DNA of 53,464 nucleotides from Nitrospirota bacterium (GTDB lineage: Bacteria > Nitrospirota > Nitrospiria > Nitrospirales > NS-4): positions 1 to 53,464 of the forward strand of contig VBOD01000107.1 in the NCBI GenBank assembly GCA_005877615.1. Reading direction: 5' to 3'. Positions 1 through 53,464 of the stretch are shown here, one piece after another (the stretch's first letter is position 1; the number at the start of each line of letters is the position of its first letter). Below the pieces are notes generated by a model, which worked only from the letters and a program-made list of their open reading frames with translations, ran no database searches and was not told where the DNA came from. A program made the position numbers and the translations under genes.

Positions 1-391
1 CATCCCGGAGATCGAACAGGAGCTCGGCGTGACCGTCTCGTTCACCCCGCATCTGGTGCCCATGACGCGGGGAATCCTCAGCACCGCGTACGTGCGCCTG
101 CGGGAGGCCCGCACCACGGAACAGCTGACGGCACTGTATCGAGACTTCTACAAGAACGAGCCGTTCGTGCGGGTGTTGGACCCGGGACAATCGCCGAATC
201 CGCTGCATACCCGCGGCGCCAACTTCTGCGAGGTCTCGGCCTTCGTCGACCCGCGGACCGGCACGGCCACGCTGATGGCCGCTCTCGACAATCTGGTCAA
301 GGGCGCAGCCGGCCAGGCCATCCAAGCGTTCAACCTCATGCAGGGATGGGACGAAACGCTGGGACTTCAGGACTCCGGCCTCTATCCATAA
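1..391 (+). CDS. argC: N-acetyl-gamma-glutamyl-phosphate reductase, 3' part (runs off the window start)
   Basis: HPEIEQEL, FTPHLVPMTRGILST and DNLVKGAAGQAIQ motifs; directly upstream of argJ. Confidence 0.95.
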   Translation, partial: IPEIEQELGVTVSFTPHLVPMTRGILSTAYVRLREARTTEQLTALYRDFYKNEPFVRVLDPGQSPNPLHTRGANFCEVSAFVDPRTGTATLMAALDNLVKGAAGQAIQAFNLMQGWDETLGLQDSGLYP

Positions 392-410
392 AGATCCAAG
401 AAGGATCGCG

Positions 411-1619
<1,209 letters not shown>

Positions 1620-1634
1620 GCGACAATATTTCGC

Positions 1635-1663
1635 TTGAAAAGCCCGTGGTCGCGTGCTAGTTT
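1635..1663 (+). promoter_or_regulatory. Putative sigma70 promoter of the rpsB operon
   Basis: TTGAAA-17 nt-TAGTTT with TG extended -10. Confidence 0.6.
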
Positions 1664-1669
1664 TCACAG

Positions 1670-1854
1670 GCTTGGTTGGAGTGGTCGCGGTGACGGTCGT
1701 TCCTGCTGGCCGTGAAGCCGGCGGTCATTATCCACAATCTCGGAACGTCCGCCCTAGCGGACGGGATATCGGCGCCCTAAGGACCTGAAAAATCCTCCCG
1801 CTCTGCTTTCCCGATCAGGGCGGGTCGCGCCGGTACAAGAAAGGGGGTGACGGG
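1670..1854 (+). promoter_or_regulatory. Long structured rpsB 5' leader, possible S2 autoregulatory element
   Basis: About 185 nt leader with hairpins cgtccgc-ccta-gcggacg and cccgctctg...cagggcggg; rpsB leaders are commonly autoregulatory. Confidence 0.4.
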
Positions 1855-2622
1855 ATGGGCGTGATCACGATCAAGGAACTCCTGGAGGCCGGCGTGCACT
1901 TCGGCCACCAGACCAATCGATGGAACCCGAAGATGAAGCGGTACATCTTCGGGGAGCGCAACGGCATTTACATCATCGACCTGCAACAGACCCTCGCGCG
2001 GTTCGAGGCCGCCTACGATTTCGTCCGGCAGACCATCGCCCAAGGCGACTCCGCCCTCTTCGTCGGCACCAAGCGACAGACCAGCACGATCGTCGAAGAA
2101 GAAGCCAAGCGTTGCCAGATGTTCAACGTCTCGCAGCGCTGGCTGGGCGGCATGCTCACGAACTTCAACACGATCCGTAAGAGCATCGAAAAGTTGCGCA
2201 AGATCGAGGCCGCGGCGAGCGACGGTACGTTCGAGCGCCTGCCCAAGAAGGAAGTCGCGAAGCTGGAAAAGGAACGGCTGCGGCTCGAAGCGAGCCTGGG
2301 CGGCATCAAGGGCATGAACACCCTGCCCGGCTTCATCTACGTGGCCGACACGCGTGGCGAGCGCATCGCCATCCTGGAGGCGAACCGGCTGGACATCCCC
2401 GTCGTCGCCATCGTGGACACCAACTGCGACCCCGACGGGATTGATTACCCCATCCCGGGCAACGACGACGCGATCCGCTCCGTCAAGTTTATCACCTCCA
2501 AGATCGCTGACGCCGTAATCGAAGGGCTGCACCTGCGCGCCCAGCGCGCCGAGGAAGAGAAGCCCGGGGCCATGTCCCCGGCAGACTTGCGGGCCGTCCA
2601 GGCCGCCGGCGCCGGAGTCTAA
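1855..2622 (+). CDS. rpsB: 30S ribosomal protein S2
   Basis: [39 protein letters not shown]. Confidence 0.99.
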
Positions 2623-2664
2623 CGCCAGACCCGCAACCCGAAGTCAGCAAGGAATCGGAGGACC

Positions 2665-3264
2665 ATGGCAGGAGACAGCGCACTCGTCAAGCAACTCCGG
2701 CAGAAGACCGGAGCCGGCATCATGGACTGCAAGCAGGCCCTGGTGGAAAACGGAGACGACATCAGCAAGGCCATCGACTGGCTGCGGCAAAAAGGCCTGG
2801 CCGTGGCCGGGAAGAAGGCCGGACGCGCCACGAACGAAGGCGTGATCGCCTCCTACATCCACCCTGGCAGCAAGGTCGGGGTGTTGATCGAGGTCAACTG
2901 CGAAACCGATTTCGTGGCCCGGAACGACGAATTTCAGGCCCTGGTCCGCGACCTGACCCTCCAGATCGCTGCGTCCAAGCCCCTGTACGTCCGGCGGGAG
3001 GACGTCCCGCAGTCCGTGATCGACAAAGAACTGGAAATCTATCGAGGCCAGGCGAAAGAGTTGGGCAAGCCCCAAGCCGCGTGGGAGAAGATCGCCACAG
3101 GCAAGCTGGAAAAATTCTATCAGGACACGTGCTTGATGGAGCAGCTCTTCATCAAGGACCCGAGTCTGAAGATCGCCGACCTGATCAAGCAGAAGATCGC
3201 CAAGATCGGCGAGAACATCACCGTCCGGCGCTTCACCCGGTTCCAACTCGGTGAGGAGGAATGA
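2665..3264 (+). CDS. tsf: Elongation factor Ts (short, about 200 aa form)
   Basis: [37 protein letters not shown]. Confidence 0.98.
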
Positions 3265-3992
3265 GCCAGCCGGCGTACAAGCGCATCCTCCTGAAAATCA
3301 GCGGAGAAGTGCTTGCTGGCGAGCAGTCTTTCGGGATCGACTCGCGGATGATCGACTACATCGCCTCGGAGATCGCGGAGGTAGCCGCGATGGGCGTCGA
3401 GGTCGCGGTGGTCATCGGTGGGGGGAACATTTTCCGTGGGCTCGACGCCGCCGACGGCGGCATGGAGCGGGCGTCGGCCGATTACATGGGCATGCTGGCC
3501 ACCATGCTCAACGCGCTCGCCCTGCAGAACGCGCTCGAGAAACGGGATGTGGTCACCCGCGTCCAGTCCGCCATCGAAATGCGCCAACTGGCCGAAGGCT
3601 ACATCCGCCGGCGCGCGATCCGACACCTGGAAAAGAAGCGCGTGGTCATTTTCGCGGCGGGCACTGGCAACCCGTATTTCTCCACTGACACGGCCGCCGC
3701 GCTTCGCGCGATGGAGATCGGCGCCGAGATCATCCTCAAGGGTACCAAGGTCTCCGGCATCTACGACGACGATCCCATGAAGAATCCCCGCGCGACCAAA
3801 TACACAAAGCTGTCCTTCCTCACCGTCATCGACAAGCGCCTCAAAGTCATGGACTCGACCGCCATCTCCCTGTGCATGGACCACAACCTCCCCATCATCG
3901 TGTTCAACGTCAAGGAGAAGGGCAACATCAAGCGCATTGTCCAGGGAGAGCAACTCGGCACATTGGTCACAGACGAAGCCGCCCCAGCGTAG
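3261..3992 (+). CDS. pyrH: UMP kinase
   Basis: [36 protein letters not shown]. Confidence 0.99.
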
Positions 3993-4008
3993 CGCCCCGA
4001 GGGACACC

Positions 4009-4566
4009 ATGGAATTCCCGCAGAAGAAAAAAGCCACGGAGAAAATGGAGGGCCAGATCGACCACCTGCGGCACGAGATGGCCGCGATCCGCACGGGCCG
4101 TGCCTCGATCGGCCTCCTGGATCACGTCCGGGTGGACTACTACGGCACGCCCACGCCCCTCAAGCAGGTCGCCTCGCTGGCCGCGCCCGAGAACCGACTC
4201 CTCACCGTCCAGCCATTCGACCCCAAGATGATCAAGGACATCGAGAAGGCGATTCTGGCCTCTGACCTCGGCCTGACCCCGACGAACGACGGCAAGCTCA
4301 TCCGCCTCCCGATCCCGCCGCTCACCGAGGAGCGCCGCAAGGAGCTGGTGAAGCTCGCGAAGAAGATCGCGGAGGAAATCCGGGTCCACATCCGCAACAT
4401 CCGGCGGGACGTGCTCGAGGAGATCAAGAAGGCCCAGAAGGCCTCCCAGATGACCGAGGACGAGGTCAAGAAGGCCCACGACGAGCTCCAGAAACTGACA
4501 GATGCGTACATCACCAAAGTGGACGAGACCCTCAAGAAGAAGGAGGCGGAGATCACCGAAATTTGA
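4009..4566 (+). CDS. frr: Ribosome recycling factor
   Basis: IRTGRAS, VDYYGTPTPL, IPPLTEERRKEL; ATG at 4009 after GAGGG gives 185 aa. Confidence 0.98.
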   Translation: MEFPQKKKATEKMEGQIDHLRHEMAAIRTGRASIGLLDHVRVDYYGTPTPLKQVASLAAPENRLLTVQPFDPKMIKDIEKAILASDLGLTPTNDGKLIRLPIPPLTEERRKELVKLAKKIAEEIRVHIRNIRRDVLEEIKKAQKASQMTEDEVKKAHDELQKLTDAYITKVDETLKKKEAEITEI

Positions 4567-5666
4567 ATTCCACCGTCGTCGAGATTTCCCTGCCCGCCCT
4601 CCGCCATAACCTCCGTCAAGTCGCGCGTCGCGTCGGGACGGTATCCATCATCGCCGTCGTCAAGGCCAACGCGTACGGCCACGGGGTCGTGCCCGTCACG
4701 CGCACGCTCCTGACAGCCGGGGCGCACCAACTGGGCGTCGCCACGGTGGCGGAAGGCCAGGAGCTCCGGCACGCCGGCATCACCGCTCCGATCCTGGTGA
4801 TGGGCGGCATCTTCCCGGACGACGTGCCGCTTCTCCAGGAGCTCAATCTGACGCCGGTGCTGCCCTCGCGGGACGCCATCCTGATGGCTGCCCGCCTCGT
4901 GAAATCCCGTTCCGCGCCCCTGCCCGTCCACCTCAAAGTGGACACCGGGATGAGCCGCCTGGGACTCGCGCAGGAAGAATTCCTGGGCATCCTCCGCTCC
5001 AGCTGGCCTCCAACCCTGCGCCTCGATGGCCTGATGAGCCATCTCGCCTCGGCTGACTCGCACGACGGTGCGTCGGCCGAAAACCAACTGGCCCGCTTCC
5101 GCGAGCTGCTCGACGCGGCGAAGTCAGCTGGCCTGGCGGTGCCGGCTGCGCACATCGCCAACAGCGCCGCCATCCTGCGCTTCCCGGCGAGCTACTTCGA
5201 CCTCGTGCGTCCCGGCCTCATGCTGTACGGGTACGTCAACGGGCCGTCGGCCGCAGCCGATCTCCGTCCCGCGCTCTCGTGGAAGACCCACATCGTGCAG
5301 GTCAAACACGTCGGCGCGGGCCAGCCGGTCAGCTACGGCGGGACGTTCGTCACATCGCGTCCCTCGACCCTGGCCATCCTGCCGGTCGGCTACGCCGATG
5401 GGTACAGCCGCGCCCTGTCCAACAGGGGGCACGTGCTGGTCGGCGGCAGGGCGGTTCCGATCGTCGGGCGGGTCTGCATGGACCTCACGGTGGTAGACGT
5501 GACGGCCCTCCCGGAGGCCCGTCCCGGCGACGAGGCAATGCTGTTGGGCAGGCAGGGCGCCGCTGCGATCACAGCGGATGACCTGGCCGCGTGGCAGGAC
5601 ACCATCAGCTACGAAGTCCTCTGCCAGATCAGCCCCCGCCTCCCGCGCGTCTATCTGGAAGACTGA
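4563..5666 (+). CDS. alr: Alanine racemase
   Basis: AVVKANAYGHG (PLP lysine), HLKVDTGMSRLG, GYADGY, GRVCMD, TISYE; TTG start overlaps the frr stop. Confidence 0.97.
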   Translation: MNSTVVEISLPALRHNLRQVARRVGTVSIIAVVKANAYGHGVVPVTRTLLTAGAHQLGVATVAEGQELRHAGITAPILVMGGIFPDDVPLLQELNLTPVLPSRDAILMAARLVKSRSAPLPVHLKVDTGMSRLGLAQEEFLGILRSSWPPTLRLDGLMSHLASADSHDGASAENQLARFRELLDAAKSAGLAVPAAHIANSAAILRFPASYFDLVRPGLMLYGYVNGPSAAADLRPALSWKTHIVQVKHVGAGQPVSYGGTFVTSRPSTLAILPVGYADGYSRALSNRGHVLVGGRAVPIVGRVCMDLTVVDVTALPEARPGDEAMLLGRQGAAAITADDLAAWQDTISYEVLCQISPRLPRVYLED

Positions 5667-5747
5667 TCCCCGCGCCCCATCTTGCCACGTCCGGATAAAA
5701 CCGGTATGGTATAGTCACGTCCGTCATTTCCCTGAAAGGGGCCGCGA

Positions 5748-6527
5748 ATGACCTCGTCAGTGCTCCGTCTCGACGACACGCTCAAAGGCTACGTCTTAAC
5801 AGTCCAAGAATTTGCGCAGCTCTGCGCGGCCGCGTTCGCTGGCGCCTTCCGGCGTCCCTGGTACCTCCGGGATACGCTCTACCACATGGACCAGATCGGA
5901 GTGGGCTCTCTTTTCATCGTCCTCCTGACTGGGATTTTCACCGGCATGGTCCTGGCGTTGCAGGGGGCTATCCAGCTCGAGCCGTACGGCGCGGTCCAGT
6001 ACATCTCCCGTCTGATCAGCACGTCCGTCGTACGGGAACTCGGCCCGGTGCTCGCCGCCCTCATGATCGCCGGACGGGTCGGTTCCGGCATCGCCTCCGA
6101 GCTGGCGTCCATGCAAGTCACCGAGCAGATCGACGCGCTCAGGGCCGAAGGGACGGACCCCATCAAGAAACTGGTCACCCCGCGACTGGTGGCCTCGGTG
6201 ATCATGGTCCCTGTGCTGACCGTCATCACCAACGGGATCGCATTGCTCGGTGGGTTCGTGATCGCCCACTTCTACTTGAGCATCGACCCCTACTTTTATT
6301 GGACGTGGGCGTTTGAGGCCTTGCGCCTCCACGACCTGATTTACGGTCTCATCAAACCGACCGTCTTCGGCTTCATCATCTGTATGGTCGGCTGCTACGC
6401 CGGCCTCAACACGGCCGGCGGGACTGTGGGAGTCGGTCAGTCGACGACCCAAGCGATGGTCACTTCCTCCATCCTCATTCTCATGACCGACTTTTTCATG
6501 ACCAAGGTGTTCGTCTTTCTCGGTTGA
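5748..6527 (+). CDS. mlaE: MlaE-family ABC transporter permease
   Basis: VRELGPVLAALMIAGRVGSGIASEL, TEQIDAL; hydrophobic. Confidence 0.93.
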   Translation: MTSSVLRLDDTLKGYVLTVQEFAQLCAAAFAGAFRRPWYLRDTLYHMDQIGVGSLFIVLLTGIFTGMVLALQGAIQLEPYGAVQYISRLISTSVVRELGPVLAALMIAGRVGSGIASELASMQVTEQIDALRAEGTDPIKKLVTPRLVASVIMVPVLTVITNGIALLGGFVIAHFYLSIDPYFYWTWAFEALRLHDLIYGLIKPTVFGFIICMVGCYAGLNTAGGTVGVGQSTTQAMVTSSILILMTDFFMTKVFVFLG

Positions 6528-6534
6528 GGCGCGC

Positions 6535-7344
6535 GTGATCCGGTTCACCAACGTGTGCATGATGTTTCACGGCCGGCCGGTCCTCAAGGATTTCACCATG
6601 GAGGTTCCTTCCGGACACACGGTGGTGATCCTGGGGGGCAGCGGCGGCGGCAAGACGACCGTGCTGCGCCTGATCCTGGGCCTGCTCCGCCCGGACTCCG
6701 GCTCCATCCGCGTCGACGGGCGGGAAATCGTCGGGCTTCCCGAACGAAACATGGTTGCGATCCGTGCCCACATGGCGATGGTCTTCCAAGGATCCGCGCT
6801 GTTCGACTCACTCACCGTCCGCGAGAACGTGGGCTATCGTCTCTACGAGGAGCAGTCCCTTCCGGACGATGCCATCGAACGGAAGATCGTCGAATCATTG
6901 TGTTTCGTCGGGCTGGAAGACACGCTCGAGAAGATGCCGGCCGAACTCAGCGGCGGCATGCGCAAGCGGGTCGCGATCGCGCGTGCCCTGGCCTGCAGTC
7001 CGGAGGTGATCCTCTATGATGAACCGACGGCAGGACTGGATCCGATCAACACCCACCTGATCAACGAGTTGATCTGCCGGCTTCAGAAAGAGGAGTGCCT
7101 CACGCAGGTGGTGGTCACGCACGACCTCGACACGGCCTATCGCGTTGCGGACCGGCTGATCATGATCCACCGGGGAGAAAAACTCTTCGACGGCACCTTG
7201 GACATGCTGAAAACCGCGGACGACCCGCGCATCCGGACCTTCCTCCGCCCGCATGAGATCCTGGCGACGCCGGGATGCTTCCCAGATAAGGACGGAGGGA
7301 TTCGTGTGGTCGCACCGACCATGGACGAGGAGACACCGGCATGA
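6535..7344 (+). CDS. mlaF: MlaF-family ABC transporter ATPase
   Basis: Walker A GGSGGGKT, FQGSALFDSLTV, LSGGMRKRV, LYDEPTAGLDP, VVTHD. Confidence 0.93.
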   Translation: MIRFTNVCMMFHGRPVLKDFTMEVPSGHTVVILGGSGGGKTTVLRLILGLLRPDSGSIRVDGREIVGLPERNMVAIRAHMAMVFQGSALFDSLTVRENVGYRLYEEQSLPDDAIERKIVESLCFVGLEDTLEKMPAELSGGMRKRVAIARALACSPEVILYDEPTAGLDPINTHLINELICRLQKEECLTQVVVTHDLDTAYRVADRLIMIHRGEKLFDGTLDMLKTADDPRIRTFLRPHEILATPGCFPDKDGGIRVVAPTMDEETPA

Positions 7345-8321
7345 GGCCCCGCGCACAGGTGCGTTGGTTGCAGCTCAAGGTCGGCCTGGTCATCATCGCC
7401 GCCGTCGCCGGGATACTGGTCGCCATCATGAACCTCAATGAGGGCATGGGGCTCTTCCGTCAGCAAGCGACCTTCCGCGCCCTGGTGGATGACAGTCATG
7501 GCATCAAGGTCGGGGCGCCCGTCCGTCTCAACGGGGTGGACACGGGCAATATCATCCGCATCGCCATCGACAGCAGCAGCGGCAAAGTGTCGCTCACCTT
7601 CACCATCAACCAGGACATCGTCCCGCTCCTGCGCCGCGATGCCGCCGTGCTGATCCGACCGATGGGGCTGCTCGGGGACAAATATCTGGAACTCCTCCCC
7701 GGCACCCCCAAGGAGCCGCCTCTCCAGAATGGTTCGGTCCTCACCGGGCAAGCCGAGAGCGACATTACCGGCCTGGCCGACAGTGCGACGGCCACGCTGG
7801 AGAACGTGAATCGCAGCCTCAAGGACCTCCAGACGATTCTCACTGGCTTGAAGGAAGGCAAAGGCACCGCGGGCAAGCTCGTGACCGACCCGGCCCTCTT
7901 CGACCACACGACGACGCTCCTCCGCAAGGCGGAGGCAATCTCCGACAAGGCTTCCCAACTGCTCGCCAGGATCGAAAAGGGAGAAGGCACTCTGGGCCAG
8001 TTGGTCATGGACCGGGCGTTCTATGACCGGGCCGCGGCGGCCGTGGATGAACTGCAGAAGGTGGCCGCTTTGCTCAACCAGCCCAACGGCAGCCTGGGAC
8101 GGCTGGCACGCGACCCGTCGTTGTATCAGCGATTGGAGGGCATCACCACGAAAAGCGAGGCCTTGGTCGGGAAGATCGAGCGTGGCGACGGCACCCTCGG
8201 CAAGCTGGTCACCCAGGACCAGCTTTATCAACGGGCCGACAAGGTGTTGACCGAGATGGAGACTCTGCTGGCAGACGTCAAGAAGAATCCGACCAAGTAC
8301 TTCAAGTTCTCCGTGTTCTAG
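7341..8321 (+). CDS. mlaD: MlaD/MCE-family protein with long helical repeat tail
   Basis: N-terminal TM helix, MCE motifs GAPVRLNGV and GLLGDKYLEL.PG, four GxGxLGxL..D..LY repeats. Confidence 0.9.
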   Translation: MRPRAQVRWLQLKVGLVIIAAVAGILVAIMNLNEGMGLFRQQATFRALVDDSHGIKVGAPVRLNGVDTGNIIRIAIDSSSGKVSLTFTINQDIVPLLRRDAAVLIRPMGLLGDKYLELLPGTPKEPPLQNGSVLTGQAESDITGLADSATATLENVNRSLKDLQTILTGLKEGKGTAGKLVTDPALFDHTTTLLRKAEAISDKASQLLARIEKGEGTLGQLVMDRAFYDRAAAAVDELQKVAALLNQPNGSLGRLARDPSLYQRLEGITTKSEALVGKIERGDGTLGKLVTQDQLYQRADKVLTEMETLLADVKKNPTKYFKFSVF

Positions 8322-8332
8322 CCAGCAGTCAT

Positions 8333-8641
8333 TTAGGTCTTCAGTTTCCGTCCCAGACGCTTCTCCACGCTTGCGACCTTGGCGTGCAGGCGCCCCTGGG
8401 CCCCCTTGCGGTAGTCCACCTTGATCGAACACGAGATGCGGTTGCAGTCTTTCTTCATCCGCTCGAAGCACTGCTTCACGACCCCCAACACGTCGTCCCA
8501 GTCGCCTTCCAGGACCGTCCCCATCGGGTTGAGCCGGTAGTCCACTCCGCTCTTGTCCACGATCTCCAGCGACCGGGCCACGTACTTGCCGACGCTCTCC
8601 CCTTTCCCCAACGGCGACATGCTGAACTCCAGAAGCACCAT
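8333..8641 (-). CDS. MTH1187/YkoF-family thiamine-binding protein
   Basis: EFSMSPLG.GESV..YVA, YRLNPMGTVLEG, IKVDYR, KVASVE. Confidence 0.9.
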   Translation of the reverse strand: MVLLEFSMSPLGKGESVGKYVARSLEIVDKSGVDYRLNPMGTVLEGDWDDVLGVVKQCFERMKKDCNRISCSIKVDYRKGAQGRLHAKVASVEKRLGRKLKT

Positions 8642-8662
8642 CGCTCACGTTCCTTTCTTTGA

Positions 8663-8713
8663 GGGGACTGGCTACTTTTCTTCTTTGCGTCCCAAGAAAA
8701 GTTGCCTGTCCCC
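8663..8713. repeat. REP-like palindrome, copy 1 (GGGGACWGGCTACTTTTC type)
   Basis: ggggactggctacttttctt (8663-8682) pairs with aagaaaagttgcctgtcccc (8694-8713), 2 mismatches; near-identical to 10656-10697. Confidence 0.85.
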
Positions 8714-8835
8714 GTTTTCTGTCTCTCAGATACACCACTTCGCCCCAGAAAACCAGGCCCATCCGAACCCTCGCCCCTTCACCCCTACCGAAATTTTCCT
8801 CCCGGTTTTACCTTTTGCTGACCTCCCGAGTCTTA

Positions 8836-8864
8836 TTGACAAGACAGTCGGAGCGGCTTACTGT
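8836..8864 (+). promoter_or_regulatory. sigma70 promoter for the coiled-coil gene
   Basis: TTGACA-17 nt-TACTGT, followed by GGAGG and ATG 8887. Confidence 0.7.
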
Positions 8865-8886
8865 TCAACGTCACGGCGGAGGCGGC

Positions 8887-9300
8887 ATGGATCAGGAACT
8901 TGTTCAGTACCTCGAAGAGCGATTTGACCGCCAGGAGCAACGACTCAACGCTCGATTCGATCGGATTGAACAACGACTAGACGGGCACGACCAGCGGTTC
9001 GAGCAGATCGACCGGCGATTCGAGGGGATTGACCGCCGCTTTGATGAAGTAAATGACCGGATCGAAGAGGTCAAGCGCCACAGCGGCGTCCTGATCGAAG
9101 ACCTTCGTTACCAGGTCCGGCTTGTGGCCGAGGGGTTCGCGACCTTCGTGGAAGGGCGATATGCTCAGGACCAGACTCGTATTGACGAACGCTTCAACGA
9201 AACCCAGGCGTTGCTCCGCACATCGTTCGAGCACCTCACTCGGCAAGACGACCAGCTCCGCCAGCGCGTGGAGAACCTCGAACAGAGGGATCAGAGTTAG
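8887..9300 (+). CDS. Heptad-repeat coiled-coil hypothetical protein (137 aa)
   Basis: GGAGG then ATG 8887; repeats RFDRQEQ/RFDRIEQ/RLDGHDQ/RFEQIDR/RFEGIDR/RFDEVND; C-terminal LRQRVENLE. Confidence 0.85.
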   Translation: MDQELVQYLEERFDRQEQRLNARFDRIEQRLDGHDQRFEQIDRRFEGIDRRFDEVNDRIEEVKRHSGVLIEDLRYQVRLVAEGFATFVEGRYAQDQTRIDERFNETQALLRTSFEHLTRQDDQLRQRVENLEQRDQS

Positions 9301-9351
9301 GTCCCTCTTCGCCCAGCAGCCTCCGCAAATCTTGCAGAAGTCACATCAGCT

Positions 9352-9449
9352 CCTCTCCCCTGACAGGAGAGCCCTCCCGTTATCCCTCCCCCCTTGCGGG
9401 GGTCACACCATCCCCTCTCCCCTGGCGGGAGAGGGTCAGGGTGAGGGGG
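9352..9449. repeat. Three copies (two degenerate) of a CCCTCTCCC...GGGAGAGGG-AGGGTGAGGG palindromic repeat
   Basis: cctctcccctgacaggagag, ccctcccccttgcgggggg, and cccctctcccctggcgggagagggtcagggtgagggg; related copy at 18873-18920. Confidence 0.8.
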
Positions 9450-9454
9450 CATTT

Positions 9455-9502
9455 TCATTGCGAGCGTAGCACCGCGTCATCGCGAGCGCAGCGAAGCAAT
9501 CT
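9455..9502 (+). repeat. CGTC-tagged palindromic repeat halves
   Basis: tcattgcgagcgtagc (9455-9470) and cgtcatcgcgagcgcagcgaagcaatct (9475-9502), resembling the widespread CGTCATTGCGAGCG...GAAGCAATC repeat. Confidence 0.7.
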
Positions 9503-9554
9503 AACAGCAGGGATTCGGATCTGAAGACAGAGGCGGGAAGAAGCGAAGGGGGAA

Positions 9555-9641
9555 ATGGCGGCTGACTCTGAAATTAAAGAAGAAAGGCTAGAGGTTTTCA
9601 GCGATGATGAAATCGCGAAGGGTTATACACTTGATACCTAG
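9555..9641 (+). pseudogene. 28-codon ORF or truncated 5' gene remnant
   Basis: AAGGGGG SD then ATG; MAADSEIKEERLEVFSDDEIAKGYTLDT*; AT-rich compared with flanking genes. Confidence 0.4.
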
Positions 9642-9737
9642 TGCATCGCAGACGTCTGGAATATGACCCCTACCCATTCGGAAATGGAGCCAGTCCCCTG
9701 CTTCTGCTACACTTCCTTGCCATAACCGGAGACATCC

Positions 9738-10598
9738 ATGCGGGAAGAACGCCTACCGTACTATTACGAGGTGCTCGAGCTCCGACCCTCCGCATCGAAC
9801 GCTGAGATCAAAAAAGCCTGGCTTGAACTGGTGCAGGTCTGGCATCCCGATCGCTTTCACCATTCATCCAACCTGCACCGTAAAGCCGAAGCCCGAACAC
9901 AAATGATCAACCAGGCCTACCAAACCCTCAGCGACCCCTTGGCACGCGCACGTTATGATGCCATCACACGAAAAGCAGCCGCGTCCAAGCCACCCTCGCG
10001 CCCATCGCCTCCACCACGCCCTCAACCCACCCCTCGACCCCGCCAGGAATTCAGAGGTCCCCAATCCCTCATCATCCTCTCTCGGCCGGGTCAACCTAAA
10101 ATCCCGGTGCCCGCGATTCAAATGCTCGTCGACAGCAATGAGCACAGCCCCTACGACTTTCGCCGTCTCGTTCGAATCGCCGGGACCATTCGCCAAACAC
10201 TTCCCGCCGGTGACTATGCCATTGCTGAAGCCCCAGGACTGTTTTGCGTGGAGCGCAAGCCCGTGGCAGAGCTGTATGCGTCGACCTCGACTTCATCCGA
10301 TAACCGCGCTCGATTTCTGCGCGAACTCGAACGACTCCTCCCGTTCCCTTATCGGTTTATGATGATCGAAGGCCGGATCGACCAGGCCCAGGGAAAAGGG
10401 CGTTTAAGCGAATATCTCAAAAACGGAGTGATGGATTTCCTGGATGCCATCACGCTGAAATATGGGATCCAGGTTATTTTTGCAGATACCCGTGAAGAGG
10501 CGGAAGAACGCGTCGCGAATCTCGCGGCCATGCACTATGCATACTTCTATGCCGAACAAGAGGGACTTGGGCGTTCTCTCAGTGAGAACGATTTATAA
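9738..10598 (+). CDS. J-domain (DnaJ) - proline-rich linker - ERCC4/XPF-type nuclease fusion protein
   Basis: YYEVLEL...EIKKAW...WHPDRF...INQAYQTLSD..ARARYD (J domain); PPSRPSPPPRPQPTPRP linker; VDSNE...TLPAGDY...VERKPVAE...RFLRELERL...MIEG (ERCC4). Confidence 0.85.
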   Translation: MREERLPYYYEVLELRPSASNAEIKKAWLELVQVWHPDRFHHSSNLHRKAEARTQMINQAYQTLSDPLARARYDAITRKAAASKPPSRPSPPPRPQPTPRPRQEFRGPQSLIILSRPGQPKIPVPAIQMLVDSNEHSPYDFRRLVRIAGTIRQTLPAGDYAIAEAPGLFCVERKPVAELYASTSTSSDNRARFLRELERLLPFPYRFMMIEGRIDQAQGKGRLSEYLKNGVMDFLDAITLKYGIQVIFADTREEAEERVANLAAMHYAYFYAEQEGLGRSLSENDL

Positions 10599-10655
10599 AC
10601 GAAGAGGACGCGCTAGCCGATGGCACAGAATTGGGGTTCGCCGGGGGTTAAGAAG

Positions 10656-10697
10656 GGGGACAGGCTACTTTTCAAAGTCGAAAAGTAGCCTGTCCCC
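10656..10697. repeat. REP-like palindrome, copy 2; may also act as terminator between convergent genes
   Basis: Perfect 18-bp stem ggggacaggctacttttc-aaagtc-gaaaagtagcctgtcccc. Confidence 0.88.
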
Positions 10698-11327
10698 TTA
10701 CATCCCTTTCTGCTCGGCTTTCTTCTCGACCTTGGGAAATTCTATCTTCGCGTGAAGCTTGACCTTTGCTACCGCATCTCGCAGTAATTGCTGCCGCTTT
10801 TCAATATGAGGCTCGGTCGATTGGAGGTGCGCGCGGTACGCATCCAGCCATTCCAAAAACACCTCGAAGCGCTCGTCGAACAGGGGCTCAAGGTCCTCAC
10901 GCAACCGTTTGGCCAGGGCGGGCGACACGCCGCTCGTGCTGATCGCGATCCGGAGGGGGCCCCTGGCCACTAGCGCGGGCATCGTGAAGGTCGAATACTC
11001 CGGCTGGTCGGTGGAGCAGAGCAGGAAGCCCTTCTGCTTAGCCAGATTGTAGAGATCACGGCTCAAGACGTCGTCGGTTAGGACCGTGTTGATCACGAGC
11101 CAGATCCCCCCGTCCACATCGGAGGCCTTGAAGCGCCGGCCCCTATGTAGGACTCTCGCCGAGGCCGCAAGGACCTTGAGCTCCTCGGACAGCGTGGGGC
11201 TGATGACCGTCACCCTGGCGCCGGCTTCGAGGAGCCGGTTGGTCTTCTCCGTCGCTTCATCGCCGCCACCCACCACGATGCACGGCCGGTCTTTCACATC
11301 AAGATTGATCTGGAAGCCAAATTTCAT
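10698..11327 (-). CDS. Precorrin-2 dehydrogenase/sirohydrochlorin ferrochelatase (SirC/Met8/CysG N-terminal type)
   Basis: CIVVGGG..A..K, VTVISP, FTMPALV.RGPLRIAISTSGVSPALAKRLRE. Confidence 0.88.
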   Translation of the reverse strand: MKFGFQINLDVKDRPCIVVGGGDEATEKTNRLLEAGARVTVISPTLSEELKVLAASARVLHRGRRFKASDVDGGIWLVINTVLTDDVLSRDLYNLAKQKGFLLCSTDQPEYSTFTMPALVARGPLRIAISTSGVSPALAKRLREDLEPLFDERFEVFLEWLDAYRAHLQSTEPHIEKRQQLLRDAVAKVKLHAKIEFPKVEKKAEQKGM

Positions 11328-11369
11328 GGTGTGCGCATCTTAGCTTACTGCAACAGATAGGTAAATACA

Positions 11370-11398
11370 TTGTCGCGAGAGACCACGTCAGTTATAAT
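11370..11398 (+). promoter_or_regulatory. sigma70 promoter, likely leaderless transcript
   Basis: TTGTCG-17-TATAAT, 6 nt before GTG 11405, no SD. Confidence 0.6.
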
Positions 11399-11404
11399 CC
11401 CGGC

Positions 11405-11848
11405 GTGAACAAGAAGCAGCTCGTGCCGTTGCTCTTCATCGGGATCCTCTTGCTTGCCGGCGTGGCGGCCTGGCAGGGTGTCCTCCGCGGCGGCAAGGAA
11501 GCCGCCAGTTCGATCGCCGGGGTTGTCACGATCGACCCGGCTCTGGCCTCCAAGGTAGCCCCCACCGACGTGCTCTTCGTGATCGTCAAAAGGCCGAGCG
11601 GGCCGCCGCGACCCCTCGCCGCCGTCCGGATCGACCACCCGAAATTCCCCCAGCCTTTCGAGGTGACCAATGCCGACGTGATGCTCCAGGGCTCCGAGCT
11701 CAAAGGGGTAGTGTCCATCATCGCCCGGCTGGACAAGGACGGCAACGCCGGTCCGGCGCAACCCGGTGACATCGAGGGAGAGTACGCCAAGAACCCGACC
11801 ATGGTGGGCGCCAAAAACGTCGAGATCGTCCTCAACACGGTCAAGTAA
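11405..11848 (+). CDS. Membrane-anchored protein resembling the C-terminal domain of cytochrome c biogenesis CcmI/CycH
   Basis: N-terminal TM helix; GVVTIDPALASK..PTDVLFV....GPPRPLAAVR....FP..F...ARLDKDGNA....PGDIEG. Confidence 0.7.
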   Translation: MNKKQLVPLLFIGILLLAGVAAWQGVLRGGKEAASSIAGVVTIDPALASKVAPTDVLFVIVKRPSGPPRPLAAVRIDHPKFPQPFEVTNADVMLQGSELKGVVSIIARLDKDGNAGPAQPGDIEGEYAKNPTMVGAKNVEIVLNTVK

Positions 11849-11849
11849 C

Positions 11850-11883
11850 AAAAAAGGGGAGAACGCCGCTCGGCGCCCTCCCC
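11850..11883 (-). terminator. Rho-independent terminator downstream of the HNH gene
   Basis: Minus strand reads ggggagggcgccg-ag-cggcgttctcccc-tttttt. Confidence 0.75.
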
Positions 11884-11905
11884 CTGCGCACAGAGCACAA
11901 GACCG

Positions 11906-12451
11906 TTACGGCTCGGGGATGTCCGAGTCCAGTTCCACGTTCCAGTAGAGGTAGTCCCGCCAGCTCTCCGGAGTGTTCCGGACCCCGATCGTGATCGTCA
12001 CTACCGGGTTCCACTTCGGCTTGAGCGGCTTCCGCATCAACTGCATGCCCGCCTCCTCCGGCATCCGCCCGCTCTTCCGATTGTTGCACCCCCAGCAAGC
12101 CGTGACAATGTTCTCCCAGGTCTTTTTCCCGCCCTTCGCGATCGGAATCACATGATCGAAGGTGAGGTCCTCCGTCCGGAACTTGTGCCGGCAGTATTGG
12201 CAGCGGTTCCCGTCCCGGGTGAAGATATTGATCCGGGAGAACTTCACGGAGCGGTGGGCTTCGCGGATCCTGACCAACTTCAACAGCCGCATAACCGCGG
12301 GCAGCTTGAAGGAGATCGAGACCCCGTGGATCTCACGATCATAGACCTCCAGCACCTCGACCTTCCCCTGCCAGAGCAGGGTGATGGCCTTCTGCCAATT
12401 CACCACGCGGAGTGGTTCGTAGGTGGCGTTCAAAAGTAGAGTCAGCTCCAT
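11906..12451 (-). CDS. HNH endonuclease (McrA-like)
   Basis: LLLNATYEPL, FSRINIFTRD..CQYC, TFDHVIP..KGG..TWENIVTAC..CN.RK. Confidence 0.92.
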   Translation of the reverse strand: MELTLLLNATYEPLRVVNWQKAITLLWQGKVEVLEVYDREIHGVSISFKLPAVMRLLKLVRIREAHRSVKFSRINIFTRDGNRCQYCRHKFRTEDLTFDHVIPIAKGGKKTWENIVTACWGCNNRKSGRMPEEAGMQLMRKPLKPKWNPVVTITIGVRNTPESWRDYLYWNVELDSDIPEP

Positions 12452-12603
12452 AGACCCCCTTTCACCAATGACGACGTCCGACCAATTCTGCCCCCGCGCG
12501 AGGGGCGGCCCCTATGATGCAGGTTCGTATAGCACAGTTGGTGGGAGAAAATCCAGCCTCTTCCCGCAGCTGCGAGGGTCCAGCAGCCGGGGCCCACTTC
12601 GCC

Positions 12604-12632
12604 TTGAAGTCGTGTCTGCCGCCGATTACAAT
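12604..12632 (+). promoter_or_regulatory. sigma70 promoter, likely leaderless transcript
   Basis: TTGAAG-17-TACAAT, 6 nt before ATG 12639, no SD. Confidence 0.6.
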
Positions 12633-12638
12633 TCGGCC

Positions 12639-12950
12639 ATGCCGACCTTCATTCATGTCGCGGACCTCAAAGACATTCCTCCCGGCACGGCCAAGGTCGT
12701 CGCGGTGCAGAACGTGGAGGTGGCGCTGTTCAACCTTGAGGGATCGATCTACGCCATCGACAACATGTGCCAACACGCTGGGGGGCCCTTGGGCGAGGGC
12801 AAGATCACGGGCGACATCGTGATCTGTCCCTGGCACGGGTACCGCTATCACATCAAGACCGGCCAGTACGTCAAAAACCCGGAGATGAGCGTTGCCTGCT
12901 ACCCGGTGAAGGTCGAAGACGGCAAGATCTCGGTCGCGGTCGCGCCATGA
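12639..12950 (+). CDS. Rieske [2Fe-2S] ferredoxin
   Basis: CQH...CPWH Rieske ligands; about 103 aa NirD-like/dioxygenase ferredoxin size. Confidence 0.92.
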   Translation: MPTFIHVADLKDIPPGTAKVVAVQNVEVALFNLEGSIYAIDNMCQHAGGPLGEGKITGDIVICPWHGYRYHIKTGQYVKNPEMSVACYPVKVEDGKISVAVAP

Positions 12951-13468
12951 GGCTTCTCCTCCTCACCGTTCTCACCATGGCATGGCTGGCATGGTCTGCG
13001 TCCTCCCAGCCTGGCGACTTGCCCGGCAAAGAGGTGCCTGATCTCGGGAACGTCCACATCCAGCGTCTGGGCGACCCGCATGTGCCCTACAACAGCGACC
13101 CGCCCACGTCGGGGCCACACATGCCGGGTATCGCCCCGTGGGGCTTCTACGACAAGCCCATTCCCAAGGAATACCAAGTCCACAACCTGGAGGACGGCGG
13201 CGTGGTCATCCAGTACAACTGCCCGCGGGGATGCCCCGACCTGCTCAAAAAGCTTGAGGGTGTTTTCCTGAAATACAAGAAGCGGGCGGAAAAAGAGAAG
13301 CGCTACATGCACCTGATCGTTGCGCCATACCCCGACATGAACGCCCGGATCACCCTCACGGCCTGGACGCGGATCGACACGCTCGCCGGGTTCGACGAAG
13401 TCCGCATCGACCGCTTCATCGAGGCCTACGTCGGGATCGATCACCACAAAAAAGAAGGCGCGAAGTAG
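12947..13468 (+). CDS. Exported DUF3105-like protein
   Basis: Signal peptide; YNSDPPTSGPH, VHNLEDGGVVIQYNC, LTAW. Confidence 0.8.
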   Translation: MRLLLLTVLTMAWLAWSASSQPGDLPGKEVPDLGNVHIQRLGDPHVPYNSDPPTSGPHMPGIAPWGFYDKPIPKEYQVHNLEDGGVVIQYNCPRGCPDLLKKLEGVFLKYKKRAEKEKRYMHLIVAPYPDMNARITLTAWTRIDTLAGFDEVRIDRFIEAYVGIDHHKKEGAK

Positions 13469-13481
13469 CCCTCCGGGGCGT

Positions 13482-13907
13482 TCACGGCGGCATCACGTCA
13501 CCTGCCGGCCTCGACAGCGGGATCACGGTCTGGGGGGAAAGCCGCACCCGCCACAGATAGTCCCACTCAATCCAGCGGTGCTTCTCGTCACCAGGCAGCC
13601 GCACCACGACCCGCACCAGATACCCGTTCCGCTTGTCCGCCCGTACCGTCCAGTCCCCGACCACGGGTGTCCGGTCGTCCTTCCGGCTAGCCTTTACGAT
13701 GGCGTCAATGGCCTGACGGATCGTCGGGGTTGAGCGGGCCGGATGGGTCTGTACCAGCGCGAGCGCCTGGGCAGCGCGAGGATCGGCCATCGGGTCCAGC
13801 GGCTTCCATATCACATATGCCGCGACGCCGACGAGGAGAAGCACGACCGCCCCCCACTCGACCCAGACGATGGCGCGGGCGCGAGGCCTCGCATCGCGTT
13901 CATCCAT
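13482..13907 (-). CDS. Hypothetical single-pass membrane protein
   Basis: GGAGG then ATG 13907; one TM helix then a Trp-rich domain. Confidence 0.7.
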   Translation of the reverse strand: MDERDARPRARAIVWVEWGAVVLLLVGVAAYVIWKPLDPMADPRAAQALALVQTHPARSTPTIRQAIDAIVKASRKDDRTPVVGDWTVRADKRNGYLVRVVVRLPGDEKHRWIEWDYLWRVRLSPQTVIPLSRPAGDVMPP

Positions 13908-13962
13908 GTGCCCCCTCCCCTGACTTGACAAGCCGAAAGACCATTCTGTACAAGTAGCACCG

Positions 13963-14424
13963 GTGAAATACTTTATCTACAGCGAGACTCTGCACCAGAA
14001 CCAATTGAAAGGGCGTGCGCCGGAAGCCACCTTCCTGTTCCGCGCGTACCTGCCCGATCATACCCTGACCTTTCCGCGCTGGTCGTCGCAGTGGCGGTGC
14101 GGACTGGCCAGCATCACCCCGTCCGTCAGCGACCGGGTCTGGGGAGCGGTCTTCGAAATTACACCGGAAGACCTCAAGATCATCGACCAGTACGGCGACG
14201 AGGTGCCGTCGGGCGCCTTCCGCCATTGCACTATCAACGTCTACCCGGAGCACGAGGCCGAGCAGGTCCCGCAGAAGGAGATGGTCACGACCCACGTGGC
14301 CACGCCGGCCGGCAAGTTCAAGCCGCAGGACCATTATATTGACTTCGTCATTGCCGGGATCAAACACTGGAAACTCCCCCAGGAATGCATTGACTGGTGG
14401 GAGGACCAGCGGCCACGACGCTAG
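13963..14424 (+). CDS. Gamma-glutamylcyclotransferase-like (GGCT/AIG2) protein, divergent
   Basis: KYFIY, AYLPDHTLTF, ASITP....VWGAVFEI, P.DHYIDFVIAG...W.LP; TTGACA upstream at 13925. Confidence 0.7.
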   Translation: MKYFIYSETLHQNQLKGRAPEATFLFRAYLPDHTLTFPRWSSQWRCGLASITPSVSDRVWGAVFEITPEDLKIIDQYGDEVPSGAFRHCTINVYPEHEAEQVPQKEMVTTHVATPAGKFKPQDHYIDFVIAGIKHWKLPQECIDWWEDQRPRR

Positions 14425-14451
14425 GAACGAACCCCGCAAAGGAGCCTCATC

Positions 14452-14778
14452 ATGCCGAAGCCCAAGTACCACATCCTCGTGTGCAAAAACACCCGTCCCC
14501 CCGGCCATCCCAAGGGTTCCTGCGGAGAGAAGGGCGCCATGGGCGTCCTCAACCAGTTCAACTTCGGGATGATGGAGCGCAATCTGCTCGGCCAGGTCAT
14601 CGTGACCCCAACGGACTGCTTGGGTCCCTGCCAGTTGGGACCCACCGTGGTCGTCTACCCAGACGGCGTCTGGTACAAGAACGTGACCGAAGCTGATGTC
14701 GCCACCATCCTCGACGAGCATATCGGCAAGGGCAAGCCGGTCGATCGCCTCAAATTACCGGATGAGGTCTGGGGATAG
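14452..14778 (+). CDS. Thioredoxin-like [2Fe-2S] ferredoxin
   Basis: HILVC.N.RPPGHPKGSC...CLGPC..GPTVVVYPDGVWY. Confidence 0.92.
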   Translation: MPKPKYHILVCKNTRPPGHPKGSCGEKGAMGVLNQFNFGMMERNLLGQVIVTPTDCLGPCQLGPTVVVYPDGVWYKNVTEADVATILDEHIGKGKPVDRLKLPDEVWG

Positions 14779-14791
14779 CCAGCCCGAGCCA

Positions 14792-15313
14792 GTGGCGCGC
14801 CGCGAGAAAGCGTCTCACCAGGAGCACAAGGCGGTCGCGCCAAGGTCTGTCTCCTGCATGGTGATCACCTGCAGCGATACTCGGACGCCCGAGACCGACA
14901 CCAGCGGCGCGCTGATCATGAACGCCTTGAGGGAACGCGGCCACTCGATCGCATCCTACCACCTCGTCAAGGACGAGCCGTCGGTCATCAGGAAGCTGAT
15001 CAAGCAGGGTGCGAAGGACCGCCACGTCCAGGCGATCATCGTGAACGGCGGAACGGGAATCTCGCGGCGGGATTCCACGTTCGAAGCGATCGACGGCCTC
15101 TTGGAAAAACGATTGGACGGATTCGGCGAGATCTTCCGCTATCTCAGCTACCAGGACATCGGTTCCGCGGCGATCATGAGTCGCGCCACGGCGGGCCTCT
15201 ACAAGGGCACGGTTGTGATCTCGATCCCCGGTTCGGAAAAAGCCGCCCTCCTAGCGATGGACAAACTCATCCTCAACGAACTGGGTCACATAGTCCATGA
15301 AATGAAAAAGTGA
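14792..15313 (+). CDS. moaB: Molybdenum cofactor biosynthesis protein B (MoaB/MogA family); start uncertain
   Basis: ITCSDTRT.ETDTSG, NGGTGISRRDST.EA, GFGEIFR, SRATAG, SIPGS. Confidence 0.9.
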   Translation: MARREKASHQEHKAVAPRSVSCMVITCSDTRTPETDTSGALIMNALRERGHSIASYHLVKDEPSVIRKLIKQGAKDRHVQAIIVNGGTGISRRDSTFEAIDGLLEKRLDGFGEIFRYLSYQDIGSAAIMSRATAGLYKGTVVISIPGSEKAALLAMDKLILNELGHIVHEMKK

Positions 15314-15316
15314 CTT

Positions 15317-15718
15317 CTAATCCTGGGTGATCCTCGGTTCTGAGACCCGCTTAAAGTACACCAGCAAATCCCGCACCGAGAGCAACCCCACGATCTTCCC
15401 GGCATCGGTCACGGCCAGGTGGCGCACGCCCAGATCCGCCATCATGTCATGGGCGTCCTGCGGCGTCCGATGGATGTCGATCGAGGCGACCGGCGCCGAC
15501 ATGATGGCCTCCACCTTCTCCTTGCCAAGGTCGGCTCCCTTGGCCACGGCCTTGCGGACGATGTCGGTCTCCGTCACGATTCCCACGATCTGCCCGCCCC
15601 GTTCCACCAGCAACGACCCCACCTTCTCCGCCTGCATCCGGCGCGCCACCTCTTGCACGGACACACTGTGAAGAATCGTCTTGAGGTTTTTGGTCATCGC
15701 TTCGCGGAGGGTTTGCAT
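15317..15718 (-). CDS. CBS-domain pair protein
   Basis: VGSLLV...IVGIVTETDI and VRHLAV...IVGLLSVRDL. Confidence 0.9.
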   Translation of the reverse strand: MQTLREAMTKNLKTILHSVSVQEVARRMQAEKVGSLLVERGGQIVGIVTETDIVRKAVAKGADLGKEKVEAIMSAPVASIDIHRTPQDAHDMMADLGVRHLAVTDAGKIVGLLSVRDLLVYFKRVSEPRITQD

Positions 15719-15769
15719 GGGTTCCTCCTGTGAGTACTGGATTTATTCCATTCTAGCACGATATGCGGG

Positions 15770-16798
15770 TTACGGAGTCAGCACGATCTTCCCGAAGAGC
15801 TTGCGCTCGAGCATCCGTTCGTGGGCCGCGCGGACGTCCTGGAGAGGCAGCACCGAATCGATCACGGCCCGGATCCGCCCCTCGCCCATCCACTTGGCCA
15901 CGGCCAGCAGCTCGTGCCGCGTGCCCATGAACGAGCCCATGACGGTGGTCTGCCGCATGTAGAGGTAGCGTAGGTCAATCCGCACCTCAGGCCCCGACGT
16001 GGCGCCGCAGGTGACGAGCCGGCCGCCCTTGGCCAGCGAGCGGAGGCTTTGCTCCCACGTGGCCGGCCCGATGTGCTCGATGACCACGTCCACGCCGCGC
16101 CCGCCCGTCGCGCGCTTGACGCCGTCCGCGATCACGTCCCGCGTGTGGTTCAGCACGACATCCGCTCCTAGCCCCTGCGCCTTCTCGACCTTGTCGTCCG
16201 CGCCCACCGTCGTGATCACCCGCGCGCCGGCGGCCTTCGCCATCTGCACCGCCATGCTGCCGACGCCGCTGCTGGCCCCCAGCACCAGCACATCCTCCGC
16301 CGGCTGCAGCCGGGCAAGACCGAACAGCATGTGCCAGGCGGTGACTGCCGTCAGGGGGAACGCCGCGGCCTGCTCGAACGAAAGCGAGCCGGGGACTGGA
16401 ATCACATTGAGGGCTGGCACCTTCACAAACTCCGCCAGCCCGCCGTCCACCTGGGAGCCGAGGATGCGGTACGTGGTACAGAGGTTGTCCTGCCCGCCCA
16501 GGCAGAACTCGCACCGCCAGCACGAGAGCCCCGGTGCGATGAACACGCGGTCGCCCGGTTTCAGGCCCGTCCCCTCGCCCCCGACACGCTCCACCACACC
16601 GGCGACGTCGCACCCGCCGATATGGGGCAGCGGGACCTGAAAGGCCGGGATGCCCTGGCGGATCCAGATATCGAGATGGTTCAAGGCGCAGGCCTTGACC
16701 CGGACCAGGATCTCGCCCGAGGCCAGCTTGGGCTCCGGAGCGTCTTCATACCGGAGCACCTCTGGCCCGCCGTGCTGGTGAAAGCGCGCCGCCTTCAT
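15770..16798 (-). CDS. MDR-family zinc-binding dehydrogenase/quinone oxidoreductase
   Basis: GGPEVL, ALNHLD, structural Zn motif CWRCEFC..GQDNLC, GASSGVG, GKIVL. Confidence 0.9.
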   Translation of the reverse strand: MKAARFHQHGGPEVLRYEDAPEPKLASGEILVRVKACALNHLDIWIRQGIPAFQVPLPHIGGCDVAGVVERVGGEGTGLKPGDRVFIAPGLSCWRCEFCLGGQDNLCTTYRILGSQVDGGLAEFVKVPALNVIPVPGSLSFEQAAAFPLTAVTAWHMLFGLARLQPAEDVLVLGASSGVGSMAVQMAKAAGARVITTVGADDKVEKAQGLGADVVLNHTRDVIADGVKRATGGRGVDVVIEHIGPATWEQSLRSLAKGGRLVTCGATSGPEVRIDLRYLYMRQTTVMGSFMGTRHELLAVAKWMGEGRIRAVIDSVLPLQDVRAAHERMLERKLFGKIVLTP

Positions 16799-16802
16799 CC
16801 CG

Positions 16803-17732
16803 TCAGAACGTCACGGACCCTTCGATCACCATGACAGCGCGCCCCCCCACGGTGACGTACTCGATCTCATCGTCATCTGAGTGGACATGCACGGTCAGGC
16901 GGGACGGGCGGTCGATCTCATAGCCCTGCTCGCAGATGATCTCGGTCGTCGGACCAACGTCCACCACCCCGTGCTTGACGAGGTACGCGCCGAGGGCGCC
17001 GCTCGCAGATCCCGTGGCCGGATCCTCGAGCACTCCGACTGGCGAGGCGAACATCCGGGTATGCACCGTGGACTGTTCCTCCACCGTGACCGTCGTGAAC
17101 AGCATGACGCCCTGGGCTTTATGCTGCTCGCAGACGCTGTTGAGCAGCGCGATGTTGGGGCTGGCCTTGGACACCGCCGTGAGGGTGCGGACCGGCACGA
17201 TCATCACCGGAAACCCCGTGGACACGACCTCCACCGGCAGGCCGGTGCCAGTGATCTGGGTCTTGGGCACCGAGATGGCCTTGGCGACTTCGAAAAGGTC
17301 CCGCAACGGCTCCACCATCCCAATGAACTCCGGCTTGGGCTGGTTCATCATGATCTGCCGGACATGCCCGTCCCGCACCGTCAGCTCGAGGGGGAACACG
17401 CCGACGCTGGTCTCCTGATGGATGCGGGTGACCGGTTCCTGCAGCCGCAGGACGCCGAGATGCGCGAGCACGTAGAAGGCGCCGATGACCGGATGGCCTG
17501 CGAACGGAATCTCCCGCGCGGGGGTGAAGAACCGGAGCCGGTATTCGGCGGAGGGATCGGTCGGCGGGAGCACGAAGACAGTTTCAGAGAGGTTCATCTC
17601 CCGGGCGATCTTCTGCATCTCCCAGGCGTCCAGATGGCCCGCGTCCGGGATCACAGCCACCGGATTGCCCCCGAACACGGTGTCGGTGAACACATCCGCC
17701 TGGTAGAACTTGACGGTGCGCCGTTCGGACAT
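16803..17732 (-). CDS. PhzF-family isomerase
   Basis: DVFT...GGNPVAV, MQ.IAREMNLSETVF, EIPFAGHP, EDPATGSA. Confidence 0.93.
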   Translation of the reverse strand: MSERRTVKFYQADVFTDTVFGGNPVAVIPDAGHLDAWEMQKIAREMNLSETVFVLPPTDPSAEYRLRFFTPAREIPFAGHPVIGAFYVLAHLGVLRLQEPVTRIHQETSVGVFPLELTVRDGHVRQIMMNQPKPEFIGMVEPLRDLFEVAKAISVPKTQITGTGLPVEVVSTGFPVMIVPVRTLTAVSKASPNIALLNSVCEQHKAQGVMLFTTVTVEEQSTVHTRMFASPVGVLEDPATGSASGALGAYLVKHGVVDVGPTTEIICEQGYEIDRPSRLTVHVHSDDDEIEYVTVGGRAVMVIEGSVTF

Positions 17733-17819
17733 GCGCCACCCCCGAAGCGGCTTACTCTATGGGATACCCCCGTAATTGTCAACGCGGCCAACGGGTATGC
17801 TAGAATGCGCCGCATCATT

Positions 17820-18059
17820 ATGATGAAGCCGCCGCCGCCGAAAGACGTGACGTTCGACCAGATCAATCGGATCCTGGAGGTGACGGACGCGCTTGCGCTG
17901 GATCGCGAGTGGATCGAGATTCCCTTGAGCGCCGCGAGCCCCGGCAAGATCCACAAACTCCCCAACGGCAAGATCGAGATCGTCGTGGACGCCGAGATGC
18001 CCTTCGAGGAATGGCTCGCCGCAGCCAGGCAGCAACTTCGACAGGTCGCCGGGTGCTAA
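17820..18059 (+). CDS. Small hypothetical protein (79 aa)
   Basis: 3' part of a long ORF with coding-like codon usage; TG-TAGAAT upstream; abuts the next gene. Confidence 0.7.
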   Translation: MMKPPPPKDVTFDQINRILEVTDALALDREWIEIPLSAASPGKIHKLPNGKIEIVVDAEMPFEEWLAAARQQLRQVAGC

Positions 18060-18872
18060 ATGGATGACGGCACGATCGAGCTCGGTGCACCGCAGACGCC
18101 ATCGGACGGCTCATCCGACGCGACGCCGCAGAGCGAACCGCCTCCGCCGACGGATGCAGCGCCCGCACCGGCGAAAGACGAATCCGCTGCGGAGACCACT
18201 CAGGTCATTGCGAAGGCGGTCCGGTACGTCAAGGCGAAACGCGGGGGGGACTTGGCCGCCATCATCCTGGCTGGCTCGGCCGCACGGGACGCCATGACGA
18301 GCCACAGCGATGTGGACCTGCTGGTCCTGGTTCTGGGCTCGGACAACAGTCACGAGCTGGTCCGGATCCTCTCCCGCATCGTCGAGATCCGCTATCTCGG
18401 CATCTCCGAGGCCGAGGAGCAGGTCAATACGTCGCCGCGCCTGCCCATCATCCTGCGCAAGGCCCGTGTCCTCTATGAACTCGAAGCGGCCGGATCGCAA
18501 TTATTACAGAAGGCCCATGCCCGCTTCCGGCAGGGGCCACCCTCTTCGACAATTCACGAGAAGATCCGGCTCCGCGCGACCGTTCTCCACTGGCTGGGGA
18601 AGGTGGAAGACCAACAGGCCGACCCGGCGATCGCCCGACATCTCCTCTCGATCTTTCTCGATGAAGCCATGAGCGCCTTCTACCAACTGCGCGGGTTGTG
18701 GCCGGCCTCACCCGTCGAACACCTCCGCTTCATCAGCCAGCGCGACCAAGTCATGGGGGACCTCCTGCAACAGGCCTTCACGGCCACCGACCTCGTCGAC
18801 CAACTGGCGACGGCCCGGCGCATCGCCGACCATCTGTTCAAGGACATCCCCGCCCCGGCCAGGATTGATTAG
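18060..18872 (+). CDS. Pol-beta-superfamily nucleotidyltransferase with C-terminal helical domain
   Basis: AIILAGSAAR....HSDVDLLVL (GS and DxD), later VEI acidic residue; low-complexity N-terminus. Confidence 0.75.
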   Translation: MDDGTIELGAPQTPSDGSSDATPQSEPPPPTDAAPAPAKDESAAETTQVIAKAVRYVKAKRGGDLAAIILAGSAARDAMTSHSDVDLLVLVLGSDNSHELVRILSRIVEIRYLGISEAEEQVNTSPRLPIILRKARVLYELEAAGSQLLQKAHARFRQGPPSSTIHEKIRLRATVLHWLGKVEDQQADPAIARHLLSIFLDEAMSAFYQLRGLWPASPVEHLRFISQRDQVMGDLLQQAFTATDLVDQLATARRIADHLFKDIPAPARID

Positions 18873-18920
18873 CCCCCCTCCCTCACCCTCCCCCTCTGAG
18901 GGGGGAGGGAAGGGTGAGGG
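18873..18920. repeat. CCCTCACCCT...AGGGTGAGGG palindromic repeat between convergent genes
   Basis: ccctcaccctccccctctgagggggagggaagggtgaggg; same type as 9412-9449; contains the SGNH gene stop codon. Confidence 0.8.
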
Positions 18921-19506
18921 TGGTGTTGAACACCTGCTCAAACAGCAGCCGCGCGAGCAGGTCGTAGCCGGCCTTCGTGAGATGCAACCCGTCGTTCGAA
19001 TACGGAGCCGCCAGCCGGTGGGTGCCCGGCTCGGCCGTCGCGGTGAAGAGATCGATACAGGGCAGGTTCCTGCGGGCGCAAGAGTCGGCGATCAGCACGT
19101 TCAGCTCATGCCGCCGCGGAATGTGGTCGTCGAATCCGCGGATGGACGGCACCGTCACCGCTGCCACCCGGATGCCGGCCTTGGCGGCGCGCTCATACAT
19201 CGCGGTGAGGTTGCGCATGATCTCCGCCGGCTGGAGGTTCCAGCCCAGATCGTTGGTCCCTCCGAGGATGACCACCCAGGCAGGCCGGTGGCACGCCACG
19301 TCGCGCTCGAAGCGTTCGTCCATCTCCGCCGTCAACTCTCCGCAGACCGCGCTGATCTGGACCCGCGCGCGATCTCCAAGCCGCTCCGCCAAGAAACGGC
19401 CGTAGGGCGTCTCCTGGTAGTCGGGACATTCAGCGGTGGGCGATTGGAACCCGGCGGTAAGGCTGTCGCCGAAGCAAATGATGAGGGGAAGCGTGGGGGC
19501 GGGCAC
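18883..19506 (-). CDS. SGNH/GDSL hydrolase
   Basis: FGDSLT, ILGGTND, DGLH blocks. Confidence 0.9.
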   Translation of the reverse strand: MPAPTLPLIICFGDSLTAGFQSPTAECPDYQETPYGRFLAERLGDRARVQISAVCGELTAEMDERFERDVACHRPAWVVILGGTNDLGWNLQPAEIMRNLTAMYERAAKAGIRVAAVTVPSIRGFDDHIPRRHELNVLIADSCARRNLPCIDLFTATAEPGTHRLAAPYSNDGLHLTKAGYDLLARLLFEQVFNTTLTLPSPLRGGG

Positions 19507-19516
19507 GCGGCTAGAG

Positions 19517-19924
19517 CTAGTTGGTCTTGTCGTCGCTGCCCTCTGGTAAAGCAGTCCCGACCTGGGCGGTCACGACCCCGGCGAAATTCACCTGGATGTT
19601 CATTTTATAGTTGGAGCTCTCGTCCAGGGTCCCGACATGCCGCTCCACGGGCTCCGACTCGTACTTGAACTTGATGATGACGTCGGTGGTATCGCGGAGA
19701 CGGGGCGTCTTGAGGTTCTTGGTCGCGTTCTTCCTGATGGTCCCCAGCGGGTGCGACTCCGACCAGACGACCAGTGTCACATCCGAAAGGTCCTTGCCCG
19801 AGTTGTTCTGCACGGTGATGTGTGTATCGGTCGTTGTCCAGAACTGGAACCGCGGCGGGATGCTGTTCCGGCTTACCCACACAAGGAACACCACCAGCAC
19901 AAAAATCAGGTACTCTTTCTTCAT
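19517..19924 (-). CDS. Hypothetical membrane-anchored beta-rich protein
   Basis: GGGAG SD, N-terminal hydrophobic helix, ITVQNNSG..LSDVTL. Confidence 0.75.
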   Translation of the reverse strand: MKKEYLIFVLVVFLVWVSRNSIPPRFQFWTTTDTHITVQNNSGKDLSDVTLVVWSESHPLGTIRKNATKNLKTPRLRDTTDVIIKFKYESEPVERHVGTLDESSNYKMNIQVNFAGVVTAQVGTALPEGSDDKTN

Positions 19925-20011
19925 CGGCACTCCCTTTCACCAAAGGGCCGCGCAACGCTACAGGCTTCACAGTATACAGAGTTACGGGACAGGGTCAACC
20001 CTAATATGAAT

Positions 20012-20977
20012 TCAAGGTTCACGGTACCGTCGCACGAGGGGATTCAGCTCGCGAGCTTTGTTGATCAAGACCTCCCCTGCCTCCTGCTGGCCCAGAAACT
20101 TGAGACACGCCCCTTTCAGGGCGTAGCCTTCGGCCCCGTCCGGAACCTGGCTGAGGTACGCGTTGGTATAGGCGACCGCCGCTGGGAAGTCCTGGTCCAG
20201 GAAGGCCACCTCGGCCTGTGCGAAGTCCACCCACCGCCGCAGGAGCACGGCCTCCGCTCCTCCCATGCCGCGATCCAGGAGTTGCCGGACCGTGGCAAAC
20301 CTGCTCCGCGCCAGGTCACGGCGCCCGTTATAGTACAGATCCAGGCGGGCCTGGAGGTAATGGGCGCGGAGGTTGTCCCGTTCCAGCACGAATGCGCGTG
20401 CGACGAACGAACGGGCCTTGTCAACATCCCCGTAGGCCAGCGGCGGCAGGTAGGGCGCCGCCATGTAGTACTCGGCCTGCCCGAGCAACGCCCCGACATG
20501 CTCCGGCGCCTGTGCCAGGACCTGCTCGTACAGATCCAGCGCGACCATAATCGCGCGCCGGCTCTTGATCACGCCGTCCAGAATGGAGTGACGGGAGTAC
20601 CACGCCAGGGCGGCCTTCAAGGCGTAAGCGCGAGCGCTCCAGTACAGGCAATCGAGTCGCTGTTGCGGCACGCTCTGATCCCCGCCCACGCGGGACAGGC
20701 ACGCGTCGAACATCGACAACGCTCGGTCGGGATCATAGAGCAGGAAGTGGGCCAGCCCTAGGAGGTAGGGTGTCTCGCTGTCGGTGAGTGGGTCCGCCCA
20801 CATGCCTTCGAGATGGCGCAGGGCCAGGCCGGGGTCTTTCCGGTCGAAGAGCGCGCTGCGCGCCGCCTGGACGGCCTCTTGATGAGGTTTTGTATGGTGC
20901 GCATCGGCCGGAGTGGCCGGGCCGAGCGTCCCGCACAGAAGCCACGCGCACGATGCGGAAACCGCCCGCGCCATCAT
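20012..20977 (-). CDS. Exported TPR-repeat protein
   Basis: Signal-like N-terminus, several TPR-like helices (YLLGLAHF, ALLGQAEYY, YALKGACL). Confidence 0.75.
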   Translation of the reverse strand: MMARAVSASCAWLLCGTLGPATPADAHHTKPHQEAVQAARSALFDRKDPGLALRHLEGMWADPLTDSETPYLLGLAHFLLYDPDRALSMFDACLSRVGGDQSVPQQRLDCLYWSARAYALKAALAWYSRHSILDGVIKSRRAIMVALDLYEQVLAQAPEHVGALLGQAEYYMAAPYLPPLAYGDVDKARSFVARAFVLERDNLRAHYLQARLDLYYNGRRDLARSRFATVRQLLDRGMGGAEAVLLRRWVDFAQAEVAFLDQDFPAAVAYTNAYLSQVPDGAEGYALKGACLKFLGQQEAGEVLINKARELNPLVRRYREP

Positions 20978-20990
20978 GGCGCAACCGCGC

Positions 20991-21320
20991 TCAGTACTTG
21001 TCATAGGTCTTGATGCGCCCGTCACCGCAATCGATTTCCATGACCACATCGTCGCGCACGTTCACGACTGCCCGGATGGGCTTCTCGGCAAGGAACGGGG
21101 TGGTGAACGTGAGTGCCACGCGCGTCTTGGCCTGGTTGGCCATGATAGTGGTCGGCGCTCCCAGGATCTGAACGAGGTCCGCCCGCTGACCACCCGGCTC
21201 CAGGACGCCACAAGCCTTGAGATTGACCTCGCCCTGTTGGTGTGTTCGCCAGACCCACGCGCCCGCCAGCGCGACCACGCACGTGAGCGCCAGGATCAGC
21301 CCGCCCCGACGGCGCGTCAC
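20991..21320 (-). CDS. Hypothetical membrane-anchored protein
   Basis: TM helix after RRR; LEPG..RADLVQILGAP resembles SmpA/BLIP-like small domains. Confidence 0.65.
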   Translation of the reverse strand: MTRRRGGLILALTCVVALAGAWVWRTHQQGEVNLKACGVLEPGGQRADLVQILGAPTTIMANQAKTRVALTFTTPFLAEKPIRAVVNVRDDVVMEIDCGDGRIKTYDKY

Positions 21321-21399
21321 TGACAGGACTCTCGCTCCCACAGCTGCAACGACCACTCGAGCATGTTCGTCAGATGGTACAGGAGTGAGAAGCCTCTCA

Positions 21400-23352
21400 T
21401 CAACGACTCCGTGCGGTCGCCGTTCGGTGCAACAGCACGGCAACCGCCGCCAGCACGGCCAGCCCCGGCCATCCCCCCAGCGGCGGTGTCTCGAAGAGCT
21501 GCAAGTGATCCGTGCCCAGCGTCGGCCAGAGCCCGCTCAGGGCGATCGGCACTGCTAGCAGGATCCCCATGAGCGCTTCGCCGGTCACGAGACCGGCGGC
21601 GAACAGCAGCCCTCGCGGGCTCCCTGCCGCCGCGGGCTCGCCTGCTCTTCGCCTCGCCAACGCTGCGACCAGGCCGCCGGCCAGAATCGCTGCGGAGAGC
21701 TTCAGCGGGAGGTACATGCCCAAGGCGACCGCGAGCACCGGCATCCGGAAGTCAGAGCCGCACGCCGCCAGCCGCCGGTCCACTAGGAGAACGACGATAC
21801 TGATGGCCGCGCCCAAGCCGACCAACTCCCACGGAAGCGTGCCCCCGAACACGCCGCGCGCCAGGCTGGCCATGAGCATGGCCTGCGGCGCGCTCAAGGG
21901 GTGGGGATGATCCGCTGTCACCTCGCCGATCCCGTACTTGGCCTGCAGCAGGACCAGCACCGGCACGATCACCACCGCGGCAGTCGCCACCCCGACCACT
22001 TGCATGATTTGCTGCTTCCACGGCGTGGATCCCACGACGTAACCCGTCTTGAGGTCCTGCAGGTTGTCTCCGCCCATCGCCGCCGCGCAACACACGACCG
22101 CGCCGATCAGGAGCGCTGCCGCCGGGCCGGCCGGATGGTCGCCCCCCATCACCGGCACCAGCACCAAGGCCGTCAGCCCGATCGTTGCGATCGTCACCCC
22201 AGACACGGGATTGCTCGAGCTGCCCACGAGTCCCGCCATGTAGGCGGCCACGGCGGAAAAGAGAAACGCCGCGCCAGCCATAAGCACCGTCATCACCAGG
22301 GCGACGATGCCGTCGCGCACGACCGCGTGATAAATGAGCGCCATCGGCACCAGCACCAGCCCGAACGGCACCAGCACCCAGAGCAGCGGCGCGTCATAGT
22401 CAGTTCGGGGGATGCCGTTCCCGTACCGACGCCTGCCGGTTGAGGCGTCACGATAGGCAGCGACCGACCGCCGCACCCCTTCCACCAAAGGTCTGCGAAG
22501 CTGGATAAGGGTCCAGAGCCCGCCGACGAGCATGGCGCCGATGCCGACGTACCGGATGCGGGTGCTGCCGATGGACTTGGCCGCTTCGATCGCCGCCACA
22601 TTTTCCGGGGCGCCTGCCCACGCTCCGTACAATGGCAGCAGTACGAGCCAGCCCAGCGCCCCGCCCAGGAACACCACGCTGGCCGTATTCGGGCCGATAA
22701 TGAAGCCAACCGCCAGCAGGGCCGGCGAGAGATTGACGCCGCCATAGACCACAGATCGTCCCACGCGCGCGGCGCCCTCCAAGGCCTCCGCCCAGAGCCG
22801 CAGGCCACTCTCGCCCAGCTTGACAAGCCCGCCGATGATCGCCGCCGAGAGCAGCGTGCGAAAGCCGGCCACTGCCGTCTCCCCGCCCGATCCGACCTTG
22901 AGGACTTCGGCCGTCGCGATCCCTTCTGGGTAGCGAAGTCGCTCGGTCACGATCAGGACGCGCCGCAAGGGGATCGTGAACAGCACGCCTAGGAGCCCCC
23001 CCACCATGGCGATGGCCGCGGTTTGGCCGTAGTCGAAGCTCGTCCAATAGCCGATGAGGAGAAGGGCAGGGATGGTGAAGATCACGCCGGCGGCGAGGGC
23101 TTCGCCCGAGGAGGCAGCCGTCTGCACGATGTTGTTCTCGAGGATGTTCGACTCTCGGAAGAGACGGAGCACCGCCATCGAGATCACCGCCGCCGGAATG
23201 GACGCCGACACCGTCATCCCGGCGAACAGGCCAAGGTAGGCGTTGGCCCCGGTCAGCACGGCGGCGAGCACGACCGAGAGGACCACGGCTTTGAGCGTGA
23301 TCTCCGGAAGGACGACCTCCGGCGGGACGACTGGGCCCGGATCAGAACTCAT
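21400..23352 (-). CDS. OPT-family oligopeptide transporter
   Basis: EITLKAV, NAYLGL.AGMTVSASIPAAVIS, ENNIVQT, YPEG.A.AEVL, DNLQDLKTG, APQA. Confidence 0.95.
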   Translation of the reverse strand: MSSDPGPVVPPEVVLPEITLKAVVLSVVLAAVLTGANAYLGLFAGMTVSASIPAAVISMAVLRLFRESNILENNIVQTAASSGEALAAGVIFTIPALLLIGYWTSFDYGQTAAIAMVGGLLGVLFTIPLRRVLIVTERLRYPEGIATAEVLKVGSGGETAVAGFRTLLSAAIIGGLVKLGESGLRLWAEALEGAARVGRSVVYGGVNLSPALLAVGFIIGPNTASVVFLGGALGWLVLLPLYGAWAGAPENVAAIEAAKSIGSTRIRYVGIGAMLVGGLWTLIQLRRPLVEGVRRSVAAYRDASTGRRRYGNGIPRTDYDAPLLWVLVPFGLVLVPMALIYHAVVRDGIVALVMTVLMAGAAFLFSAVAAYMAGLVGSSSNPVSGVTIATIGLTALVLVPVMGGDHPAGPAAALLIGAVVCCAAAMGGDNLQDLKTGYVVGSTPWKQQIMQVVGVATAAVVIVPVLVLLQAKYGIGEVTADHPHPLSAPQAMLMASLARGVFGGTLPWELVGLGAAISIVVLLVDRRLAACGSDFRMPVLAVALGMYLPLKLSAAILAGGLVAALARRRAGEPAAAGSPRGLLFAAGLVTGEALMGILLAVPIALSGLWPTLGTDHLQLFETPPLGGWPGLAVLAAVAVLLHRTATARSR

Positions 23353-23720
23353 CCCTTCTCGATCGGATTCCCCGCCTCGCGCCAGGCCCGGATGCCTCCG
23401 TCCATCGACGAGACATTGGTGTAGCCCATCTTCCGGAGGTTGTCGGCGGCCAGCGCGGACCGGAACCCCCCGCCGCAGTATAGGACGATCTCGGCGTGCT
23501 TGTCCGGGATCACGGTCTCGATGTCCCGCTCGAGGATACCGCGTCCTAGATGCACGGCGCCCTTGGCATGGTCGGTCGCGAACTCGTTGTCTTCGCGCAC
23601 GTCGATGAAGTGGAACCGCTCGCCACGGTCCAGCTTGGCCTTCACCTCGGCGATCGCGCATTCCTTAATGTGCGTCTTTGCTTCTTCGACCAGTTTCAGA
23701 AACCCCGGATTGTGCTTCAT
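23349..23720 (-). CDS. Rhodanese-like sulfurtransferase
   Basis: IDVRED.E, HLGRGILERDIE, YCGGGFRS, SMDGG..AW. Confidence 0.92.
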   Translation of the reverse strand: MKHNPGFLKLVEEAKTHIKECAIAEVKAKLDRGERFHFIDVREDNEFATDHAKGAVHLGRGILERDIETVIPDKHAEIVLYCGGGFRSALAADNLRKMGYTNVSSMDGGIRAWREAGNPIEKG

Positions 23721-23853
23721 CGTTCCCTCACGTCTTCAATACCACAAGCCCTTGTGAACGTGAGCTTACCCGAACATTCGGCGGAAGGCAAAATGGCCTT
23801 GTCAATCATCGGACGGTTCGGGTAGACTGACGCGGTTTTTCGAGGAGGACCGC

Positions 23854-24204
23854 ATGGCGACACACAAGATCACACTGACCCGGTACGGAATCGCCGAGGT
23901 GCTCAAGTGGTGCATCGAGCGCAATCACAAAAACATTCCCGGAACGGACAGTGCCGCGTTTCAACGGATGCAGGCGGAACTGAAGAAGAAGCCGGACTCG
24001 TCGGATTACTTCACCCTTCACCAGTTCTGGAAAGAGCCGGTGACCATCGAGTTTACGGACGAAGAGATCCACACCGTGGACCGCTGCCTGTACGACAACC
24101 CCAACGCCGAGAACAATCAGAACCCCGCGATCCGGTACCGCTTCTGGGTCGCCACAGAGACCGCCAAGGAAGCGGAAACGCAGATGGAGAAGAAAGGGCA
24201 TTGA
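23854..24204 (+). CDS. Hypothetical protein (116 aa)
   Basis: Strong GAGGAGG SD, typical codon usage. Confidence 0.8.
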   Translation: MATHKITLTRYGIAEVLKWCIERNHKNIPGTDSAAFQRMQAELKKKPDSSDYFTLHQFWKEPVTIEFTDEEIHTVDRCLYDNPNAENNQNPAIRYRFWVATETAKEAETQMEKKGH

Positions 24205-24569
24205 TGCTGCTCCCTGCCGCAGTGGCACTCGCCCTGTGTCTGGCCGTAACCCACGCGGCGGCCGCCGATGCGCCAGCCGTCAAGCCGCCCCCCGACCTCA
24301 GCAAAGGAGAGGCCCTCTTCAACAGCCGTTGCGCGGCGTGCCACGGCATCGGCGCCAAGGGGACTCCCGTCGGACCTCCGTTCCTCGACAAGATCTACGA
24401 ACCCAACCATCACGCGGATAGCGCCTTCTATCACGCACCTGAGATGGGGGTGCGCGCCCATCACTGGAAGTTCGGCGACATGCCGAAGATCCCAGGCGTC
24501 ACCCGGGACGATCTCGCCCAGATCATCGCGTACATCCGGTGGCTTCAAAAGCAGGCCGGCATCTTCTAG
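24204..24569 (+). CDS. Monoheme class I cytochrome c
   Basis: Signal peptide, CAACH, distal GDMP. Confidence 0.9.
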   Translation: MLLPAAVALALCLAVTHAAAADAPAVKPPPDLSKGEALFNSRCAACHGIGAKGTPVGPPFLDKIYEPNHHADSAFYHAPEMGVRAHHWKFGDMPKIPGVTRDDLAQIIAYIRWLQKQAGIF

Positions 24570-24598
24570 CAGCGCGCCGCGTCCACGCCCGTCACGGG

Positions 24599-25297
24599 GT
24601 GCCCCCTCCGTCCGCCTTCACCCGCAAAGAATGGGCGGTGATCCGAAAGCACCGGACTCCGAAGCAAGTTCAACGTCTTCTCGATTCCCTCCCCTATAAC
24701 TGGGAGAAACCCAAGGACACGCTCCGCTCGTTTCGGGGCGTGATCGCCACCGGGATCGCGCATTGCCTGGAAGCCGCCATCACGGCCGCAGTGATCCTGG
24801 AGCAGCGCGGCTATCCCCCGCTCATGCTGAGCCTCGAGTCGGCAGACAAGCTCGACCACGTCCTGTATCTCTTCAAGCAGAACGGGCGCTGGGGGACCAT
24901 CGCCCGGTCGCGCGAGGCGGGCCTGCACGGGCGCAAGCCGGTCTTCCGTTCTGTCCGAGATCTGGTCCTGACCTATGTGGAGCCCTACGTGGATTTCACC
25001 GGCCGACTGACCGGGTACGGCGTGGGGAACCTGTATGACCTCGGCCACTACGACTGGCGGTTCTCACCGAGGAACATCTGGAAGGTCGAACAGTATCTTC
25101 TCAAGATGCCGCACAAGAAGTATCGCATGTCGAAGCGGCGCTACGAGCAGGTGTTGCGGCGCTACAAGGCCTTCCGCGCCGACGATCCGGACGCCCCCGT
25201 GAACTACTACGACAGCCGCCCGACCTGGATGGGCAACCCAAACTTCCCTTCACCACCGATCCCGAAGAAGGTGTTACGGGAACTCAGGTCGTCCTGA
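24599..25297 (+). CDS. Hypothetical protein, possible transglutaminase/papain-like fold; start uncertain
   Basis: AHCLEAA...DHVLYLF...W; coding-like codon usage. Confidence 0.65.
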   Translation: MPPPSAFTRKEWAVIRKHRTPKQVQRLLDSLPYNWEKPKDTLRSFRGVIATGIAHCLEAAITAAVILEQRGYPPLMLSLESADKLDHVLYLFKQNGRWGTIARSREAGLHGRKPVFRSVRDLVLTYVEPYVDFTGRLTGYGVGNLYDLGHYDWRFSPRNIWKVEQYLLKMPHKKYRMSKRRYEQVLRRYKAFRADDPDAPVNYYDSRPTWMGNPNFPSPPIPKKVLRELRSS

Positions 25298-25431
25298 GCG
25301 CGTCGCCGAATCTCTTCTCTGACATCCTTTGACATGTTTCCTCAACTACATCAGACCTTGGCATCGCATTTGCTTGTGTACTGTGGTAGCGTAGTTAGGA
25401 ACACCATCGAAAGACAGGTCACAGTAATGCG

Positions 25432-26502
25432 GTGAGAGGCAAAAGATTCACAGCCATCTTGGGCGCCTGCGTGCTGTCGTTCTTGGTCTCGGAAGTCCCC
25501 GCGCAGAATGTGTTGCTATCGGAGTGGCACGTGGACAGCGGCAAGCGAGCCGTGAAGGAACGCCACTTTGATGAAGCGGAACAACATTATTTCGCCGCCC
25601 TCAAGGAGGCGGCCGGCGCCCCGGGCACCCGTGTGACCGACAGTATTGCCTCACTGGCAGATCTGTACCTCACAGAAGGAAAGCCAGCGGCGGCGGAGCG
25701 CCTCTTCAGACGGGCGCTCGCCCTCCAAGAGCGAATGTTGGGGCGGGAGCATCCGGCCGTCGCCGAGACGCTGAAGAGCTGGGCGGCCCTGCATGCCGAT
25801 CACGGGCAGGACGAGACGGCCGAGCGTCTCTACACGCAGGCGCTCGCCATCCAGGAGAAAACGCTGGGGCCTGAGCACCCGGACGTGGCGACGAGTCTGA
25901 ACCACCTGGCGATCCTGTACAAAGGCCGCGGGAAGTATGACCTGGCTGAACGCCTGTACGCGCGGGCCCTTGCCATTCAAGAAAAGGCACTGGGGCCCGA
26001 GCATCTGGACATGGCTGATACCCTGAACAATCTGGCGGTCCTCTACAAAACCCAAAAGCGGTATGCAGAGGCAGAGGATCTCTACAGGCGTGCGCTAGCG
26101 ATCCAAGAGCATCACCTTGGGCGAGAGCACCCGGACGTGGCGGTCAGCCTGAGCAACCTGGCCAACCTCTATTTCGTCCTGGGGTGGTACCACGAGGCAG
26201 AGCCGCTGCATGAGCGCGCATTGGCGATCCGCGAGAAACGCCTCGGGCCTGAGCACCCGGACGTGGCGACGAGTCTGAACCACCTGGCGATCCTGTATAA
26301 CCATCAGGGGAAACACGCCGAAGCGGAGTCTCTCTTCAAGCGGGCGTTGACGATCCGGGAGAAAAGCCTGGGACCAGAGCATCCCAAGGTGGCCGCCACT
26401 CTGGAGAACTATGCGGCGTTGCTGTGGGCGATGGAACGCCCGGAGGAGGCTGAACAATTCGCGGCGCGGGCCAAGGCGATCCGGAGCAAGCAAGGGTCCT
26501 AG
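25432..26502 (+). CDS. Exported kinesin-light-chain-type TPR protein
   Basis: Signal peptide; 42-aa repeats ALAI.EK.LGPEHPDVA.SLN.LA.LY. Confidence 0.92.
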   Translation: MRGKRFTAILGACVLSFLVSEVPAQNVLLSEWHVDSGKRAVKERHFDEAEQHYFAALKEAAGAPGTRVTDSIASLADLYLTEGKPAAAERLFRRALALQERMLGREHPAVAETLKSWAALHADHGQDETAERLYTQALAIQEKTLGPEHPDVATSLNHLAILYKGRGKYDLAERLYARALAIQEKALGPEHLDMADTLNNLAVLYKTQKRYAEAEDLYRRALAIQEHHLGREHPDVAVSLSNLANLYFVLGWYHEAEPLHERALAIREKRLGPEHPDVATSLNHLAILYNHQGKHAEAESLFKRALTIREKSLGPEHPKVAATLENYAALLWAMERPEEAEQFAARAKAIRSKQGS

Positions 26503-26508
26503 CTCAGG

Positions 26509-26748
26509 TTATTCCCGACGTGCAGGCTCACCCGAAGATTCTCGTCCTGCCTTTCGCATTCGTCGCGTTGCCACTACCGCGATCAGCAAGCTGAACAGCC
26601 ACCACAGCCCAAGCCCGGTCAAGGCGAATGAATCCGACAGTCCCTGGCTAAACGTTTCGTACTTTTGCATGATGAACGCGGTGAAATCCAAGCTCCCTAT
26701 GACAAAGACAAGAACGGCGAGGAAGTAGTAGAACCGGCTACCTTTCAT
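26509..26748 (-). CDS. Small two-TM hypothetical protein
   Basis: AAGGAG SD upstream; two hydrophobic helices; lower GC. Confidence 0.55.
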   Translation of the reverse strand: MKGSRFYYFLAVLVFVIGSLDFTAFIMQKYETFSQGLSDSFALTGLGLWWLFSLLIAVVATRRMRKAGRESSGEPARRE

Positions 26749-26784
26749 GCTATGCAGCATCTCCTTTTATCTTTTCCATCCTCC

Positions 26785-27531
26785 TCACCTACCTTGGAGT
26801 TCAGCGCCGGCCGCTTCGTCCACCAGCCATCGCAGCCGCTCCGGTCCGGGTTGGATACACTTGGCTGGATACTGCTCGGGGGACGCCGTCCCTTCCAACA
26901 CTTCCCGAAGGGCAGGCGCTTTGCGACGGCCTGCCACCATGAAGAGCACCTGATGCCCTGCGTTTAACACCGGCAGGGTCACCGTCAGGCGCCGAGGCGG
27001 CGGCTTGGGCGCATCCAGCACGGGCGCCACCCACTGCGATTGTTCCTTAAGCACCGGCGATCCCGGAAACAGCGAGGCCGTGTGCCCGTCCGACCCCATG
27101 CCGAGCAGCACCAAATCAAAACGCGGGAACGCCCCGAAGGACGCGCGTAGCTCGCCCTCATACGCCGCTGCGGCGGCATTCAAGCCCTCCGCTTCCGCCT
27201 TCATCCGGTGTATGGATGATTCCGCAATCCCTAAGGGACGAAACAGCACCTCATTGGCCATGCGATAGTTGCTCTGCGGATGATCGGGCGGCACGGCCCG
27301 CTCATCCCCGAAGAAGAAGGCGACGCGGTCCCAGTCCACCCGCGACCGATACTCGGCGGAGGCCAGGACAGTATACAAGGTCTTCGGCGTCGTCCCGCCG
27401 GCCAGCAAGACATGAAACGGACGGCGTGCTCTCGCCGCCTGCGCCGCCAGCTTCACGAAAAGCTCGGCGGCCGCCCGCGCGATCGCGGCTACGTCCTTTA
27501 CCACTTCCACTCTGCACGCGGTCATCGGCAT
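26785..27531 (-). CDS. pgl: 6-phosphogluconolactonase
   Basis: LAGGTTP, FGDERAVPPDHPQSNY, LLGMGSDGHTASLFP. Confidence 0.95.
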   Translation of the reverse strand: MPMTACRVEVVKDVAAIARAAAELFVKLAAQAARARRPFHVLLAGGTTPKTLYTVLASAEYRSRVDWDRVAFFFGDERAVPPDHPQSNYRMANEVLFRPLGIAESSIHRMKAEAEGLNAAAAAYEGELRASFGAFPRFDLVLLGMGSDGHTASLFPGSPVLKEQSQWVAPVLDAPKPPPRRLTVTLPVLNAGHQVLFMVAGRRKAPALREVLEGTASPEQYPAKCIQPGPERLRWLVDEAAGAELQGR

Positions 27532-27539
27532 ATTCCGTC

Positions 27540-29735
27540 TCAGACCAGGAGCAGTCCGGCGGTCCGAGCCTGTTGCCACGGGGCCGACCTGGCCAGCGCA
27601 TCGAAGCCGTGCGGCCCTCCCAGTGGATACGCCTCGCGGACTTCTCTGAGCGAGGGGTATCCTTCGCCTCGCTTCTCCCGTGTGGGCGTCGCGGATCGGA
27701 TGAGGTCCAGCAGCCAGTCTGCCTTCTCAGAAGAGAGTCGCACCTCGACGTCTTCGGTCTGATTGGGGAGGATGACTCGGCTCCGGTCATGCCCGTACGA
27801 TTCATTCACCGGCGCGCCCCCGATCCAGACGAACCGACGTTCTGCCGTTGGATCATCGAGAACGGGCGTCTCTTCCAGCACCCGCACAACCCAATTGCGC
27901 GGCACCTTCGGTCGCGGGACCGGGTGGTCGAACCATTGCCGGACATCGGCCATCAATCCTTCCCCACGCATATAAAAGGAGAGGGCGGCTCTCAATCCGA
28001 CGCCGAGCCACTCTGGCGCTTTCTCCGCGGGATCGTCGTGGGTGAGATCGTTCTCCGCAAAGCCGCCGAACGACGGCCCCGTGATGCGGATGCCGTGGGC
28101 CGTTGGATCCAAACCGATTGGACTGTGAGCGGTCGCCACGAACCGGTGCCAGAATGCCGATTGGATCAGTCCGTGCGCGAACAGTTGCCGCACGCGCTCG
28201 AGGGTCTCCACGGTCTCTACGATGGTTTCGCCCGGGAACCCGTACATGAGATAGGCATGCACCATGATGCCGGCGGTCTGGAACGCCGCCGCCACGCGCG
28301 CGGCCTGGGCGACGGTGATCCCCTTCTTCATGGCGTCAAGGAGCCGATCGGACGCCGCTTCAAGTCCTGCAGTGACGGCGACGCATCCAGACGCGGCGAG
28401 CAGGCGGCAGAGGTCCCGCGTGAAGACCGGCTCGAAGCGGATGTTCCCCCACCACGTGATCGCCACTCCCCGTTCCAATAGACATAACGCCAGGCCCTTG
28501 AGCCCCGCCGGTGGCGCCGCCTCGTCCACGAAGTGGAACCCCCGTCTCCCTGTCTCTGCGATCAGCGCCTCGATGCGGTCGGTCAAGATCTCGCTCGGCG
28601 TGGCCTCGTACCGGCCGATGTAGTCCAGGCCGACATCGCAGAAGGTGCACTGCTTCCAATAGCATCCGTGCGCCACTGTCAGCTTGTTCCAGTGCCCGTC
28701 TGACCACAGACGGTGCATGGGATTCAGCACGTCAAGCACGGAGAGATACCGGTCCAGCGCCAGCCCGGCGTAGGTCGGCGTGCCGATCTCGGCCATGCCG
28801 AATTCGGGATCGCGGGCCCCGTCCCGCCACACGACACGCCCCTCCGACCGCAGGAAGGTCCGTCGCAACTCAGCCTCGTCGCGCTTGCCGGCGAGGTGCT
28901 CCAGGAGACAGAGCAGGGGCCGCTCGCCGTCATCTAGCGTCACGTAGTCCACGTAGTCGAACAGACGCGGCTCTTGGAGACGGCGCAGTTCCGTGTTCAC
29001 GTAACCGCCACCGAGCACGATTCGCACAGCAGGCCGCCGCGCTTTCACAGCCTGGGCGATTCGGAGCGCGCCATAGAGGTTGCCAGGGAACGGGACCGTC
29101 AGCCCGAGAAGGGTCGGAGCGACCCCCTCCACGTGCCCCCAGACGGCGTCCAGCAGCATCTCGTCCGTCAGGCTGGGCGGCTCGGCGAGAGCACGCGCCA
29201 CCGCATCGAATGAGGCGGCCGAGACGCCGACGTGCTCCGCATAGCGGCTCAGCGCGAACTGGGGCGACACGGTTTCATGAATCAGATCGGCCAGGTCCTC
29301 CAGATAGAGCGTGGCGAGATACCGGGCCCGGTCCGTCGCGCCCAGTGTTCCGAAGGCGCCGCTCTGCTCGTCAGCATGGGCAAACCGTGGGCCTTGCGGG
29401 AGGAAGCCCCCCTGACAGATCCGAGGCGCCAGCGTCGGATCCTGTCCTTGGAGAAACCAGATCACGGCGTCAATCGAGTTGAGGTAGGCCTGTTCCAACG
29501 CCAGCATCTGCTCGGCTTCGCCCGGCAGGTCTCCCGGCATGGCACGGACACGGTCGAACACGCGCGACAGACCGTCGCGGGAGAGCAACGCGAGGACCAT
29601 CTCGATCCCGACATCGGCCTGCGTCACGTCAGAGCCATGCCGCTTGAGAAAGCCGGTCAAGTAGGCTGTGGAGGGATAGGGCGTGTTGAGCTGGGTCAGC
29701 GGCGGGATCAGCAGGAGGAGACGCGGGGCGCTCAT
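27540..29735 (-). CDS. B12-binding-domain radical SAM protein
   Basis: PPLTQLNTPYP N-terminus, IVLGGGY, DDGE, GCYWKQCTFC, FVDEAAPP, GLE, YLMYGFP. Confidence 0.88.
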   Translation of the reverse strand: MSAPRLLLLIPPLTQLNTPYPSTAYLTGFLKRHGSDVTQADVGIEMVLALLSRDGLSRVFDRVRAMPGDLPGEAEQMLALEQAYLNSIDAVIWFLQGQDPTLAPRICQGGFLPQGPRFAHADEQSGAFGTLGATDRARYLATLYLEDLADLIHETVSPQFALSRYAEHVGVSAASFDAVARALAEPPSLTDEMLLDAVWGHVEGVAPTLLGLTVPFPGNLYGALRIAQAVKARRPAVRIVLGGGYVNTELRRLQEPRLFDYVDYVTLDDGERPLLCLLEHLAGKRDEAELRRTFLRSEGRVVWRDGARDPEFGMAEIGTPTYAGLALDRYLSVLDVLNPMHRLWSDGHWNKLTVAHGCYWKQCTFCDVGLDYIGRYEATPSEILTDRIEALIAETGRRGFHFVDEAAPPAGLKGLALCLLERGVAITWWGNIRFEPVFTRDLCRLLAASGCVAVTAGLEAASDRLLDAMKKGITVAQAARVAAAFQTAGIMVHAYLMYGFPGETIVETVETLERVRQLFAHGLIQSAFWHRFVATAHSPIGLDPTAHGIRITGPSFGGFAENDLTHDDPAEKAPEWLGVGLRAALSFYMRGEGLMADVRQWFDHPVPRPKVPRNWVVRVLEETPVLDDPTAERRFVWIGGAPVNESYGHDRSRVILPNQTEDVEVRLSSEKADWLLDLIRSATPTREKRGEGYPSLREVREAYPLGGPHGFDALARSAPWQQARTAGLLLV

Positions 29736-30550
29736 GACGCAGTCACCATTACACCCGCCCGCCCCGACTCCGCCAAGACGGAGTCTTTCCCCGTCGCACC
29801 CGCCCGCCCCGACCGCGCCGACACGCGGTCTTTCCCCGGTGTTTCCTGACGGAGGCCGACGGCGGTTAACAACTCGTCGCGTTCCTTAGGCGTGAGGTGC
29901 CGCCATTTCCCGACCGGCAGATCGCCCAGGCGAATGTGCATGATACGGGTACGGACAAGCGTGACGACTCGGTATCCGTGCGCCGAGCACATGCGGCGAA
30001 TCTGGCGGTTGCGCCCTTCCGTCAGCGTGATCCGGAACGTGGTCGCCTCCACCTTCTTCGTCCGGCACGGTCGGGTCTTCTCTCTTAGCACCAGGACCCC
30101 CTTCTCCAGGTGTTTCAGAAAGGACAGCGGGTACGGACGATCCACGGTGACCACGTATTCCCGCTCGTGTCCGAACTCCGCCCGTAGGATGCGGTTGACG
30201 ATGTCGCCGTCGTTGGTGAGCAGGATCAAGCCCGAGGAGTCCTTGTCTAGGCGACCAATGGGGAAGATGCGCTCGGGATAGCCGACGGCGTGCACGATGT
30301 TCCCGGCCACGTGGGATTCCGTGGTGCAGGTCACGCCGACCGGCTTGTGGTACGCCAGGTACGCCAGCGGAGGCCGGCGGGACACCGCATGTCCGTCCAC
30401 GGTCACCACGTCCGCATCAGTTACCTGATCGCCCAAGATCGCCACACGCCCGTTGATCCGGACGCGCCCTTCTTCGATCATCCGATCCGCAGCACGACGG
30501 GAGCAGCACCCTTGTTCGGTGAAGAACTTGTTGATGCGGACCGTGCTCAT
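29732..30550 (-). CDS. 23S rRNA pseudouridine synthase, RluF/RluB (RsuA family)
   Basis: S4 domain RINKF...SRRAAD, GRLDKDSSGL, LTEGRNRQIRRM. Confidence 0.9.
   Translation of the reverse strand: MSTVRINKFFTEQGCCSRRAADRMIEEGRVRINGRVAILGDQVTDADVVTVDGHAVSRRPPLAYLAYHKPVGVTCTTESHVAGNIVHAVGYPERIFPIGRLDKDSSGLILLTNDGDIVNRILRAEFGHEREYVVTVDRPYPLSFLKHLEKGVLVLREKTRPCRTKKVEATTFRITLTEGRNRQIRRMCSAHGYRVVTLVRTRIMHIRLGDLPVGKWRHLTPKERDELLTAVGLRQETPGKDRVSARSGRAGATGKDSVLAESGRAGVMVTAS
29752..29838. repeat. Tandem pair of a 42-nt hairpin repeat (period 45) inside the pseudouridine synthase 3' end
   Basis: cacccgcccgcccc-gactccg-ccaaga-cggagtc-tttccccg and cacccgcccgcccc-gaccgcg-ccgaca-cgcggtc-tttccccg. Confidence 0.85.
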
Positions 30551-30641
30551 GTGCAGACGACCCGTGCCAGGAAGCCATCTCCAGAAGAGAGCATAGGCTC
30601 AGCAGTGTAAGCCGAACGGGAGGAGATTTCAAACCGTGAGG

Positions 30642-30971
30642 CTAGGTGAAAAGGAGTTCGCTGAACTCGGACATGAACCCGTAGTACAGCGGCGCGAAGT
30701 GCGTCAGACCGTCGGGGCTCGTCTCCTTTAACCTCTTGAAAAAGAATACTTGTTGCCGCGGGTCCACCTGCTCGAGCAGCTTGCCGAGGTTGGCAATCGA
30801 GTAGCTGCCAGCCGGGACGCTCAGGACGTAGTGGACGAGGCGCTCGACGAACTGCTCGGCGACATACGGACTCGTGATCAAGCCGTCGGGGATTTTGCCC
30901 GTCGCCAGCATCTCCTGAAACGGCACCGCCTGGGCTGCGAACGGGACGGTCGCAGGCTGGGAGTTCGACAT
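30642..30971 (-). CDS. Hypothetical protein (109 aa)
   Basis: GAGG SD, typical codon usage, TTGACT...TAGAGT upstream. Confidence 0.78.
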   Translation of the reverse strand: MSNSQPATVPFAAQAVPFQEMLATGKIPDGLITSPYVAEQFVERLVHYVLSVPAGSYSIANLGKLLEQVDPRQQVFFFKRLKETSPDGLTHFAPLYYGFMSEFSELLFT

Positions 30972-31144
30972 TGCCACCTCTACATCAACGAAAAAGCAAA
31001 ACTGCGGCCACTCTACAAAAGGGTCGGACCAGAGTCAAGGACGGTGGGGTCTGTCCAGCGGCGACTTTCTGGATTTCGCTGTGGCAATCCTTCCGATGCT
31101 TGTGTAGAATGCCGTCGCTTTGTGCTCATTCAAGGGAGCGCTGT

Positions 31145-32110
31145 ATGACAGTCCGCGTGCCCGCTCAGTGGTTGTTTAGGCTCGTTCTCATCGGCGCCGG
31201 GCTGGTGGGTCTGCAGGCGCCGCCAGCTGCCGCGGCGCCCGTCTTCGCCGACAACGTTGTGGTAATCATGGTGGACGGGTTGCGGCCCGACGCGCTCAAG
31301 CACGCCAAGGTGCCGACCTTGGATGGGCTGATCAAGCGAGGAGCCTCCACCATGAAGGCGCGGACCGTCGAGCCCAGCCTCACGCTGCCGGCCTTCGCAT
31401 CGATGATGAGCGGCCTGCCCGTCGACCAGCACGGGGTGGACTGGAACGAGTACGATCCCCCGCGCGGCTTTATCAAGTCCCCGACCCTGTTTGAGATCGC
31501 CTCGTTCAACGGCAGCAAGTGGGGCGCGGCGTTCCTCAATAAGGAGAAGCTGCTGCACGTGATCAAACAAGATCGCCGGCTACTGTTGAACGTGTGCAGC
31601 AGCAACGAGCCGGGCTGCAACGCCAAGAAGATCACCGGCGACGTGATCGCATCGTACAAGACCGCGACCGAAGGCAAGCCCGCCCTGTTCGTCGTTCAGC
31701 TGGCCGACGCCGATACGGCCGGCCACGACCAGGGCTGGATGAGCAAGCCCTATCTGAAGGCGGTGGAGGAAGTCGATCGGGCGATCGGGACCCTGATCAA
31801 GGGATTTAAGGACCTGGGACTCTACGACCGGACCACGTTTATCGTCACCACCGACCACGGGGGCCATGCCACGACCCATGGCACCACGATGGCCGAAGAC
31901 ATGACCATCCCCTGGATCGCGGCAGGGCCAGGGATCAAGGCCGGGTATGCGATCAAGCAGCCGGTCTCGCTGATCGACACCGCCGCGACCGTCATGCGCG
32001 CGTTCGGCATCACCGACTACTATGTGGAATGGAAGAGCCGACCGATCGAGGAGATCTTCGTGGACAGGGCGGGGGCGACAGCGCCCTCAGGAGCCGAGAA
32101 GCCTAGTTGA
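31145..32110 (+). CDS. Exported alkaline phosphatase superfamily / nucleotide pyrophosphatase-phosphodiesterase
   Basis: VDGLRPD, PSLTLP (Thr nucleophile), D.AGH..G, TTDHGG; signal peptide. Confidence 0.88.
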   Translation: MTVRVPAQWLFRLVLIGAGLVGLQAPPAAAAPVFADNVVVIMVDGLRPDALKHAKVPTLDGLIKRGASTMKARTVEPSLTLPAFASMMSGLPVDQHGVDWNEYDPPRGFIKSPTLFEIASFNGSKWGAAFLNKEKLLHVIKQDRRLLLNVCSSNEPGCNAKKITGDVIASYKTATEGKPALFVVQLADADTAGHDQGWMSKPYLKAVEEVDRAIGTLIKGFKDLGLYDRTTFIVTTDHGGHATTHGTTMAEDMTIPWIAAGPGIKAGYAIKQPVSLIDTAATVMRAFGITDYYVEWKSRPIEEIFVDRAGATAPSGAEKPS

Positions 32111-33035
32111 TGATGTACTTGATCGGGTCGGCGGCGGCGCCGTGGACCTCGATTTCGTAATGGAGGTGGGGACCGGTCGAGAGGCCCGAGTTCCCGACCT
32201 CTCCGATGATGTCTCCCCGCTTCACGGTCTGGCCCGTCCTCACCCTCACCTTGGACAGGTGCCCGTAAAGCGTCTTGAAGCCGTAGCCGTGAGACAACAC
32301 GACCACGTGCCCCAGGCTCTTCTCAGGTCCGGCCGCGATGACGAACCCGGCCGCCGGCGCTTTGACCGGCGTGCTCATCGGCGCGGAAATATCCAACCCG
32401 CTGTGCATCGTGTCTTCTCCCGTAAAAGGAGACACGCGGCGCCCGAACCCTGAAGAGACCCAGCCACGGACCGGCCAGATCGAAGGCGTGGACGCCCACT
32501 GCGCACGCCGCTGACCGACGATTCCGGTCAGTTCATGCAGGTACCGCTCTTGGATGACCGCTTCCTCCTTGAGCCACGTCAGCTTCTGCTGCAATGGCAC
32601 CACGACCTCCGACAGCGATTCGCCCTCGCCTCCCATACCGCCCGCGGAGTGGGGAACCACTCGGGACTCCTCCTTACCGCCCAATCCAAGAGGAGACGGC
32701 GGGATTTTGGGCGGGTCCAAGCCCAGCATGACGCGCAGCCGGACATTCACTTCCCGCATGTTGGACAGTTGCTTGCGCAGATCTTCCATTGCCGAGGAGA
32801 GGGCGGTGGCCTGATGGCGATGCTGGCTTGCCTCGGACCGCAAGGTCTCGAGTTCCCAGATCTCCCCACTACGGGTGACGTACTGGACGAGGAAGAGAGC
32901 TTCCAGGACAACCGCGACCACGGTCGCGAGCAGCAGCACACGGACGGTGCGCCGCCTGATGCTGAACCGGCGCGGACGCGAGGTCGCGCTCGGGAAGACG
33001 ACGATATGGAATTCCTGGTCCGCCCTCTTACTCAA
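32103..33035 (-). CDS. M23 peptidase with N-terminal TM and coiled coil; start uncertain (TTG 33035 or 33089)
   Basis: TPSIWPV.GW.SSGFG.R, HSGLD, YGHL, STGPHLHYE. Confidence 0.92.
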   Translation of the reverse strand: MSKRADQEFHIVVFPSATSRPRRFSIRRRTVRVLLLATVVAVVLEALFLVQYVTRSGEIWELETLRSEASQHRHQATALSSAMEDLRKQLSNMREVNVRLRVMLGLDPPKIPPSPLGLGGKEESRVVPHSAGGMGGEGESLSEVVVPLQQKLTWLKEEAVIQERYLHELTGIVGQRRAQWASTPSIWPVRGWVSSGFGRRVSPFTGEDTMHSGLDISAPMSTPVKAPAAGFVIAAGPEKSLGHVVVLSHGYGFKTLYGHLSKVRVRTGQTVKRGDIIGEVGNSGLSTGPHLHYEIEVHGAAADPIKYIIN

Positions 33036-33185
33036 TCTAGGTTGCCTCTCTAGGAAATCCCGCCACTCCTGCAAGATAAGTAGGGGCAAAGGACTACCAC
33101 AACGACCGGCCCGATGTCAATAAGAGCGGCTCCGCTGTCATGCAAAGCGTGTGGTTGTCAAGCGAAATCGCGTGTCTGGCTAGGC

Positions 33186-33530
33186 TCAGGTGGATTCGGC
33201 CACCCACCGGAGGTAATCGGAAGACCCCACAAGGATTGGGAGGGCGATGATCTCCGGGACGCTATAACTATGGAGCTGCGTGACGACGGTCGCGAGTTCT
33301 CGAAACCGCGCGCGCCGAGTTTTCGCCACCAGGAGGAGTTCGTCTTCCTCGGAGAACTTACCCTGCCAGATGAAGAACGATCGTACCTGGGACACAATGT
33401 TCACACACGCTGCAAGCCGGTCCTCGACCAGGCGCCTAGCGATGCGTTCCGCTTCCTCGCGCGAGGCCACCGTGATCAGGACCACGAGGGCGTCCTCCCC
33501 TTCGACGGCCTTCATCTGTTTTCCCCCCAT
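33186..33530 (-). CDS. cutA: Divalent-cation tolerance protein CutA
   Basis: LVEDRLAACVNI, HSYSVPEIIALP. Confidence 0.92.
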   Translation of the reverse strand: MGGKQMKAVEGEDALVVLITVASREEAERIARRLVEDRLAACVNIVSQVRSFFIWQGKFSEEDELLLVAKTRRARFRELATVVTQLHSYSVPEIIALPILVGSSDYLRWVAEST

Positions 33531-33598
33531 CGTCTCACCTCGCTTTCACGCCTGTGCAGCCGCATCCCGAGAACCCACGCCTTTGCGTACTGCGTCGG

Positions 33599-33628
33599 TT
33601 GACAGCACGAAGAGGCTGCGCTTACTAT
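33599..33628 (+). promoter_or_regulatory. sigma70 promoter for the rhodanese gene
   Basis: TTGACA-18-TACTAT, followed by GGAGG. Confidence 0.55.
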
Positions 33629-33654
33629 CCTTCTGCAAGAGGAGGGTCCGCGCC

Positions 33655-33975
33655 ATGGGTTTCACCATCACGGTCCAGGAGTTGAAAGAAAAACTCGATC
33701 GGGGAGAAAAGTTCGTCCTGATCGATGTCCGGGAACCTTGGGAATACAACATCTGCAAAATCCCGGGCGCTCAGCTCATTCCGCTCGGCACGCTGGCTAC
33801 CGAGTACAAGAAGCTCGATCCGAGCGCCGAAATCGTCCTGCACTGCCACATGGGAATGCGCAGCATGGACGCGACCCAATTCCTCCAGCAGCAAGGGTTC
33901 AAGAACGTGAAGAACCTCACCGGCGGTATCAACGCCTGGTCCCTGCAAATCGACCCGTCCGTGCCGAGATATTAG
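33655..33975 (+). CDS. Rhodanese-like protein (MoeZ C-terminal type)
   Basis: IDVREPWE, HCHMGMRS, NLTGGINAWS..IDPSVPRY. Confidence 0.92.
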   Translation: MGFTITVQELKEKLDRGEKFVLIDVREPWEYNICKIPGAQLIPLGTLATEYKKLDPSAEIVLHCHMGMRSMDATQFLQQQGFKNVKNLTGGINAWSLQIDPSVPRY

Positions 33976-33985
33976 AAGATAGCCA

Positions 33986-34921
33986 TCACGCCGACTTGAC
34001 TGTTTTCCTGTAATACTCCACGGTCCTCTCGAGGCCGTCCTTCAGCGAGACTCTCGGCTCCCAATCCAACTCCTGGGTGAGCCGGGATGCGTCCAGCGCG
34101 ATCCTCATCTGCTCGCCTCGCTTTTCCGGCCCGTGGATCTCGTGGACGGAGGGATTGATCAGGCCCGCCAGCATCGCGAACAGCTCGTTGATGGTCGTTT
34201 CCTTCCCCGTCCCCACGTTGTAGATCCCGTGGGCGGCCTTGTTCATGGCGGCCATGTTGGCCTCGACCACGTCGTCCACGTAAATGAAATCGCGCGTCTG
34301 CCGGCCGTTGCCGTTGATGATCGGCTGCTCGCCGAGCAGCATCTTCTGCGCGAAGATGCCCACGACCCCCGCCTCGCCGTGTGGGTCCTGGCGAGGCCCG
34401 TAGACGTTGCCGTACCTCAGGCTCGCGTACTCCAGACCGTCGGCGTCGCGGAAGTACCGCAGGTATTCGTCCCCCATCGCCTTGCTGATGCCGTAGGGGG
34501 AGGCCGGACGAGTCGGGTGGGACTCCGACACCGGCAACGACTCCGGCTCCCCGTACACTGCCCCGCCGGAGGAGGCGAAGATCATCTTGCGCACGCCGTA
34601 CTTGATCGCCTGCCGCAGGACGTTGAGCATTCCCAAAATGTTGACGTCGGCGTCGAACCTCGGGTCCAGCACGGACCGACGCACGTCCATCTGCGCCGCG
34701 TGGTGCGACACGACTGCTGGACGTTCCCGGCGGAAGACCCGCTCCAGCCACCACCCTCGAATGTCGCACCGGTAGAACCTGGCGGCGCGGTTGACATGCC
34801 GCCGCTTGCCCGTGGACAGGTTGTCGACGACCACAACTTCATAGCCCTCTTGGACGAGCCGGTCCACGACGTGCGACCCGATGAAGCCAGCCCCGCCCGT
34901 GATCAGAACCTTCATCTTCAC
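33986..34921 (-). CDS. NAD-dependent epimerase/dehydratase (UDP-glucose 4-epimerase-like)
   Basis: TGGAGFIGS, ASSGGAVYG, YGISK, RYGNVYGPRQ; AGGAGG before GTG 34921. Confidence 0.92.
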   Translation of the reverse strand: MKMKVLITGGAGFIGSHVVDRLVQEGYEVVVVDNLSTGKRRHVNRAARFYRCDIRGWWLERVFRRERPAVVSHHAAQMDVRRSVLDPRFDADVNILGMLNVLRQAIKYGVRKMIFASSGGAVYGEPESLPVSESHPTRPASPYGISKAMGDEYLRYFRDADGLEYASLRYGNVYGPRQDPHGEAGVVGIFAQKMLLGEQPIINGNGRQTRDFIYVDDVVEANMAAMNKAAHGIYNVGTGKETTINELFAMLAGLINPSVHEIHGPEKRGEQMRIALDASRLTQELDWEPRVSLKDGLERTVEYYRKTVKSA

Positions 34922-35901
34922 GAAACCACACCTCCTGACCCGGCGGCCGACCGGTACCACCGGACGAAGGCGGGGATGCCCTCCTTGATCGTCGTGCGCG
35001 GGGCGTAGCCCAGGAGGCTGATGGCCTTCCCGATGTCGGCGAAGGTGACCGGCACGTCGCCCGCCTGCAGGGGCCGCCACTCGATGCGGGCCGGCTTGCC
35101 AACGGCTTCTTCGATTAGCCGGATGACCTCCTGCAGCTCAACAACGTGGGAGACGCCCAGGTTCACCACTTCGAACGCGTGCGGGCGGTCCAGCGCGGCC
35201 AGGATCCCTGCGACTGCGTCGTCCACATAGGTGAAGTCCCGGCGCGCCGACCCGTCTCCGAAGACCGGCACAGGGCTGCCTTCCTCCACGAGTCGGACGA
35301 AATGATGGATCGCCATCTCTGGCCGCTGCCGCGGACCATAGACCGTGAACAGACGTACGCAGGTGATCGGGATCCCGTACAGGGCGGCATAGGTCCGGCA
35401 CAGGTGCTCCCCCGCAAGCTTGGTGGCGGCGTACGGCGAGATGGGCTTCAGCTCGCTTTCCGACTCGCGGAACGGAATCCGTTCGCAGGCCCCATAGACC
35501 GACGACGACGACGCGAAGATGAAGTTCTGGATCCCCTTGTCCTTGCAGACTTCCAGAAGTTGCAGGGTCCCGCGGACATTGACCTCTTCGTAGAGCAATG
35601 GCATGTGCAGGGACGGGCGCACACCCGCGCGGGCAGCCGCATGGAAGACTCGGCTGATCGGGCGACTGGCAAACACCCGCGCCAGGGCCCCGGGGTCCCG
35701 GATGTCCCCTTCGATGAGGGTGAACCGGTCGGAGCGGCGCGCCTCGGACAGGTTCCGGCGCTTGACCGCCGGATCGTAGTAATCATCAAAGTTGTCCAGG
35801 CACACCACGGCGTGGCCACGGGCTAACAACGCATCAACAGCGTGCGACCCGATGAATCCGGCGCCGCCCGTGACCAACACCGCCCCGTCGCCGTCCTTCA
35901 C
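34918..35901 (-). CDS. NAD-dependent epimerase (UDP-glucuronate 4-epimerase-like)
   Basis: TGGAGFIGS, AARAGVRPS, ASSSSVYG, YAATK, FTVYGPRQRP.MA. Confidence 0.92.
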   Translation of the reverse strand: MKDGDGAVLVTGGAGFIGSHAVDALLARGHAVVCLDNFDDYYDPAVKRRNLSEARRSDRFTLIEGDIRDPGALARVFASRPISRVFHAAARAGVRPSLHMPLLYEEVNVRGTLQLLEVCKDKGIQNFIFASSSSVYGACERIPFRESESELKPISPYAATKLAGEHLCRTYAALYGIPITCVRLFTVYGPRQRPEMAIHHFVRLVEEGSPVPVFGDGSARRDFTYVDDAVAGILAALDRPHAFEVVNLGVSHVVELQEVIRLIEEAVGKPARIEWRPLQAGDVPVTFADIGKAISLLGYAPRTTIKEGIPAFVRWYRSAAGSGGVVS

Positions 35902-35946
35902 GTGTGTAGCCCGTCCCTTCCCGCAATCGTTGCGCGCATCCAGCGA

Positions 35947-36681
35947 TCAGACGCCAGGCCGTAGCCAGACCACGTACTCGACGTTTCCCTTCTGACCGGC
36001 GATCGGCGAGCGCACCTCGCCCTTCCATTTCCACTGCTGCGCTTCCACAGCCGTGCGGACCTTCCGGACGGCCTCCTGCCGCAGACTCTCATCACGGACG
36101 ATGCCGCCCTTTCCGACCTTGCCCTTGCCGAGTTCGAACTGTGGTTTGACCAAGGCCACCACCTGGCCCTCTTCTTTGAGACACCGACGCACGGCCGGGA
36201 GGATGAGCGCGAGCGAGATGAAGGAAACGTCAATGGTGGCCAGGTCAATGGGCTCAGGCACCCGTGAGCGGTCCAGGTAGCGCGCGTTGCACCGTTCGAC
36301 CACGACCACCCGGGGGTCTTGCCGGAGGCGCCAGGCCAGTTGGCCGTAGCCGACATCCACCGCATAGACGCGCGCGGCGCCGCGCTGCAAGAGACAGTCC
36401 GTGAACCCACCCGTCGAGGCGCCGACATCCAAGGCGACCAGGCCCTCCGGATTGATGCCGAACGCGTCCAGGCCCGCTGCCAGCTTGAGCCCGCCACGCC
36501 CCACGTACGGGTGCTCCGGCTCGGTGATCTCGATCGGGGCGCCAGCAGGAATGGGTTGGGAGGCCCGGCTGGCAACTCGGCCGGCCACGGTGACGACGCC
36601 GGCCAGGATGAGACTCTGGGCTCGCGCTCGGCTCTCCACGAGCCTGCGGCGGACCATGGCCAGATCCAACCGCTCCGCCAC
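35947..36681 (-). CDS. tlyA: TlyA-family rRNA 2'-O-methyltransferase
   Basis: RLD...SR..AQ, YVGRGGLKL, DVGASTGGFTD, DVSFISL, LVKPQFE, GNVEY. Confidence 0.95.
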   Translation of the reverse strand: MAERLDLAMVRRRLVESRARAQSLILAGVVTVAGRVASRASQPIPAGAPIEITEPEHPYVGRGGLKLAAGLDAFGINPEGLVALDVGASTGGFTDCLLQRGAARVYAVDVGYGQLAWRLRQDPRVVVVERCNARYLDRSRVPEPIDLATIDVSFISLALILPAVRRCLKEEGQVVALVKPQFELGKGKVGKGGIVRDESLRQEAVRKVRTAVEAQQWKWKGEVRSPIAGQKGNVEYVVWLRPGV

Positions 36682-36700
36682 GACGGAGTCTTTTCCCGGG

Positions 36701-36967
36701 TCAGTCTTCGACGCCGCTGTTGTCCTGGCCAGCTTCAGAGAACTCCTCAAGGTCAAACGTTCGGGTACGCTTCTTGCCGTCCTTATCCTTGACGAGGACC
36801 TCCACCTTGCGCTCGGCTTCCTCAAGCATTTTGAGACAGACCTTGGAGAGCTTGATGCCCTCCTCGAAGATCCGCATGGAGTCTTCAAGCGGCAATTCGC
36901 CGCGCTCCAGTTCGGCGACGATCGCTTCCAACCGGGCCAGCGCTTCTTCGAATTTGACCGTGGCCAC
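36701..36967 (-). CDS. xseB: Exodeoxyribonuclease VII small subunit
   Basis: FEEALARLEAIV..LE.GELPLE.S...FEEG. Confidence 0.96.
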   Translation of the reverse strand: MATVKFEEALARLEAIVAELERGELPLEDSMRIFEEGIKLSKVCLKMLEEAERKVEVLVKDKDGKKRTRTFDLEEFSEAGQDNSGVED

Positions 36968-36990
36968 TCTTCCGCTCCTTCAACCGCGCA

Positions 36991-38361
36991 TTATACGCCG
37001 CCGGGCTTCCGAATCAACTCGTTGGCGGTCTTCTGGACCTCGCACAACAGCTCGCCGGCGGCCAGCCGTACATGCACGACCTCGCCGGGCGCGACGGCGG
37101 AGGCTGCCCGCAAGACGGTCAGCTCCGGCCACCGCCGCGTGATGCTGTACCCACGTCCCAGGATCGCGAGGGGGCTCAAGGCATGGAGCGTCCCGATGGA
37201 TTCTTCTAAGGAGCGCCGCCACAATTCAAGCGCCACCGTCATCCGCTGCTGGAGCCTCATCCGCAGGTGAGGCAACAGGGTCAAGCCCCGCTGGATCAGC
37301 TGGAGGGGGCTCCGCAGCAGTACGTCCTGCCGGAGGGCCTCGACCGCCGACCGCAAGTCTTTCAGGCGGTTCACCTGAGTCAGGCGCAGTCGCATTTCCA
37401 GCTCGTCTCGGCGCTGCATGGCGCGCGCCACGAGCGCGGTCGGATCGAGGAGGCCGCGTCGCTCGGCTTCCACACGCGCGTACAGATCCCGGAGGACGGT
37501 CCGGACGGCATGCACGGAGCGGTCCCCATAGCCGACGACCCGCTCGAGGAGGTCGGCCCGGTCTCGCACCACCAGTTCGGCGGCCGCCGACGGCGTGGGG
37601 GCTCGCATGTCGGCGACGAAGTCGGCGATCGTAAAATCGATCTCGTGCCCCACGGCCGATACGACGGGAACGCGCGACGCCGCGACGGCCCGGGCGACGA
37701 TCTCCTCGTTGAACGGCCAGAGGTCCTCGAGCGATCCGCCGCCGCGCCCCACGATCAGGACGTCAAAGCCGCCCATCTCGTTAAGCTCCTCGATGGCGCG
37801 GGCGATCTCGCCGGCCGCGCTCTCGCCCTGCACCGCGACGGGATCGAGCACGATGGTGATGCCGGGGTCGCGCTTATGGGCGACCTGCACGATGTCCCGG
37901 ATCGCCGCGCCCGTGGGTGAGGTGACCACTCCGATCCGGCGCGGAAGGAACGGCAACGGTCGCTTGCGTGCCTGGTCGAACAGACCCTCCGCCGCCAGCC
38001 GTGCTTTGAGCTGCTCGAAGGCAAGCTGGAGCGCTCCAACGCCCTTCGGCTCGGCATACTCCACGATGACCTGATAGTCGCCCCTAGGTTCGTAGACCGT
38101 CAGCCGGCCCCGACAGACGAGCTGCAACCCGTCCTGCAAGGCGAACCGCTGGGAGCGTCCGACGGACCGGAACAGGACCGCGCGAATCTGACTGGAGGCG
38201 TCTTTCAGCGTGAAGTAGGCGTGTCCGGAGGTCGGGATGCGGAGATTGGAGACCTCCCCTTCCACCCAGACGTCAGAGAAGGCGGACTCGATGTGGACTC
38301 GCAGGAGGGCCGTGAGGGCAGAGACGGTGTAGAGCGTTCGCGGAGGAGGCCCGCCGGTCAT
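36991..38361 (-). CDS. xseA: Exodeoxyribonuclease VII large subunit
   Basis: VWVEGEVSN, SGHAYFTLKD, TSPTGAAIRD, RGGGSLEDLW.FN, GHEIDFTI.D..AD.RAPTPS. Confidence 0.97.
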   Translation of the reverse strand: MTGGPPPRTLYTVSALTALLRVHIESAFSDVWVEGEVSNLRIPTSGHAYFTLKDASSQIRAVLFRSVGRSQRFALQDGLQLVCRGRLTVYEPRGDYQVIVEYAEPKGVGALQLAFEQLKARLAAEGLFDQARKRPLPFLPRRIGVVTSPTGAAIRDIVQVAHKRDPGITIVLDPVAVQGESAAGEIARAIEELNEMGGFDVLIVGRGGGSLEDLWPFNEEIVARAVAASRVPVVSAVGHEIDFTIADFVADMRAPTPSAAAELVVRDRADLLERVVGYGDRSVHAVRTVLRDLYARVEAERRGLLDPTALVARAMQRRDELEMRLRLTQVNRLKDLRSAVEALRQDVLLRSPLQLIQRGLTLLPHLRMRLQQRMTVALELWRRSLEESIGTLHALSPLAILGRGYSITRRWPELTVLRAASAVAPGEVVHVRLAAGELLCEVQKTANELIRKPGGV

Positions 38362-38365
38362 GCGA

Positions 38366-39145
38366 TCAATCCATTATCCGCAAGCGTTCGATCGAGAGGG
38401 CCTTGCCTACCGTCGTGTCCACGTCGAGCAGCACCGCCGAAAAGACGCACGGGCCCGGGGCCACTTCGAAGCGGCGCGGCATCTGGGAGAGGAACTTCTC
38501 GATGGCGATCTCCTTCTTGATCCCGATCACGGACTCGGTCGGCCCGACCATGCCGACGTCGGTGAGGTAGGCCGTGCCCTTGGGCAGGATCCGCTCGTCG
38601 GCCGTCTGAACGTGCGTGTGGGTCCCGAACACCCCGCTGACCTCACCGTCCAGGTACCAGCCCATCGCCATCTTCTCGGAGGTCGCCTCTGCGTGCATGT
38701 CCACGATCACGGTCCGCGCCTCCTGCTTGACCGCCTCGACCTCGTGCCGGACGACCCGGAACGGGCAGTCCACCGTCGGCATGGACACCCGCCCCATCAC
38801 CTGCACCACGCCGACCTTCTCGCCTGCGGTGGTCGTCACCACGACGCTGCCGAATCCCGGCACCCCCTTGGGATAGTTGGCGGGGCGCAACAGCCGTGGC
38901 TCGTCTTTGATGTAGTCGATGATCTCCTTCTTGTCCCAGATGTGATTGCCGCTCGTGAGCACGTGCACACCCGCCGCAAACAACTCCCGCGCCACGTCCG
39001 GCGTGACGCCGAATCCCCCGGCGGCGTTTTCCGCGTTGGCGATGACGCAGTCCACCCCACGTTCACGGACGAGCCGCGGCACCTGCCGGGCCACGGTCTT
39101 GCGCCCCGGCTCGCCTATGACGTCGCCGATGAAGAGAATTTTCAT
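38366..39145 (-). CDS. ymdB: YmdB-family (TIGR00282) metallophosphoesterase
   Basis: GDVIG.PGR, NAENAAGG, TSGNHIWD, DMHAEATSEK, GTHTHVQT.D. Confidence 0.95.
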   Translation of the reverse strand: MKILFIGDVIGEPGRKTVARQVPRLVRERGVDCVIANAENAAGGFGVTPDVARELFAAGVHVLTSGNHIWDKKEIIDYIKDEPRLLRPANYPKGVPGFGSVVVTTTAGEKVGVVQVMGRVSMPTVDCPFRVVRHEVEAVKQEARTVIVDMHAEATSEKMAMGWYLDGEVSGVFGTHTHVQTADERILPKGTAYLTDVGMVGPTESVIGIKKEIAIEKFLSQMPRRFEVAPGPCVFSAVLLDVDTTVGKALSIERLRIMD

Positions 39146-40720
39146 TTACTTGGCTATGTCCGTATAACGGCTTTCACGGATGACCGTGACCTTGATCTGG
39201 CCGGGATACGTCAGCTCCTGCTCGATCTTGCGGGCCAGGTCGCGGGACAGGACGGCGCATTCTACGTCCGTGATCGCATCTTGCTTCACGATCACCCGGA
39301 TCTCCCGGCCGGCTTGGATGGCGTAGGCCTTGTCCACGCCCTTGTAGTCCACGGCCAGCTTCTCCAGCTTCTCGAGGCGCTTGATGTAGGCCTCGACAGT
39401 CTCCCGCCGCGCCCCCGGCCGCGCCGCCGACAGCGATTCCGCCGCCGCCACGAGCACCGTTTCGGGACAGATCGGCTCGACCTGCTCGTGGTGCGCAGCG
39501 ATGGCGTTGACCACCCGGGGCTCTTCCCCGTACTTCTTGGCGAAGTCCGCGCCGATGATGGCGTGCGGGCCTTCCTCCTCCTGGCTCAGCGCCTTGCCCA
39601 TGTCGTGCATCAGCGCGCCGCGCCGCGAGAGCCTGACATCCAGCTCCAGCTCCGAGGCCATGATCCCGCAGATGTAGGCCGCCTCCCGCGCGTGGTAGAG
39701 GTTGTTCTGCCCGTAGCTCGTCCGGAACTTGAGCTTGCCCAGGAGCTTCACGATCTCCGGATGGATGTTGGTGATCCCCAGCTCGAAGAGCACCTTCTCG
39801 GCCTCCTCAAGCATCATCTTGTCGAGGTCTTTCTTGACCTTCTCGACCACCTCTTCTATGCGGGTCGGGTGGATGCGTCCGTCCGCCATCAGCCGCTCTA
39901 GCGACACCTTCGCGATCTCCCGGCGCAGCGGATCGAAGCCTGAGATCAGGACCGCCTCGGGCGTTTCATCCACGACCAGATCGATGCCCGTCGCGGCCTC
40001 CAGTGCTCGGATGTTCCGGCCCTCCCGGCCGATGATCCGTCCCTTCATCCCGTCGCTCGGGAGCGGCACCACCGAGATCGTCGCCTCCGCCACGTAGTCC
40101 CGCGTGATGCGCTGGATGGACCGGGTAATGATCTCCTTGGCTTCCCGATCGGCAATCTCCTTGGTCTCGTCCTGGATCCGCTTGATCATCTTGGCGGCCT
40201 CGAACTTGGCCCCACTCTCCACCTGCTGCAAGAGCGACGCCTTGGCCTCGTCGGCCGTCATGCCCGAGGCGTATTCGAGCGCCTTGGTGTGGTCCTGGAT
40301 CAGGCGGGCCACGTCGGCCTCTTTTTCCTCCAACGCCTTCTCCCGGACTGCCACCGTCTTCTCTCTTTTCTGGAACTCTGCCTCGCGCCGGTCGAAATTG
40401 GACATCCGGCGGTCCAGGGACTCCTCTTTCTGGACCAACCGTTTCTCCAATGCGAGGATCTCGTTGCGCTGAGCCTGCATCTCCTTGTCGAGCTCGGCCC
40501 TCGCCTGGACGATCATGTCCTTGGCTTCGAGCTGAGCTTCGCGCGCCCGCGTGGAGGCCTCTTTCTCTGCCGCCCGGACGACCTGGGCCGAGCGATCCTC
40601 CGCCTCACGGAGGCGTGAGGCGACTACCTTGCCCCGAATGAGCCAGAGCATGCCGGCGCCCAGGGCCGCTCCGGTGACCACCGCAACAATCACAACGGCC
40701 AATTCTGAAATGGTGTCCAC
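39146..40720 (-). CDS. rny: Ribonuclease Y (true start may be ATT at 40711)
   Basis: N-terminal TM, coiled coil, KH motif KGRIIGREGRNIR, HD motif LMHDMGK, AIQAGREIRV. Confidence 0.98.
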   Translation of the reverse strand: MDTISELAVVIVAVVTGAALGAGMLWLIRGKVVASRLREAEDRSAQVVRAAEKEASTRAREAQLEAKDMIVQARAELDKEMQAQRNEILALEKRLVQKEESLDRRMSNFDRREAEFQKREKTVAVREKALEEKEADVARLIQDHTKALEYASGMTADEAKASLLQQVESGAKFEAAKMIKRIQDETKEIADREAKEIITRSIQRITRDYVAEATISVVPLPSDGMKGRIIGREGRNIRALEAATGIDLVVDETPEAVLISGFDPLRREIAKVSLERLMADGRIHPTRIEEVVEKVKKDLDKMMLEEAEKVLFELGITNIHPEIVKLLGKLKFRTSYGQNNLYHAREAAYICGIMASELELDVRLSRRGALMHDMGKALSQEEEGPHAIIGADFAKKYGEEPRVVNAIAAHHEQVEPICPETVLVAAAESLSAARPGARRETVEAYIKRLEKLEKLAVDYKGVDKAYAIQAGREIRVIVKQDAITDVECAVLSRDLARKIEQELTYPGQIKVTVIRESRYTDIAK

Positions 40721-40959
40721 CTCCCTTCACGCCGGAACGATGACAGCTCCACGCCCCGCCGGACAGAGCCATCGCCTACGGCATTCGTGTCGTGGGAGCG
40801 GAAATGGAAGGGTGTCGGCGGAAGGAGGACGGAAAGGCGATTACAGAAGCGAGCTAATTGCCCGGCAGGTCGCAACCGGCAGAGAGGAAGGGTTGTCAGG
40901 GAGATGCGTCAGCCCTTGCATGTACATGAGCGTCTGTGTCGCACATTCCTCGTTCCGAG

Positions 40960-41145
40960 ACCAAATACCCCGTTCCCCTCGGGCTTTCCAGAGCCAAACA
41001 GTATTCTTCATGCTTCAGGCTCGAGCCCTGTCCGCATCCTGTCGTGTCGACTGCACCGGTCAGATCTTACGAAAACTGCTCGTCCTCTTGAATCGTCTTG
41101 TTCGGCCTTGCCACAAGCCCTACAACTTGTAGGGCATTCCACCGA
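40960..41145 (-). ncRNA. ssrS: Probable 6S RNA
   Basis: Canonical position directly after zapA; about 175-nt irregular rod by eye (aatgccct/ggggtatt, gggctt/aagccc, ggccgaaca/tgtttggct, cgagc/gctcg) with G-U pairs favouring the minus strand; own promoter. Confidence 0.6.
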
Positions 41146-41174
41146 CGGGAGCATTCCGTTCCCGTCCGAGCGCC

Positions 41175-41203
41175 AGTGTAGCAAACCGCCTACAGGCTTG
41201 CAA
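41175..41203 (-). promoter_or_regulatory. sigma70 promoter for ssrS/rny
   Basis: Minus strand TTGCAA-17-TACACT with TG extension. Confidence 0.7.
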
Positions 41204-41214
41204 GAAAAAAAGCC

Positions 41215-41496
41215 CTACCTGGCGCCGCCGAGCGTCTCTTCAATCGAACTGATGAGACTGTCAGCCAACTGCTCCACCTTCTCGTGCTGAAACTTGCGCG
41301 CCTGATGGAGTTGGTGCGCCAGGTTCAGGGCCGCCAGGATGGCGACCTTGGCGGGTGTGGCCACTTTCATCCCCCCGGCCAGGGTCCGCATCTGCTCGTC
41401 GACTTCCCTGGCCAGCTCGTTGACGTACGCCTGGTCGGCGTCCCCCCGGATCGCGTACCGCTGGCCGTAGATCTCGACCTCAAATCTCTGGCTCAC
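41215..41496 (-). CDS. zapA: Cell division protein ZapA
   Basis: VEIYGQRY.I, LA..VDEQM, VAILAALNLA. Confidence 0.93.
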   Translation of the reverse strand: MSQRFEVEIYGQRYAIRGDADQAYVNELAREVDEQMRTLAGGMKVATPAKVAILAALNLAHQLHQARKFQHEKVEQLADSLISSIEETLGGAR

Positions 41497-41518
41497 CGTC
41501 GTCCTCCGTTCATGAGCG

Positions 41519-41779
41519 TCAGCTCTTGCTTGTCTGCCGGTCGTCTTCCCGATGCTCGATGAGCGCCAGCTCGCCCAGAATCTTCCGCAGTCGGCCCCGG
41601 AGCCACTCCCGCTCCTTCTCCCACCGGCGGGAGTCGGCCACGTGGCGCGCCAGCTTGGCGTCCGCCTCGCGGAGGCGGGATTCTAGCTGCACTGCCCGTC
41701 GCTTCAGCCCGGTGGTATGCTTGATGAGCTCCTTGACCTTCGCCTCAAGGGAGGCCATCTTATCCACGTCCGTCAGCAC
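41519..41779 (-). CDS. ZapB-like coiled-coil protein
   Basis: Short coiled coil (LEAKV..LI, EKERE..R.RL..IL) directly upstream of zapA. Confidence 0.7.
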   Translation of the reverse strand: MLTDVDKMASLEAKVKELIKHTTGLKRRAVQLESRLREADAKLARHVADSRRWEKEREWLRGRLRKILGELALIEHREDDRQTSKS

Positions 41780-44043
41780 CCCTTCTCAAAAAACGACGCC
41801 GCGCACTCGAGCCCACTCACCCGCTTGTATTCCCGGTAGCTCCGCAGGACCCGCTTCACGTAGAGCCGGGTCTCCGTATAGGGGATCGACTCGATGAACT
41901 CATCCGGATCGCCACCGCCAAATTGCTGCGCCCATTTGGCCACGACATCGGGGCCGGCATTGTACGCCGCGATCGTATAGATCGGATTATGGTTGAATTT
42001 CTCCGCCAAATGTCCCAGGTACCGGCTTCCGAGCTTGATGTTGTAGGTGGCGTCGAACAAACGTTCCCGGTTGAACGCCTCGCCGCCCAGTCGGTTTGCG
42101 ACCATCTCCCCGGTCTGGAGCGTCACCTGCATCAGTCCCAGCGCGCCAGCCGGCGACACCGCTGCCGGATTGTACGTGCTCTCTTCCCGGATGATCGCGG
42201 CCACGAGGTGCGGGTCCACGCCGTGATCCGCCACCGTCTGGATCACCGGCAAGAGTCCCTGCGGGTAGGCCAATTCCCAGAACGCGGGGGACACGCCGGT
42301 CACGCCGCGGTCAATCACATCAGGGAAGAACAGTTGGACCAATTTCAGGGCGCGATGGTACTCCCCGACCTCTTTGAAGAGGCCAGCCAGCCACAGAATA
42401 GCCCCCCGGTCTCCGCCGATCCGGCCGGGCAGCACGCCCAGCTCTTCACCCGCCTCGCGCAGCAGGCCCACCATGCGAAGTTCCACGGCGCGCTGGTAGT
42501 GCACGTCGTTCGTGACGGTCTTGTCCTGAGGATCCAACCCGGGGAACGAGTTGCCGCCTCCGTCGCCTCCGACGGCATTGGGCATCGCGGCCACGCCCGC
42601 ACGTATTCGTGCTGTGTGGCAGTAATAGGTCAACGGGCCCTCCTTGCACAGCGCCTCGAACAGCGCGGCCGCCTTCTGTGGCTCGCCGGCCTTCTCCAGA
42701 CTCCGCCCTTTCCAATAAAGCGCCGCCAAGCGGACGGGACCGTCCGGTTGGAGCCGAACGGCCTGATCAAAGGAGTGCATGGCTTCCTCATAGCGCCCGT
42801 TCTTGTAGAGCAGCCACCCGGCGCGCCAATGTCCTTCCGCGGCCAGGCTCTCCGGCATCTCCCTTCGCCCGACTTGCTGATAGGTCTGGATCGCCTGATC
42901 CAGCCGTCCGCGATCCACATGTTGGGCGGCCAGCATCAACAAGAACTTCGCCTTCGCCTCGCCTGAGAGATGTCCGGCTTCGACCTCGCGCGCGAGGGCC
43001 AGGAATGGCTCATCCAGCCCCAGCCGCAGGAAGATCCTGGCCAGCCAGTTGATGGCCTCCTGAGCGAACCCGTTCGTCCCGCTTTTCACCAATTGCTCGA
43101 AGCTGCCGCGGGCGTCGTCATAGCGTTTGAGTCGCACCTGCGCGATCCCAAGCGTCAACCTGGCCCGTTCCCGGTGCGTCCCGCCGGGCGTCCCCTTGAG
43201 CACCTCTTCGCAGGCCTTCACCGCCTTGGGATACTGCCCGGCGTCGAACAGCGTCTTGGCGCGCACCCAGCGCTCTTCCGCCGTCAATTCGGGAATTGCG
43301 ACGTCTTCGCTCCGCAGCCGCTCCAGTCGCGCCGCAGCGTCGTCGGCTTGAGGGGAAGCCGCATACTGGGTCCAAATGCGCCGGTAGGTCGCGACCGCGC
43401 TGGCAGTGTCCCCAGCCTTCTGCATGCACTCGCCGTGGCGCAAGAGCACGACAGGCGCCAAGGCATGGCTACTGTACCCCGACAGAAACTGAGCCTGCCG
43501 CTCCCGCGCGCGCCGGCAGTCGTCGGCCAGGAACCACGCCTCGGTTGCCCGCGCCAGGGCCGTGGACCTGAGGAGACTGTCCGGGTAGCTCTCGACCAGC
43601 AAGTCAAAGGCCGTCGCGGCTCCGTTGTAGTCGCCGCTCTTCATCCCGGCCTCACCGAGGTAGAAGTATGCGTAATCGCCTAACGCAGGCAGATGCAACG
43701 GCGCGGCCACAAGGTAGGGAATCGCTTGCCGATCGCCTTGTTCCTGGTACCACTTCCCCAACAGCAGTTCGGCGCGACCGGCCCACGGTGTGCCCGAAAA
43801 TTGATCGATGAGCCCCTGCAGGAGACGAGTCGCTGTATCCTGGTCCTGCTGACTCAACGCTTGGACGGCCTGGGCCAGACAGGTAACAGGCTCCGCACAC
43901 TGAGCGCTGCCCGGCAGGTCAGCAGAAACGGCTGTGCCGAGGACGAGGACAACGCCGGCGGCAGCAGGCAGTGCGCCCAGCCGAAAGACACGAGACAGAA
44001 ATGTAAAGGAGGACATGAGGGTTGTCACAGAACGTGCAATCAT
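41773..44043 (-). CDS. TPR-containing soluble lytic transglycosylase (Slt-like)
   Basis: TPR helices; AIIREES, GALGLMQV, AAYNAGP, FIESIPY.ETR.YVKRV; ATG 44043 is 7 nt after TG-TATAAT. Confidence 0.92.
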   Translation of the reverse strand: MIARSVTTLMSSFTFLSRVFRLGALPAAAGVVLVLGTAVSADLPGSAQCAEPVTCLAQAVQALSQQDQDTATRLLQGLIDQFSGTPWAGRAELLLGKWYQEQGDRQAIPYLVAAPLHLPALGDYAYFYLGEAGMKSGDYNGAATAFDLLVESYPDSLLRSTALARATEAWFLADDCRRARERQAQFLSGYSSHALAPVVLLRHGECMQKAGDTASAVATYRRIWTQYAASPQADDAAARLERLRSEDVAIPELTAEERWVRAKTLFDAGQYPKAVKACEEVLKGTPGGTHRERARLTLGIAQVRLKRYDDARGSFEQLVKSGTNGFAQEAINWLARIFLRLGLDEPFLALAREVEAGHLSGEAKAKFLLMLAAQHVDRGRLDQAIQTYQQVGRREMPESLAAEGHWRAGWLLYKNGRYEEAMHSFDQAVRLQPDGPVRLAALYWKGRSLEKAGEPQKAAALFEALCKEGPLTYYCHTARIRAGVAAMPNAVGGDGGGNSFPGLDPQDKTVTNDVHYQRAVELRMVGLLREAGEELGVLPGRIGGDRGAILWLAGLFKEVGEYHRALKLVQLFFPDVIDRGVTGVSPAFWELAYPQGLLPVIQTVADHGVDPHLVAAIIREESTYNPAAVSPAGALGLMQVTLQTGEMVANRLGGEAFNRERLFDATYNIKLGSRYLGHLAEKFNHNPIYTIAAYNAGPDVVAKWAQQFGGGDPDEFIESIPYTETRLYVKRVLRSYREYKRVSGLECAASFFEKGC

Positions 44044-44155
44044 GACGCGGATTATACCACACGGCGTTACGACTTCCGAGGAGTCTGTGAGAAGAACCGT
44101 CCCCAAGATTCCTGGCTTGCCGCCTATCCGGATGCTGTGTTAGGCTCTCTCCGCA

Positions 44156-45268
44156 ATGTCCCTGATAGACCTCATCGCCTTGAGCGCAGACGAAGTAGCC
44201 GCGCTGGTGCGCGACTGGGGCTGGCCCCGCTACCGAGCCCGGCAGACCCTCCGCTGGCTCTACCAGGCCCGCATCACGGACATCGGCGCCATGACGGACC
44301 TCTCCCACTCCGACCGGACGCGGCTGGCCGCGGAGGCGCGCATCGGGTCGCTCACCCCGTCCGAAGTCTTGACGTCGGAAGACGGCACGCGGAAATTCAT
44401 CTTTCCCCTGGAGGATGGAAAGCGCATCGAAAGCGTGCTCATCCCCGATACCTCCTCCCGTTCGCATGATCGCCTGACCCTGTGTCTCTCCACCCAGGTA
44501 GGCTGTTCGCTGGACTGTACGTTTTGTTTGACCGGGCAGATGGGGCTGCAGCGCAATCTCAGTGCCCATGAGATCGTGGGGCAGGTCCTGGCTGTGCAAA
44601 GAGTACTGGATAGTGAACATCACCTCACGAACCTCGTATTAATGGGCATGGGCGAGCCGCTGGCCAACGCCGCGGCGGTGGCGGAAGCCATCCATCGCCT
44701 CACCAACCAGACGTGGGGCGTCGGCTTCTCGCCACGCCGGATCACGCTGTCGACGGCCGGGCTGAGCTCACGGCTCAAGCAGGTGGCGCGCATGGGCGTC
44801 AACCTGGCGGTGTCGCTGAACGCCACGACCAACGAACAGCGGAACCGTCTCATGCCGGCGGTCAACAAGGCGTACCCGTTGGAGACCCTGCTGGCGGCCT
44901 GCCGGACCTTTCCCTTGAAACCACGCCGCCGCCTGACGTTCGAGTACGTGCTGTTGGCCGGCGCGAACGACACGGAGCAGGACGCCGCCCGGCTCGTCAA
45001 GCTGATGCGCGGCCTCCGCTGCAAGATCAACCTGATCCCGTTCAACGAATTTCCGGGCAACCCACACCGACGGCCCTCCGATGAACGCGTGCTGCGCTTC
45101 CAGGCGATCTTGACCCGGCATGGGCTGGAGGCCTACATCCGCAAGAGCAAAGGACGGGACATCCTGGGCGCCTGCGGCCAGCTCGGAACGTTGCCTGATG
45201 CGTCGGTCCTCGTGCGCCCACCCGGCACACAGAGTCCGTCCCCCATCCCGATCCATTCGCACGCGTAG
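44156..45268 (+). CDS. rlmN: Dual-specificity RNA methyltransferase RlmN
   Basis: LCLSTQVGCSLDCTFC.TG, MGMGEP, FEYVLL, NLIPFN, GACGQL. Confidence 0.96.
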   Translation: MSLIDLIALSADEVAALVRDWGWPRYRARQTLRWLYQARITDIGAMTDLSHSDRTRLAAEARIGSLTPSEVLTSEDGTRKFIFPLEDGKRIESVLIPDTSSRSHDRLTLCLSTQVGCSLDCTFCLTGQMGLQRNLSAHEIVGQVLAVQRVLDSEHHLTNLVLMGMGEPLANAAAVAEAIHRLTNQTWGVGFSPRRITLSTAGLSSRLKQVARMGVNLAVSLNATTNEQRNRLMPAVNKAYPLETLLAACRTFPLKPRRRLTFEYVLLAGANDTEQDAARLVKLMRGLRCKINLIPFNEFPGNPHRRPSDERVLRFQAILTRHGLEAYIRKSKGRDILGACGQLGTLPDASVLVRPPGTQSPSPIPIHSHA

Positions 45269-45286
45269 AGAATTAGGGAGCAGACC

Positions 45287-46660
45287 GTGACCGCTCTCCA
45301 GCGAATCCTGTGCGGTGTGACCGTTGCCTCTCTGCTGGCCCTCATCCCTGCCGGGCAGCAGGCGATAGCCGGCCGTCTCACGGTCCAGGAATTCACCCTG
45401 GCCAACGGCCTCAAGGTGCTGCTCGTGGAAGAACACAAGGCCCCCGTCGTCACGGTCCAGATCTGGTACAAGGTCGGCTCCCGTAACGAAGTCATGGGAC
45501 GGGCCGGCCTCTCCCACATGCTGGAACACATGATGTTCAAGGGCACCCCCAAGTACGGGAAGGGCGAATTCTCCAAGATCATCGAAAAGAACGGGGGCAA
45601 TGACAACGCATTCACCAGCCAGGACTACACGGCCTATTTCGAAAACCTGGCCGCGGACAAGCTGGAGCTCACTCTCGAAATGGAGGCGGACCGGATGAAG
45701 GGGCTCCTCCTCGACGAAAAGGAGTTTCAGTTGGAGCGTGAGGTCGTCAAGGAAGAGCGCCGCCTGCGAGTCGAGGATGTCCCAACGGCGTATCTCGTCG
45801 AACAGATGGACGCCCAGGCCTTCATGGTTCATCCCTACCACTGGCCCGTCATCGGATGGTTCAACGACCTGGACGCGATGACCCGCGAAGACCTCAAGGT
45901 CTACTACGACAAATACTATGTCCCGAACAACGCAACCCTCGTGATCGTGGGCGCCGTCAAGGCCGAGACCGCCTTGCCCTTGATCGAGAAGTATTTCGAA
46001 GGCGTTCCCAAAGGCTCCCTGCCCCAGCCGCCGTCGATCGTCGAGCCGGAGCAAAAGGGCGAACGGCGGATCGTGGTGAAGCGCGAGGCGCAACTCCCCT
46101 TCATCTACTTCGGCTACAAGGTGCCCAACTTCAAGAGCCCGGACGTGCATGCCTTGGCTGTGCTGGAGAACATCCTCTCGACCGGCAAGAGCGCGCGCCT
46201 CTACGACGCGCTCGTGTACCGGAAAAAGCTGGCCTTGCAGGTGGGGGCCGGCTACAACGAATTGGCGGCGGACCCCGAGCTCTTCACCTTCTACGCGATG
46301 GTCAAGCCCGGCGTGAAGATCGCCGACGTGGAAAAGGCCGTGCTGGCGGAGATCGAACGGCTCAAGAAGGAGCCGCCGACGGAGAAGGAACTCCAGAAAG
46401 CCAAAAACCAGGTGGAGGCTCACTACCTCTTCGAGCAGGACTCCGTCTTCCGACAGGCCATGCTGCTGGGCACGGCCGAGACCGTCGGCGCAGGCTGGCA
46501 GTACATCGCCGACTATGTGAAGAGGCTCAGAGGAGTCACCAAAGAGGACGTCCAGCGGGTCGCCCGCCACTACCTGAATGAGGACACCCGCACCGTCGGC
46601 ATCCTCATTCCCCTGCCGCCCAAATCCAAAGGAGCCCCGGCGTCGGGAGGTGCCCGATGA
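45287..46660 (+). CDS. M16 zinc peptidase, catalytic subunit
   Basis: HMLEH (HXXEH), NAFTS.DYT.Y, VVKEERR; signal peptide. Confidence 0.93.
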   Translation: MTALQRILCGVTVASLLALIPAGQQAIAGRLTVQEFTLANGLKVLLVEEHKAPVVTVQIWYKVGSRNEVMGRAGLSHMLEHMMFKGTPKYGKGEFSKIIEKNGGNDNAFTSQDYTAYFENLAADKLELTLEMEADRMKGLLLDEKEFQLEREVVKEERRLRVEDVPTAYLVEQMDAQAFMVHPYHWPVIGWFNDLDAMTREDLKVYYDKYYVPNNATLVIVGAVKAETALPLIEKYFEGVPKGSLPQPPSIVEPEQKGERRIVVKREAQLPFIYFGYKVPNFKSPDVHALAVLENILSTGKSARLYDALVYRKKLALQVGAGYNELAADPELFTFYAMVKPGVKIADVEKAVLAEIERLKKEPPTEKELQKAKNQVEAHYLFEQDSVFRQAMLLGTAETVGAGWQYIADYVKRLRGVTKEDVQRVARHYLNEDTRTVGILIPLPPKSKGAPASGGAR

Positions 46661-48009
46661 TTCGCGCCACGTTCCTCATCGCAGCGCTCGCAGTCGGGAG
46701 CGTCCTGCCCGGTGCGGCCCACGCCGTCGGGATCAAACCGACTCGCGTGGTCACGGAGAATGGCATGACCGTGCTCATCGCGGACCGGCCCTCTCTCCCC
46801 ATCGTTACCGTGAACGTGCTCATCAAAGCCGGCTCGGTCTATGATCCGGACGCCAAGGCCGGCTTGTCCTACATGGTGGCCAGCACGCTCGACGAAGGCA
46901 CCACAACCCGCAGCGCGGTTCAAATCGCCGAGCAGATCGAGTTCATCGGAGGCGAGCTGTCGACCGAGGGCGGAGAAGACTCTGCGTCCGCGAAACTCCG
47001 GGTGCTGAAGAAGGACGCGGACCTCGGATTCACGCTTCTGGCCGACATCCTGATGAATCCCAAGTTCGACGCCAAGGAGGTCGCACGCGTTCGCGACGAG
47101 CTGGTGGGCTTCCTCCGGTCGGAGCAGGACGAACCGGGCACCATCGCCAGCAAAGCCTTCAACGAGATCGTGTTCAAGGGCCATCCCTACCGGCGGCCGG
47201 CCAACGGTGAGGAAAAGACCGTGACCAAGCTCGTCAGGCAGGACCTGCTCGCGTTCCACGACCGGTTCTACCGCCCGAACCGCGCCATCATGGCCATCGT
47301 CGGCGACCTCCGGGAGGCCGAGGCCATCGCTCTGGTCAAGAAGCACTTCGGCAAATGGGCGCCGAAAGAGCTTACGCTCCCGGCCTTCCCCGCCCCGGCA
47401 CCGTTGCCGAAGCCCATGCTCAAGCTGATCGACAAGGACCTCACGCAAGCGACCATCGTCCTGGGGCACGTCGGGATTGACCGGCGGAACCCGGATTTCT
47501 ACGCCGTGGCGGTGATGAACTACATCCTCGGCGGCGGCGGGTTCTCCTCGCGACTCGTGAACCGGATCCGCGACGAGCAGGGCCTGGCCTACGACGTGGA
47601 CAGCGTCTTCGAAGCGAATGTCATGCCGGGTCCTTTCGCCGTGCATGTGCAGACCCGGAATGCGGCGGCGAACCAGGCGCTTGCGAGCGTGTTCCAGGAA
47701 CTCAAGCGCATCCGGACCGACCCGGTCCGCGACCAAGAGCTGGCGGACGCCAAAGCCTACCTGATCGGGAGTTTCCCGCTGCGCATGGACACCAACGCGA
47801 AACTGGCCTCGCTGCTGAACCTCGTGGAACTGCACAGCCTCGGCCTGAGTTATTTCGACGATTATCCCAAGGCGATCGCGGCGGTGACGAACGAGGACGT
47901 GTTGCGGGTGGCCCGGAAATATCTCAACCCCGACCGCTACGCCCTGGTCGTCGTCGCCAAATTGGCCGAAGCCAAGATTGACACCAATGTCGTCTCCAAC
48001 GCGAAGTGA
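46657..48009 (+). CDS. M16 peptidase, non-catalytic partner subunit
   Basis: No HXXEH; ILGGGGFSSRL...IR...GLAY (R/Y pair); signal peptide. Confidence 0.92.
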   Translation: MIRATFLIAALAVGSVLPGAAHAVGIKPTRVVTENGMTVLIADRPSLPIVTVNVLIKAGSVYDPDAKAGLSYMVASTLDEGTTTRSAVQIAEQIEFIGGELSTEGGEDSASAKLRVLKKDADLGFTLLADILMNPKFDAKEVARVRDELVGFLRSEQDEPGTIASKAFNEIVFKGHPYRRPANGEEKTVTKLVRQDLLAFHDRFYRPNRAIMAIVGDLREAEAIALVKKHFGKWAPKELTLPAFPAPAPLPKPMLKLIDKDLTQATIVLGHVGIDRRNPDFYAVAVMNYILGGGGFSSRLVNRIRDEQGLAYDVDSVFEANVMPGPFAVHVQTRNAAANQALASVFQELKRIRTDPVRDQELADAKAYLIGSFPLRMDTNAKLASLLNLVELHSLGLSYFDDYPKAIAAVTNEDVLRVARKYLNPDRYALVVVAKLAEAKIDTNVVSNAK

Positions 48010-48817
48010 CGGCGGCACGGAGGCCCTTGACCGTCTCAGGACGATCATGGGCGACATGGGCTCTGTGCTCGTCGCGTTCTCCGGCGGCATCGACAGCACG
48101 CTCGTCCTGAAAGTGGCGCACGACGTGCTGGACGCGCGAGCCGTCGCAGTGACGGCGGTGTCGCCCACGTTCCCCGCGATTGAACTCGCCCTGTCCCAAA
48201 CAATCTGCAAGGAAATCGACGCCCGCCAGATCATCCACGAGACTGATCAGCTCCGTGACCCTGCGTTTGTCATGAACACCACCAGCAGGTGCTACCGGTG
48301 CAAGACGGACCTCTACTCGGCGCTGGTGCCCCTGGCCGCGCGGCTGGGGCTTGCCTATGTCGTGAACGGGGTGCAATGCGATGACCTGGGCGACGATCGC
48401 CCCGGCCTCCAGGCCGCGCGCGAGTCCAGCGTGCGGAGTCCCTTGGTGGAGGCCGCCATGGGCAAGGCAGCGGTCCGGAAGGCGGCGCGATTGCTGGGGC
48501 TGTCGAACTGGGACAAGCCTGCGGCCGCATGTCTCGCCTCGCGCATCGCCCGCGGGGAGACGATCACCGTGGAGCGGCTCAGACGGATCGAGGCCGCCGA
48601 GGAGTTCCTGCTACGCGAGGGCTTCCGTCAGGTTCGTGTGCGGGATCACGGCGGGAATGCACGGGTCGAGGTGGGGCAGGATGAACTCGTGCGGCTCTTC
48701 GAACCGATGATGCAAGACTTCATTACCAGTCGGCTCGCCGCACTGGGGTTCGCCACTGTGACGTTGGATCCTGCCGGCTACCGCCAAGGAAGCGCGAACA
48801 AGCCTCTCGTTCCGTAA
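47987..48817 (+). CDS. larE: LarE-family ATP-dependent sulfur transferase
   Basis: PP-loop AFSGGIDS, RCYRCK, DD.RPG, ACLASRI, RVRDHG. Confidence 0.88.
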   Translation: MSSPTRSDGGTEALDRLRTIMGDMGSVLVAFSGGIDSTLVLKVAHDVLDARAVAVTAVSPTFPAIELALSQTICKEIDARQIIHETDQLRDPAFVMNTTSRCYRCKTDLYSALVPLAARLGLAYVVNGVQCDDLGDDRPGLQAARESSVRSPLVEAAMGKAAVRKAARLLGLSNWDKPAAACLASRIARGETITVERLRRIEAAEEFLLREGFRQVRVRDHGGNARVEVGQDELVRLFEPMMQDFITSRLAALGFATVTLDPAGYRQGSANKPLVP

Positions 48818-48833
48818 GCAAGGGGACAACCCC

Positions 48834-49244
48834 TCAGGACTGTGGGTTGGTTTGCAGCAGCTCCCGCACTTTTCTGACAAAGGCCTCGATGGGGAAGGGC
48901 TTTTGGAGAAAGTTTGCCATGTCAGGATCCCGAAGCTTCTCGCGGACGATCTCAAGCGGGTAACCGGAGATGTAGAGCACTTTCATGTGCGGGCGCGAGG
49001 ATGTCACCATGGAGGCCAATTCGCGCCCGTTAATCCCGGGCATCATGACATCCGCGACCATCAAGTGGATGGGGCCTTCATGCCGTCTGGCCATCAGGAG
49101 AGCCTCGCTGTTGACACGGGCCTCCAAGACGGTGTACCCCTGCTGCTCGAGACTCTCACGAAGCAGAGCCCGGACCGACTCATCGTCGTCCACGAGCAGA
49201 ATGGTCTCCATACCCGGGTCGGCCTTTCGCGTGGTGCCACTCAT
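48834..49244 (-). CDS. Single-domain response regulator
   Basis: ILLVDDD, VADVMMPG (phospho-Asp), ISGY, FLQKPF. Confidence 0.9.
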   Translation of the reverse strand: MSGTTRKADPGMETILLVDDDESVRALLRESLEQQGYTVLEARVNSEALLMARRHEGPIHLMVADVMMPGINGRELASMVTSSRPHMKVLYISGYPLEIVREKLRDPDMANFLQKPFPIEAFVRKVRELLQTNPQS

Positions 49245-49310
49245 AGGAGTCAATCTTACCGCCACGCGGGTTCCTGTGGAAGAGGTTATTTTACAGGCCT
49301 GGGGTGTGCC

Positions 49311-49339
49311 TTGTGCACTCCGGCAGTCAGAACTAGAAT
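49311..49339 (+). promoter_or_regulatory. Putative sigma70 promoter for the GYD gene
   Basis: TTGTGC-17-TAGAAT. Confidence 0.45.
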
Positions 49340-49413
49340 GAATGCCGCCTGAGGTCGCATGCTGTGAACCTTGAGCCCGCCAATGAAGACGGACGCCGCA
49401 AGAGGAGGAGACT

Positions 49414-49719
49414 ATGCCAATCTACGTGAGCCTGGTGAAGTTCACGCGGGAAGGGATCATGACGATGAAGGAACAGGGCATCGACCGGTCCGAGAAGGTG
49501 AAGAAGAACATTGAGGAGCTGGGCGGGAAACTAATCGCCGCCTATTATTGTCTCGGGGAATACGATGTGGTGGCCATCCTACAGTTCCCGGACAACAAGA
49601 CAGCCATGAAGGCGGCGGTCAAGAACGCCTCGCTCGGACACATCTCGATCACAACGATGCCGGCATTGCCAAGAGATGAATGGGCCACGCTGTTGCGTGA
49701 GGTCTGGAAGAAGAAATAG
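49414..49719 (+). CDS. GYD-domain protein
   Basis: YVSLVKFT.EG, GGKL...Y..LGEYDVV.I...PD. Confidence 0.88.
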   Translation: MPIYVSLVKFTREGIMTMKEQGIDRSEKVKKNIEELGGKLIAAYYCLGEYDVVAILQFPDNKTAMKAAVKNASLGHISITTMPALPRDEWATLLREVWKKK

Positions 49720-49725
49720 GGCTGG

Positions 49726-50235
49726 TTAGCTTTTCTCGAAGTCCTTGGCGACCGCGGTGAGGGCCTCGTCGGCCAGTCTCTTATGGTCGGCGTCCGTCAG
49801 GCTTCGCTCGAGCACTCTCTCAGCGACGCGCAGGCCCAGTTCGCCGGCGTAGCGGCGCACCTCCTCCAGCGCCGTGCGGCGCTCCTGCTCGATCTCGCGG
49901 GCGGCATTCGCCTTAATCCGCTCCGCTTCGGCCGACATCCGGCGCTCGTTCTCTTCCATCATTTGCTGCGCCCGGACCTTGGCCTGGGCAATCATCTCCT
50001 CCGCCTCTTTTTGCGCGGACCTCATCTTGGCATCGTACTCGGCCATCCGCCGTTCGGCTTCCGCCCGCTGCCGCTCCGCCGCTTCGATGGTCTCGCGAAT
50101 TTTCCGCTCCCTGGCATCGAGGTTCTCCAGAATCCACGGAAAGGCATACTTGTAAAGGATGAGGAGCAGGATGCCAAAGGAGACCCACTCCCAGAAAAGC
50201 AGCGAGGAGAAGAACTGCGTGTCAAACTGCGGCAT
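49726..50235 (-). CDS. atpF: F0F1 ATP synthase subunit b
   Basis: MPQFD..FFSSLLFW, TM helix, P.IL..LDARE..I coiled coil. Confidence 0.93.
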   Translation of the reverse strand: MPQFDTQFFSSLLFWEWVSFGILLLILYKYAFPWILENLDARERKIRETIEAAERQRAEAERRMAEYDAKMRSAQKEAEEMIAQAKVRAQQMMEENERRMSAEAERIKANAAREIEQERRTALEEVRRYAGELGLRVAERVLERSLTDADHKRLADEALTAVAKDFEKS

Positions 50236-50250
50236 GAGGACTTCGTCCTT

Positions 50251-50481
50251 TTATTTGCGCAGGCCCATGATGATGAAGGCAATCACAATCCCATAGAGTG
50301 CGATCGCTTCAACGAGCGCGAACCCGATCCACATATACTTGCCCACTCGGCCCTCCGCTTCCGGCTGGCGGGCCACCGCCTCGATCATCTTCCCGAAGAT
50401 GTACCCGATTCCCACACCGGCGCCGGCGAACCCGGCGGCCGCCAATCCCATTCCCAACAGTGCGGCCGATGCAGCGTCCAT
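50251..50481 (-). CDS. atpE: F0F1 ATP synthase subunit c
   Basis: GAGVGIG, ARQPE, LVEAIALY (ion-binding Glu, H+-type context). Confidence 0.97.
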   Translation of the reverse strand: MDAASAALLGMGLAAAGFAGAGVGIGYIFGKMIEAVARQPEAEGRVGKYMWIGFALVEAIALYGIVIAFIIMGLRK

Positions 50482-50515
50482 TCAGCGTTCTCCTTTCTCT
50501 CCGCGAGAGAGCCTG

Positions 50516-51409
50516 CTAGTGTGCGCCTTCAGCATGCCCGTGCAGGGTGATGGCATCGCCGAGGTATACACAGGTCAATATCGTAAAAATGTAAGCCTGA
50601 ATAAAGGCAATCCCGACTTCCAGGCCATTGATGGCGATGGAAAAGGCAAACGGGAGCCAACGGCTCCAGATCACGGTCAGGATAACTGGTATCAGAATGC
50701 ACATCCCGACAAGGCCCCACGTGCCTGTCGCAGCGATTACCCGACGCCGTCCCACAACCAATACAACCATGAGGATCAGGAGTCCGATTTTGACTGCCAG
50801 CGGGGCCGCTATCAAAGGAATTGAGACAACCATCCCAAAAAGGACAGCGAGAATCGTGTGCCCCGCCGTCATGTTGGCGAAGAGCCGGACCGCCAGTGAG
50901 AGCGGCCGCGCCAATTGGCTGACGAGTTCGATCGGCACCATGAGGGGAAGCAGCAACACGGGAGTCCCCGCCGGCATCAGGATCCCGAGAAACTTGATGC
51001 CGTGTAGCACGAACCCGACAACTATGCTCATGCTATACACGAACAACGCGAATGCTGCCGTGACAACGATCTGGCTGGTCACGGTGTACGAACCTGGGAT
51101 CAGCCCGAGGATGTTACAGAACAGAATGAACACGAACAGGGTCGCCACAAATGGAAAGAACTTCATACCTTTCTCACCCATCGTGTCCATGATCATATTC
51201 CTGATGAACTCCACCAAGATCTCGGCAAGGCTCTGCAGTCTCGTCGGGACGATCCGCTGCTGTCTGGCTGCAATGATCAGTAGGGAGGAGGCCAGGACGA
51301 TGATGATCCACATCATCACCACGGCTTTGTTTGGAGAAATATCCAGCCCGAACAGCGACAGCGACCCATAGGGGTGCAGTTCAAACGGGTGGAGGGGGTT
51401 GCTTTCCAT
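50516..51409 (-). CDS. atpB: F0F1 ATP synthase subunit a (with insertion)
   Basis: PTRLQS..E, NILGLIP, RPLSLAVRLFANMTAGH, LE..IAFIQAYIF. Confidence 0.96.
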   Translation of the reverse strand: MESNPLHPFELHPYGSLSLFGLDISPNKAVVMMWIIIVLASSLLIIAARQQRIVPTRLQSLAEILVEFIRNMIMDTMGEKGMKFFPFVATLFVFILFCNILGLIPGSYTVTSQIVVTAAFALFVYSMSIVVGFVLHGIKFLGILMPAGTPVLLLPLMVPIELVSQLARPLSLAVRLFANMTAGHTILAVLFGMVVSIPLIAAPLAVKIGLLILMVVLVVGRRRVIAATGTWGLVGMCILIPVILTVIWSRWLPFAFSIAINGLEVGIAFIQAYIFTILTCVYLGDAITLHGHAEGAH

Positions 51410-51412
51410 CGC

Positions 51413-51622
51413 TCAAAGACGTGACGCAGTCCGATACACGTTCAATAGACCCGCCGACATACCCAGGAAGACACCAATGATGATCCCGAACGGACTGGAG
51501 CTGAAATACGAGTCGGCCAGGTACCCCAAGCCGCCGCCAACGATCAGGGCGGCCACCAGCTCGACGCCGATCCGTGCGGCGATCGCGAGGCCTTTCCGGA
51601 ACGCATCGGGCTCATCTGCCAT
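51413..51622 (-). CDS. AtpZ/AtpI-family ATP synthase accessory protein
   Basis: GVELVA...VG.GLGY..D.YF...PFG...G..LG..AG..NVYR. Confidence 0.88.
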   Translation of the reverse strand: MADEPDAFRKGLAIAARIGVELVAALIVGGGLGYLADSYFSSSPFGIIIGVFLGMSAGLLNVYRTASRL

Positions 51623-51784
51623 ACAAATTGACAGCGCCTGCGGTTTCCAGCGGCGCCCTTATCGCCCGGTGAAAAATCGGGCGCCATCTAAACAGAATCG
51701 CTGAGGGAAGTCAAGGTTGCCGGATGCCTTGCTGGGGCCGTAACAGGTGGGTTAAGATGCCGCACACACCGAGGGCTCCTCACA

Positions 51785-53257
51785 GTGTTTCGAACCTCAC
51801 GCGAAACCTTCCTGAAGGCTTCCCCGCCCATCCCGCTGGCGACCGTCCTGCCGCTCCCGTCCTGCTCGACATTCGAGCTCTACCAACGCCTGGCTGGGGA
51901 CGGGCGCTGCCCCGTGCTGCTGGAGAGCGGCCAGGGACCCGGCGGTGTCGCCCCGGGACAGCGGTACTCGATCATCGGCGCTGATCCCGCGCTCCTGTTT
52001 CGCGGCACCGGGTCACACGTGGGCTGGTGCGCAAGAGGCGAGGAATGGATCATCCGTGCCGGGGATCCACTGGCGGCGCTTCGGGATCTGCTCACTCGCA
52101 TGGCCGTCCCCCGCCCTTCCGAGTTCCCTCCATTCTATGGCGGCGCCGTCGGCTATTTCGGCTATGACGTGGCCCGCTGGTTTGAGCGTCTCCCCCATCC
52201 TCCGCCCGATGACCTAGGTCTCCCAGATCTGGAGCTCGCCTTCCTCGACCTCGTGGCGGTCGTGGACCATCACCAGAAAGAGTTGTGGCTCATCTTCTGT
52301 CCCTTTGGGGAGCGCTTCATCAAGGAGTCGCGTGAGGAACTCTATGAAGAAGGGCAGGCTCGGCTGCTGGCGCTAGAGACCCGGCTGACAAGGTTGCGGC
52401 CCGTCTTGCCCGACACGAACCATCAGGTTGTGCCGCACGTGACGCCCGGCATGTCAGAGGCCGACTATACGGATCGGGTGCGACGGTGCCTCGACTACAT
52501 TGCAGCCGGAGACACCTATCAGGCCAATCTGTCCCATCGATTCGCCGTCGGTTTGGGTGGGCGGTCGCCGCGCTCCATCTACCGCCGCCTGCGTGAGATC
52601 AATCCCGCGCCCTTCGCCGCCTTGCTTGAACTGCCGGACGTCACGCTGGTCAGTTGCTCGCCGGAACGGCTCGTGCGGATCAGCGGGATCGAGGCGGAAA
52701 CCCGGCCGATCGCCGGCACCCGCCCGCGCGGCGCCTCCACGGACGAGGACCGCCTCCTGATCGAAGACCTGCTGATGAGCCCGAAAGAGCGAGCCGAGCA
52801 CATCATGCTCGTGGACCTGGAACGCAACGACCTGGGGCGCGTGTGTACCTTTGGCAGCGTCCGCGTGGATGAGTTCATGGTCATCGAGCGCTATTCGCAC
52901 GTGAGCCACATCGTGACCAACATCCGCGGCCGGCTCGCGCCAGGCAAGGACGCGCTGGACGTGCTCCGCGCGGTCTTCCCGGGGGGAACCGTGACGGGCG
53001 TGCCCAAGGTCCGCTGCATGGAGATCATCGACGAACTGGAGCCGGTCCGCCGCGGGCCTTACACCGGCTCCATCGGTTATCTCAGCCCGAGCGGTGACCT
53101 GGACCTGAATATCATCATCCGGACGTTGGTCATCGCAGGCGAGCGCGCCTACCTCCAGGTGGGCGCCGGCATCGTCGCGGACTCCGACCCGGCGCGTGAG
53201 TATCAGGAGACGTTGTACAAAGCTGAAGCGCTGCTGAAGGCCCTGAGAGAATCCTGA
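51785..53257 (+). CDS. pabB: Aminodeoxychorismate synthase component I / anthranilate synthase I family
   Basis: LLES, GGAVGYFGYD, YQANLS, SPER, RPIAGT, MLVDLERNDL, FPGGTVTG.PK, GAGIV.DS; followed by a class IV aminotransferase. Confidence 0.85.
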   Translation: MFRTSRETFLKASPPIPLATVLPLPSCSTFELYQRLAGDGRCPVLLESGQGPGGVAPGQRYSIIGADPALLFRGTGSHVGWCARGEEWIIRAGDPLAALRDLLTRMAVPRPSEFPPFYGGAVGYFGYDVARWFERLPHPPPDDLGLPDLELAFLDLVAVVDHHQKELWLIFCPFGERFIKESREELYEEGQARLLALETRLTRLRPVLPDTNHQVVPHVTPGMSEADYTDRVRRCLDYIAAGDTYQANLSHRFAVGLGGRSPRSIYRRLREINPAPFAALLELPDVTLVSCSPERLVRISGIEAETRPIAGTRPRGASTDEDRLLIEDLLMSPKERAEHIMLVDLERNDLGRVCTFGSVRVDEFMVIERYSHVSHIVTNIRGRLAPGKDALDVLRAVFPGGTVTGVPKVRCMEIIDELEPVRRGPYTGSIGYLSPSGDLDLNIIIRTLVIAGERAYLQVGAGIVADSDPAREYQETLYKAEALLKALRES

Positions 53258-53260
53258 GCG

Positions 53261-53464
53261 ATGTGGATTTATCTGAATAACCGGTTCGTGTCGAAGGAGG
53301 AGGCGAAGATCTCGGTCTTCGATCACGGCTTCCTGTACGGCGACGGCGTCTTCGAGACCCTGCGGAGCTATGGAGGAAAGGTCTTCATGTTGAGCGAGCA
53401 CATCGCTCGCCTGGAACAGTCGGCGGCCCGCCTTCATATCCCCATGCCGGTCAAGCGCAGCCGG
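53261..53464 (+). CDS. Class IV aminotransferase (PabC/IlvE-like), 5' part (runs off the window end)
   Basis: MWIYLN..FV...AKISVFDHGFLYGDGVFETLR, H..RL..SA. Confidence 0.9.
   Translation, partial: MWIYLNNRFVSKEEAKISVFDHGFLYGDGVFETLRSYGGKVFMLSEHIARLEQSAARLHIPMPVKRSR

Follow-up and report, generated by a model that had tools for sequence, protein, structure and literature searches.

The window, as the whole stretch of DNA analysed is called here, is a 53,464-nucleotide contig (VBOD01000107.1) from the genome of a Nitrospirota bacterium of the order Nitrospirales (GCA_005877615.1). On its forward strand lies a gene for a protein of 286 amino acids that joins a J domain to an ERCC4 domain of the XPF/Hef/Mus81 type, and in this genome the gene is carried by an insertion of 2046 bp. 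The features of the locus are as follows.

8652-8658 (no strand): left 7-bp direct repeat CCTTTCT, a target-site duplication present once in empty sites and twice in the window
8659-10704 (no strand): 2046-bp insertion with a coiled-coil ORF and the J-ERCC4 gene, delimited by empty sites in sister genomes
8663-8713 (no strand): left terminal hairpin repeat, arms 8663-8680 and 8696-8713 (fold -26.9 kcal/mol, z -4.6)
8887-9300 (+): 137-aa coiled-coil ORF of a multi-copy family, co-cargo of the insertion
9681-9698 (-): degenerate half-copy of the hairpin arm just 5' of the fusion gene, with 3 mismatches to the arm
9702-9737 (+): conserved upstream element TTCTGCTACACT...GGAG, a putative promoter of the gene's own or 5' leader, and the sole upstream DNA common to differing contexts
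9738-10598 (+): coding sequence of the 286-aa J-domain/ERCC4 fusion, stop codon included, from the ORF list and with both Pfam domains above cut-off
9762-9959 (+): J domain, residues 9-74, from Pfam DnaJ, PDB sequence matches and the structure model
9975-10052 (+): Pro-rich flexible linker, residues about 80-105, from the sequence and low model confidence
10053-10085 (+): segment RGPQSLIILSR, residues 106-116, leading into the nuclease domain, from the family alignment
10128-10520 (+): ERCC4 (XPF/Hef/Mus81-type) nuclease domain, residues 131-261, from Pfam, the Hef alignment, a subfamily profile and Foldseek
10560-10595 (+): flexible conserved C-terminal tail, G-x-G-R-x-L-x-E-x-D-L, from conservation in the fusion family
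10656-10697 (no strand): right terminal hairpin repeat with perfect 18-nt arms and a 6-nt loop (fold -38.3 kcal/mol, z -8.2)
10705-10711 (no strand): right 7-bp direct repeat CCTTTCT, present once in empty sites and twice in the window

The gene opens with an ATG that has GGAG 6 nt upstream; the frame above this start is open for only 4 in-frame codons, and the ORF has a 100% match in the window's own genome. Pfam assigns residues 9-74 to DnaJ (PF00226; E 1.2e-16, 61 bits against a cut-off of 27.8), with the HPD motif intact (H36-P37-D38, nt 9843-9851), and the best matches of the protein in a PDB sequence search are J domains (e.g., 2dmx, E 1.1e-9). Residues 131-261 match ERCC4 (PF02732; E 3.7e-10, 40.3 bits against a cut-off of 24). 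A search of the genome with the ERCC4 family recovers the same span at 42.3 bits, and this is the sole ERCC4 domain in the genome. Its motifs are VDSNE (131-135), GDY (158-160), VERKPVAE (171-178), RFLRELERL (192-200) and IEG (210-212), and the putative active site is made up of D132, E135, D159, E172, R173, K174 and E178. No Pfam family besides DnaJ and ERCC4 was found in the protein at E <= 10, and HhH is therefore absent; the chain stops 25 residues past the ERCC4 match, a stretch modelled as one helix and the tail. Neither a G/F region, a zinc finger nor DnaJ C-terminal domains were found in the protein, and the NCBIfam DnaJ model (TIGR02349) reaches 57.8 bits against a cut-off of 377.2, on the J domain only. 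Longer fused forms of the nuclease module were not found among proteins of 502-2000 aa, which is weak evidence. Some database members of the family are labelled CbpA, an identity that is rejected here: the corresponding model (PRK10266) scores 28 bits against a cut-off of 403, again over the J domain only. On this architecture the protein may be placed among the class-C (type III) J-domain proteins, with an ERCC4, PD-(D/E)xK nuclease domain that lacks (HhH)2 as its targeting module; the explanation of which this assignment is part is the best available but, taken as a whole, is held tentatively.

The AlphaFold2 model of the protein (mean pLDDT 84.9) contains a J domain of four helices (residues 9-12, 21-35, 44-65 and 67-82) at pLDDT above 90, and confidence falls to about 52-53 across linker residues 81-100. 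Foldseek aligns this J domain to solved J domains at TM 0.7-0.87 (target-normalised), and its top matches for the ERCC4 part are XPF 2bhn (E 2.4e-7), 2bgw, Hef 1j22 and 1j24, and Mus81; Hef 1j22 fits the model at TM 0.76, Hef-normalised. A profile of the bacterial ERCC4 subfamily likewise finds Hef (E 6.4e-17) and XPF (E 6e-8). The signature of ERCC4 nucleases is GDXnERKX3D with an upstream DxRE. This copy reads D132-S-N-E135, G158-D-Y, E172-R-K174 and E178, and alignment with Hef 1J22 places DSNE opposite DSRE, GDY opposite GDY and ERKPVAEL opposite ERKSANDL. The Asp-to-Glu and Arg-to-Asn substitutions are therefore read correctly, as the initial annotation of this DNA had read them from the sequence. 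That annotation had also described a J domain, a Pro-rich linker and an ERCC4 core without HhH2, an architecture borne out by Pfam, the Hef alignment, AlphaFold2 and Foldseek; all the motifs it listed are present at the stated type, including the intact HPD, and the C-terminal match to ERCC4 on which it had staked its reading was found in Pfam and, against XPF, Hef and Mus81, in Foldseek. Complex prediction with two copies of residues 100-286 scored 0.17, against a mark of 0.42.

The insertion is defined by comparison with sister genomes. In four of these (G003, G004, G005 and G011) the site is empty and the gene for a thiamine-binding protein abuts that for sirohaem synthase; coordinates give the same abutting arrangement in G007, G008 and G010, and an RNA-library contig from a relative runs directly from 8641 to 10718. 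At the empty sites the two genes share a strand, and the insertion disrupts neither. The left hairpin is one copy of a dispersed repeat family, with 20 matches to its arms across 9 of the genome's contigs. The right hairpin separates the J-ERCC4 and sirohaem synthase genes, whose ends converge on it, and the outer arms (8662-8687 and 10673-10698) show 88% complementarity along 26 nt. The degenerate half-arm 5' of the fusion gene is also found at the G005 copy, in a different context. An empty site, a target-site duplication and terminal inverted repeats together are transposon-like features; no transposase was found within 8659-10704, where neither supported ORF (coiled-coil or J-ERCC4) matches a transposase family. 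The coiled-coil ORF gives five tblastn matches on four contigs of the genome, its own copy included, its Pfam coiled-coil matches are all below threshold, and G001 has a homologue two genes upstream of its J-ERCC4 gene. Composition also sets the fusion gene apart (GC 0.561 and GC3 0.585, against GC3 of 0.78-0.89 in the four core genes that flank it and GC of 0.632 for the window), and its DNA is 94-97% identical between genomes, as against 74-91% for their flanking core genes. The AT-richer codons and the position between repeats that had been noted initially are thus both confirmed, and the window genome has recently acquired the fusion gene, as cargo of a 2-kb insertion bounded by hairpins. 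A search of 8500-10900 against Rfam gave two chance-level matches, far under their gathering scores.

The setting is different in the Nitrospiraceae, where the fusion gene is a stable chromosomal gene. It lies there in conserved housekeeping synteny with genes for Tex, TrmL, GalE, a TPR protein and phosphofructokinase. The same TPR protein is encoded within a few genes of the fusion gene at 44 loci, with TrmL nearby at 40, GalE at 31 and Tex at 17, recurring neighbours that argue for a chromosomal, non-island setting, and the arrangement holds across deep divergence (protein identity down to 57%). In the window's family the contexts vary, and neighbours include genes for a Phd/YefM antitoxin, a truncated HsdM, and NYN, ORF6N and TIR-TPR proteins; such shifting contexts are as compatible with an accessory or conflict function as with one in repair. 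The DNA common to copies in different contexts amounts to about 36 nt upstream, the gene itself and about 25 nt downstream (window about 9702-10620), and no conserved partner or immunity gene was found beside the fusion gene across contexts. The upstream part holds an element that, in its family-wide form CTCCGYTACACT, precedes the start by 25-35 nt at most loci. Three of five complete or near-complete genomes carry it, each a single time and solely before the fusion gene, and it has no match in the others; the pattern TTCAAYCTRG-N14-24-YTACACT gave no match in the five. No match to the sigma-70 consensus was found in the upstream element, and promoter and terminator consensus scans of 9250-10800 gave no sites of either kind. 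A shared stress regulon acting through CTCCGYTACACT was considered and is ruled out by the confinement of the element to the DNA upstream of the fusion gene in those three genomes.

The fusion forms one tight family confined to the Nitrospirales, an order that includes nitrite oxidisers such as Nitrospira defluvii and N. moscoviensis. It is present in 44 of 151 Nitrospirales genomes searched and in 84 stretches of a species-level genome collection, N. defluvii and N. moscoviensis among them. The gene was not found in the other 107 genomes, which include all 62 of one family, and it does not serve a core repair function. Within genera its presence ranges from patchy (11/30 genomes of g7, 4/6 of g1, 1/7 of g6) to near-universal (9/9 of g14, 10/12 of g10), and it is single-copy in every genome apart from fragments in G054 and G112. 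ERCC4 domains were found in none of ten bacterial and all four archaeal control genomes, in agreement with their initial description as uncommon in bacteria. The window genome also encodes DnaK (C6:3072-4859) and DnaJ. Contigs from RNA libraries of four studies cover parts of the fusion gene at 92-99% identity; this is weak evidence, because such libraries may contain DNA, and the uncovered parts of the window carry no weight.

Purifying selection acts on all three parts of the protein, the J domain, the linker and the ERCC4 domain (whole-gene dN/dS 0.15-0.50 over nine orthologue pairs), and conservation at the key positions is high. Among 117 database members HPD, D132, E135 and R173 are invariant, D159 is kept in 116 and E172 in 114, and position 178 is E or D in 116. 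The 74 members of the species-level set all retain HPD, D159 and R173, and 73 retain each of D132, E135 and E172, these three being lost in single members. In the segment before the nuclease domain, at least 99% of the 117 aligned sequences conserve RGPQ, and at least 90% conserve L111, L114, S115 and R116. Position 174, the ERK lysine, behaves otherwise: of the 117, 72 have R there, 27 K, 13 L, four T and one Q, and of the 74, 70 have a basic residue and four neither K nor R. The Arg of DxRE is retained in 13/117. Together with the sporadic active-site losses, the unconserved lysine suggests that some family members may cleave differently or have no need of cleavage. This copy retains the lysine, and its replacement by Arg in most members and loss in a few could not have been seen from a single sequence.

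Relatives outside the family are small stand-alone ERCC4 proteins of bacteria, plasmids and phages, such as PHROG 3490 'ERCC4-type nuclease' (E 1.7e-7) and an 'ERCC4 domain-containing protein' of the conjugative Rhodoferax ferrireducens plasmid NC_007901.1 (39% identity), which align over the whole C-terminal module at 28-39% identity. They share with the fusion an N-terminal strand extension, a hydrophobic strand with basic flanks similar to RGPQSLIILSR, and in several cases the G..R...GD(L/I) tail, recognisable where they end ...GDL or ...GDI and modelled at low confidence (about 63) in the fusion. In contrast to the fusion, they lack the J domain and linker and keep the canonical DxRE...GDY...ERK...D/E, with the lysine in 23/23 and the Arg of DxRE in 20/23; Glu stands at the last signature position in 7/23. 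Constraint has therefore shifted after fusion. The fusion proteins form a tight clade separate from these proteins, and a single origin in the Nitrospirales appears probable, in which a J domain would have been joined to a small stand-alone nuclease of a kind also found on plasmids and in phage families. None of the stand-alone proteins has a described function; their source names include 'ERCC4-type nuclease' and 'hypothetical protein', and the cluster names of ten relatives give no functional label past 'ERCC4-type nuclease' and 'DNA excision repair protein ERCC-4'.

Among better-known proteins, archaeal Hef and the short crenarchaeal XPF (PDB 1J22-1J25, 2BGW, 2BHN) share the ERCC4 fold (Foldseek E 2.4e-7 to 2.5e-6) and the motif order D-x-x-E ... 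GDY ... ERK ... acidic. Unlike them, the fusion has neither (HhH)2 nor a helicase, its N-terminal J domain has no archaeal counterpart, Glu replaces the last Asp and Asn the Arg of DxRE, and the ERK lysine is mostly Arg in the family. Mus81-Eme1 and XPF-ERCC1 have the same nuclease fold (Foldseek E 2.7e-5 to 1e-3) and, by homology, presumably the same preference for branched DNA, but are large heterodimers with HhH2 and other domains, whereas the fusion is a 286-aa protein with a chaperone-recruiting domain. As in the class-C J proteins CbpA, DjlA and HscB, an HPD-containing J domain is attached to a module that would place Hsp70, although here the partner module is a nuclease fold. In SV40 large T antigen, too, a J domain is joined to an enzyme that processes DNA. 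No prior description of a bacterial J protein with its J domain attached to a nuclease fold was found, in line with the initial impression of an unrecognised architecture. The literature searched yielded no account of a J-domain/ERCC4 fusion, of an ERCC4 domain in Nitrospira, or of biochemical or genetic work on any member of the family; among the matches listed, papers naming both DnaJ and ERCC4 were gene lists or on unrelated topics.

J-domain proteins direct Hsp70 to its sites of action, and branched DNA is the substrate of XPF-family nucleases, so what would the two do in one chain? The best reading, to which we would give somewhat less than an even chance, is a structure-specific endonuclease that recruits DnaK in cis; its nuclease activity, substrate type, DnaK binding and response to DnaK are what we infer from the domains and their conserved residues. 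The ERCC4 domain would bind branched or flapped DNA and cut it through a metal site formed by D132, E135, D159, E172, K174 and E178. The N-terminal J domain, on its Pro-rich tether, would dock on DnaK-ATP through HPD and trigger ATP hydrolysis, and so DnaK is proposed to clamp a segment close by. The simplest candidate is the protein's own RGPQSLIILSR segment, which presumably resembles a DnaK-binding motif, or the nuclease domain; a protein bound at the same DNA junction may instead be the client. DnaK could in this way control activation of the nuclease, product release or turnover at repair or recombination intermediates. A natural J-domain/nuclease fusion under purifying selection would be direct evidence of a bacterial Hsp70 wired to a DNA-cutting enzyme, a link that could regulate the nuclease or clear it from DNA. 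It also bears on the processing of recombination intermediates in the Nitrospirales, where RuvC and RecU were not found.

The junction-binding property could matter more than cleavage. The ERCC4 fold of ERCC1, EME1 and FAAP24 serves mainly for DNA-junction binding, and targeting in class-C J proteins generally falls to the non-J domain. The fusion might accordingly be a co-chaperone that binds DNA structures and cuts weakly or not at all, an analogue of CbpA specific to junctions, whose J domain brings DnaK to remodel stalled protein-DNA complexes. The replacement of the catalytic lysine in most members, the scattered losses at D132, E135 and E172 and the absence of the DxRE arginine from most of the family argue for this, all the more as the stand-alone relatives keep the lysine throughout and the arginine in most cases. 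However, four acidic residues and R173 are near-invariant (73-74/74), which would be unexpected in a purely structural ERCC4 domain, ERK is retained in this copy, and likeness to the CbpA model stops at the J domain (28 versus 403 bits). On balance this reading is unlikely.

About equally improbable is a stress- or phage-triggered effector of abortive infection or defence, in which DnaK, held by the cis J domain, would keep the nuclease inactive until misfolded or phage proteins titrate the chaperone away. Patchy distribution even inside genera, a small insertion in varying contexts beside the antitoxin, HsdM, NYN, ORF6N and TIR-TPR genes, an identity exceeding that of the flanking core genes and the atypical GC3 are all consistent with such a role. 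A precedent for chaperone-dependent nuclease defence comes from bNACHT25, an antiphage protein with a DNA-degrading output that is reported to need host DnaJ (PMC12169576). Like the fusion in its proposed role, it is a bacterial DNA-degrading protein whose activation depends on Hsp40/Hsp70; unlike the fusion, it has a NACHT module, no J domain of its own and no sequence relation to the family, in which the chaperone link lies within the polypeptide and a defence role is putative. Against an effector stand the housekeeping synteny of the Nitrospiraceae, the near-universal retention of the gene in two genera, the absence of a constant partner or immunity gene, and PADLOC-DB 2.0, which returned solely REase_II restriction-enzyme models, the best at E 3.5e-4 (17.8 bits) and the other at 0.027. 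In the literature on ERCC4 and anti-phage systems the sole match concerns, in the part available, LlaI/McrBC. The accessory or defence role suggested at first therefore divides: an accessory nature holds in the window genome, with its odd codons and an insertion missing from sister genomes, while a defence role is not supported, with only two weak PADLOC matches. The suggested phage link found no support either, the nuclease module having no match in phage records and the whole fusion protein no relative in viral contigs. The neighbourhood check proposed at first gives a non-island setting in the Nitrospiraceae, and in the window's family contexts that suit conflict and repair alike. In its most specific form the effector would be a one-polypeptide switch gated by the chaperone, with the cis J domain loading DnaK on RGPQSLIILSR and the nuclease off until a drop in free DnaK, under proteotoxic stress or a burst of phage protein, lets DNA be cut. 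This too is doubtful; if true, it would be a compact sensor, of guard type for proteostasis, tying protein-folding stress to genome cleavage.

Still less probable than this switch is a Mus81-like resolvase in place of RuvC in the lineages that carry the fusion. The 151 Nitrospirales genomes have ruvA and ruvB, and in none of them was RuvC found, but as a main reading RuvC replacement is rejected because the 107 genomes in which the fusion was not found likewise lack RuvC.

The structure-specific endonuclease that recruits DnaK in cis is also to be preferred to a selfish, homing-endonuclease-like gene spreading into intergenic sites, a very unlikely alternative to which the near gene-only unit shared between contexts, its place between two intact same-strand genes and a PD-(D/E)xK superfamily domain lend some plausibility, but which is opposed by its stable position and purifying selection in the Nitrospiraceae, its single-copy state and the recognition by ERCC4 nucleases of structure rather than sequence. 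The 7-bp duplication, the hairpin ends of a dispersed family and the second, unrelated ORF point instead to mobilisation in trans.

The J-ERCC4 gene of the window starts at an ATG with GGAG 6 nt upstream, only four open in-frame codons precede this start, and Pfam recognizes two domains in the product:

9738-10598, forward strand, J-ERCC4 gene, 286-residue product
residues 9-74, J domain (DnaJ, PF00226; E 1.2e-16, 61 bits, cut-off 27.8)
residues 131-261, ERCC4 domain (PF02732; E 3.7e-10, 40.3 bits, cut-off 24)

No further Pfam family appears even at E ≤ 10, and the protein has no (HhH)2 domain. The initial annotation had proposed exactly this architecture, and the motifs it listed are all present where it placed them. 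NCBIfam models of full-length DnaJ, CbpA, HscB and DjlA match the J domain only, far under their cut-offs, and the C-terminal part gives weak matches to the archaeal Xpf and Hef models. A PDB sequence search paired the N-terminal part with many J domains and the C-terminal part with the Hef nuclease domain 1J22 only. In the latter alignment DSNE lies on DSRE, GDY on GDY and ERKPVAEL on ERKSANDL, so the two active-site deviations reported earlier, Glu for the last Asp and Asn for the Arg of DxRE, are real. An AlphaFold2 model built from a 60-row protein alignment (mean pLDDT 84.9) consists of a four-helix J domain, a Pro-rich linker of low confidence (residues ~81-100), an alpha/beta domain from ~127 to 274 and a floppy tail. 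Foldseek against the PDB matched solved J domains to the N-terminal part, and the suggested comparison of the C-terminal domain with XPF, Mus81 and Hef returned all three: Aeropyrum pernix XPF first (2bhn, E 2.4e-7), then the Hef nuclease domain (1j22, TM 0.76, Hef-normalized), followed by Mus81, human XPF and FANCM. A profile of the closest stand-alone relatives also matches Hef (E 6.4e-17) and XPF (E 6e-8). The ERCC4 assignment of the C-terminal domain is secure.

With a word-indexed search, 680 proteins came out at E ≤ 0.001; the top 120 are 65-96% identical, mostly ~286 residues long and nearly all equipped with both Pfam domains. The few source names given among these 120 are Nitrospirae or Nitrospiraceae, with labels such as “DnaJ domain-containing protein” and “curved DNA-binding protein CbpA”; public annotation of the family is otherwise “hypothetical protein”, and the CbpA label is wrong. 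An exhaustive search of 50%-identity representatives fell below 1e-30 in 15 clusters only, mostly fragments, past which lie J-domain proteins and small stand-alone ERCC4 proteins (126-352 residues, 28-39% identity) matching residues ~105-286 only. The latter share with the fusion a strand extension before the ERCC4 domain, several also have its C-terminal G..R...GD(L/I) tail, and a few carry other additions, for example an N-terminal zinc ribbon or an ExoX-like C-terminal domain, both sub-cut-off in Pfam. The gene for one of them sits on a conjugative Rhodoferax plasmid, surrounded by hypothetical genes, and PHROG 3490 (“ERCC4-type nuclease”) matches at E 1.7e-7. The ESM Atlas holds four DnaJ+ERCC4 clusters, with Nitrospirota the commonest phylum in all four; a weak search for longer fused forms of the nuclease module found none. 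In a FastTree phylogeny of this module, all 74 full-length fusions form one tight clade on a long branch from 23 stand-alone proteins, which suggests that the fusion happened once. Literature searches found no description of a J-domain/ERCC4 fusion in bacteria or of an ERCC4 domain in Nitrospira, and entries listed for DnaJ together with ERCC4 concern unrelated subjects. Each domain alone is well known; it is the fusion that appears new.

Conservation of key positions in 117 database members (query included), 74 full-length species-level proteins and 23 stand-alone relatives, in that order
HPD: 117/117; 74/74; no J domain
D132: 117/117; 73/74; 23/23
Position 134 (DxRE Arg): R 13, H 61, N 33 of 117; stand-alone R 20/23
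E135: 117/117; 73/74; 22/23
D159: 116/117; 74/74; 23/23
E172: 114/117; 73/74; 23/23
R173: 117/117; 74/74; 22/23
Position 174 (ERK Lys): R 72, K 27, L 13, T 4, Q 1; K or R 70/74; K 23/23
Position 178: E 92, D 24 of 117; E or D 72/74; D 16, E 7

The acidic cluster, metal-binding by homology, is kept in the fusion family, and the ERK lysine and the DxRE arginine turned variable after the fusion. Loss of the lysine would suit a co-chaperone that binds junctions and is mostly non-catalytic, a reading we regard as unlikely given the retained acidic residues; the window's own copy is of the ERK type. Outside the active site, R106-G-P-Q directly before the ERCC4 domain is invariant in at least 99% of the 117 members, and L111, L114, S115 and R116 are found in at least 90%. 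Whole-gene dN/dS is 0.15-0.50 over nine pairs; taken separately, the J domain, the linker and the nuclease part mostly give 0.1-0.6 and always stay below 1; all parts of the protein are under purifying selection.

What could a J domain contribute to such a nuclease? A J domain uses its HPD to dock on ATP-bound Hsp70 and trigger hydrolysis, upon which Hsp70 clamps a nearby client, and in class-C J proteins the site of action is set by the other domain. ERCC4 nucleases act on branched DNA, which they cleave through a metal site formed by the GDXnERKX3D residues. In the protein, a canonical J domain whose HPD is invariant is joined by a flexible tether to an ERCC4 fold with conserved acidic cluster, and DnaK and DnaJ are both encoded in the window's genome. 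It is quite conceivable, and our tentative preference, that it is a structure-specific endonuclease that would recruit DnaK either to its own chain or to the complex it forms on DNA, where the chaperone could serve in gating, in releasing the product or in turnover. The conserved segment RGPQSLIILSR, some 30 residues away from the J domain, has a hydrophobic core flanked by basic residues, which we take to be the make-up of a putative DnaK-binding site.

A species-level genome collection encodes a relative in 84 stretches, 80 of which were kept; nearly all are titled Nitrospirales, Nitrospiraceae or Nitrospira, including Candidatus Nitrospira defluvii and Nitrospira moscoviensis, and five are titled otherwise (Acidobacteriota, Terriglobales, Gaiellales, “Nitrosospira” and uncultured bacterium). 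Within the order the nuclease part is present in 44/151 genomes (40/142 high-quality ones), distributed by family as 9/20 plus the window's own genome, 34/63, 0/62 and 0/5, and by genus from 9/9 and 10/12 via 11/30 down to 0/16 and 0/34. All matches in the 151 genomes are the fusion, with no stand-alone ERCC4 paralogue seen, and the window's genome has this ERCC4 domain only. ERCC4 was found in 0/10 bacterial versus 4/4 archaeal control genomes, in keeping with its described rarity in bacteria. One orthologue (G112, C11:8895-9567) is split across two frames and is a probable pseudogene, and in another genome an extra 57-residue fragment (G054, C17:99337-99507) lies 5 kb away from the intact gene.

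RuvC (PF02075) was found in 0/151 Nitrospirales genomes versus 8/14 controls, with a single sub-threshold match in five genomes at E ≤ 1. RecU was found in 0/5 genomes and RuvB in 5/5; these models therefore identify no Holliday-junction resolvase in the order. In the window's genome (C121; L118 3819-6182) and G038 (L119 2361-5384), yebC immediately precedes ruvA and ruvB (all named from their translations), with ruvC absent between. A Mus81-like enzyme could be useful in this background. The J-ERCC4 protein cannot be a general RuvC substitute, since 107 of these 151 genomes yielded no match to its gene.

Neighbors were counted over 80 loci plus the window, with names taken partly from a family scan and otherwise read off the sequences. 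The commonest are a SpoU/TrmL methyltransferase (present in 40 loci, convergent at +1 in 33), a 590-residue TPR protein (44), GalE (31), Tex (17), aldose epimerase and phosphofructokinase, and in the N. defluvii-like group a co-oriented AAA+ ATPase (+1 in 16 loci). This ATPase (520 residues, Pfam AAA E 2e-31; L058 6927-8486 and 15-16 further loci) sits ~70 nt downstream of the J-ERCC4 gene, shares its strand and is confined to the N. defluvii-like lineage. The Nitrospiraceae neighborhood is housekeeping synteny and no island. PADLOC gave no meaningful match for the protein, phage records and viral contigs encode no relative, and literature searches found nothing related that ties ERCC4 to anti-phage activity. 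A DnaK-gated stress or phage effector is improbable, its nearest conceptual parallel being bNACHT25, reported to be a DnaJ-dependent antiphage protein (PMC12169576).

In the window the gene lies in an insertion between two core genes:

8333-8641, reverse strand, thiamine-binding-protein gene, left of the insertion
8652-8658 and 10705-10711, CCTTTCT heptamer flanking the insertion, single copy in empty sites
8659-10704, insertion, 2046 extra bases relative to sister genomes
8663-8713, left hairpin repeat (-26.9 kcal/mol, z -4.6)
8887-9300, forward strand, coiled-coil ORF, 137 residues, RF(D/E)xI(D/E)xR-like repeats
10656-10697, right hairpin repeat (-38.3 kcal/mol, z -8.2)
10698-11327, reverse strand, sirohaem synthase gene, right of the insertion

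The two core genes directly adjoin each other in sister genomes G003, G005, G004 and G011 and, from match coordinates, in G008, G010 and G007. The insertion carries two ORFs and no transposase; its outer hairpin arms form 26-nt terminal inverted repeats (88% complementary), and the bracketing repeats and AT-richer codons described initially are both confirmed. GC3 of the J-ERCC4 gene is 0.585 versus 0.78-0.89 in four flanking core genes, a value as low in only 5.5% of 765 long ORFs, and its coding score per codon is about one third of the neighbors'. The coiled-coil ORF is multi-copy (five tblastn matches in the window's genome, on C56, C109 (two), C74 and C69), has many DNA matches in related genomes and sub-threshold Pfam coiled-coil matches only, and in G001 a homologue is located two genes upstream of J-ERCC4. 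Within the window's genus (G005, G003, G001) as in other genera (G008, G009), copies of the J-ERCC4 gene stand in other contexts; downstream genes of the window's copy are shared with G018 only, and in G006 the 3' end also adjoins the sirohaem gene, at a contig end. DNA common to differing contexts runs only from ~36 nt 5' of the start to ~25 nt past the stop; in individual pairs it continues as far as the hairpin repeats. Gene DNA identity (G005 97%, G003 96%, G001 95%, G008 94%) exceeds that of flanking core genes (86-91% within the genus, 74-77% for G008), which fits recent exchange. Such mobility would also suit a selfish mobile nuclease, a reading made very improbable by the purifying selection on every part and the syntenic Nitrospiraceae setting.

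Near these variously placed copies are encoded, among others, a SWIB-domain protein at three loci, DUF4160, a Phd/YefM antitoxin, a truncated HsdM, and NYN, ORF6N and TIR-TPR proteins. The SWIB/MDM2 gene (88 residues, Pfam E 5.4e-29; L038 4694-4957, L039 4189-4452, L040 2339-2602) lies one or two genes upstream on the opposite strand in three genomes of the window's genus and is absent at the window's copy. The hairpins, two full copies of which bracket the insertion, belong to a dispersed REP- or MITE-like family with 18-nt arms and loops of 6 to ~50 nt (20 arm matches on nine contigs in 1.82 Mb of the window's genome, C17, C26, C64, C96, C127 and C130 among them), present in sister genomes too. 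An HNH endonuclease gene (11906-12451, reverse strand, 181 residues, HNH_5 E 9.4e-18) belongs to the conserved core neighborhood, being 90% identical in G018 and conserved in DNA across the order.

Most loci carry a conserved element, CTCCGYTACACT in its family form, 25-35 nt ahead of the start:

9702-9713, window form, TTCTGCTACACT (element also at L120, L121 and L122)

Of five genomes searched, all complete or near-complete, three have CTCCGYTACACT once, only before the J-ERCC4 gene, and it was not found in the other two; it is therefore gene-specific, which rules it out as a regulon mark. It is conserved beyond the needs of an ordinary promoter. Scanning around the gene for promoter and terminator consensus sites and for Rfam families gave no result. 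Near-identical DNA occurs in soil metagenome runs, and in four studies contigs from RNA libraries match parts of the gene at 92-99% identity; since such libraries can contain DNA, this supports transcription of the gene or of close relatives weakly. Best covered in these contigs (depth 22, 13 and 8 in three runs) is a short repeat at ~9410-9450 (match span 9410-9470), without an Rfam match, which recurs at 87-97% identity in many places in related genomes and in another family of Nitrospirales, and has a diverged second copy at 9331-9371.
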